A stretch of 57,661 bases of DNA, counting the filler, from Platydemus manokwari (Eukaryota): assembly GCA_037951405.1 (NCBI GenBank). It is 5 parts of 5 records of this genome, joined end to end, with 100 filler letters (N's around TTAATTAATTAA, not from the genome) between each part and the next. Parts side by side here need not be neighbours in the genome. Positions count along the whole stretch, not along the records: positions 30,524 to 47,070 come from JBBMOY011165879.1; 4 more parts are not named here. The stretch is one strand, 5' to 3'. This document shows positions 1-57,661 of this stretch, in pieces (position 1 is the first letter of the stretch; every line of letters starts with the position of its first letter). The notes below the pieces were generated by a model. The model was not told the origin of the DNA and ran no database searches. It saw only the letters and a list, made by a program, of their open reading frames with translations. The position numbers and the translations under genes were made by a program.

Positions 1-76
1 ACTTATTTTTTAAGCGAGTTATAGTCTTTTAAAGTTGCTGTTAGATAACGGCCATTATTTTTGCACCAACCTAATA
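1..76 (-). mobile_element. Terminus of a mariner element (Hsmar1/MADE1-like TIR)
   Basis: The reverse complement of 50-76 reads TA-TTAGGTTGGTGCAAAAATAATGGCC, close to the cecropia-subfamily mariner TIR TTAGGTTGGTGCAAAAGTAATTGCGG, with a TA target site. The rest lies outside the window. Confidence 0.7.
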
Positions 77-364
77 TTTTAATGAATGGAATTTCCTCTT
101 TAAATATATTGGAGAATTTTCCATTTCAATGTGTATTTTTATGATGTCCACATTAATTGAAATAAAATAATGTTTATCTAAGATAAGTATTTAATAATGT
201 ACTATGAAAAAAAATTATTTGATTTTAATATAAATAATATAATTCTATTTCTTCATTTTCTATATTATATAATTCATTTATTTATTGAGGAATACTATAC
301 AGATCTGATTATTAATTAATTTGTTCATATTTATTAAATAAATTCCATATTATTAAATGAATTA

Positions 365-1960
365 ATGATTCAGGAAGACAGTGCAATTAATAGTTGTTCA
401 ATTTGTTATGATGTTTTTAACGATTTGGATCCTGTAATTCTTAATAAATGTAATCATCAAATATGTTCCATATGTGCTCATGAAATCGTATTACAAGAAC
501 GTTTCTTATGTCCATTTGATATGGAAAACATCTCGAACATTATTATTAAAAATGAACAAGGAGATGTTATATCAAAAAGTGTATTTGAATATCAATGTAT
601 AGTAATGAATGATTTATATTTCATGAAAAAGTATATGGAAAATAATTGGTCAGATTGTGTGTCAATGTTTATGATAGTTTATCAATTATTATGCGCATCT
701 TTAACCAAATGTAAAAAATTATTAGACAACTGGTTATCTCGGGAATCTAACGTGACAACAGAGGAATTGAAGATCGTTGAATTAGAAAATGCACAATCTA
801 CCCAATCACGTTTGATTTTTATCGAAGAAAGTTTAAAAATTTACAAGAAAAGTTGTTCGATTATGGATATCCTTATTGTTATGCCTAAACAAATGAAAAC
901 ACCGTATCATATTGAAATGGAGAATGATAATCAAAGAATAATAAGTATGACAAAATTACTGAGTCATTTTTGGATAGACGAAATGATGTCACTGTTAAAT
1001 AATTCGAAACTTAATCAAAGAAAATTTATGGAAGGTGTATCAATAAATGTGGACGTCAATTTGAGAGCAATGGACTCAATATTGGATCATATGACATGGT
1101 TTGTAATTTCTAAAATCGAAAATAATAATAAAGATTTGTATGTATTGTACAAGCCTCAAATGAATGAGGTGGACGAAATGAAATGTTTGATATGCACAGA
1201 AAAAATCGATACTTACTATTATGCCAAATTTATCACTTGTAATCACAAAATATGTTTACAGTGTGTCAAAAAATATCGTATGATTAAAGGAAAATGTCCA
1301 TTTGATCAAGAAAAGGCAAGCACGGTTATTATATCAAAGAATGGTGTTTTACAATCAACTGGGCAATATTTTAAAGCCAATCACGAAGCCATAAATTTAG
1401 ACAAAATGAATAATCTGATAGTAACAATCACAAACTTAATTTGTGATATCTTAAATTTTAAAATCCATATTCCACGTTTGATAGAAATTATTAGAAAGAT
1501 TCAAATATCGAGGAAAAAAAATAAAACAAAAAAATTATTAAATTTATTGAGAAATCATTTGATAAAAATTCTCAACAACAATTACGTTAACAATCATTCA
1601 ATTGGGAACACAGAAATAAATGTTGGCAAGAAGTGGATACCGGTTTTGATTGATGGTTTTGAAGATAAAAATGTTTTGTATAATTTGGCATTGTGTGAAC
1701 TCTGTAAAGTGATGAGAAAATGTATGAATTTTCTTGACGACTTCGGTGATCTAATCATTTCTCAGCAATGTGAAAATGATGAATATACTCTAGAAAATGT
1801 CAATAGTCTGTCAGATTCATACAATCAACTATTTTCAAATCTTTCCCATCATATCCAGAATATCTCAACAATTACTAATAAATTTGATAAAATAATTTTC
1901 AAAAACCTAATAGAATCATTGGAAAAATTACGAAGGGTGATCGAATCATTGATTATTTAA
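365..1960 (+). CDS. Intronless 531-aa protein with two RING-HC (C3HC3D-type) fingers; putative E3 ubiquitin ligase
   Basis: Uninterrupted ORF containing CSIC...CNHQICSIC...CPFD (aa ~11-52) and CLIC...CNHKICLQC...CPFD (aa ~274-314), each followed by a helical-looking region. Confidence 0.85.
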   Translation: MIQEDSAINSCSICYDVFNDLDPVILNKCNHQICSICAHEIVLQERFLCPFDMENISNIIIKNEQGDVISKSVFEYQCIVMNDLYFMKKYMENNWSDCVSMFMIVYQLLCASLTKCKKLLDNWLSRESNVTTEELKIVELENAQSTQSRLIFIEESLKIYKKSCSIMDILIVMPKQMKTPYHIEMENDNQRIISMTKLLSHFWIDEMMSLLNNSKLNQRKFMEGVSINVDVNLRAMDSILDHMTWFVISKIENNNKDLYVLYKPQMNEVDEMKCLICTEKIDTYYYAKFITCNHKICLQCVKKYRMIKGKCPFDQEKASTVIISKNGVLQSTGQYFKANHEAINLDKMNNLIVTITNLICDILNFKIHIPRLIEIIRKIQISRKKNKTKKLLNLLRNHLIKILNNNYVNNHSIGNTEINVGKKWIPVLIDGFEDKNVLYNLALCELCKVMRKCMNFLDDFGDLIISQQCENDEYTLENVNSLSDSYNQLFSNLSHHIQNISTITNKFDKIIFKNLIESLEKLRRVIESLII

Positions 1961-2639
1961 TAATAATGAATTTGTGGGTCAGTTTCCGAAACTCTATTTT
2001 TTCAGTCATAGTTTATGAGATTTTTTTGTGGCAACCTGCTCAATCATTCTGTATTCGAAATTCTTCTCGTTAAACTCAACAATCATCATTAATAATACTC
2101 ATTCTCATACTGACTGACATCAGAGACACAATTCAACAACTTTAATTATTTTTTTTCTTATTTCTTTTTTAATTTTCTTATGCAATAAACTTTGCTTGGT
2201 AAATTCTAGTCTTTTGTCTGAAAACCGATAAAAATGCTTCGGACTTGACACAGAATCGTATATTAAATTACAATTACTTGATCAAATTAATAACTTTTGA
2301 TATTCATTTATAAAATCTTATACATTAAAATTTTCATATCCTCACATTCCCTCTCTTTAGAAATCTTTATACATTCTTTAAAATCCACTTATTCCTAATT
2401 ATCTCTGTCCCGAATTCTTTAAATATTTATTTATCTCTTCTTTCTACTTTATAACTTCTTCATATTTTCCTTATATTTCCTTTATATTTTCTCCATATTG
2501 AAGGAAACCGGTTGGTTCGGGTTCTTTGGTGATAGATTAATAACAAATCGACGATTTTTCAATCGATAATTTACTATATCATTCGATGTGAGACCGGGAG
2601 TTAGAGATTGATGTTTCCACCAATATCTGAAACTTCACA

Positions 2640-3560
2640 GATTAATTAGGTTGCGCGTATATAATATAAATACTGAGAACAATAAAAATATGATAAAATA
2701 CTTTATTATAATAAAAATTAGCAAATGTGCAATGTGATTAGATTTTAGAAAGAGAAGCTGAGGGATTTATCAGTAATTAAAAACCGAGGGAGGGAACTAA
2801 GTGGTGCCCCACTGCGGTATGAAAACTAAAGAAATTTGATTTTAATACTCACAAATTTTTTGTGATTAGTCAGAAATTTTTAAAAACAAAGCCAGTCAGG
2901 GAAATTCTAATGACAAAGCACTTCTGAACAGAAAACAGTAATCGTTTGTCTCTGCCAATCAGATGCTTTGTCCTAAATAAAGAAGAAAAAATGTCCGGAA
3001 AAAAGGAAGCTGATGAAAATGCCATGTGTGATTAAAGACACTCAAAACAAGGACTGTCAGACTATATAAAATGACCGCTATTGGTCATTCAATAAAAAAA
3101 TGTAATAACCACTCTAACTGTAATACCATTTAAACACAAAAATTGAAGATCAATAGGTGCTCAAATTCTAGTGCAACGAAAACACAGTTTAATAATCAAA
3201 CCATGTTAACTCATAATCAAAATTTGGTTTTTAATTGAATCAGAATCTCAACACTGATTATACAAAGTAAATTTGAGATGAATTTCTACCTCAAATTAAT
3301 AGTCCTCTTAAAATTTCCATTCATCGATCAAACCAGACTCGTTGATACTTTCACGGATAAAGTGCACTCCTTTCGCAAATTTATTTCATTGTTTATCAGA
3401 CAGAATTATCAATGACAGTTCTCTGCCGATTCTGATAATTAAATACTTTTAAACTCTTTCGTAAAGGTTTCTCTCACATTTTTAGAAAAGGAATATGATG
3501 ATGTGTCTTTAAAAAACACCAGTGGTAACTTCATAAATTATAAACTCCTGTATGCTTGAG
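2640..3560 (+). mobile_element. Possible highly decayed LTR-retrotransposon internal fragment
   Basis: PBS-like TGGTGCCCC at ~2802 followed by stop-riddled coding-like sequence. The peptide FPFIDQTRLVDTF...FISLFIRQNYQ at ~3315-3410 weakly resembles gypsy RT. Confidence 0.25.
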
Positions 3561-4230
3561 TATCATAATAAATAATATATTTTTCATCAACTGTTTTATT
3601 TTGATATTCAAAGTTGAATATTGTTCATATTTAAATTGACACCACAACCTAGTATACTCGTCAGAACAATTGTCAGTAATGTTTATTTAAATAATTTAAC
3701 TAAATATAAATGTACTAGATGATTGATGTTATATAATAATATATCCCACCAGTCATGTAGAATTCGGTTGCTTGTTTATAAATAAGGCATGATAAATAAT
3801 GGATAAGATAATAAATAAACAGTAGTTTACTGACGAATTTTTATTACCATTACTTGAAAACCATGATACTTTGAGGATCTTATCAATTACGAGTTGGCTG
3901 AAAAGAATAAAGTCGAAGTCGAATGATATTATCGCAATCCAAAAACCACTATTCGGATGCAATTGATTTAAGTCTTTCGATGGAAAAAAATTTCAGAATT
4001 TCAAAAAAATGAAAGCAATATATGAATATTAATCTGGGAATAAAACTTAACATTATGGTTACAAACTCGAATTAATTTTAATTATATCTAAAAGTATCTA
4101 TTTTCAGTATCTTATACTCAAACTTATTATATAAATATTTAAATTTAAATTTGTGAAACTTTAGTAACTTTAGTTTAGTAACTTCACAAAGACATTTATC
4201 ATTGTTTAAATAATATTGAAGTTAGTATTA

Positions 4231-5080
4231 ATGAGTTGGATTCCAATAGAAGCTAACCCGGAGGTAATTTTTCAAATATCTAAGTTAATATAAATAAAAC
4301 ATTTATATATTTAATTTTAAGATTATTAACCATTTCATGGTTAAAGTTGGCGTTGATAATAAGTGGCAAAGTGTCGATGTCTTTGGAACTGACCCAGAAT
4401 TGTTGGAATTTATACCGAGACCTGTTATTTCATTATTGCTATTATATCCTCTTACCGAAGTAGTTAAAAACAACCCGATTGGAGAAGTCAGACACGAAAA
4501 CGACGTTATATTTATTAAACAAACCATTGGAAATGCTTGTGGAACAATAGGACTTCTGCATTCCTTATGCAATAATAAGGAAGTGCTGAAATTTCAAGGT
4601 TTTTAAAGAAATCAGTGATTTTAAATTTTATTCATAGGTGATACATATATCAGTAGTCTTCTTGAAAAAATTACTCCTTTGAATCCTGATGATAGAGCCA
4701 AAGTTATCGAACAAGACGAGTTTTTGAGTACAGTTCATGGAGAACTAGCATTGGATGGACAGTCGGCTGTAAATTATTGCTTTTAAAATCGTTTATTTAA
4801 AATATATATATATCAAGGCCCCAAATAGTTCAGTTCAAACGGATCTTCACTTCGTGTCCTTTATTTACAAAAATGGCGGTCTTTATGAATTAGGTATATC
4901 ATTGATTTAATCATTTTCTAAATTAAAAATGTAGATGGACGAGAAAAGGGTCCTCGTTATCATGGCCCATGTAATGAAGACACCTTTCTCATTTCTGCTA
5001 TTGATGTTATTAAAAAATTTATCAATCGTGACCCGAGTGAGCACAATTTCAATGTTATTGCAATTGTTAAAAATCAATGA
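4231..5080 (+). CDS. UCHL3: Ubiquitin C-terminal hydrolase, UCH-L3/L1 family (peptidase C12), complete, 5 exons
   Basis: Exons 4231-4263, 4322-4598, 4638-4768, 4818-4893 and 4935-5080 splice in frame at GT-AG. Motifs: WIPIEANPE, KQTIGNACGTIGLLH (catalytic Cys), DLHFVSF (His), LYELDGR (Asp). Stop TGA ends at 5080. Confidence 0.95.
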
Positions 5081-6609
5081 TTCTTATAATTAGATTTGGT
5101 AATAAATTTTGGTGTTCTTGATTTATTATGGCTAGATATTTTCTTATAATTAAACAAAACTGGTTTATTATAATTGAAAACGATTTAGATCGTTGTAAAG
5201 AGGTCTTAGTTGTAATTGCGTTGAATATATTACGTGCAAGAAAGATTATGTATAAATATTATATTTTTATGAATATTTAACACTTAATGTATGCAACAAA
5301 ATTAAAAAATTCTTACTTGTAATGTCGTTTTTTCCATATTTCTTTTCATAGACTGTCTATTTTATAGTTCTTGGTAGTGGTTAATGTATAAACTTTCATT
5401 TTGGCTTCACAATTATGATGCATTTTGTAAACCAAAACATTTGACAAATATTAAATAGTACAGTATATATAAACCTTGATTGGCATTAATGTTGTTACTT
5501 TTTCGATGAATAATATAGACTGATAATTACCACTAATTATTATAAGATATTATGATTATTGCAGAGATTATTATTTGGGACCAAATTTTATGGGAAGACG
5601 GACATATGTGGAGTATATGACAAATCTATCAATAGATATTATCAAAACCAACGTATCAACTTTCATATGATCGATACACGCATGCACGACTAACACTTCC
5701 AAGTAGCCAATCATATAACCTGAAATCTGATTGGACTTTAATCGTCAAAAGATGCAAATTAATAACAGGTAATGAACATCGATATTTATCAATGATAAAA
5801 TCTGTCAATAATTGATATGCAAACAGTTCTAACGAATGATAAGCAAAGTTGAAAGATAACAAGTCAATATACAGGACAAATCTATAAAAGAAGTTGAACT
5901 TCGAAAACAACCACCAAAATTTTGTGGTCTGTAATTTGTTACTTTTCAGTTCAGAGCCCATTCTGATTTGATATTTGACGTTTCCAACTTTTTTCAGATT
6001 TAAAATTTTTCTGTGTTGTACATTGACAACCTTATTGAATTTGCACTGACAGTTATTTTGCAATTATAACTTCGATTATTCGGAGTTAGCTACTATATTA
6101 ACAGTGATGATGAGTGCATTTTATGAAGGTCAGTACATAAGCAATTACTGATCACTTGCATGTCATTTTATTTCGAAAATTTTTTATTTTATAATTTTTT
6201 GATTCACCAAATATACTGGAATAACTTTATTTATCACTGTAGTCTTGGTGAGAGTTATTGACAAATCATAAAGTAAAATTTTAGACCTCCAGAACAAATC
6301 GTTAAAAATTAAAACATAAATTCAGTTATTTCACTTGGAATTTACATTCAAAAAAGTCTGTGAAAGGAAACATTGTAATGAATCAGGTAATGCTTTAGAT
6401 TATCAGATATTTTTTCTCAGAATTCAAAGTAAACGATTAAATTTCAATAAAAAAAATTCGAAATTACGATTTTGAAGCATGTTTCTTGTCGAATTATCAC
6501 GGTAAATAGAATTTTATATGAGAATCAAAGAATTTCAGATTTTGAATAGCTAAATTTGGTTTACAAAGTATGTTTGTTGGATTTTGAAGCCAAAGACGAT
6601 TTTTAAATT

Positions 6610-7040
6610 AAACAGTAATTGCTTGCATTAATGTTAGGATATTTTTATGATAATTCAAGGACATTTTATGACCAGCAGGAATATAATATATAATTTGAAC
6701 CTCCATTTATAATCCTCATAATTAATAAGAAACCCGGCATTGATATAATAAAATTGAAACCATTAAAGCTACCATATAATAAATTCAGTAATTAAAGCAA
6801 CACATACACTGAATTTACCCATAAAATAATCAAACAGAATAAGTTATCGCACACTGCGAATAAAATATCTAGCAGAATAAATTAATTGCCATGTGTAAAA
6901 TGAAATAATATCCACTCATTAAATAAAATAATAGCCATGCATTAAATAAAATAAATTACCGTGCATTTAATCGCAGAGAATTTCTCTCTGTCACGATAAA
7001 TCATAGTGCATCAAACATATATGGACTGCATTAAATTAAA
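6610..7040 (+). repeat. Repeat block A (left arm of a ~430-bp inverted repeat)
   Basis: Reverse-complement match to 7977-8440, e.g. AAGAAACCCGGCATTGATATA vs TATATCAATGCCGGGTTTCTT and CACGATAAATCATAGTGCATCAAACATAT vs ATATGTTTGATGCACTATGATTTATCGTG. Confidence 0.9.
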
Positions 7041-7404
7041 TTCACAGAGAATATCTGTGAATGACTCACCGCTGCCTATATATGGCAGTAAATGTAATAA
7101 TTAAAACACAGAGATAGAAACCAAGCTAAGCAGAGTTTTTACATAAGAAGGGCCAGAATGTAACATCGATGATCATTGCCGGGGATGGGATTAGGATATG
7201 TCCAGTATTTTCTACTGAAAGAACAAACAGTAAGATAATACATTTAAAATCATATATTCAATTATATATAACGCATTTTCTTCTTATTTATCGAGCTGAG
7301 CTTGGAAAATCTCTAAAGAAACGGACACTGACCCAATATTACGAAGCGTTTTCTTGGTCCACAATCTGCTTCCCTGAATTGTATGTTAAATCCAACGTTC
7401 ATGT

Positions 7405-7640
7405 GTACATAAGTGATACGTTTCGCGGTCACTCTCTTTTTATCTTTATAATTATTCTTTTTACTTGATCGATATTTACGTCTTATCAGTACTCTAGTCT
7501 GTCTAGACCCTCAGGTAGTATTTTGACCTATAAGTTTTGATGTTTATTCGCCTAGACGATCTCGACTTATATGAAGTTAAGAAGATTGGCGTAGAAATCG
7601 ATTTTGTTTTGGTAATTGACTCTATTATTGTCCTATTTAT
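7405..7640 (+). repeat. Repeat block B
   Basis: Reverse-complement match to 8715-8950, e.g. TTTACTTGATCGATAT...GTCTTATCAGT...GACCCTCAGGTAGT vs ACTACCTGAGGGTC...CTGATAAGAC...ATATCGATCAAGTAAA. Confidence 0.85.
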
Positions 7641-7976
7641 AATGATGATTTTTGATTTTATTGATTTTTACTATCAGTCTTATTTAATAATGCACCAGAA
7701 TAACTTTAAAAGGCAATGAATGACAATGAAATTTATGTATAATGAAATTATGATATCCTAAGCCAACTGGCAGATTTAAAACCAACTCAATGTTTACACT
7801 ACAAATATTTATTATTAATTACAATTATACACCAAATTATAAATTATTGCTTTATATAGCAATTGCCACGAATTACTACTTTTATACAACAATTATAAGC
7901 AAATAAAAATGAATATAAATTACTACGGTATACAATGAGTTTGAATTAAATACTTTTATACACGGGATTTATATAC

Positions 7977-8440
7977 AATTTAATGCAGTGCATATATGTT
8001 TGATGCACTATGATTTATCGTGGCAGAGAGAAATTCTCTGCAATTTAATGCACGGTAATTTATTTTATTTAATGAATGGCTATTATTTTATTTAATGCGT
8101 TAATATTATTTTATTTCAGCTGGATATTTTATTCGCAGAGTGCGATAACTTATTCTGTTTGATGGGTAAATTCAGTTTATGTGTTGCTTTAATTACTGAA
8201 TTTGTTATATGGTAACTTTAATGGTTTTAATTTTAGTATATCAATGCCGGGTTTCTTATTGATTATATGGATGATAAATTGGGCTTTCTATTATATATTA
8301 TATTATATTATATTATATTATATTGTATTGTATATTATTACATATTATATTCCGTTGGTCACAAAATCTCCCTGAATTTTCATAAAAATGTTTTTCTTGC
8401 AATAATAAAATGTCTAGATTAATGCATGCAATTACTGTTA
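7977..8440 (-). repeat. Repeat block A' (right arm of the inverted repeat), with an internal (TTATA)n expansion at ~8290-8350
   Basis: Collinear reverse complement of 6610-7040 with scattered substitutions and indels. Confidence 0.9.
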
Positions 8441-8714
8441 AAAAATTTTCCTATGCCCCAAAACCCAGCGTAAGTTTAAAAATTATAATTGTAGAAAAGT
8501 ATAAAACCATGTATGAATGTATAAGAGTATTGAATTTGTAACATTAATTTTTTAAGACAGTTGGTTGTTAAAAATTAGTTTTGATAATCATTAGCATTTG
8601 ATATTCAAAAGATTCATAAATTCATTATCAAATAGTTCATTATCATTCATCACCTTTTAAAGATATTCTGGTGTATTATTAAATTAATTGAGACTGATAG
8701 TGAAATCAATAAGA

Positions 8715-8950
8715 TAGATAGGACAATAATAAAGGCAATAATTTAATTTAAACCAATAAAATCGAGTTCTCCGCCGTTCCACTTATCTTTACATAAGTTG
8801 AGAATATCGAGGCAAAGCAATATCAAAATACATAGGTCATATAACTACCTGAGGGTCAAGACGGACTCAGAGCACTGATAAAGACATAGATATCGATCAA
8901 GTAAAATAAGAATTAATAAAGCAAGAAAAGCAGTGTCCCCAAAACGTTAC
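8715..8950 (-). repeat. Repeat block B' (inverted copy of B)
   Basis: Reverse complement of 7405-7640, more diverged than the A/A' pair. Confidence 0.8.
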
Positions 8951-11038
8951 ATGTTATAAAATGTTGGTTTGTACCAACTTTGATCAAGATTAAAAATTCT
9001 TCTCGTCACATGATAGACTATATATTAAAGGATATATTACATCTGCTCAATGTTTGCAACAACCTCGGTCCTCCATTTACCAGAAGATATGATCTCAATA
9101 TAATTCCAATCATCATTTCAAGACTTACAATGGTCTCACAAAAAGCATGAGTTCAAATCTAATTAGAAAGTATGCATTGATGAATGCAATTTAATGTAAA
9201 ATTACTTGAATGTTAAATTATTTTTACCTGGCTATATCTATTTCTTGTTAATATTCTTGATTACATGATCAAATACTACATTAAAAATATGTAATGAACC
9301 ATATTGCTATTATATTCTTCTGTTCGCAAAACTCCATAGTATGAATTTTTGAATGTGACGAAATCTTATGAAAGAAAAACAGATTTGCAGATTGGAACCA
9401 TTGTTTTAGTACTTTAAACATTTGCATGCCTACACAACCATACAGGTGTGGCAATCAATCAATGATGACGAAGTTAGATAGAAAACGGCAATTGGAAAAA
9501 GCGCTATAACCACACAACAACACACACATAGGGATTGACCAATCCCCACATATACACAAACCAATAACCCCGACATAAACGTAGAAAAGAAGATCAAATT
9601 AAAATATGATACAAGCGTGATCCAAAAAATTACACATATATCTCGAGTATAAATATTGATGTAAAGATGGCCAACTGCCAGTTAAAAGCCCAATTTTGGC
9701 TGTGTATTATAATAAATTTGTTAGTCGTACTGAGTCGTACATGTCTCATTCGAAGTGAGGTTTTAATTATAAATTTGTGATAGTTAAAAATAAAGTTGCA
9801 ATCTTTTATCTTTGTAGTCATCAATAATTTGGTTATTCAAACTAAAGACACCAAAAAAATACAATAAATGAGGTGATATTGATATATCACACTACTAGTC
9901 TTAGTTTACACACCTTATCTATATTTGCCACCAATAATAGTGAGTAATATTAAACTACTTATGATCCCTATTCAATAAATGTGCAACACGTACGGTTTAA
10001 AAGGCTTTATTTCTAAATAGTACTAATACTTATTGACATCGAAATAAATCAATAAAAGTTACAATTGATTTTTGTACTACAAAATTCAATTAACCTTACG
10101 ATTTACTGTGTGAAGCTCATGGTTAATAAATTCCAGTACGATAGGATATTTGTGGCAATACCTGATAATGAGAATTACAATGACTTATAATTTTGATCAG
10201 TAGTTTACAAAATAATACTCTTACTTAGTTCTTAGACATTATTTGCAATGTAATTTGGGAGTAGCAATCAAATGGTTAATTTAAATAGGTTATCTTTCGA
10301 TCTTTAAATTATTGGTTCTAGTGATTTTGAAATAATTGGCTCTCACTTTAATAAATTTTTAATTTTTCATTTCACTCATTAAATTTTTTTAATATTTTAT
10401 TAATTTTACTAGGTAGGATCTGAACCCAATAGTATGATCTAAGCTACTTATTTAAAGATTTTACTAATATCAAATATTTTTCGATAATATTTAGTGGCTC
10501 CTTTTAAAGTTGACTATTACAATCTTGTATAAATGGTATTATTTTTTGAAATATTTTCCATCTGAATATTACATACAATTATTTTTTGCTTTGAATTGGA
10601 CTGTTAATAATTAAACTTTTGTATCGAATTCAACTTCCAATTTTTCTGATCTGAAGCTTAAAGTAAATAATATTCATATTAGATTTTTGCAAAATAAATA
10701 GTTTTTGGTAAATTAAATTTTTATATTGAATTATAATTAGAAACAATGAAAATATCTTAAAATTAAGGATGAAATGTCTATCAAGATTTTTTCAATTTTC
10801 ATTGATTATTCTTTATACTGATGGTTGCTAATAGGTTAAAATTTCAAATTGAAAAAACCATTAAAAATATCGAGTAAACTTTTTTACTGCAAATATCTTC
10901 GTAGAACACCAAAAAATAATTTGTTATTATTTCTAAAAAACTTTCAGTGTTTTTTTAAATAGAAATTATGTTTTATTTTAAAATTGCAATAATTTATGAT
11001 ATTTTGATTATTTAGATATTTTATTATTTTAGTGGTAA

Positions 11039-12027
<989 letters not shown>

Positions 12028-12099
12028 GTCAATATTTTATTATGAAAATAATTATCAATTTCAATTATAATTTATTCTGTTAGTTTTGAAATCAAATTT

Positions 12100-12640
12100 C
12101 TTGAAAGCTTGCCTCAGTTTTAGACCAAAATTAAATTAATCTGTCGTTAAGAATGTTAAGTTAACTGTTGGACAAATAAGCATCATAGTTTTTTGAGTAG
12201 TATTTTAATTTGTTTTAATTATCTCAAAATATTAGCAACACATTAATTGAATTTCATTGGTCTGAAAAAACAATCCTTCACCCCAAATAGGGGCCACCGA
12301 ATTATGGTAGATGTACAAGCCATTACATGTGAAAAATCGTGTTTTATGATGCTGTTAAATAAATAGTTTGTGATGCTGATTAAACTGCTTCTGTTCACAA
12401 TTACCTTGACTAATACAGTGAAGTCTTTTATAGGTAATGTTATTATCTGATAATCTTATTCTTATAGGTAACTCATTACTTGTTGTAAATCAATGAAATG
12501 TTGCAAATTGGTTTTATGATTTATTTATGACTTATTGTGAGTTATGACTTATTTTTAGTAATATTGTTTTTCTTTGGAGTTGCCAATATCTTAAAAATGG
12601 GAAAATGGGTTGCCATAGAAAATAAGATTGAGAACCGCTA
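12100..12640 (-). mobile_element. hAT (Charlie/SPIN-like) non-autonomous remnant in the PKA-RI intron
   Basis: The reverse complement of the right end reads TAGCGGTTCTCAATCTT...GGCAACCC, resembling CAGCGGTTCTCAA hAT TIRs. It is followed by CTCTAAAT, matching the NTCTARAN target preference. The other end was not identified. Confidence 0.45.
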
Positions 12641-12735
12641 CTCTAAATCAATTCTAACACGGTTCTGTTAAAACATGATCATTTGATACAAGTAAAGATT
12701 GATTCAGTTGATGATTCGTTGACAGATAATATTGT

Positions 12736-12835
12736 NNNNNNNNNNNNNNNNNNNNNNNNNNNNNNNNNNNNNNNNNNNNTTAATTAATTAANNNNNNNNN
12801 NNNNNNNNNNNNNNNNNNNNNNNNNNNNNNNNNNN
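12736..12835. other. Artificial 100-nt contig spacer
   Basis: 44 N + TTAATTAATTAA (stops in all six frames) + 44 N. Confidence 0.97.
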
Positions 12836-14657
12836 AATTGTACAAGATTTTCTTTAATAAACACTCAATTTTTCTAAAAAAATTCCGGTTTTTAAGTTAT
12901 AGACCCAATATTTGAACCTGTACTAAAACTATTTTTGTATTTCAATAGAATCATCGAGAGATTATTCTTATTTACGAATAAATGTTATATTCACGTGTTT
13001 GGTTATTTTACAGGTGTCATTGATTTTGTTAATTGGTTTATTGACAGCTAATACTGATGGGACTTTACTTGTATTATCAGTTACAGGTTCTATCTATGTA
13101 ATGTTAAATTAAATTATGGGGATATCCCCAATAGCAATGTGATATCCTTCAGATTGTGGAATGGGTGTAAAAATCAATAATAGTGACAGCAGAAAGATTT
13201 AGTAACGCAACAAATACAAATATATCGACTTAGGTGAACTCCCTGCATATATTTTCTACTTTTATTTTTTGGTAAAGGTTGGCAGTTAGTTGACACATTT
13301 GGTATATTCTCGAGTGCCTAAGGTTACTTTAAATTTAAATTCATCATCATATTTTATTGTAATCATTGTGTTCTATAATTTATATATTTGATTACACAAT
13401 TATTATATTATATATTTCTATAATAATAATTAGCATACTTATTTTGATAACCACTATTGTCATATGTGTTGAATTTAAGCAATTAATCTTTAGACGACAT
13501 TATTATTCGAGAATAAATTATTACATAATCTATACTGCTGCTATGAGTCTCATTTAAATTTAACTTAATTTTTAGAATATCGAAAGAAATACTGTGATAT
13601 CCAGCATAATCATCATCTATCTTTAGCAGTTGTAAAGATCATACGAAATTAAGGACGTAATAGTTATTACTATTGGTCATACTGATTACTTCATACTTCT
13701 GATCATCTTATTAACCTGATACACCACTTATCAGAGACCGACTAATTAATCAAACCGTTCACAGAGTATCGGCAATTGTGGTGACCATTTTCTGATAAAA
13801 CTAAAGTAATATGTTTGGACATCTCAATAATTCTATAATATCATTAAATAATCCTTTATCTGATCTGGATTGAATGAAGATTCTTATCAAAGCTAGATAA
13901 ATAGAAAATTCCCTGCGGTTACTCCACAATTATATTGATCTATCAGTTATTATTGCTCAATGTTTTTTGTTATTATTTTGGATACATTTTCTCTACTAAA
14001 TCTTTTCTTAAAAAATATAATCAATATTTTGAGAAGTTACAGATTGCGTTGTTTTATTTTCAGTAAATATTTTTCAGAAAAAAGTAAATTTTTCATACTT
14101 ATTGTATTTTAAAACAAAAAAACCTACAAAACGAAATTATTATTTCTCAGATAAATAGTTTGATGAAATTTTCCAGATGTTTCAAGGCCTGATTGTACTG
14201 ATTTAAAACCACTTAAATTGTCTTGATTTAAGATGTATCGAATTACATGCAACGTTATTCGTGTTTTAGTATTTGATAATTTTAAAAAGACTGTTGCCAA
14301 GTAACGATTAACACTTAATTTTAGTGAGTTTATCGGGAATTCTATCATTTTCAGTAAGAAATATCGAATCGATATTGTTGTCATGGCGACAATAAGAATA
14401 AACTATTTAGCCATCAGAACACACATCAACACCCACGCAATATTCAAGTGCACTAATGGCGATTAAAATTATTTTCCCCTATTAAATCTTGTTTTAATGT
14501 ACATTTGTTGTTGTGGTTGGTATAATTATTATTTTATTTTTAGCTACTAATTATCTATATCATTTGTGATTTTTCTATTTGTTTTTCGATTTAAATTTTT
14601 CATCTCCATCAATAATAATGAATTATTTTAATAATACGAGTTAAATCTGAATTGAAA

Positions 14658-15170
14658 TACAGAGTGGGCCAGAAGTTAGGAGGCAGTAGCACATATATTA
14701 TTCAATAACTCACATACACATCTAACAAGGTCTGAGATTAATAATATTTATATCTAGCTTGTTTATATATGCTGTTTTTATTCAATTTAACTTGTTTAAA
14801 TCTACGCGCACAGTTTGAAATGATAAATTGAGTATTTTCATTGCAATTGAATTCTTACCCTAAACATGGAAAAACAAATCTGGAGAGTTATAAAGGAAGC
14901 TGTGTACTGTACTAAACCACGTTTATTGGAAGAATAACCAACACTTTTCACTTAATTACTACGGAGCTTTATCACAAATTGTGTTCATCGATGAAGAGCA
15001 GTGTTTTGAAGTGCATAGAAGCAAATGGAGGAGTATTTGAGTATTTGTAAATAAAAGTATCGCTTTTAATCCATTACACTATTGCTCATGCTTAAAATAC
15101 CTTAAATAAACTGAACAGATACTTAAGCCAACATTTTTGGTATTGCCTCTAACTTCTCACCCATCTTATA
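14658..15170 (+). mobile_element. Internally deleted Tc1/mariner-superfamily element
   Basis: Imperfect TIRs TACAGAGTGGGCCAGAAGTTAGGAGGCAGTA and (reverse complement) TATAAGATGGGTGAGAAGTTAGAGGCAATA. Internal remnant KEAVYCTKPRLLEE...LKCIEANGGVFEYL* matches a transposase C-terminus. Confidence 0.7.
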
Positions 15171-15413
15171 TATTAATGTTTAATGAGTTGGCATGTGTTT
15201 TTCAAAAGGAAAAATAATTTTCATTATTTCAGATAATTAGATAGAGAGACATTTTCAAGAAATTAGCATGAGACTTAAATGGTTCGTAAATTTAATTAAA
15301 AAAATTAAAATGATAAATTTGGAAAAAAGGAACAACCATTCTAAAAATGAAATAAATGATAAAATATTAAGTTGGAATACCGATTGTAACATTCGATAAT
15401 TTTTAGCCCAAAC

Positions 15414-16458
15414 TATACGTAGGGGGCGGCAAAAAAATGTAAGAAAATATCTGAAGATCAAAGTTAAAATTTTCTTGGTAGATCTTTCTAAGATAAATTT
15501 TCTAAGATGGATCATTAACAAGACTGGAAGGAAAACCAAGAATGAGGACTACAGAAGAGAATTATTGTGCGTAAAATTATTGAAGAAGATTGCCACTTAA
15601 GCTGTCCAGTCGTTTTAAGAGTCACTAACATTAAGGAAACTAGGGTTCGTCGCATATTGAAACAAAAACTTGGAAAGAGATCACTTTGTAGCAGACGGAT
15701 TGCTCACATCCTGAAGGATAATAAGATGAGAATCAGAGTCACTTGCTATCAACAAATTTTGAATGTTTATTCGGAAAAAGGGCTGTGGAAAATAATATTG
15801 TGATCAATTAAAAATGGATTTATTTTCGAGACGTACCTCCAGAAGAATGCAACCGTGTTTGGGCGGAATGCACAGGTGATCGTCCAACTATTGCTAGGCG
15901 GACAATATATGATCGCAAAGTTCTGATTATTGTTACCAGTAACTATGCAAAATCACTTACGTTTTTCGAAATTCTTCCGGATGATTAATTCATCAAAGCT
16001 TAGAGATACCTACAATTCCTGCAGAATATGATATTAAACTTTCAAATTAGACTGCCTGCCAGACCTCACGCAGCACAGTTAATTCGACTTTGGCTTGAAG
16101 AACATCGCGTGTCTCTATTAAAGCGACCTGCCTACTCACCTGACAAAACATCATGGATCGTTTTATCTTCAGAAACTAAGAGTGCTACAGACGTGGAAAA
16201 AACCTCATTTACTCAGGAGATGTGAGCAACAATTTTTATCAATATTTGTAATCAACATCGAAGACCAAGCGATTTTCAAAATTTTACATGTCATCTCCAG
16301 AGTTTCATCGAAGCTGATAGAGACTGTGTTTAGGCTTTGTTATGGTTTGCTAAAACATGCAATTTTCACAAATATATGTTTTAAATTGTATTTTTTTAGA
16401 TTTTGATACGATTTAATCGACGTAGAAAAACGAAATTTTTTTTGCCGGCTCCTATATA
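15414..16458 (+). mobile_element. Degenerate mariner transposon
   Basis: Imperfect TIRs TACGTAGGGGGCGGCAAAAAAA and TTTTTTTGCCGGCTCCTATA. Transposase remnants VRRILKQKLGKRSLCSRRIAHIL (WVPH region), NIVIN*KWIYF, ARPHAA and RPAYSPD, with stops and frameshifts. Confidence 0.85.
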
Positions 16459-17795
16459 TGTGTATGTGTGTGTGAAAAATCTTATTGATTTATGGAATGC
16501 ATGTAAATTCGTTAGCACGACCTTATCTCACAAATAATCAAGTGAAAATAATTACAGAGCATAGCAAAACTAGTCTACAATTCTCAAATAATAATTGCAA
16601 ATGGAAAAATTGAATGAATAGCCTTAAATACTAAAATTGGAACGTCGGGTTAATAATTGAAAACCTTTTTTGAGAATAAATGGGATTTAGCAGAAATAGT
16701 ATAATCTTCGAATTGTATAATTATCGCTTTCGTCGTTGAAGTTTCGATCTTAAAATGTGCTCTTTAATATACATCGATAATTCAATATCCTAAATGTGCT
16801 ATATGCGTTTATAAGGTTACTTGAGATCTTTGTTTAATGCTGCTTTATGTACACAAAAATTATAAATTAAAATTAATTTTGTAGCATTGTATTTTCTATA
16901 AAAATTGATTTTATATAAAATTATATTGATTTGTTTATATAATTGTATTAGTATATAATTGTCTGCCGTTTTCGATGCGTGTTTTGTTATAATAGTAGCG
17001 GCTTACAATGTATTTAGACTATGGTTTACAGATGAAAGGAATCCCAATTATATTTTGTTTGTCTTTGTTTTTAGAAATCTATATTGTGCTTTCCAATCGT
17101 TTGCTTCATTTTATTTACGTAGGAATAAAGGGTTGTTCTTGTTCATACAAGAGAAAATCTTAGCTTTGTGTTTGGCATAATTCTGTATTTTTGTCAAATT
17201 ATTTTCATTAATATATTAGTGATTTATAAACCTTCAAGTTGACAAGTATCAGATTATTGTGGGTAACATTGTGATAATCTCATTCAACATTACATTTAAT
17301 CTCAAAAGTCTGACAAAGAACACAAGTAAAACTCCAACATTAAGCATTTTTAATAATTCGCATACTTATTTATGTAAAAAGAAAAAGTCATTCTTTTATG
17401 CAGAGATTTTTATATTTCTTATCCATTTAGTGTAAATTAAAGATCGTAGAACTTTCCGTCACCATAAAATTGTTTATATTTAAGATAACCAATCAATGAC
17501 TCGCTAAATAATAAATTCAATGCTAATAGTTTATTTATTGAAATTATTTTTTTCATTTCAATTTCCACCAAGAGCTCCAGCAATAAGCTGATAATGATGC
17601 ATGATTGGTATAAACGAAGCGGGAATATGCAATAAAAGTGAAACTTGCTAAACTGTCAAGGGTTGATTTTAGAAAAATTGCAATTGTGATATAAAATGGA
17701 AAAATATCTAGCACAATAATCGCTCATAAATATCAAAACACAAAATCATTCCATTAAGTTGGAGAAAATTAAGAATTCCAGTGAGAATATTTCTT

Positions 17796-19694
17796 TTATG
17801 AAGTTTGGTCGAAAATATTTCTTTTCGATTTCCCATATTGATGAGAATGACGGTGACGTCTTAAAATTTCAGTTTCTTTTTGTCTACCGGAAGTTTGTCC
17901 TTTCAATTTAGCGACATTCATTTTTGAAGAAATATTTATGCTTGACATCGATTTAGACAGGAAGTCTTCTTCATCATTATTATGAGTGTTGGATTCTTTG
18001 TCAGAAATGTTATCGCAAGAATCCAAAGTTAAGGTTGATTTGCTAATATTTTCAACATTCTGAAATAAAGGAAAAGATTTTTGACATCGATCATTTAGTT
18101 AACGTGACAAAGTTCTTACTTCACATGGTAAGTTGTCGAATAATTCTACTTTTATCTCGGTTTTCATATCATCTGAAAAAGAAGATTGAGTACGATTTAG
18201 AGTAGGTGGATTGGGTTTTGATTCAAATGGACTTGCTAATAAAGATGGCTTTGAGGATCTAATTAAATGAAAGAACGAATGGATCATAGCTAAAAAAGTT
18301 TTATAATAATTCAAAATGGCATTTTTATAGAAAGATTCTTTCACTAGAATTAATCTGGCAAAAAACTACAAGCAATACATATGTTGAGTCGTGATTCCGA
18401 AAAAATGAATAATTACTGACTCCAAAAATCGAAGGTTACAGTCTTTATTTCTAATCCGCTTACTAATCAGAACGACTCACAAGGTAATATAAATACAATC
18501 AAAATAGATTTACAACTAATACTCGTACTAGTCAGTACGACAATAAAATTCGATACGAATAGCTTAAGCAAAACTTGACTTCCAACTGACACTTGGTCGT
18601 CTGTACATCGATATTTATACTCGAGATCTGTGTGTAATTTTTTGTCATGCTTGTATCACAATTTGATTTGATCTTGACTTTTCTATGTTTCTATCAAGCT
18701 TACTATTTTTTGTATGCGTGGAATTGTCCCTTTTTACAATTGTCGTTTATCATTTAACTTCGCTGTGATTGGTTTGTTGACATCCCTGTATAGTTGTATA
18801 GACATGTAAATTTTTGAAGTGCTAAAACAAAGTTTCCAAGGCGCAAATCCGTTTTTCTTTTCAAAGATTTCATCTCACTCAACACATATAGATATTAGCT
18901 ATTTTACAAACTATTTTACCTATCTTTTCTGAGTGTATGGCGTGGTCTCTGTAATTTTTGAGAACTAGTCGAAAATAAAACCACTTCCGGAGTGCGGCAT
19001 CCATTAAGCCGTGCCCATTGTTCAGCTGTTCTATTATGCTTTGTATCAACCTTTGTCACGGATGCATATCCATCTATGGTTAGTCTCGAAGCACATTCAA
19101 TATTGGAATTGATCGCGGCCAAATGTAAAGCAGTAAAGCCCTCATTGGATATTTGGTCAACATCAAGCCCCAACCGTCGGAAAGATTTCAGTAAAATACA
19201 GATACCAGCCTCGTTACCAACTTTTGAACAATACATCAAAGGTGTTATTCCTAGTTTAAAATTATAAGTAAATTATAGTTATTATTATTATAAAATAAAA
19301 TAACAAAAAATATCACTCCAAAACCTCCAAATTTATGATAATGAAGTTAAAACCACATTAAATCTCATTTCCGCCTCATAAATATCATAACTCATAAATG
19401 ATAATCCAATATGATAACTAATAAAGCGATAATTATACGGAAATATCACCTAGACCATGCGTATACTCCAAAACTCAGAATCAATCAATTCAATAATACC
19501 ATACCATTTTTATCACTTATGTTTGGGTCTGCATTCCATCGAATAAGAAGTTTAATAACATCTTTCAGTTTAAGTTCACAAGCATAACTCAGTGCAGTCC
19601 GACCACCTTCATCTTGCAAATTTGGATTTGCATGTCTCGTTAGAAGTAATTGCAAAGCATTATATCGGCATTTGTCATCCTTTGAACATATAGC
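17796..19694 (-). CDS. Ankyrin-repeat protein, ANKRD63-like; 5' end unresolved
   Basis: Exons ~19694-19505, 19251-18919, 18289-18119 and 18059-17796. ANPNLQDEGGRTALSYACE...GITPLMYC...LLKSFRRLGLDVD...GFTALHLAA; the SFRRLGL motif is characteristic of ANKRD63. Confidence 0.8.
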
Positions 19695-21523
19695 ATCAAT
19701 AATTTTAATTTTATTTTTATTTTAATATTAACAATGTTTCTTTTAATTAAAACCCAATTAAAAAGATTTTTAAAACTTTTTATAATAAACTGTGTTAGTG
19801 GAGCATTATAATGTTATGATAAATACATATGGATAACGCAAGGAATAGATATATCTAGTAGATGTTTCATTGTCAAGGGATAGTTTGCGCAATAAAAATT
19901 AAGCTATTTTTAATCTTATTGCTTTTTCATGATGTCTAATAAAATTAAAGGAAAAAACATCATTTTCAAACTGATACATATCATTTTTCGACTAGAAAAG
20001 ATTTCAGAATAAATGAATCAACTGTTATGAATTATTATAATTGTGAGATCTTTTAATTGAATTAAATTTTTAAAGTTTAATTTTATATAAAATTATATTA
20101 ATTTACTTATATATTTTTATTAAAAAACATAATTTGGTGTCGTGTCTTTTCAGTTGGTATTTGATAAAATAGTGGTGGATTACATGGTGACTACTAATCT
20201 GGATTTGATTCATAAAAGCAATTAATAATGAGGTTACAATAAGAAAGTGGATTGTACATTGTGAGTATCTTATTCAATATGTTTCTCATATAATTAAAAA
20301 ATTAAACTTTTTTGAATGAGCTTGTTAACTGCACCAGAAATTGAAAATTTCGGAGCTTTGTATTTTAATTAAAGCTAACAAACGCACACATTTTTCAGCC
20401 ATGTTTTATAGTGAAGCGCAATAATCATCATTAATGTAAGAAGGGAGACTTGATTATTGAATAAATAAGGAGCCTAAAATTTCTTCAGAATTTCTCAAAA
20501 TTTTTGAAGAAATCTTGTACATTGATGTAAATTAAATGTTTTAGAAAGATTTGTCGAGATAAAATCTATATTGATTGAACAGAAATTGGCTAAGAATCCT
20601 GCTATTTGAAAGAAATTATGGTCTAAATCTGATCGAAGATGTTCATCTGTTGAGAAATGTTAGAAATTATATCGTTGATCAATTAACATGATGAGAAGAA
20701 TTTTCGAGCATTAAAGAAAGTTTTGTATTGAATCTTTTGAGCTCTGATACAAGTGATCAAATCATATTTCAGGAATAGCTTTTGACGATTCTAGAAAATT
20801 GCACTTTTGCCGAAATTTTACTAAATCAATTTTAAATAACTTTTTAATAAAAATAGATTTCATTTAGTGCAAATGAGCTTTTTCTTAGCCTTAGGATTGA
20901 AATACTAGTTGTTTGTCTGCTGTCTTTGGAAATGTAACTGGCAAATAAAGAGCTTTACAGAAGTAAACATTAATCTCGGTTTCTATGTGACACATCATTT
21001 TCATGTTATTGAAATCCTCTCAGAACAATTGTTTTAAAGATTATTAATATAGATTCCAAGATGGATTCTAAATGAGGTAAAATTATTCAGCAAACCTCTT
21101 TACCAAATAATCCAATAACATTTTTATGATCAATGATAATAAATTAAATAGTAGTCTAGCCCATAAGCATTTTGACACAAATGGTAGCACATTAAAGAAC
21201 TCATATTTCTGGTGATAAAATTCGAGATTTCAAGAAAATTAATCTGTTTTTCACCGCTATTCATACCGGCAGATATAACCGTGCTGTAGATGTATGTGTC
21301 TAAATTTTAATTTACAATCATATTTTTTGGGGATGTTATCTAACTAAAACAAGATCATTCGTAAAAATCGCAGTTCAATTTCCAATTTATTGCTTATAAA
21401 TATTTTAGAAAATTCGTTGAGATCTTTTAGCAAATTTAACGACAATTAAAAAAATCCAGCATTTGAGGTTATTTTGATTAAATATTAACAAATTTATTTT
21501 CAACAAATACATAACCGAATACC

Positions 21524-21599
21524 TACCAGGTGTACCGGTATGAAATGAGCGTTTTTTTGTTAAAATGAAACACTAATTTTGAATGGAAAAGTAAAAAAC
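21524..21599 (+). mobile_element. Terminus of a Mos1-like (mauritiana subfamily) mariner, cut by the contig end
   Basis: TA-CCAGGTGTACCGGTATGAAATGAGCGTT resembles the Mos1 ITR (C/T)CAGGTGTACAAGTA(G/T)G(G/A)AATGTCG. A degraded reverse copy, CGCTATTCATACCGGCA, lies at ~21255-21272. Confidence 0.65.
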
Positions 21600-21699
21600 N
21601 NNNNNNNNNNNNNNNNNNNNNNNNNNNNNNNNNNNNNNNNNNNTTAATTAATTAANNNNNNNNNNNNNNNNNNNNNNNNNNNNNNNNNNNNNNNNNNNN
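21600..21699. other. Artificial 100-nt contig spacer
   Basis: 44 N + TTAATTAATTAA + 44 N. Confidence 0.97.
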
Positions 21700-24600
21700 A
21701 GCAGGTAGCACATTAGAGGATAAACATCAACACTGTGGCCAAACGGAATTGTATAATTTTTACGAATATTAGGACCTTGTGCAATGAAAAATGGTTGTAC
21801 ATCAGGTTCACTATTATTGAAGCCATGAGCTCCATCTAAGTTGAACAAATTAAAAACTCGTTTTACATATATCGATGACGTTGCAAATCAATCATTCCTG
21901 ATACATTTGGTTTGATAGAATTTCTAAAGGAAAAGATGATAACGAATTCAATAACCCCAGATCAATTATAATGTGTAAAAGATAAAAATTATGTTGAGAT
22001 TGGAACAGAAATAAATCTTAAAATAATTTAAAATCCGAATAAAATTAGGATAAAATATTAAAAAATAAAATATTTTTTCCAATTTTTGATTTTCGATTTT
22101 ATTTTGGATAGAATTAAAAATCAATGTCATTATCGTATTGGATATAGAAAGAAGTAAAAGATAAGTGATTCGTCTTATATTTTAGTAATGCAATTCTAGT
22201 AAATTTACATTTTCAAATAAGCAACACTCCAATGAGTTAGATGGTGGAAATATTTTAAGTGAAACATTAAACACATAAATAAAATATAATTATTAACAAT
22301 ATCTGAAGAATAACATCAATAATAATTATTATTAATAATAAGTAATATAATAAAAACAATAATATTATCAAGTACTAACACACAGCAGTTCCATTATTTG
22401 GTTTATGAACAATAGCCCATTTATTTTCTGCAATAATTATTAACGGTGCTATTCTTCCATTATCGATATTAAAGTTTAATGATGCTGGCACTTCCTCTCT
22501 CCAATATACTTCCAAATGAGGATTTTTATTTTTCAAAGCATTATAGACGGCTTGCTCTTTTCCTGAACAATTAATAAAGAACAAATATATTAATGTTTAT
22601 TATTATCAAATCACACAATTAAGTAAATAAAATTTAATTTATCGCAACACAGTATAATAAAATTTGAAAATCAAATTAAAAACAATGAAATAAATCCCAA
22701 ACTACCCAGATCACTAGTGAACTCTGTAACCAAAAGAAAATGAAAGACTTTCTATAAATGGCGAGATATAACTTTCATATACTTTGTTATTTGTTTAAAT
22801 TATCAAAATTCTGTTCGACGACTTTGATTGGCAAATTTTCATTAATGGATAATTAAAATCAAATTAACTATCAACCATTTAGAGATCTCAGGTTGCTTAC
22901 TTTAACGTGTATGAATTATGTATGTTTATGTTGGTTTTGAAACAGCTAATACAGGGTTATGATCATGATTCTTTTCAGTCTCATTGTCAAGTCTTCAACA
23001 GATATCCATTGATTCAAAAGATTTTCCACAAAGAACTGTAAATATCGATATTTTGGTCTTGATTTGTGTTATGTTTTGTAAGATCAGCATTTTCTAGATT
23101 TTGGAGTTCTGCTTATTTTGTTTCAATGGTATAATTATGTAAAGATTAAAGTTTCAATAACAATAAATCGCGTCAAAATCATTGAAAAGCACATCACATA
23201 AAATAATTAATATTACACCTCATAAAGTCACAATAATATCACCGACTAAACGGACTAAAAGAAGATGTTAATGTTAAGTTTCAACTTTAATAAAATCTCA
23301 TTTATCATAGAATATTCATCTCCAAAACATCTTATATTTTAATTAATTTGATTTACCTTTAATCGGATACAATGTTCCAACTGGATTTAATATAGAATAT
23401 GTGTACCAGCTGGGATCGACATAGTTATCTAAAGGAATAAGACGAGAATCAGAATCTTCTGACATTCCATGATCAGCAGTGAGAATGATATTCATTCGAT
23501 TCCATAAACCTTTCGATTTTAACAATTGTATCAAATGACCCATAATAGCATCAAGTTGCATCACTACATCAAACACGTGTTGATTATTTGGTCCATATGC
23601 ATGACCAGTTTCATCTGGTTCTGGAAAGTATAGCATTGAAAAATCGATAGGAACTCTTGTATTGCTAAGCCAATACACGAGGTCTTCGACTCGTTTTTTA
23701 AAAGGAAAATATCCGGGAGGATTATCAAGCAAGGCGTACTGCGATTCCTAAGAAGTTACAAAAAAGAAGTTACTATTGATAATAGTTACCTTAATAAATA
23801 AATAGATTGTGTTTATAATTTTATAAAATAGTAACTTCATAATTTCAAATTAATTTTCTTCACTTTATTGTTGTACATTTTGTGAGGTTTGTATCTACTG
23901 AAATATAACGAACTTTTTAATTTTAACCTGACTCCTTAAAGTGGGCATGATACTCATTGAGATTAAACGAAAACAATTAATTTTATTTATTATATATTTA
24001 ATACAATTTACACAAAGTATATTAATTTCGACACATCTTTATTGTAGAAATCGAAACACGGTTGTCTTTAGACAACAATTAGAATAATTTTATAACATTA
24101 TTATCATTAAAAAATAATTATTATATACGTTTATAGTTGTATCATTATTAAGTTTATTTTAATGTTGATATTTTACAATTGTGATATTAAACAATTATTG
24201 AATTACAACTGAGTTATTAAAAGGGCTTCAATGTAATTCAATCCGGAAAATATTAATTAAATATTCTTAAGAACATATTTTGATTAAAAGTTTATTAACA
24301 TAATAATATGCTTAATTTATAAAATACTATAGAATAATGCATAAAAATATTCTATAACAACGAAACGTAATATTCAAAAACAAAATAATAAAACATAAAA
24401 TTTATTGTTTCATTAAAAGAATATTATTAAAGGTCTGATATTATTTTTCCTAATGTTTCATTCTAATATAGACTTTCTTTTCCAATCCAATTTTATGAAA
24501 TATATATTAAAATTTCCAATCACCGATTAAAATCACATGTATATTTGTGTGTACGAATAAGAATAACCAAGAGAGATAAACTATAGATAATCAAAAACTT

Positions 24601-25103
24601 ACCTGGAAATATGGCTGTTTTCCACCGATCGGAGCATCCGTTAAAGGCCAGAGATGACTGGCTGTCGGACGTCCTAGGTTTTCCAGTGTAGCCCAAATAG
24701 GTTCTGGCCAGTTTTCGAACCATTTTTTATCATTCAGATTGTCTTGATTATTAATATCGAATGTTTCATTGTTAATTTTCCTATCAATAAACGTATTGTG
24801 AACAAATCCATGATATTCTGGGTATAGTCCCGTTACAAGGGTCTGATGGTTTGGCAACGTTGCCGTTGGGAATGCATTTTTCGATCTCATTATTCGTGTT
24901 CCTTCACTGATAAGATAATCAAAATTTGGTGTTTTACCACCGTTGGCTTTTGTCTTTTCAATATAATCATGTCGAAATCCATCCATACTGATCAAAAGAA
25001 CTTGATTTGTATCAACCACCCAACTGGATGGAGCCCATTGAAGTAAAATAATTAATGTTAAAATCGAACATAAAATTGATAAGACAATTATGGGACACTT
25101 CAT
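21700..25103 (-). CDS. Ectonucleotide pyrophosphatase/phosphodiesterase, ENPP4/5-like; 3' end cut by the spacer
   Basis: Exons 25103-24603, 23747-23357, 22562-22380 and 21835-21700. N-terminal hydrophobic signal/anchor; LLISMDGFRHDY, FPTATLPNHQTLVTGLYPEYHG (catalytic Thr), EPDETGHAYGP, TADHGM, GAHGFNN. Confidence 0.93.
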
Positions 25104-26559
25104 TGGTAATTAAAAATGATCTAAAATGTTATCATACAATTACTTAATTAAATTACGAAATTTTATAATTAAACGAACTTCGAACACACAAAACATCAAA
25201 AAATCGAGTACCACGTGATAAGCACAGCTCAAAGATGAAATATCATTTAACTCAACTACTAAAATTTATTGCGAAATACAATTAATTTGAGGAAATTATT
25301 TAATAAATAACACAAACAATGCTCTAGACAACCTATATTACTGATTAGAAAAGAATATCTTTGAATTCTTTAGCAATTTATCATTTCAATATTCACATAT
25401 TTATAAGAAATTTTAAAATAATCTGCATATAAAAATTATCCAATGATTCGATTATTGTAAACTTTTATTAAAAAAAAATAAAAAATAAATCTTAATTATT
25501 TCATTTAATAATGATATACTTTTCCGAATAATAATGAATCCATGTCTTTAGCATTAATACTATTTTGTGATACGATAGGGCCTCAATTTGGATTTCGCTG
25601 GCTTCCAATCTCAATCGATACCAGTTCAGATATATTGGGTATCATAACCGTCTTTGTTTATTGTGGAAAATCCAATAAATAATTTCTTATTCGGAATCTA
25701 CTTTATGTTATACAATGAATGATAGGTTTTCAATTTGTACTCCAGGTTTAGTCTGTTTAATGATTGAGTGCTGAGCTGCGTCCTAGAATCTCTTAAGAAA
25801 GTTGACAACTGGTATCGGTTTACTTGAATTGTTATTATATGGTTATTTATTATCATTGCATTAATACTTATAACTATTCCACTCCAAACAATTAAACATT
25901 ATTTTAAAAATATCACTGAATCGAATTTGAAAGCTGTAATTCAATTGCATATAAGAATTGCTGGAATGTTTGTTAAATTCTTATCAATAATTATTATCAT
26001 GGACCAATATTATGTTGATCAATAATTTATTATTGTATTAATTTAGTGTTTTGACGAGACTTACAAATTAATTAATTGGAGAAAATTATTTTTAAAATTT
26101 AAAGTTAATAATTAAAGAACATTTTATTAAAAAAACAAATCCATTGTATAATTATAATAAAGGTTAAAGACTCAGATGAATTTGAGAATAAATACAAAAT
26201 TTAAGTCGATTACAGACGGTTATATAATAAGAAGATTGCTTCAATATGCTCTTCAATTGATCTACCATTCTCCAATAACTCTAGAAGACTAAGTAAGTGA
26301 TGATTCTTATAAACTACTGTTCTATATTATAATCAAACTTTATCGTATATTATTGAGCTTTGTCTCAAATTTTTGATGTGACCGGTTTTGCGAAAAGAAT
26401 GTGAGGTCTATTTACGTTCATTTGTTCCAAGAAATTTATGAGGCTTACGTCATAGGATTCGGTGTATATTTTATTTTAAAGTCAATTTTATAACGTTTAT
26501 ATTGGTGTTGCATTTGTAATTAGCTTATAATAAACTTCTTGATTAACTGACGTTTTTAT

Positions 26560-26810
26560 GGATCGATTAAATTAAACTAAGATTGTTAATAACTGAGGCA
26601 TACGATTTTGTAACAAGAGAAATAAAGGTTAAGTATTAATACTGATGCTGATAGTAAGTTATAGAACATTGTTGACACTCTTATCGTCTTCATATGATAC
26701 TGAAGGGCGAGGTGAAAAATTAACTAACAAATATATTAATTAATTGCACCAGAGGCTTTAACAAGAAACTCACTGAGACTGATTAAGTCAACGGTGGTAC
26801 TAGATCCAAA
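26560..26810 (+). repeat. Dispersed repeat, related to ~43880-44075
   Basis: Shared collinear motifs GCGAGGTGAA and CTCAC(T/A)GAGACTGAT(T/C)AAGTC...GATCC in both places. Confidence 0.5.
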
Positions 26811-26814
26811 ATAT

Positions 26815-28400
26815 CTTTGATCAAGTATTTCCAATCATACTTCTGTGTAAATTTCCCATTTGTTTTTCTCTCCGATAAATTTCCTCTAAATGTTCCATCA
26901 AGATAAACAAATACCAAATGTTGTTGCATAGATTATATTAATTTTAGTATTTTATTATTTTATACGATGCTATTTGATATCAGGGTTTTTTTTAATTTGC
27001 TTTATGTCAATATACCTTTCTTTATACACTGATGCTCTATGCTCATTTCTATTTTTATCGTTTGTCTTGACACTGATTTTAAGTGTTTATCCTTCATCTT
27101 CATTTTTTTAAAATCTTTTATTCACTTGTTGATTGAACAATATTATTGACAAATACTTTAAGCACACTTATTCCTTACACTGATTTATCTACACTATTTG
27201 CAGTAGATTTCCTTGTTCTATATATGATTTTTATATTATGACCTTGTAATTTAAATGCCAATTTAATAAAGTTATTAGATGTATTTCTATGTTTCATGAG
27301 GCTTTATAAAGAGTTGTAGTCCATCTTTAATATTATTTCTGTTCCATATACATGTTGGCTGAATTCTTTGAGCGCAAAAATCATTTCTGGACATTCTTGT
27401 TTTGTTGTGGAATATTCTTTCTTTGCTTCCTATAATAATCGGTTGACGTATTAGATTATATGATATGGCTCACCTTTATTTTGTGATCTTAATACAACTC
27501 AAAACATTTATTTACTAGCGTATGTAATTGCAATGAACAGCTTTTTCATATTGCAGTATTGGTGCTTTTGTTAGATTTTTCTCTCGTATTCTGAAGACAT
27601 GCCATTGTTTGTATTCACGTTTCAATTTTAATATGGCTTTATTTTTACTTGTACACAATGTACTCCCTTAATTTTTCTATTCTTTGCAAGTTTTAACTAC
27701 ATTCTTCGTTGAATTGAAAATTTGCATTGTAGCTCATAAATAATCTTCTTAAAATTTCCCACATTATCTGACCGCTCCAAAGCATATTCCCGTATCGTTA
27801 ATTATTTTAAGCATTGGGAAATTGGTTAAATTTTGTACTTTCTCGTGATTTTGTGTTATCAGCTGCGCTGATATTACGTACTCTAAGATGATACAAATGG
27901 TCAGAACTATTCGCACTTTTTGAGTTTTATTTTTTGTAATGATTTCCTTAATAGCAAATATATTTGTTCTATGTATGTAATATAGTCCTCAAAACTCGTT
28001 GAATATAATAATTTGAATATAATAATTTATGCCATTGCATGTGGTGCTTTCGTTAAGCCTGTGTTCATAAGTAGTTTGGATGTGGCTGGCATTCCTTTTG
28101 AAATATATGACATCTTTAATTTTTCATATATTTCTTTTCCTAAGCTAAAAGTTCTTTTTAAAATATATTCTGTCAATATGACTTAAGTATTTTCTTATTT
28201 TCCTCCTTAATGAAATTAGATTCTTCTTTTATTACTTTTGAATAATATTTCATTTCTTCTGGCACTGTGAATTGATTGCCAATTATCATCTTTACAGTTG
28301 TAATTTTTCGTAATATTTTTCTGATATTTCTGAAATATTTTGTTCATTGTCGGTCATACCTATTACTTACTAGTGGTAAAACTGACCATATTTTTATTTA
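26815..28400 (-). mobile_element. Decayed Ty3/gypsy retrotransposon internal region (RNase H recognisable)
   Basis: The minus strand of ~27430-27190 translates as EAKKEYSTTKQECPEMIFALKEFSQHVYGTEIILKMDYNSL...LAFKLQGHNIKIIYRTRKSTANSVD, matching the gypsy RNase H consensus NYSTTEKECLA..F..YLYG..TDH..LQEY...YRPGK. Boundaries are approximate. Confidence 0.7.
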
Positions 28401-29099
28401 ACCATCAATAGTAGTGGTTATGGTCAGTGTTTAATGCCACACTCTATAAAAATTTTTTTTGACACGCTAATTTCCTACACAAGAAAAATACAAAGAAATA
28501 TAGTTAAAAATAATATTAATTTTATGTTTCAAAAATGACTATGAATGGAGGATTTGAGAAAAAATTATTTTAATAAAAATTTAGATTCAAATGTAATATT
28601 ATAAATTTTTGTTAAATACTTTTCGGTAGTCCGATAATTTCACAACTTTTCATACAATGCGAAAAAACGGTTGAGGCTCTATTCCTATGAACTACACATT
28701 TTTCAAAAAAATAAATTAGAATTTTCAAAACAAATTGTCCCAGGACAGCTGATCGGTTAACACTTTAAAATATCCGTATCCATTTACCGAATATTTTAGT
28801 TAATTTCGTTTCACTTATTTCGGCAGTCATTTCAAAACTAAAGAAATACAAAAAGAAATAATGTGCGGTCACACCAATAAATATAAATAAATAAATAAAT
28901 AATAAATAAACAATAAATACCGGTTATATATTTTTTGAAATTCTTTCTACTTACTTTTGTAAATCGATATTTCAAATTGTTAATATTATTTTTTTAGACT
29001 TTTCGAATCTTATTCCGATTTTAATATTGATAGCAGATTCATGATCCATAACCTTTTTCTTTATTAGGTGAGTCTTTTTATCATGAAATATTTTATACA

Positions 29100-30335
29100 A
29101 AATAAAGTTTCTTTGTTTTAATAAATTAACTTTGATAGAACCTTACAAGAATAATTTCACTTTTTAAATCTATCAATAAGTTATAAGTTTAGTTTTGCAA
29201 ACTTCTTCAATAATAAATATTTCTCCTCAATATTCCGTTGCATAACATTTTTCAAATTGGTTTTGATACTTAAAAATTCTTGATCGATCCTTTAAATTTT
29301 GGTTTTATATTCAAACTAGAATTTTCATTATTATGTTTTTCGATTAATTCCTTAATTGTTTGAGGATTTTTAATTGCTTTCACAGGACTAACTTCAGTTA
29401 TTGAATAAAATTTATTATTATATTTATTTACAAAATGTTTTAATAATTAATCATTCCATTTCTGGTGCCCAACATAATACTTCTTAAGGTTCTAATAAAT
29501 CTTTTAACAAAAACAACTTTTCCTTCATTTTAAGTATGATGCAAAATAATTATTCATTATTCTCACAAAACTTTTTAAAAAATTTAATTGTTATTCAAGT
29601 TTCTTTATTAAATCAAATATATTTATGATTTCTCAGAGATTTTTCAAAATAACTTTCAAAGCTTCTCTTGTTTTTTATTTATCAAAAGAATACACCAACC
29701 ACATCATGCGTATAAATCCATAACAACTAAAATATATTTATATTCACCAGTAGATTCTTTTGACATAACAACTGAATCTGCACTGTGTGTGTTATTCCTA
29801 CCAAATATTTTAAACCTTAAGATTTTTTATAATTCTTATATTTATGATGTGTTTCTTGAGCTAAAGGGTCCTCATTTCATAGAGGGTGGTTATCGACATC
29901 AATAATTATTATACCTTCTCATCAGGGTTTTCATATATTTTCTAATTTGCTAAATCTTTAGCTTTTCTAGAAAGTTTACCTCTATAATAAGATTTTTCAG
30001 ATTTATTTCTTGACCAATCATAATCTGTCCTTCAATAATCTTTCTAATTTTTCACTTAAAGTAAGATTAATAAATGCTGTTAACAGGTTGATATCAATTT
30101 TTAAGAATTAAAGGAATATCTAATTTCCGTATTTTATTATAATTACTGTCAATTTCATCATGATTTTGTAAATTTTCTTAAAGATTCGTACCATGTTCAG
30201 CATAATTATGTACATAATTACTTTTGTTAAATGGATTCAAAATTTTTATATAAAATTTTCGATTATGACAACCAGTAGATAATTTATTTAAAATCCTATT
30301 ATTTGTAATTGTTTGTTGGATATTGCCTCCCTAAA
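29100..30335 (-). mobile_element. Decayed Polinton/Maverick (adintovirus-like) fragment: PLA2X-like region plus retroviral-type integrase
   Basis: Minus-strand peptides GGNIQQTIT...HNYAEHGTNL*ENL; LAQETHHKYK...THSADSVVMSKE..EYKYILVVMDLYA*CGWCILLINKNK; NEGKVVFVKRFIRTLRSIM; KPKFK...RIFKYQNQFEKCYATEY*GEIFIIEEVCKTKLITY...EIILVRFYQ. Confidence 0.8.
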
Positions 30336-30423
30336 ATTAAAACCGATTAATTTTTTATTTCTATTTTATTTGTGCTTTTATTCGTACTTATATGTTAAAT
30401 TTATATTTTAAATATGTTATAAA

Positions 30424-30523
30424 NNNNNNNNNNNNNNNNNNNNNNNNNNNNNNNNNNNNNNNNNNNNTTAATTAATTAANNNNNNNNNNNNNNNNNNNNN
30501 NNNNNNNNNNNNNNNNNNNNNNN
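30424..30523. other. Artificial 100-nt contig spacer
   Basis: 44 N + TTAATTAATTAA + 44 N. Confidence 0.97.
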
Positions 30524-30569
<46 letters not shown>

Positions 30570-30606
30570 TAATAATAATAATAATGATAATAATAATAAC
30601 AATAAT
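30524..30606. repeat. (AAT)n microsatellite at the contig start
   Basis: About 27 near-perfect AAT units. Confidence 0.95.
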
Positions 30607-30675
30607 ATTTATCATAATATTAAAATAATAACGAATAATAATAAAATAATAATGAATATAATTCTCTCATCACAA

Positions 30676-31028
30676 ATGGCTGAATCCAGAAAAAGTTACA
30701 CCGTAGAATATGAGATGTCGATTGTAGAAGAGTCTATAGACAAGAACCTAACCATTTTCTGCAAGGAAAAGAACCTTAACATAAAGATAGTTCATAGACG
30801 GAGATCTGCTTAAACAAACCTATGTAAGTCAGTTGCCGATGGGAACAATAAGAATAGAAAGATTAGAACGGTAATAACGCCAGCAAATAAATATTGTAAT
30901 AAAAATAAATTATGATTTTTTAAGTAATCGGTAAAAAATATATCAGCAATCCTCAAATATAAGTGCTGCCCAACTTTTTTCGACGGAAAATAATATAAAC
31001 GACCTCTTATTATAGGAAAAACACGGTA
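30676..31028 (+). mobile_element. Internally deleted pogo-like element (Brinker-type DNA-binding N-terminus plus right TIR)
   Basis: MAESRKSYTVEYEMSIVEES...EKNLNIKIVHRRR resembles POGK-type RRSY...KL.VVE..E...V.DWRK. The element ends in CCTCTTATTATAGGAAAAACACGG-TA (reverse complement TACCGTGTTTTTCCTATAATAAG), a pogo-type terminus. Confidence 0.6.
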
Positions 31029-31295
31029 TATATATTATAAAGTTTAAGATTATTCCTTACTAAAGAATATATTATTCTTTATCCAATACTCTGTATTCGT
31101 CTTCCTAACTACCACTCCTTCCAAACCCAAAATTTTTACTAAGTTTAAAAATTATAATAGAAAACTCCTATTAGCTACCAGTTTTGTTAACCACCGCCTT
31201 TTTAAAAAATATTTAATGATTTATTTTTATTTTTGCCATTATGAAGTTATTTTAATATTAATTATTTATGAAAAATCTTTCATTGGACCTTACTT

Positions 31296-32400
31296 ATGGC
31301 AAAACGAAAGTGTGTAAAGTTAACTGTTGTTGAAATAATTGAAATTTTGAAGTACATCGAATCTTATCCTGTATATTTAGATAACAGAGTAGCAGATGTT
31401 TTCTCAGGTAAATTTAAAAAAGAACTTTCAAAAAGAACTATCAGTGATATCAAAAGAAACTTGGATTTTTGATTAAAAATGCTGATCTTGAACACAAAAG
31501 TGTTTGCCGAATTCCCGTTTCAAAGTTTTATGTTTCAGACAAAGAATTGCCAGTATGAGTTGATAGACCTGAAGAAAAAGGTGCTATCATTGTGGAGAAT
31601 ATAATAAAAAAAATTAGTCCAAATAGCTGATTTAAATGCTATACAATATTTTAAATCTTCCAATGGGTGGTTAATGAAAGAACTTTGTTGAATTTAAGAA
31701 ATCTACATGGTGAATCACATACCATGTCAACCACACAACTGGAAGATTTTTTAAATGAACTTAGATTTAAAATTAAAGAATATGGACCAGAAAAAAATTA
31801 TCTTTTAAAAACTTATTCTGTCTAAATCAATATGTAAAAATGTTAGGAACGACTATAAAATATTGAAAGATAGAAACTTTGTTTTATTTTGTGTAAATAT
31901 GAATGAAAGTCATAAATGAAAACCTGCTGTAATAGGTAAAATTTCTTAATCGAGGTGTTTCAAAGGTTTATCATATTCTTCCTTGGTTAAATAATATGGT
32001 TCTTCAAATGCATGGATGGCCAATAAAATTTTTAATAAATGTTATTTAGATTTGGATTTCAAATCGCAAAAAAGGTTCTGTTGATTATAAATAACTGCAC
32101 AGCTCATAAAATACAAGTGAACTTGAAATTGATTGATGGGGTATTTTTACCTCCCAATTCAACCAGCTTATTACAGTAACTTGATTAAGGTATTACTAAA
32201 TGTTTTAAAACAATTTTTACTAGTAAGAAATTAAATGACATAATTTAAAAAATAGACTGCGGAGAATCTACATTTGCAGCTTATAAAAAATTAAATCTAA
32301 AAGACGCAATTATTTTTTTTAACACTTTCTTTGAATGAAATAAAAACTTCAACAATTTCGAACTGCTTTAGTCATGCTAAATGTACCAAAAAGGAAAGTT
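31296..32400 (+). mobile_element. Tigger/pogo (CENP-B HTH + DDE_1) transposase pseudogene
   Basis: MAKRKCVKLTVVEIIEIL, FKSSNGWL, LHGES, KDRNFVLFCVNMNESHK*KPAVIGK, SNAWM, KVLLIINNCTAHK and FLPPNSTSLLQ*LD*GI, with many stops and frameshifts. Confidence 0.9.
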
Positions 32401-32499
32401 GTCAATTTACAATATAATCAGTTGATAATTTTAATGAATTTGTTTTTAAAACACGGATACTTGATAATCAAAAATAGCTGCTAACTATGAAGTTCAAAT

Positions 32500-32620
32500 T
32501 GAAATTAAAATTCATAAAACTCAACTGAAACACTAAAACGAAAAAATAAAAATTGCAACACTTCCGTAAAACATAATGAACAATAAATAATCAGTTTTTC
32601 CCAATTTCGTTTCTGAATAG
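32500..32620 (+). repeat. Dispersed direct repeat, second copy at ~37003-37130
   Basis: AAATTCATAAAACTCAACTGAAACACT...ATGAACAATAAA...AGTTTTT(C/T)CCAATT is present in both copies. Confidence 0.8.
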
Positions 32621-35564
32621 CCACTGTGAGGTTTATTTAAAAATACCACAATTAAAATTTACATAGGATATTTTTAAAAAGTTATAATAAAAATTAATAT
32701 AGCATATTAATATTTATTAAAGGATCTTGCTTAAAAAATAATGTTAAACTCTTTGTTTTAAAATTATTAAAATTAGTAAAATTATTAAATATAAAATTTA
32801 ATTTTTGGCAAAATATTAGAGTTTGGACTTGATCATCAACTCAAATGTTCACCATCATATTAATTAAAATTAGAGGCTCTTTCCATTTTCTACATCAGGT
32901 GTCGATAGTGTTCGATTTCAAAATTTTCTTTCTTCAATTTCATCAATATCTTTAATTTTCTTTTATAATAGTTGCATTTATCTGTTATACAGTCTAGCAC
33001 CTGCATTTGTTTTTTTATTATAAAATCATTTAACATTGATTCCTGTGCCTTTCGTGTAATTTACAAAAATATTTTGATGAAGACACTGGCTGATTTATGC
33101 TTTAAAGTGTACTGAAGTTATAAAATCAATATAATGACCTTCAAAAAAATTTAAAAAAACTCCCGAAACTAACACTTTGATATATGATCCTCTTAAGATA
33201 AACCCAATGACTCATCTCAGTTGATTTCGATTACTTACACTATGATGTTTTTCAATAGAGAACAATTTTAACGTATATAAATTTATTATGTATGTAGAGA
33301 TTTCTAGAATTTACCGACTGAAACACTGATAATCCCAACAGATATTCCACCGGGCCATCGATTTTGTAGTTCTTTCAGCAAATCCGAATCAAAGGGGATA
33401 AGTAATTTTGTAATGATCACGAAGTGGACAAGATCAGGTGAAATATACGAATTCAAGAGGAGTTCTTTTCACAACAATGTTTATAAATCAAATAATAATG
33501 AGAGTATGAAGATGTAAAGATTTATTTCTCATTTCAAAATCAAATTCCAAAATTCTGGATTTTTGTTGTTCAATTTTTGTTAATTACAGTCGGTTTTCAC
33601 AGGCATGAAAATGTTCAGTGTGCACCCCGTTTTTAATCAATTATCAGGGTAAAATCTAAAAAACTTCTTTCTTTAGGAACACAATATATCAGAAAATAAA
33701 ACACTCTCATAAAAAGTATTTCTTAAGAATTTTATATTGAGGAAAATAGAGAAAAATCAATAATTTTAAAAATTCTGGAGTAAATAACAACTGTCCGAAT
33801 ATAAAAGCGAATACTTGATCTAATTATGCCCATGTATTCAGTTCTGACTCATACTTTGCATTTTTGATAACTTTGTTTTCAAAAAATAAAGCCAACTAAA
33901 AAATCAATATTTTTGAATACTTCTTTGAAAAATTTAGATTAGTGCGAATCAAGATCTGAAATCATTATTTAAAGGGTTATACCCTTGCAAAAATGGTCAC
34001 AAAAATAAAAGCAAATTAAAAGAGATTTTATCTAATTGCTATATATGGGATTTATAGCTGAATGAATTCAGAGTTAAATCAAAATGAAACATTAAAGTTT
34101 ATTTTTATTAAAACAATTAATTTAAAGCACAGATTTTTTAATTGGTAGCCTAGTGCGTATGCACTTTGGCACTTTAAAACATGAAAATATAATGTAAAAT
34201 AAAATATTTCCAACATACTTGCCTTATAATTAATTTAAACAAATTTTTTTAAAATTTTATATAATAATATGTAATTTTATATGATAATATGTACTCTATG
34301 TAATAATAATTATTAATTAGAATATAATCATTATTTATAATTAATTATCTGATTGAGCCATGATCAGTAATCATGGTCGTCACTAAATCTGTAATCCATT
34401 ATGAATTGGATTTCTTTAAGTTTTCGGACTCCAAAGGTATTTATCCTAATGACAATAATGCTTAAAAAAGTATTGCTTATCAGCGTTTTAAAATACCGTC
34501 GGGTACTGAATGGTTTTTTTCCATCTTGAATTTTATTATTTGATGAATTGGTCTCTAAATTAGTATATAAATGGATAGCTATTTCTTAGAATTGTTTTAG
34601 TCCGATCTGTCTCTGATCCCAGACACTGATGAAGTCCATTAAAAGCTGAAAGAAGACACTATCCGTATCATAAAACCACTATCATCACCACAGCCATTGT
34701 CCTTGAATGCTCGGAGAGATCAAAAAATCCTGAACCGAAGTACTGATGAGGCCCTACGGAGGACCAGAATAGGACTAATTTTTAGCAAAAAGTAAGTTTT
34801 TTTTTTTATTATCTTGACTACTTGATATTATTAATGTTACATCTTGCAACAAAAGCAGATCTTCTTTCAAATATTAATTTGTTCGAAATATCTATCTACA
34901 GAAAGAAAATCATTTGTGATAAAAATATACTAGGCGTTGTTGTAATTCCGAAAATTATAAAGTAAATTAAACACACCTGATGTACAAATTAATGAATAGT
35001 AACCTAAAATACAAATTGAAAATTATCTTATAATATTTGGATGAGCCTGAGTTATCTTGGTAAATTCTGTTTTGTAAGTTTAAATTATATTTTTGAATTC
35101 ATTAATTTAGCCATATATTTATGTTACAAAGAAAATTATAATTTGAATTTTTTCTAGAGAAAAACCTATTTTTTCATCTGTAGAATTATTTAAATATTCT
35201 ATTTCATTTAAATACGTAAAATGAAAAAAACGCGTCACCAAATGGATGTAATTGGATTTGTAATAATTGTAAGTTCCCTTTTGATCGTTCACGTTCAGCT
35301 TAATTAGTCGTTGTTGGATTTCAAGTTATCTTCTTACAACAAAGAAGATTATTTATAGCTTTATATAAAATTTTAAAATGCAGTTAAAAAATATAATTTT
35401 ATGTATTTACTTTTTTAAAATCAAAATCTATAGATGTTTAGATGATATGGATTGTTCAAGCATCGATTTAAAACTAAGGAAGCTTATAAAACACTAATAA
35501 AGATATAGATTATTGATTTTCAGAAAAATATAAAGTGTTGGTTGTAATTAATAAACAGGCTTCA

Positions 35565-35800
35565 GCTAGTCATAGTAGATCCAAGTCGAGGATTTCTTGG
35601 TCACAATTCTCCCGTTGAAATTATGTCTTTCATTTGCTTTTCGCTCAATTATTGTCTTTGTTTCTCCGTTATGTTTTTTTCTATCCTGACTCATTCCTGT
35701 TCATAAATTAAAATTCCGTTGTTAAAGTTATTGACTGAGATACTCCGGTGGTATATATTGTTGCCATCTTTTTCAAGTGCTGATTGTATTTATTACGTTC
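35565..35800 (-). mobile_element. Highly decayed mariner transposase fragment
   Basis: Minus-strand E*VRIEKNITEKQRQ...RIVTKKSSTWIYYD resembles mariner WVPHELTEKQ...RIVTGDETWIYYD. Confidence 0.45.
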
Positions 35801-38800
35801 CTTTGAAGTCCTTACAACAACTATAAAATAAATTGTGAGTTTTACTATAGCATAACTCAATGTATGTTGACATTTTAGAAATTCCAGTTAAGGTTGTAAT
35901 AGATTTCTTTAATAGAAAGTTGGATATTTTTTACATTGAGTGTATATGTTTTTCTCTATCTGTACCTTGTTAAATGGTTTATTTTCATCAATTTTTATAA
36001 AGAAAATTTAACAGAATCTATATGGTACAGCATATTTAATTTAGTTTGTGATACATAGTCTAGGGAAAGCAATTAATAAGGGGTTCCAATAATAATAAAC
36101 AACAATTTCAACCAATACATGCAATGTTCAACTGATATTGAAGGCGGATGTGAATAAAATAATATTATTTTTTATAGTTTACTACAAAATAATCGTGATA
36201 TTACCTTGTTTCAGGTAAAATCTGATAACGGAGAAAAAATAATGAGGATATTCAATACTAAACAAAATTAAGAAAGGCTTTGTGTTGATTTCGAATATAC
36301 ATCTCCGAAAAATGAGCCAAACCCTTATGATAACAATAACAGCGTTCATATTTCATTGATTTTGTTCATTTATTTTGATGATATTAATATTATATATAAA
36401 ATCTCACTCGGTAAGAAATTTCCCCATTATTTTCCACCTAGATAATTGATTGGCACATAACTCTAGTTTCTATATTTGATTTTTAAATCTTTCATTTTTA
36501 GATTAGAATTAGCTAATTTATAAGATAAAAAACAAGAAATATTAGTATAAGTTTTAGAATTAGAATTTCGAAATATATTAAGTTTGACATTAACAAGTAA
36601 AAGTTTTAAAAAGTTTTGTGATGATAATGGTATTATTTTCTTTAGATAAAGGGAATAAAGAATGATTTGAATTTCCTTTAAGATTCATGTGATATTGAAT
36701 AAAACAGGTTAGAAACCCTTTTACAGCTGTTGATTAAAAAAATGACTGTTTGATATTTTATAAAACACCTATCAAAAACCAACTGATTTTCTTTTCATTT
36801 TTAATTGACATTGTACCGAATACTCTACTACTTATCTACATAAAAATCTCTAATTCATCTATCTTCTTTACATCCTCTTTATATGTCCTCTATATTCTCA
36901 ACTTCTTCCTCTTTCTTTTTCATAATTTTAAAAACATTGAAACAAATCTTTAAAAATTTAATTCATTTCAAATTTTCGCAACTATGATGACCAAAACTTA
37001 CATTAAATTCATAAAACTCAACTGAAACACTGTAATGAAAGAAATCAATTTCTCATGAAAATAAGCGAAATTGTAACAATTCCAAAAACCATTATGAACA
37101 ATAAAAAATGAGTTTTTTCCAATTCAGTTTTTAAAAAGTCTCAAAGTATTATAATGTTGGGTTGTCTAGGATTGTTTTTATTGATGTTACTGGTAAACTC
37201 AACAGCGTGAGTTCTTCTGTATGATTTTAAGATATTGATGTAAATCAAATATTCCACTAATCCAATATACTTTTATTTATTATGACAAATCGATTTACAA
37301 ATTGAGTCAAACTATTAAATCAAATTAGGTAATTTTGTCAAACAAATCGGTTTAGTGATCTTACGGGGAACGTGAGAACTTATTGAGTTACCTTAATGAT
37401 TTCATTATAGATTTTAAAATATTGATTCCGAAGATGGGATCCTTCAGAATTCAAAGAGTTAGTATTTATTTTATTACTTATTAGAAGCTACTAAATTATT
37501 ATTTCTTTACCGTTTTTCAAACGTTTTTCAGTTTTAAAAAATTTTTCACTCATGAACTTTAAGCTTCACATTTTTAAGAGTGAATTGTAATGGAAATCCA
37601 TCAACTTGTATAAATGCTGAGATTCGGTACTTTATAAGTAGGATTTCCCATCAATATTGTAAATTGTAAACATTTTTATTACTTTAACCCTTCATTATTT
37701 ATCATTTTAAAAGTTTCTTAACTTTAAAATTCTATAAATTTGGCTAAGCTCATATATTCTTATCATATAAATTATCGATATTACAAATAAATTATTAAAT
37801 TTTTTTTATTCTTTTCTTATTTCTTATTGTGATTGCTTGATTAAATTTTATTAATATATTTTTATTTAAAAAATTAAATTCAACTTTTTACAAATAAAAA
37901 ATCATAAAAAATATCACAGTTGAATCAATAAAAAAATGTCATCATAAAGAACTCAAACAAACAAAAATTTATCATAAATTCAATAATAAGTTCAGTGTCA
38001 CAAAGTTACGGATAAATGGCTAGGAGGAATTGATTCTGGATTGTTGAAAAATGAATTTGAATTCGGAGCAGTACCCCGGGAACTCTTGTTCACTATCAGA
38101 CATCGAAATCCACACTCCTGTTTCTCATACCCCGAATCTCCCAATTTGGGTTTGATTTTATTTAGTTTGGTTTCACTGGTGCGGTGGGTTTCTGCTTTTT
38201 AAAAAGCGACGCATTGGGCTTTTTAAATTTATTTGATTGGAATGAAGTCGCTTGTTGTTGTACAGATTAGGATGATGTTGCTGGGTATTCTGCAAATCCC
38301 ACAATTCTGCTCTTCCATTCATGATATGAACTAATGGTAATTGTAGCTTTTTCTTTCTCGCTCTCCCCACTATCTAAATATTGTACTAGCCGGTCAATGC
38401 TTAAAAATATGAAATAATTTAGAATATCACACTACGTGGAATCACTAAATCACAGGCGAAAAAATTAGAAATTAGAGAGTCATGTTCTGAGATAAAATAT
38501 GGCTGCCAAACGCCTATTTGCACATAAATTAAATCCAAACTTCTTGTTCAATTATCTTCAAAATAATTCCTTTAACTTTTGAGAAATTCGAGTAATAAAA
38601 TTTTATGATTTAATATTTAATAATATAAACAAAAACTAAACTTTAAACCTTTGAATGATATAATATGATTTTAAAATAATCGTTTTAAACAAAAGTAAAA
38701 TTGATAAATTCGAAGAATAATTTATTAACTTAGAGCCAAATGGAGAATGTCTATGTCAACTCAAACAACAAGTCCATTCACTCAATTGAACTTTTAGAAA

Positions 38801-39121
38801 ATTCTCTATTAACAATCTATTTACAATCAAAATATAAAATGATTGTTTTTGAAAATTTTAAAGTGATTATAGGTGATAAATTTGATTTGCACTTCTCTAA
38901 TAATCTTTCATAGAGTTAATTATTATAATTGAATAACAAAGGTCTCCTAATAATGTTAGAAAACTTTATCAATAAAAGTTTTCATGTATTACATTTATAT
39001 TATCATTATATTATTGATTATTCATAGAAAATTTCGAGACATCATGTTTTAATATTTCAAAAGTATATCAAAAAATGTGATTCACAAATTTTATTTGTTT
39101 TACAAATCAAGAATATTCTAT

Positions 39122-41866
39122 TCAACCCTGACATGATCGACAATTTTCTTTGTTTATAAGGGAGCATGTGCTAGCTTCTGATTCAAGAGAAAGTTTCTCG
39201 ATAATTTCTTTTTCACTGATATTTCCATTGCCATGTAATGATTCATACATCTGTTTTACTTTATCACTTAAAACCAAAGAATTTGCTCTACTTTTATCAA
39301 TTGTAAATTGAATTGGGTCAGCAGCTGGTCTGGTTCGCAAGTAATACATACCTGTTTTCAATCCCTATAAGCAATATTTAAAAACAATATATCAATAATA
39401 TCACAAAACAATTACCTTCTTCCAAGCAAGAAAATGCAATGTTGTCAACGTTTGATAATTTGGAGCTGCAACATGTAAATTCATACTTTGACTTTGATCA
39501 ATAAATGGAGCTCGATCCGCAGCCATATTAATTATAGTAGTTTGAGGAATCTCCCATACTGTTTTATACAATTCCTTCAATTGATCCGGTAAGCCATTAA
39601 TATTTTGAACAGATCCTTTGTTGGCAATAATAGCATTCGACATATCATCAGACCAAACACCCAATTGAATTAAATCTTCAATCAAATATCGATTTAGGAC
39701 AACATATTCTCCACTCAACACTCTTCTGATATAAATGTTTGACGTGAATGGTTCAAAACATTCATTATTTCCCAAAATCTGAGATGTACTTGCTGTTGGC
39801 ATAGGAGCGACCAATAAACTATTTCTTACACCGTATCTAAAGTAAAATATAAATATATTAAATCAATAAATAAATATAATAAACAAACTTTGCAATATCT
39901 GATCTTAATTGTGGCCAATCAAGTTTATCGCTGCATTGCACATTCCACATATCTGGTTGTAAAATACCTCTACTAACCGGAGAACCTTCGTATGATTCAT
40001 AAGTTCCAAATTCTTTCGCTAATTTGCAAGACTTTCGAAGAGCACTGAAATAAATTGTTTCGAATATTCTTTTGTTTAATTCCATTGCTTCTTTACTTTC
40101 AAATGGAAAGCGTAGCAAAGCGAAAACATCGGCCAATCCTTGAACACCGATTCCAATAGGGCGATGTCTAAAATTAGAATTTTTCGCTTCTACCAATGGA
40201 TAATAGTTGATATCGATAATTTTATTGAGATTGTTCGTTATCACTTCAGTTACCTGAGATAAACATTATCAATTATTAATAATAATTTTTATCATTAATT
40301 CTAACCTTAACAAGTGAATCAAAATCGAATGTTTTCTTTTTTCGATCAACAAATTTTGTTAACGAAATCGAAGCTAAATTGCAAACAGCCACTTCATCAG
40401 GCGCACTATATTCAATGATTTCAGTACATAAATTACTGCATTTGATTGTTCCCAGATGTTGATGATTAGATTTACTATTACACGAATCTTTATACAACAT
40501 GTATGGAGTACCGGTCTCGATTTGTGAGTCAAGTATTTCTTTCCACAAAGTTCTGGCACTCATGGTTTTTACACCTTTTCCTTGACTTTCATATGATTCG
40601 TAAAGTTTTTCAAAATTATCACCCCAACAATCAAATAATCCAGTACAAATACTGGGTTCCATCAGTGTCCATGAACCGTTGTCCTTAACTCGTTTCATAA
40701 ATAAATCTGGTATCCATAGTGCGGTAAAGATGTCTCTTGCTTTCTTTGATTCATCACCGTGATTCTTTCTAACATTCAAAAATTCCAAAATATCAGGATG
40801 CCATGGCTCAATATAAATTGCAAATGATCCCGGTCTACGAGTACCTTTGTTTACATTTCGTGATCTATTATTAAAAAGCTGTATGACTGAAGTGAGACCT
40901 TTGAGATCTTCACTTGCAAGTTCATTTTGTAAATCCTTCGATTTGATGCAATGAGCATTCAATCCGATACCACCATCATGTTCGGCAATCGTTGCACAAT
41001 CATTCATTGTTCGGTGTATTTCTTCTGTGTTATCACCTCTCATTGTTAAAAGAAAACAACTTGAAAGCTGTGGTCGTTTTGTTCCAGAATTAAACAATGT
41101 TGGTGTCGCATGAATAAACCACTTTTCCGACATCAAGTTATAAGTCTAATCAATGATAATTATTGATGGAATAATATTTTAAATTAATTAAATTACCTCT
41201 ATAGCACTATCGATATCAGTTCTATGTATTCCAATGGCAACTCTCATAAACATATGTTGTGGTCGTTCTACAATTTTATTATTGATTTTTAAAAGATATA
41301 CAGCTTCTAAGGTCTAAATAAATATTAAAGTCAGCAATAGAATTTAAATAAAATTACTTTAATTCCGAAATATTCAATATAATAATCACGATCATAATTC
41401 AGAACATTCTCCAATTTAGTAGCATTATTTCGAATACATTCATATACTTGATCATCAATATTATTCACTGATTCACCTGTGATTGGATCGACGGCATTAT
41501 ATAAGTCGGTGATGACATCGATAAACTTGGATTTTGTTTCTTTATGTAATTTAGATACAACTATTCTTCCAGCTAAATGTAAATATTCGATATGTATCTT
41601 TACCATGCTAGCACATGTTTCAGATGCCAAAGTATCCAATTCGACCGTTGAAACACCAGGATATAGACCCCTCATTATCTTATGACATATTTTATCCTAT
41701 ATTATAAATTTATTAAAATGTTATTATTAAGAATATTATCAATTACAATATCAACGTTTTGGCGTTGTGATGAATTGCATAATTTCAATAGTCTATTTCT
41801 AATTTTTTCAAAATCAACTCCTTGTTTCAAACCATTTCTCTTGATAATTTCATGTACTTTTGACAT
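39122..41866 (-). CDS. RRM1: Ribonucleoside-diphosphate reductase large subunit (class Ia alpha), complete, 7 exons
   Basis: Exons 41866-41747, 41696-41358, 41313-41197, 41145-40306, 40253-39889, 39835-39416 and 39365-39122 splice in frame. ATP cone (IIKRNG...[10 protein letters not shown]), [40 protein letters not shown] and C-terminal CRSC. Confidence 0.97.
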
Positions 41867-44414
41867 ATTGATGAAATAATTATAATGTTTCAAATAATTA
41901 TTCAAACTAATTATATTTCAAAATAATTAATACCTGTTATTTTTAATTTTATTTCTATATATTATTTTATTAATTATGAAATTATGGTTTATGGAGAAGA
42001 ATTCATCAACCAATTTTTACAAAAATGAAAATCTTCTTTTAAAATTTACTTATTTTTTAAAATCTATAAAATTATAATCAAAAAATTAGAAAAAAAATAG
42101 TTTCTCAAAATAAATAATATCTTTTGACCACAATACATATAGAAAATAGATGCATATATAGTTTGTTGAATAATTCACTTAAATGGATTTATTTTCCTTT
42201 CCTTAAAAAAGAAAATTCATAATAATTCCTTGATAAATATATTAAAATTTCCTTATATAGCAACCAAAGAAAATATAAATTTACAGAACCTTTTGAACTG
42301 GTAAACTTTAGACATCCAATGTAATATTTGGAAATTTAAAGTGATACCACATGTTGATGTTTGGAATTTTTTCTTCCATTTTATTATTTTTTTAAATTAT
42401 AAATTATAATCATTTCATTCAGAAAACGTTGTTGGTCATGCGAACTTTTTTTTCATTGAGTTTAATTTATGAGCTTTTGATTTAACGAGATGACAAAGCA
42501 ACTCTATTTTTACAATCTTTTTGAAAAATATCGCAGATGAATTGCATCACTATTTCTAAGTTCTCTTTTTATAGGGAAATTATTCTTCATTTTAGAAGCA
42601 TACTCTATCCATCTTCTTCCTAATTTAAATTTAAATAATATTTACTTCCTATATTATTAACCATTTTCAATTCGACTTCGATCATTTGAAACACAAATAT
42701 CTATATTTCAGATAATCTTCATGATTTTTAAGTATTTTTTCACTCTTATTTTGATTATGAATCTTACAACAAACAATTCATTAATAATTTTGTTGGGGTT
42801 TCAAGAAAGTGACCAGTATTAACAATGACAATTTCGTATATAATAATAACAGTATTCAATGTATAAAGTATAATGTTTGAAATATTTATGTATATGGTAG
42901 TAATCTATAATATCTATAATTCGATTGTACTTAGTTTTATAACGATTTTCAAATGTTAGAAAATGTAGCGTTCATCGACGCCTGATGTTGATAAATTTTT
43001 TATGATATTGATGAAAAATCGAAACATAGTTGTTATGCATGAAACAACTATTTCGTTATTTTATCAACATATTTTTGATACATTGCATTTAGCTTTTTTA
43101 TACTATAGTGAAATCGTGTAACAATTTTTATAATCGCATTGTAGCGATAATTTTTATGACTACACTTCGGAGAGAAAATAAATATATTAATTATTATGTA
43201 ATAATTTATATTATAATATTTATGGAATAAATTTCATATAGAACGGTTTAATGGCAAATAAAACAATAGGAAAATTTAAGGGAACTTTATAAATTAATAA
43301 GGAATATTTTTCTAAAAATTGTTTTTAAATATCTTTATTTGGGAGGATTAAAAGCGCCGATTTCCAAACCATATAAATAACAGTTGCAATCAATACAACT
43401 CGCCCATTTTACCGAAACCACTAGAGAATGTGAAGTCAAATTCAACATCAACTAGAATACGTGAAGATACATATTGCCATTAGAAGCTTCCGAGTTATAT
43501 GCCCTTCGATTTTTGCCATTGAATTGATAAAGTTTTAAGTGAGTTAGATTGTTCTGTAAAATCATAATCTGTATTATATATCGTATTACGCGTTATTGTC
43601 ATATTATCGAGCTGTGTCTCAAAACATCTTGAGGTAAAGGTTCTGCTTTTAGAGTTGAAGTACGCAACCGTTTTGTTTCCAGAAGTTGTAGGTGTAACAG
43701 TGTAGGACATTTTTATTAGCTGTATAGTGTAGTATTAAACAAAACATTTTTTTTATAATTGTATAATTGTATTGTTGTTGTAACATTTAATAGTAAATAA
43801 ACGTTATTGTAAACGTGAATCATTGTGTTGTTGATTAGATAGGATATAGGATAAAATTATATAATTTTGAGACTGATTGAGAATAAATTGTATAAATTGT
43901 CGAGACTGATATAAGTAAATTTTATATAAATTGGATCATTGCTGCCTATCGTACTATCTCCATATAGCATTGATAGCGAGGTGAAGAAAGAGGATTATAA
44001 GATAAGGTTTGATTGGTATACATTAAGGGGTTGGTCAGAGCTCACAGAGACTGATCAAGTCGGCATTGATCCACAATAGATTGTAAAATACGGAGACTTA
44101 TAAAGAAAAACCAAATTATCCCAAAAATTCAACAATTTTATTCACAATTCCAGAAGCGTCTACGGTTAATAAACTTCAAAGAAGAATAAAACCAGACATT
44201 AGTGAGGGAATGAAACCTTATAAATAGGAAGAGTATGCGTTTTTATAAATAATTTATGGTTTTACAATTATTAGATTTTACTTAGTCTTCATATGACGGT
44301 GAGTCATACTGAATGTGTACTAGGCACATAAGCTCGGAATCCCTTATGCAATCGATGTTATGTATTAGCCCTTCTATATCGCAGTCTATCTTCGTATGTA
44401 GAAAAATGTGCATA

Positions 44415-44625
44415 TAATAATTGCGGTCACTGCCTTATATAGAAAAGTGTGACTCATTCGTAGACATTCTCTGCGAATATTTATTTAATGCAGAGTATAT
44501 ATCTTAATTGCACTGAAATTTAGTGTGACAGAGGGAAATTCTTCTGCATTTAATTGCATAGCTATTTTATTTTATTTAACATTTGACTATTTTTTGATTC
44601 TGGCTGAATATTTTATTTATTGCGA
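44415..44625 (-). repeat. Third, more diverged copy of the repeat block A family
   Basis: GTGACAGAGGGAAATTCTTCTGCATTTAATTGCA...TTTTATTTTATTTAA matches 8020-8075 and the reverse complement of ~6940-7095. Confidence 0.75.
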
Positions 44626-45375
44626 TGTGTTTCGTGATTGTGATTGTTGTTCAACCTATCAGTCCCTAATTCAATAATTTTATTATTGTAGATCAATGTC
44701 GTCTTATCAGCCACACGTGGTTCTAACCAAACCTAAGACACAATTTTAAACCTTATTATTATTTGTTTTCTTCACCATTCAATATTTATTATGATGTCCA
44801 ACATTTGTTAGCATTTATTCGTGGTTCAATCTCTATTGTCCTAGAAGCCCAACTAATACCGGGGTAGTGAATGAATTCCATAAAAACATTGTCATTATTT
44901 CAGGAAACATTACCATTACTTCCTAATAACTAAAAAATTTCTTCAGCCTCATGAGCACGAAATTTCCACAGAAACAGAAAAATTAACTAATTCAATCAAT
45001 AATATACTTATTCTAATTCTTTATTTATTGAATTTTAGAAAATTTCCAAATAAATATTGTAAATTAATTAATTTCCTAGAGAAATTTTTTAATATATAAC
45101 ATATAAAACAGCTATAAAACAAATACTCAAACAATTGAAATAATATTATAAAACCATATTTTAGATTAATAAAATTCTTAATAATTGAGATAGTATGTTC
45201 ACATAATAAGAATAATTCTTGCTGAAATATTCAGGGCCAATATATCATATATGTTTAGAAGATATGCAAAAGTTATAAATTCAAAAGAACAATGAAATTT
45301 TTTTGAAATTAAATTAGAATCTAAATTGTTTAATCGAACTAAAACTTCATTATTATATAACCTTTCATTTGAAAC

Positions 45376-46807
45376 ATGTCTGAAAAGAACGTGCTTTTAC
45401 AAAATGCCGCTGATAGATTGAGAATTTTAAGCATAAAGTCAACAAATGCTTCGAATTCTGGGTTGGAATTATATTTTTTATTGGTTTAATTTAAAAAATT
45501 ATTTAGACATCCAACTTCATGTGCATCTGCAGCAGAAATAATGTCTGTTTTGTTCCTCGACGTGATGCGTTACCATGTTGACGATCCTCGAAATCCAAAC
45601 AATGATAGATTTGTTTTATCCAAGGTAAAACATTATTATTCTGAAGTACATATTAGACATTTGAATTGTCTAGGGACACGCAGCACCGATATTATATGCA
45701 GCTTGGGTTGAAGCTGGATTGTTGCATCCAGATGAAATTCTTAATTTGCGTAAGATTTCATCTGATCTCGAGGGACACCCAACTCCTGTGAGTTTTAATA
45801 CATTTATCTTAATGTTCTTGTTAATGGGTTTATTACGTAATAATGTTTATTGATGGGTTTGAAGTTATCAAAGAGAAATATTAATCAAGATCCCAATTTT
45901 AATATTTATTTAAGTTTACAGAATTATTCATTATTTTGAAGTATTTTAAAATTTGAAATATTGTTGTAAAGGATATCGAAATAATTATTATACAATCGTT
46001 ATGAATTTCTATGATACGGCACGCGCGAAAATATGAAATGTAAACATATTTACCCACAAATGAAACCACAAACGATTACACAATAGCTATTAGTTGTGTG
46101 TAATCATTTATTTATCTTTCAGAGGCTACCATTCGTAGATGTTGCAACGGGTTCGTTAGGTCAAGGATTGAGTTGTGCTGCTGGAATGGCATATACGGCT
46201 AAATATTTCGATAAAGCTCCATATAGAGTGTATTGTTTGCTCGGTGATGGAGAATCAGCTGAAGGATCAGTTTGGGAGGCTTTATCTTTCAGTGGTATTT
46301 ATCAGCTTGATAATTTGGTGGCCATTTTTGACATCAACCGTCTGGGACAGAGCCAACCGACTGCATTTCAACATAACATTGAAATATATGAAAAGCGAGT
46401 GGCATCTTTTGGGTAATTATTTGCAATATTAGCATTCCGACGGCAATTAATATAAATATTAATGAAGATGGCACGTGATTGTGGTGGATGGGCACGATGT
46501 TTCTAGCTTGATCGAGGCGTTTGAGCAGGCATCACACACCACTGGGAAGCCAACTGCAATTATAGCCAAAACATTTAAGGGGGCAGGGTTTGAAGGTATA
46601 TCGGATGAAGATAATTGGCATGGAAAGGCTTTGGGTAATAAAGCTGCTGCTGTTATTGGTCATTTGGAGGATAAAATAAGGAAATCTTCGGTTGGTGGGG
46701 CTGGTGATTGTACTTTGAAACCGAAATTACCCAGCAATACTTTGCAACCGGCCGATTCGGAACCGATTAAGATGTTGGAGAAGCCCAATTATAAGATTGG
46801 ACAAATG
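45376..46807 (+). CDS. TKT: Transketolase, N-terminal ThDP-binding half; remainder absent from this contig
   Basis: Exons ~45376-45461, 45507-45624, 45674-45787, 46123-46412 and 46468-46807. [54 protein letters not shown]...[14 protein letters not shown] (animal type). Confidence 0.96.
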
Positions 46808-46827
46808 GTAAAGGCTTGAATTTTATA

Positions 46828-46851
46828 TATAATAATAATAATTATTATTAT

Positions 46852-46889
<38 letters not shown>

Positions 46890-47020
46890 ATTATGTATTA
46901 TTGACATTTATAATTGGCTAATTTTGATATTTTTGCTATAACAATGATTATATAAATAAATAGTATAATATAATGATAATTATGGAGCTAAATAATAAGA
47001 ATAATAATAATAATAATCAA
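46828..47020. repeat. (AAT)n/(ATT)n low-complexity tract before the contig end
   Basis: Runs of AAT, then ATT, then AAT triplets. Confidence 0.85.
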
Positions 47021-47070
47021 CCATTAATAAGAATGACAAAATTCCGAAAATAATATAATTCTAATAAAAT

Positions 47071-47170
47071 NNNNNNNNNNNNNNNNNNNNNNNNNNNNNN
47101 NNNNNNNNNNNNNNTTAATTAATTAANNNNNNNNNNNNNNNNNNNNNNNNNNNNNNNNNNNNNNNNNNNN
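47071..47170. other. Artificial 100-nt contig spacer
   Basis: 44 N + TTAATTAATTAA + 44 N. Confidence 0.97.
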
Positions 47171-47472
47171 TTTCATTTTTACTTTAATTATTTTCAATTT
47201 GATATAATCTTGCTTGGGATATTTAACTGGTTTTTATTAATAACCTATGCAGATTCGCAAATGTTTTCCATTACTTATGAACATTGAAATAATTACATAT
47301 TTGATCTATGACGATGTTATGACTTTTTGAACTGATCTAAACTGAAATTTGCCTTGGATTTTCAAATGATTCTTAAACGATTGATTATTATAAAATATTA
47401 AAAATTATTATAAGAAAATATTTATGTTAATAATTATTATTTGTTGAATAATTTTGTTAACAATTTTTCTAG

Positions 47473-50400
47473 TTATCCAATGATGCCGATCTCTTTACAG
47501 AATAGTTATTCTACTCAACAATTAACTATTGCAAACGGCAGCCTCGGTACAGCTGTTCAATTGATGCCCGTTATGAATCAAAATAATAATCAGATTAACA
47601 ATTCGAGAGTTCAATCTCTCCCATTATTTATGACTCCAATAATAGGTAATTTGATTAATTTCTTTCGCTGTCGTAATGAAATAATTATAAACACGCAAAT
47701 ATGAATGTCATTCACATGATGTTTATGGCAACAGTTGGTAATTTTGTAATCAGAAATGGTTATGTTAAAAAGGAACAAGAGACATTTTTTGAAAAAAAAG
47801 CATTTCCCTTGTTAAGTCATTTTCATGAATCATTTGCATGTCAGGATACACTAGTCATTATCAGTACATATCTTTATATATTATTTGTAGATATACTAGA
47901 AATCACTTAATAAAACTGATACAACAATATTTCGTCAATCCATCGCAGCTATTCATTTTATTATATTTTTAAAATAATTACCATTTTTTAAAATAATTTT
48001 AATTTGATCAATTTTCTTGAATATTTCAGATAATTGCAGGGAGATATTGATATTTATAGACTTGAATTTCTTTTTATTATAATAGTAGAATCATCGAATA
48101 TGTATAAATTTTTCAATCACAGCTGACGTACTTATTTACATCTTAACCAAACGATCTTCATTTCTGTCAAATTGTCACGCTTCTAAAATATCAGTAATGT
48201 CGTGTTTTTAAGTTTTTTTCATTTTATTATTATTATAACGTAAATTTTTATTATAACAAAAGTAGTGATTTTTCGAACTTTAGATCTTTGGTTTTCAAAT
48301 TTTAAATTACTATAATAAGATAGAATAAAGGATGTTATAAAGTGGTGATTCGATAAATGATTCGTCTATTGATGTCTTTTCTTGCTTCGTAGTGTTTATT
48401 GAATTTATAAATTTGTATTTATTTTCATGAAAAATATAGGTGCACACAGTGGGATGTTATTTCAACCGAACATGACAATTATGCCACAAACATCTAATAC
48501 CATGCAGACTATAAGTTTACCAAACAGTTCATATTCCAATGAATATAACCCCGGTATCGCTATACAGTCGCAACCAATGTACAGTTCTAGTATTAGAAAT
48601 ACAACAGTGTTCACTACAGATTGTGAAAATATTATGAAACAAGATGTTGAATCCAATAAATTGACCACGGTTCCTGTGCAGAATGTTGAGAAACCAGAAT
48701 TGTTGGATACTAGTTCAAAAGTTAGTAAAATACAATCGGAGGTCGAACCCATTGTTACAGTCAGAACAAATGTCAAACATCGTGAATTGATTCGAACGCA
48801 AATTTATCGAATGAAAGTGCCCATTGAAGAATCACCGGTCATCAAGCTTCAAATTTCACCAGAACCCATCATCATTCAACAGCCTACTCCACTTCCTCTT
48901 TTACCTGAAGAAGTTCCGTTAGCGATTGAGGAAAACAAAATCGAATTAGAGAAGGCCGTGGAAATTGGTGAGTTATCAGTATTTTTCAATATTTTTATTT
49001 TACTATTTTATTCCAAATATATCGATAAATAATCTTATCTTATTGTTTAATATCGAGATATTAAAATAATATATTAGTTATTTACAAAAATGATAAATTA
49101 ACCGTTGTGTCTAATTTAAAAATAATTTTATAAGCCAGTTAATAAGATATTTGTTCAAATGAAATTTATTTGTTTTTAATTGCCTTTTATAAATATTGAG
49201 ATTTGTTTTATTTTATTGAAAAATATTTGAAAAAGTATGACAGCTGGTAGAAATAATATTAAATTCAGAAATAATCTTGATTTTATTTTACAAATAAATT
49301 AAACTTACATTCCAATATTTATATAGATATTTATAATTTGCTTATATATGTAATATCCATTAGAATTGTCAAATAAATAAATCTGTAAATGATGTTTATA
49401 CTGTTTGGGATCTGTAACAAATAGTTCTCAACTTAAATCAATTCAGAATTGGAATTGGCTTTATTTTTCCATTGTTTATTTATCAATAATTCGAATAATA
49501 AAGAATCTTGACTGTGAACCCTGTAAAATATCGAATGAAACGGATTGAGAGTCTACAATTATTTAAAAAATGAAAATAGTATTTATTTAGCCGCATTTGT
49601 GCCTGTTTACCACAATGGAGAATACTGGAAATATCATTAAAAAGCAATTATTTTTGGATATCATATTAATACTTTATCATGTTTGAAAGTTTGCCAGAAT
49701 GGAAAAATCCTAATAGAGAGCGTTTCTCGTTTTTCATTAATATTTATTGGAAAAATTTCATCTTGGACTTGATCTAATAGGTTAATTTTAGAAGTTAAAT
49801 TTATTTTATTTTTATTTGTTTTTTATATAAATTAATAATTGTTTCACCGTCAATAATTAATATTTATAAATAAAATTCATGTTTTTCTTTGTGTTCTTTT
49901 TTTTGATGAAATTTTTTCTGGAAGAAAACTGAATGAATAATTTTTGATGATTCATAAAATGTAGTGTTCTGTTTATGAAAACTGAAATCATTCAGTAATT
50001 ATAATTTACTAGATATTTTCCCCTTGTTCATAAATTAGCGGAGGATTTTTCGTTGATTTCAATTCCACACTACTTATTCATAATTTAACCATTTATTTTT
50101 CAGTTGAAAATAAAATCGAAAAAACCAAAGAGGATGTGATATCGTCTCCAGAAGTTAAATCTACCATATCAACAGAAATTGTCATTCCTAAGAAAGCATC
50201 TCCTATTATTACCAATACGACCAATGAACCAGAAAACCAGAAAAAAACGTAAGAATATTCATTGAATATGATAAATCATTGTTCCTAAAACCATATAAAT
50301 TTTTTTGGAATTAATATCATTGAGACTGTAAACAGATTTTATTATATGATTAATTGACTGAATAGAATCACTGTTCGATAATATTGCCAGCAGATCGTTG

Positions 50401-53400
50401 TTTGTATACAGATATTCTGAATATCCTTAAAATGAATAAATTGAATTGAATAATTAATTTTTTCAATATTTTCCACATGATTCGACATAAATTTATTACA
50501 TCTATGACAAATATCAAATTAATTCAAACAGCGCTCCGCTGTGTTTTGTACAGATCTTTAATTGAGTTTAACCTAGTTTCCAATCCGACATGAATGAATG
50601 ATACATTCAAATTCACAACGAATGATTCTGTGGGAGAAAATGACAATTTTCTTACTGTTATAATATAATTATAAATCAATTTGAACGAAACGAAAACAAA
50701 TTATTTATAAATTCATACTGATAGAATAAATGAATTGTATGGAAAATTATATAAAAACTCCTAACAATCAAGTATTTAAATGATTTGGTAAATTTTAATA
50801 ATAAATACTGGTCCTATACGATGTAAAAAACGTTTATTGTTCATCATTTCATCAGAACAACCATTGAATCTAAACCCACTACACCAATTCCTTTGCCATT
50901 GAAAAGAAAATTACCAAGTCCAGAAATACTGGAAGAAAGTGAACCTGCCAAGAAATTACCGAAAAATTTAACCATTGATGACAAACCGGAATCTGGACCA
51001 AAATCACCGATTTCGTTATTTGAAAAATTGTGCAAAGATAATCCAGAACGGCAAAATTCTGTATTCAATCAAAACAATAGACAATCCAATAAATTAACAG
51101 CAGTCGTTCGTCCAGAACAAAGAAAAGTTTTAGTTCATTATTTAGACGATTTGATTGTTTTCGAAAGCGATGTACCTTTTCCGGTTAGATATTGAGATTA
51201 TTATTTTTTACAATACTAGACTCGGCGATCATTAATATTTGATATATCGGTATTTATTATCAAGTTAATCATAGATTCGATAACTAATTCGTTATTTAAT
51301 TTTTCATTTCCGAAAATTTGGAACTTTAATAATGGAAAACTTATAGATTAATTGTTTGACTTCATTTTTTTTTAAATTTTAATATTTCTGGCATGGAACA
51401 TTTTGTCTTTTAAAATTTAATATAATGTTGGAAATTAGATGAATGATCTTAATTTCACTTTTTCAGGTAAAGATTTCACCATATTGTGATTTTTTGGCCT
51501 CTTTGTAAATTTATAATTATAACCTTGTCAGTTTCTCTATGTGTTACATATACAATTGTAATCTTGACAAGAATAGAGAGAATCAATTATTATAATAACA
51601 AGATTTAGTAGACTATTTCTTTAATGAATCGTATTTTAATACATAGCGATAAATTTTCTGTAGTGAGAGAAAAATTGCTCGAACTAATGATCCTTTCGAA
51701 AAGCTTCAATAAATTTGATACTCATTAATTGATGATATTATTAAGTCTCATCTTTAAATCGAAATGTACATTTCAACAGATAAATTCAATAGATCAACAA
51801 ATAAACTGCTACGATTTTTATATAAATACTATATTTCCAGATATGATAAAAAACTGATCAAATTTTTTTTATTAGCTGTAATTTCGATTTGTTCCAAAAC
51901 TAATAAAAGTCGCACGAATAAGAATTAATATTCTCTATTCAATAAAAAAGTACTTCTAATTTAATATTTTTATGCTTTATATTAAAAACATATTTGGAGA
52001 TTCTTTAAGTTATATTTGATTCGATGTGATACTTTGACATAAGGATCCTGTAATAGATCACCCATTAACTTGAACCAATTTTGTATTTTTATAACCATTT
52101 ATAATCATTTTGATATCTTTTCGTAGATCATATCGTTTTATTTTCAATGACATTATGAAATTTTAACCTTATTTTCAAATGTATAGATACAAATTAATAT
52201 TGTACTGGCTTTAGTAAATAATCGTGTGAACTATATTCTCCAATCTGTAATATAGTTATTATCATATTTTATAGACTACTAACAAAATGCAAGTAGTCAA
52301 ATCTGCACTGAAAGCTGGTAATATAAAACTGAACTCTCAAAAATCGAAATTGTTTACCGATCATTTTCTTTATACCAACAATACTGATGATGAAATGTCA
52401 CCGAATCAGCATAAACAAAAACTCGCTAAGCATAACTATAATCATGCACTGAATGTCAAACCTGGTTTTTTTATTCTAGTTTTTCGAAAGTTTTTTCTAA
52501 TTATTTAGATAGATTCTTGTATGGAACCTTTATCTATTGACATACCCACTACCAACACGACCAGTAGTTGTGGTTCTGTAGATTCGAGTCAAGTTAGGCC
52601 ATTATCAGTATGTTCTCGTCGATCTCCGACACCAGTTTCAATTCCTGCTTCTATGAAAAAGATTCCAAAGGATATTTCACCGAAAAAAGGTATTTTAGTA
52701 TACATTTTTTCCTGAAATTTCTTATAATCAAGTTAAATGAAGTTATATTTATATATATATGACTAGTTTGTTTTATTAGATTAATCATTTGAAAATTTGT
52801 AAAACTAATGTGACGTTGTAACCAGGAAACAAATATCAAAGCTCCAGTCCAATAATTCATTTCAATTTTTGTATAACTACATGAAATCCAATATTTTTTA
52901 AAGCAATGAGATATAATAAAATAAGCTACGGTATAACATGCTGTATCATCTGTAATCTCTATTCTGATTTATTTGGGGTTCACAGGATTTTTGCAATAAC
53001 TATTTCATTATAGAACTTTGAAAATTTGCAACTACTTATATGGTTCTCATCGCTTTTATACTCACTACTTATCTTAAACATTACCAATAGTTCAGTCGTG
53101 AAACTAATAATTTGAACCACTTTTCTTACCAAAGAATTCAAAAATGTCAAATTTAATACCACAAATATACGATCTAGACCTGTATTCTACAAGGGATTAT
53201 GTTTGAGCTAATTTTTGAAATTTATTTAAATACAATTCTAATGGCAAGAAATATTGAAAAAAAATAGACTACTTTATAACTCCAAAACCATAAGAGATAA
53301 TCCATAAAATAATCACGGTCAATCTCTAACTTTTGATAACTATTGGATTATAATTCGATCACTATTTTAACTTTATAACTTTTATTTTATTAATATGTTG

Positions 53401-54144
53401 TGATTATCCATTGACAGTACTCCAACCACATTAACTGTGACTGCATTTTTAAAATCCATTTTTTTAAACCTTTAGATAAATTCTGATCTCCAATTTTATT
53501 ATCTTTGTACACAAGTCATAATTAAATTTCTTTTTTTAAATCCTTACCTTTATAACAAGATATTTAAAACCGAAAAATTGAGTAACATAAAGTTCATATA
53601 AAAAGATTTGAATTTTTCATCATTAAAATGTTTAATATATTGTCATATTATTTTTATAACTCACATATTAATTTTATAATAATTTCGAAAAAATATTTAT
53701 GCAATAATAAATTTAATTGCAGATGTATCTGTATCTTCTCCTCTCAAAGAAGACAAAGTAAAAAAAATTGCAATACAAGAACCTAAACCAATTGCCACAA
53801 CTGAAATTGTAGAGCAATCTACAACGAAGTTGAATAGTTCAAATAATAAAGATTCGATTCCTGTGAAGCAAGTTTCCCCAGTCAAGCAGAAACCACAAAA
53901 AGTTGGCTTAGACCGGCCGATATGCGAATGGAGTGTAAATGATGTCGCTGATTTCGTAAAGCAAACTCCTGGCTGCGATAATTATGTATCGATGTTTCAA
54001 AATCACGAAATAGATGGCGAAGCGTTATTATTGTTATCTAATGACAACCTCATTCAAGGAGCACTAAATATGAAAATTGGACCTGCTTTAAAACTATGTG
54101 CAAGGATCGAAAAACGAAAAGCACTAGATCCTCCACAGCAATGA
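47473..54144 (+). CDS. PHC: Polyhomeotic-like PRC1 subunit (HD1 + C-terminal SAM); 5' end probably off-contig
   Basis: Exons ~47473-47645, 48440-48967, 50104-50248, 50856-51183, 52274-52464, 52514-52689 and 53723-54144 are phase compatible. HD1-like AVVRPEQRKVLVHYLDDLIVFESDVPFP; SAM WSVNDVADFVKQTPGC...EIDGEALLLL...MKIGPALKL; Q/N/S/T/P-rich N-terminus. Confidence 0.88.
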
Positions 54145-56702
54145 ATTTTATTTTTATTTAAATAGATTATTTTAAAAATTGTACATAAAATATATTTAAA
54201 GAAGGTTTTATTCAGTGAGCATGTAATTTGTATTTAATAAAATTTTCTTTAATTTGAATATTTGATAATATTAATACAGATTACTAATAAATAACTGCAT
54301 TTTTATATCAATTTTAATTTTGGAAATCAAGGACACATATTTTTAAACTCTAAAAATATGTTTCTTCGATTTCCGTTCAGTGTTGCTAAAACGAGTAATT
54401 AAGAGCGAATATTTAAACAATTTAATAAATAGACAGTATTTATGTAATTTATAATTAATAAATTATTTTCTGGAAAATACTATTTTTTGATTTCTTTAAA
54501 ATATTTACCTAGAATGAAACTGAAAAGTTAAATACATTATCATACCAAAAACAAAACCAAATTGGAAATTGGAAACTTGCATAAAAATTAATGCGTCTCA
54601 TTCCAATTTTTAGCTCAATTCTTTATTTGGAAAATATGTAAATAAATTATTGTTAAGTGTCAACAAATAAAGCTCCAGTTTTGAAGAAATCTATGTATCA
54701 AAATATAAGTTAATAAAAGATTAAGTAATTATAGCAATGCTTATTTCTGTTTTTAGTTTTAAAATTTATTGTAAATCATTAAGTTCAATATGATTCATTC
54801 TTATAAATCAAAATCCACACACACAGAATATTTTTAATTTGCATTTTATATATAATTTATTGTATTATTTCACCCTATCTACATTAAAAACAAACTATGA
54901 AATACTGGGGATAAGGTAGATTTGAGTAGAAAATAAATTTTAGAATTATTTCAATGCACATTACACACGTAATACATGATTATAATTAATAATTAACTAG
55001 ATTTAGACCAGTAAGTCAATTAATCACCACAGAAGCACTCATACAAATATGCAAGTCAATCGAATTTCAAGAAAACATTTTAACCAGGGGTTGCTATTGA
55101 GAAATTATTTATAATTCGACTAGAAGTTTTCGGAAACATTAATACGAAGGAGCTATTCAACGTCGAGTCGCCTTAGTGAACGGAGTGGGATTTTACATAA
55201 TATTCATATATATATATATAATTAATCTATGTGACTTGGTAAATTACAGTAATGTCGATTTTTATCTATATCCACTGATAATAGTTGTCAGAAGACAGTC
55301 ATGTTGATAATAATCTAATGTCTAATAATCAAAAATCGAATGAACCTTCTATTTATGCTAAAAAAATATATCCTTCATCAAGTAAAAGGTAGCAGATTTA
55401 CTGATGGAATCTTACTAGCCTGTTACCAAGCAGCATTTGGTGCTGACATATTTAAGATGATTCAACTAGTTCACACTTGGTGAATAATCTCTAATTTAAT
55501 TTTGATATCGATCAAAACCAGAAGAATGGCGATTCCATCAGTGTTATGATCCCAATTAGAATAATAGGTTATGTATTATATTTTAATATAATATAACGAT
55601 ATAGCAATTAAAATAACAATACTTCAGCAATAATGCTTTATTATAGTACAAATTAAGAATTATGCAATGCAGTTGATTTTTAAAGATATCCGTGTTGTTC
55701 CCTGGAGGATTAACAACCGATGTAGGGAATTGAGTGCCTCCCTACTCCGGACAATAAACTAAAGGATATTGAAGTTTAGATACCCCAAATCCTGTCCGCT
55801 TTGTGAGTTTATTGGTTATGCCACGCAAATTTTGTCGAGCTTTGTAGCGTAATAAAGGGTGTATTAATAATATAATTTACCGATGACATTATTAAATTTG
55901 AGTAATGAAGATGATATAGGAGGGTTGGATATACGCTATTGTGAATGATTGGGTTTTCTGAACTGGGGGAATGCAATCCAATTTGAATTTATTTCTTTTG
56001 AAAGTTTGGGTGAATAAATCCCACTGTCGAATGTCGTAATGAAATTTCTTGGCGTCTGTTTATATTTCTGTTTGTATTATACAAACCTAGATTTTTTGTG
56101 GGAGGAATTACTTATTTTCTGTTAATTTCGTCGTTGATGTGGTAATTTATTATTCCCCCGTGATGATTATTATTTTTCCAATGCGACTCAGCGCTACCAG
56201 TGTTTTCGCCTTAGCAACATATTAAATAACCGTAGTAACACGAATTTTAGAAAATTTTTTAGGATCGATGATTCAGTTTTGTGTCAAAATTATTTGAGAT
56301 TATAATGAATTAATTAATATGAATTGAAATGTGGGTTGATAGGCTTGAAAAATAACTCAACATTAGTTGTGATTCCAATGTATTATTTAGTTGTTAGGAA
56401 ATACTTAAGATTTCACCTTTGATAGATTGTGGTACAACTTTTTATAAAGCAAATCAAACCTTTAAATTTTTTATAGTTGGTTTAAAAGAAGAAAAAGGCA
56501 TTTTATTAAATTATAAAATCATATCTTTTGATTTTTTAACTACCGAAAATTATGTTGATAAATCCTTTAGTGTTAATTGTGTTGGTATACATGATTCATA
56601 TAAAATGAGAGAGCTGGAGATTTTAAATCTGTGTGTTTCATTGTCACCAATGAAGATTCTGTTGGCAAGATACCTCAAGTACAAGTATTCAAGAGCAAGT
56701 AG

Positions 56703-56897
56703 TGTTGGATAATTAAGGGAATTGGAACGACATCGAATACCGTGGAAACAACTCCGAGAATCTGACTATTGAATCTTATTTAAATATTTAATTACTTCAG
56801 TTAAGTTATAAGCACATTCCGTCATAATATTTATTTATTTGAAAAAACTGCAATAAACCACCAATCGATTATTTAAACAATTATTTAATCAAGTTAC
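56703..56897 (-). repeat. Candidate 3' LTR of the gypsy element
   Basis: Follows the purine tract AAGAGGAGGCGAG on the minus strand directly after the integrase tail and ends in ...TCCAACA. No partner LTR is present in the window. Confidence 0.4.
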
Positions 56898-57661
56898 TCG
56901 CCTCCTCTTAAGGCCCGTTCCACCGTTTCAGTCACTCTAATCATCTGGATTTTGTCGCGAGGGAATTGAATCTCCACCTGTCTGTCTGACTTGAATCCGG
57001 TAATTCGATACGGGGGTTCGTACTGATATCCATTTTTTCCTCTTATGGGGATCTACGTGAACTAGCACCTTCTCCCCTACCTGAAAAGCTCGATGTGTTC
57101 TTTTTTCCTGTCTCGGTTAGACACTATATCGGCTGCCACCTTAGAATTTCCTCTAGCCGCTGCTGCAATATCATTTCGAGATTGATTCTCGTGGCTCACA
57201 TCTGTATGAACATTGATCTTTCACCCGTAGATTATCTCGAAAGGCGAGAAATTCGTTGTTGATTGATGTGCTGCGTTGATACAGAACTCTATCCTTGGCA
57301 ACAATTCAGTCCAATTTTTTTCCTGGCTGTTACCCCTTAAAGTAGCTGTTATCATATCTCGTACCGCCCTGATAACTCTTTCCGCTAGACCGTTCGATTG
57401 ATGCTGATATGGTGAGATGAATTCCTGTTTGATACCTAATTTTGAACACGCCTCTCTCATAAATATGCCTTTAAATTGTTTCCCGTTATCAGATAGAATG
57501 CTCTTTGGCTTCTCAAAACGATAAATCCACGAATTCAAAATGACCTGGAAAATTGTCTTTTCGTCTTGCTTAGATGTAGCAGTAAGGCTCACTAGCTTGC
57601 TGAATCTGTCGATAATGACTACTAAGTACTTCTTGTTACTATGCATCGCGTCCATTTGTGC
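56895..57661 (-). mobile_element. Ty3/gypsy integrase (rve core and C-terminal tail), disrupted; continues beyond the window
   Basis: YLVVIIDRFSK, ILSDNGKQF, SPYQHQSNGLAER (D,D35E), SPFEIIYG*, then frameshifted FQVGEKVLV and YEPPYRI (GPY/F-like). Confidence 0.92.

Follow-up and report, generated by a model that had tools for sequence, protein, structure and literature searches.

The window, a stretch of 57,661 nucleotides from the Platydemus manokwari genome, carries a gene for the large subunit (R1, or alpha) of a class Ia ribonucleotide reductase (RNR) in which the catalytic parts are conserved and one regulatory module, the dNTP-effector specificity site (s-site), departs strongly from other R1s. 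The reading that we consider somewhat better supported than not is that the gene encodes an active R1 whose specificity control is altered and which probably belongs to a set of several copies; both the biochemical effect and the status as a paralog are inferred from sequence comparison.

Gene structure and catalytic parts

The R1 gene consists of seven exons on the minus strand, encoding 814 amino acids (Table 1), and is interrupted by six introns of 44-52 nt, each bounded by GT..AG. As stated in the original prediction, it splices to an intact frame, with 0 internal stops, frameshifts or splice defects in the 814 codons. The best PDB matches of exons 2, 4 and 6 were human RRM1 and yeast Rnr1, and Pfam Ribonuc_red_lgC was detected on exons 4, 5 and 6 (E 4e-90, 7e-39 and 2e-48, respectively) and Ribonuc_red_lgN on exons 3 and 4. 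The ATP-cone scored 23.4 bits on exon 1 and 16.9 bits on exon 2, each below the cut-off of 25.8 bits because an intron splits the domain. The boundaries of exon 3 match those in a relative, L001.

With human RRM1 and yeast Rnr1 (PDB 3hnc, 1zyz and 2cvx) the protein shares the order of ATP-cone, all-alpha domain and ten-stranded barrel, as well as the catalytic Cys, Asn and Glu, the paired tyrosines (YY) and the CxxC at the C-terminus; exon 4 is approximately 57% identical to the best human RRM1 chains. All of the motifs that had been listed as retained were found, namely ELDT (aa 59, in which D61 corresponds to the human D57 and is kept), SSCFL (aa 220), SNLCTEI (429), AVCNLAS (445), GMYYLR (aa 739-744, containing the YY pair of the radical-transfer path) and the C-terminal CxxC (CRSC, aa 809-812). 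The catalytic residues C218, N427, C429, E431 and C444 (human numbering) are all present and aligned identically to human RRM1, while the YY pair and the CxxC are also conserved in the nearest relative, L082, the tail of which ends in CESCQV. The AlphaFold model of exon 4 superimposed on human RRM1 (3hnc) with a TM of 0.85, although the model leans on canonical homologues and altered binding is beyond its reach. The gene is a real, intact and selectively maintained eukaryotic class Ia R1. The piece of the window that holds it contained no R2 gene and gave no matches in Rfam and tRNA scans. A neighbouring gene encodes a transketolase of human type (149 bits to human TKT vs 39 to yeast), which, together with introns of about 50 nt, points to an animal with small introns.

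Table 1. Coordinates of the R1 gene and its features in the window
Feature	Position	Strand	Basis or remark
Whole R1 gene, start codon to stop	39122..41866	-	Spliced model and Pfam (ATP-cone, Ribonuc_red_lgN, Ribonuc_red_lgC)
Exon 1, aa 1-40, start of ATP-cone	41747..41866	-	ATP-cone match E 8.8e-5
Exon 2, aa 41-153, remaining ATP-cone with ELDT	41358..41696	-	Yeast Rnr1 residues 38-149, E 2.4e-27
Exon 3, aa 154-192, all-alpha domain	41197..41313	-	Ribonuc_red_lgN E 6e-10
Exon 4, aa 193-472, first half of barrel: s-site segment and catalytic loop	40306..41145	-	Human RRM1 residues 189-466, E 2.7e-108
Remodelled s-site/dimer-interface segment, aa 220-298: helix A, loop 1, helix B, loop 2	40828..41064	-	46% identity to nearest relatives
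Codon 247 (E), K243 equivalent	40981..40983	-	K in 85% of 197 other R1s
Loop 1, aa 260-275	40897..40944	-	Replaces canonical glycine-rich R..GS.I.GTNG.S.G
Loop 2, aa 289-298	40828..40857	-	Y285N, D287N, Q288K; R293 kept
SNLCTEI, catalytic Asn/Cys/Glu, aa 429-435	40417..40437	-	Read from sequence; same as human RRM1 in alignment
Exon 5, aa 473-594, last codon split by intron	39889..40253	-	Ribonuc_red_lgC E 7e-39; 75% identity to L082
Exon 6, aa 594-734, carries PMPTAST	39416..39836	-	Human RRM1 residues 591-729, E 1.4e-58; 84% identity to L082
Exon 7, aa 735-814 and stop	39122..39364	-	GMYYLR at 39335-39352, C-terminal CRSC at 39131-39142

Extent and lineage specificity of the divergence

The peptide from SSCFL to RPG that the original prediction had singled out (40825-41065) corresponds to aa 220-298 (40828-41064), and the human RRM1 sequence given there for comparison agreed with the phmmer alignment to 3hnc (E 2.7e-108). 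Within this segment, identity to the two nearest relatives was 46%, compared with 75-84% across the remainder of exons 4-6; the two relatives are both canonical and are 76% identical to each other in the segment. Sliding identity to L082 along exons 4-6 ranged from 63 to 93%, but was 37-53% at residues 213-302. Relative to vertebrate RRM1, the segment is 39% identical here vs 81% in the nearest relative. Substitutions specific to the window gene affected 28 of 79 positions in the segment vs 12 of 171 outside it (p 5e-8), and the branches of the relatives were without such an excess.

A similar picture was obtained with more distant R1s. A set of 50 diverse R1 representatives gave 165 columns with conservation of at least 85%, and the protein departs from 13 of them, with 11 of these deviations in aa 220-299 (24 conserved columns) and two in the 141 columns elsewhere (Fisher p 4e-9), which bears out the claim that the divergence is localised and not uniform. 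It was also the strongest outlier among 198 diverse R1s, deviating at 19 of the 39 segment columns scored (those conserved at 85% or more) and at 4 of 88 conserved columns elsewhere. The window gene formed a clade with P0151 and P0153 (100% support), in both of which the exon boundaries are the same and the segment is canonical; the R1 tree left this clade unplaced among R1s. Synonymous sites were saturated (pS 0.78-1.1), so that dN/dS against the relatives was not computable and the comparison with them was made by dN alone: in the segment, the non-synonymous distance was 0.39-0.43 between the window gene and the relatives vs 0.14 between the relatives themselves, and outside it 0.15-0.18 for all pairs. 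That the non-segment protein has evolved at the rate of its canonical relatives argues against pseudogenisation, as does the open frame; the original prediction had reached the same view from localised divergence beside conserved catalysis.

No protein among those of 154-490 aa shares the segment, the best match being 48% identical and canonical. The closest match in a scan of metagenome loci was 61%, a search of 1.84 billion representatives returned none closer than 57%, and a profile search seeded with a bacterial-type full-length R1 together with the window and L082 exons recovered only relatives of that bacterial-type protein. As judged from these alignments, the segment of 80 residues is largely replaced in this lineage alone, with the rest of the protein under normal constraint. 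A compensated frameshift was rejected as the origin of the segment, given that the other two frames of loop 1 yield unrelated or stopped peptides and that the conserved anchors GGIG, FNN and RPG are in frame. Foreign or converted DNA was likewise rejected: the GC and GC3 of the segment are the same as those of the remaining exon 4, and no protein matches it better than canonical R1s do.

Altered residues and their predicted effect

Ten conserved s-site residues are all changed (S227, S242, K243, R256, I262, G267, S269, P274, Y285 and Q288), while D226, the GGIG motif and R293 are retained, as are, in the AlphaFold model, the predicted helix pattern and fold elements of the segment. Loop 1, which had low pLDDT (72-79) in the exon model, holds one Gly vs four in canonical R1s and has a net charge of -1 vs +1 or +2; the changes at R256 and in this loop are R256K, I262N, G264L, T265A, G267E and S269L. 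The reported E and K at the equivalents of K243 and R256, the loss of Q288 and the retention of R293 were all found. At the K243 position, 23 of the 197 other R1s have Q and one has E, and at Q288, where the window gene has K, Q is present in 99.5% of other R1s. Loop 2 itself is not rewritten: Q288K and Y285N are its only real departures, its length is in the natural range and R293 and RPG are kept; the one-residue shortening pointed out originally is common in natural R1s (DQGGKR.G or NQGGRRPG). Effector binding could persist, and may be altered instead of lost, because the protein retains D226 and R293, its change at R256 is conservative, and 23 of the 197 other R1s carry Q at the K243 position.

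The functional meaning of these positions is best documented in yeast. A near-saturating rnr1 screen yielded mutator and pool-imbalance alleles almost only at residues 226-291, among them S242T, K243E, A245V, R256H, I262T/V, T265A, G267C, S269P, P274L, M275T, A283V and Y285C (PMC6326808). The window gene differs at all twelve of these positions, and its K243E and T265A are exactly the yeast alleles; in yeast, rnr1-K243E acts as a strong mutator and dGTP is very high (PMC6326808). For loop 2, roles have been described for Q288, D287, Y285 and R293: Q288 touches every substrate but GDP, and no viable haploids were obtained with Q288E or D287N/A (PMC2896522). Each of the yeast s-site alleles alone skews dNTP pools and increases mutation rates (PMC6326808, PMC2896522). 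Positions hit in the yeast mutators (K243E, R256H, I262V/T, G267C, S269P, Y285C and Q288A) are changed here too; however, those are single or double mutants from the laboratory that pay a fitness cost, whereas a dozen changes coexist here in a natural conserved gene, presumably tolerated through compensation or a second copy.

The s-site and the alpha-alpha dimer interface have gone through a lineage-specific burst of substitutions, with the catalytic site, radical path, ATP-cone and C-terminal cysteines remaining under normal constraint. K243E reverses the charge of a triphosphate-binding lysine, R256 is exchanged for K, and an acidic, glycine-poor stretch stands in place of the glycine-rich loop 1; in loop 2 the substrate-reading glutamine is altered (Q288K), together with Y285N and D287N. 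Such an enzyme would still reduce ribonucleotides but may bind its dNTP/ATP effectors more weakly or read them differently, and its substrate choice would be biased or less tunable than that of a canonical R1. At least two R1 copies are probably present in this genome; the other would have a different segment, one codon longer, and could provide normal regulation or form mixed dimers. As for the consequences originally proposed, yeast genetics (PMC6326808, PMC2896522) is the basis for inferring that the enzyme would escape or alter dNTP control, fix its substrate preference or dimerise differently.

K243E, R256K, I262N, Q288K and the acidic one-glycine loop 1 set the protein apart from human RRM1 and yeast Rnr1. 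Specificity regulation has been described as universal in RNRs save for some Herpesviridae enzymes (Hofer et al. review, PMC3267527), and these provide a precedent, among class I large subunits, for working without effector-tuned substrate choice; those enzymes are viral, however, with no sequence relationship seen, and for the window gene a loss of regulation is hypothesised. Partial parallels occur in other R1s that differ from the s-site consensus in several places: R256 and K243 are both missing from the EukProt transcriptome protein P0012, K243E and Q288E occur in the P0039 cluster, to which a Cichorium intybus protein belongs, and in P0177 it is loop 1 that is rewritten. These belong to unrelated lineages, none has the segment sequence of the window gene, and in most of them the divergence extends beyond the segment (6-16 of 88 conserved columns vs 4 of 88 here).

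RNR specificity control balances the four dNTPs across cellular life, and a natural, otherwise conserved R1 with a dozen such substitutions offers a test of whether the s-site can be rebuilt without loss of catalysis. It could reveal which residues truly encode effector reading and dimerisation, and could indicate whether duplication diversifies RNR regulation, or whether a pool bias acts back on genome composition. An R1 that did escape the effector code would be a first among known cellular RNRs; should it prove to be one copy of several, with a canonical partner, the more modest meaning would be that of subfunctionalised RNR alpha subunits.

Probable sibling copies and alternative readings

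X1 was the only sequencing run that contained the gene, with several diverged versions present, and it occurred in none of the RNA runs. In X1, 85 contigs fell on the gene at 80-100% likeness, at depths of 9.4-14.2 and of approximately 38 where versions collapse; 22 contigs matched at 99% or more, and all 30 bins were covered, the segment at a depth of 42-44. One contig of 1,826 nt was collinear at approximately 82% (flanks that align near the 80% cut-off), but had positions 40837-41078 (242 letters) replaced by 245 unalignable letters; judged by length alone, its segment may be canonical. The X1 copies differ by 27 synonymous and 13 non-synonymous changes and, by this comparison, are under purifying selection. 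Codons H236, R237 and T238, of the variant type, show only synonymous differences in sibling contigs, while codons 231 and 234 are the canonical S and G in every X1 contig. The run contains 65% of the sampled words of the gene, and its closest contigs still differ from the window; X1 could come from a different strain, or from a sample that was mixed. The suggestion that the gene is possibly a paralog gained support from the diverged versions, one with the segment alone replaced, but these do not distinguish copies in one genome from a mixed sample. It is probable that the gene has a sibling R1 copy in which the segment is different. Yeast Rnr3 is likewise an alternative large subunit and fits several copies in X1, the copy status here being putative. 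It forms mixed dimers and keeps a canonical s-site. As a second alpha gene it is able to back up the main one (PMC2896522).

A possible but doubtful alternative is that the gene is the only R1 of the organism, with specificity control rewired or largely abandoned, and that the other versions in X1 derive from other strains or species. The non-segment rate, equal to that of canonical relatives, is as for an essential single-copy enzyme, the ATP-cone and every catalytic part are kept, and the share of gene words in X1 and its differing closest contigs indicate that the run is not simply the same individual. On the other hand, near-equal depths, rising to approximately 38 on collapse, fit the copies of one genome better than a species mixture, and with single changes at these positions being mutagenic or non-viable in yeast, a dozen would need extensive compensation. 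The probable existence of sibling copies would also accommodate a redundant duplicate in early decay, in which regulatory constraint was lost first and the segment drifts without any new property. Conserved glycines and charges have been stripped with no obvious new motif, and if the 82% contig is canonical, the amino acid change in the segment is large relative to silent divergence and compatible with near-neutral drift. We regard this as unlikely: relaxation should reach the whole protein, yet conserved columns are kept at 84 of 88 outside the segment vs 20 of 39 inside, no stop, frameshift or splice defect has accumulated in the 814 codons, the 46% identity that includes D226, GGIG, R293 and the helix pattern does not resemble free drift, and the variant codons differ only synonymously among copies.

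It is very improbable that the segment arose through misassembly or sequencing error, or as a chimeric consensus of several copies, with no single molecule encoding its exact form. An assembler could have mixed haplotypes among the many near-identical and diverged X1 versions, and the window letters at codons 231 and 234 occur in no X1 contig; yet the frame is open, the composition of the segment is like that of the exon, 22 X1 contigs match at 99% or more and every bin is covered, the segment at depth included, sibling contigs carry the same variant-type residues H, R and T, and errors would not give 28 in-frame amino acid changes limited to one functional module. The reading that we prefer is that of an active R1, changed in its specificity control, beside probable sibling copies. 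A bolder version of it, which strikes us as quite unlikely, is that this is the working or dominant R1 of the lineage, outside the otherwise universal dNTP-effector code, and that the resulting pool bias has shaped the mutation spectrum. A standing dNTP-pool bias from such a non-obeying R1 would fit the extreme AT-richness of the genome: GC is approximately 26% here, and exon GC3 is 26%, vs GC3 values of 37% and 79% for its two closest relatives, both of which keep canonical sites.

Gene structure and class of the R1 gene

Joining the open reading frame pieces on the minus strand of 38900-42300 gave a gene model for R1, the large (alpha) subunit of ribonucleotide reductase (RNR), with an 814-residue product in seven exons and six introns of 44-52 nt, all bounded by GT..AG. 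Pfam placed the ATP-cone in exons 1-2, Ribonuc_red_lgN in exons 3-4 and the barrel domain in exons 4-6. The closest solved structures were human RRM1 and yeast Rnr1, exon 2 corresponding to residues 38-149 of the yeast protein, and exons 4 and 6 to residues 189-466 (E 2.7e-108) and 591-729 of the human protein, respectively. The motifs SSCFL, SNLCTEI, AVCNLAS, PMPTAST and GMYYLR, a C-terminal CRSC and the ATP-cone ELDT were found. Exon model, domains, solved relatives and motifs together show that the gene encodes a class Ia RNR alpha subunit and is complete, with all catalytic features present. The original prediction of an intact spliced frame with retained catalytic, radical and ATP-cone motifs was thus borne out, and the human RRM1 segment it had quoted was correct by match to that protein.

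Coordinates of the R1 exons and of other features in the window
Feature	Position	Strand
R1 exon 1	41866-41747	-
R1 exon 2	41696-41358	-
R1 exon 3	41313-41197	-
R1 exon 4	41145-40306	-
R1 exon 5	40253-39889	-
R1 exon 6	39836-39416	-
R1 intron 6	39365-39415	-
R1 exon 7	39364-39122	-
Transketolase gene	45541-46819	+
Pogo/Tigger-like ORFs	31296-32179	+
ATA/ATT microsatellite	30524-30640	
ATA/ATT microsatellite	about 46850-46900	

Divergence of the specificity-site segment

Divergence was concentrated in one segment (residues 220-298, comprising helix A, loop 1, helix B and loop 2). When the window R1 was aligned with 50 diverse full-length representatives from a search of 1.84 billion proteins, it deviated at 13 of 165 columns that were at least 85% conserved among them, 11 of 24 such columns in residues 220-299 vs 2 of 141 elsewhere (Fisher p 4e-9). 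In human numbering, the 11 were S227N, G230E, S242A, K243E, R256K, I262N, G267E, S269L, P274S, L276I and Q288K. In a set of 198 R1s that span exon 4, the window R1 ranked first as an outlier (19 of 39 conserved segment columns deviating vs 4 of 88 elsewhere), the median segment deviation of the other 197 being 1; in the R1s ranked after it, divergence extended outside the segment too.

Two metagenomic ORFs from a word search, P0151 and P0153, were clearly closer to the window R1 (69% and 67% identity, respectively), formed a clade with it (100% support), shared its exon boundaries and had fully canonical segments. Identity of the window R1 to these relatives was 46% in the segment vs 77-83% on its flanks, while the relatives were 76% identical to each other in the segment; segment identity to a bird RRM1 was 81% for P0151 and 39% for the window R1. 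Along L082, a contig that carries exons 4-7 and encodes the near-identical relative P0271, sliding identity was 63-93% over exons 4-6 but fell to 37-53% exactly at residues 213-302; the sole other low stretch was the naturally variable C-terminal linker. Changes unique to the window branch numbered 28/79 inside the segment vs 12/171 outside (odds ratio 7.3, p 5e-8), compared with 5/79 vs 9/171 for P0151 and 4/79 vs 13/171 for P0153. Since synonymous sites were saturated, dN/dS was not computable and non-synonymous distance was used: 0.39-0.43 in the segment for the window R1 vs 0.14 between the two relatives, and 0.15-0.18 outside it in all three pairs. The three independent comparisons confirm a lineage-specific divergence restricted to one module, as the predicted localised rather than uniform pattern had it.

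Introns 4 and 5 lie at identical positions in L082, and introns 2 and 3 are common to L001, the JGI metagenome contig with P0153; intron 6 (between WKK and GLK) is missing from L082 (2087-2752). Third-position GC differed greatly among the three related R1s (26%, 37% and 79%). L082 ends in an exact 55-nt direct repeat of a stretch within its exon 6 (3110-3164 = 2291-2345), which is either an assembly error or a second copy in tandem downstream. Positions 983-1017 of L001 are terminal Illumina adapter sequence (AGATCGGAAGAGC...), and the last P0153 residues are therefore artefactual.

Changed residues and their functional bearing

The segment retained D226, the GGIG strand, the hydrophobic pattern of the two interface helices, FNN, R284, R293 and RPG. 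Changes near the effector were K243E, A245D, R256K and S227N, in agreement with the predicted E and K at the K243 and R256 equivalents. In loop 1 the canonical R..GS.I.GTNG.S.G was replaced by a different 16-residue stretch (one glycine vs four; net charge -1 vs +1 or +2), and loop 2 carried Y285N, D287N and Q288K. Over the whole segment, net charge was 0 vs +2 to +5 in canonical R1s, and glycines numbered 7 vs 11-13. For loop 2, the expected loss of Q288 and retention of R293 held, but the one-residue shortening is not significant, the shorter form occurring in many natural R1s. AlphaFold modelling of exon 4 (pLDDT 83.5) predicted that both helices, A and B, and the GGIG strand are retained, with low confidence confined to loops 1 and 2, which are flexible in canonical enzymes too; the model has a TM of 0.85 to human RRM1, is steered by canonical homologues and does not speak to ligand binding.

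In a near-saturating yeast screen, RNR1 mutator alleles changed almost exclusively residues 226-291, about half of them placed by the authors at or near the S-site, touching bound effector, and others in dimer-interface helices (PMC6326808). The alleles include S242T, K243E, A245V, R256H, I262T/V, T265A, G267C, S269P, P274L, M275T, A283V and Y285C (PMC6326808). The window R1 departs from consensus at all 12 positions, K243E and T265A being the identical substitutions; K243E alone is a strong yeast mutator with very high dGTP (PMC6326808). Loop 2 Q288 contacts every substrate but GDP, yeast Q288A lowers dCTP to ~8% of normal with purine dNTPs in excess, and no viable haploids were obtained with Q288E, D287N or D287A (PMC2896522). 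According to a review, specificity regulation occurs in all RNR classes, with only some Herpesviridae enzymes lacking it (PMC3267527). From these overlaps and this universality we infer that effector binding or read-out would be altered, and that allosteric control of substrate choice is most likely altered in the window R1.

Such remodelling is rare, not unique, given unrelated R1s with unusual specificity sites: in P0012 (a EukProt transcriptome) both R256 and K243 are missing, the P0039 cluster, including a Cichorium intybus (chicory) protein, has K243E and Q288E, and P0177 has loop 1 alone rewritten. A word search with residues 24-106 among proteins of 154-490 residues, a range outside which full-length annotated ones fall, gave 28 candidates, the best 48% identical and canonical; a metagenome scan for a closer R1 gave nothing above 61%.

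Gene versions in run X1 and neighbouring features

A single public run, X1 (contigs), contained the gene, matching 65% of the words sampled from it; the public-run search found no RNA runs containing it. At an 80% likeness cut-off, 85 contigs were placed on the gene (22 at 99% or above, 13 at 95-99%, 25 at 90-95%, 25 under 90%), and this broad range reflects several diverged versions, at least three or four over 39122-41866, at 80-99% identity. Distinct versions had similar depth (9.4-14.2; ~38 where versions collapse), which suggests that they are copies inside a single genome (whether paralogs, homeologs or highly divergent haplotypes) rather than sequences of unrelated species. The pattern points to polyploidy, hybrid origin or high heterozygosity of the genome; a mixed sample may also account for it. 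The window R1 is probably one of several copies, its being the sole copy less likely.

Among the 40 best-supported X1 differences, 27 were synonymous and 13 not (rough ratio 0.15), which indicates purifying selection among versions. At codons 231 and 234 the window encodes N and E, and every X1 contig has canonical S and G; at codons 236-238, whose residues (H, R and T) are each of the variant type, differences were synonymous only. Close siblings thus have some or all of the variant segment in common with the window R1, and this segment has gone on changing until recently. One 1826-nt contig, collinear with exons 3-5 at ~82% identity and hence near the threshold, has indels in intron 3, a replaced intron 4, and 245 non-aligning letters in place of the 242 at 40837-41078 (exon-4 residues 23-103, the specificity-site segment); the extra codon is as in canonical loop 2, and from length alone we guess that this contig carries a canonical segment.

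A duplicate in early decay is less likely: frame and splice sites are intact, the R1 outside the segment is as constrained as its relatives, and the segment keeps 46% identity, its structural anchors and the base composition of exon 4. The evidence is against decay, and the original argument against pseudogenisation stands. An assembly mosaic is likewise less likely. At the sequence level the gene thus looks like that of a functional R1 whose specificity site has been remodelled in this lineage.

Adjoining R1 is a transketolase gene of human/animal type (149 bits to human TKT vs ~39 to yeast TKT), with at least four exons and short introns, cut by the piece edge. Its type, together with introns of about 50 nt, points to an animal host with small introns. 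Each end of the piece carries a long ATA/ATT trinucleotide microsatellite. Broken ORFs like pogo/Tigger transposase (DDE_1 E 1.7e-4, with an HTH-like ORF upstream) are probably a decayed DNA transposon.
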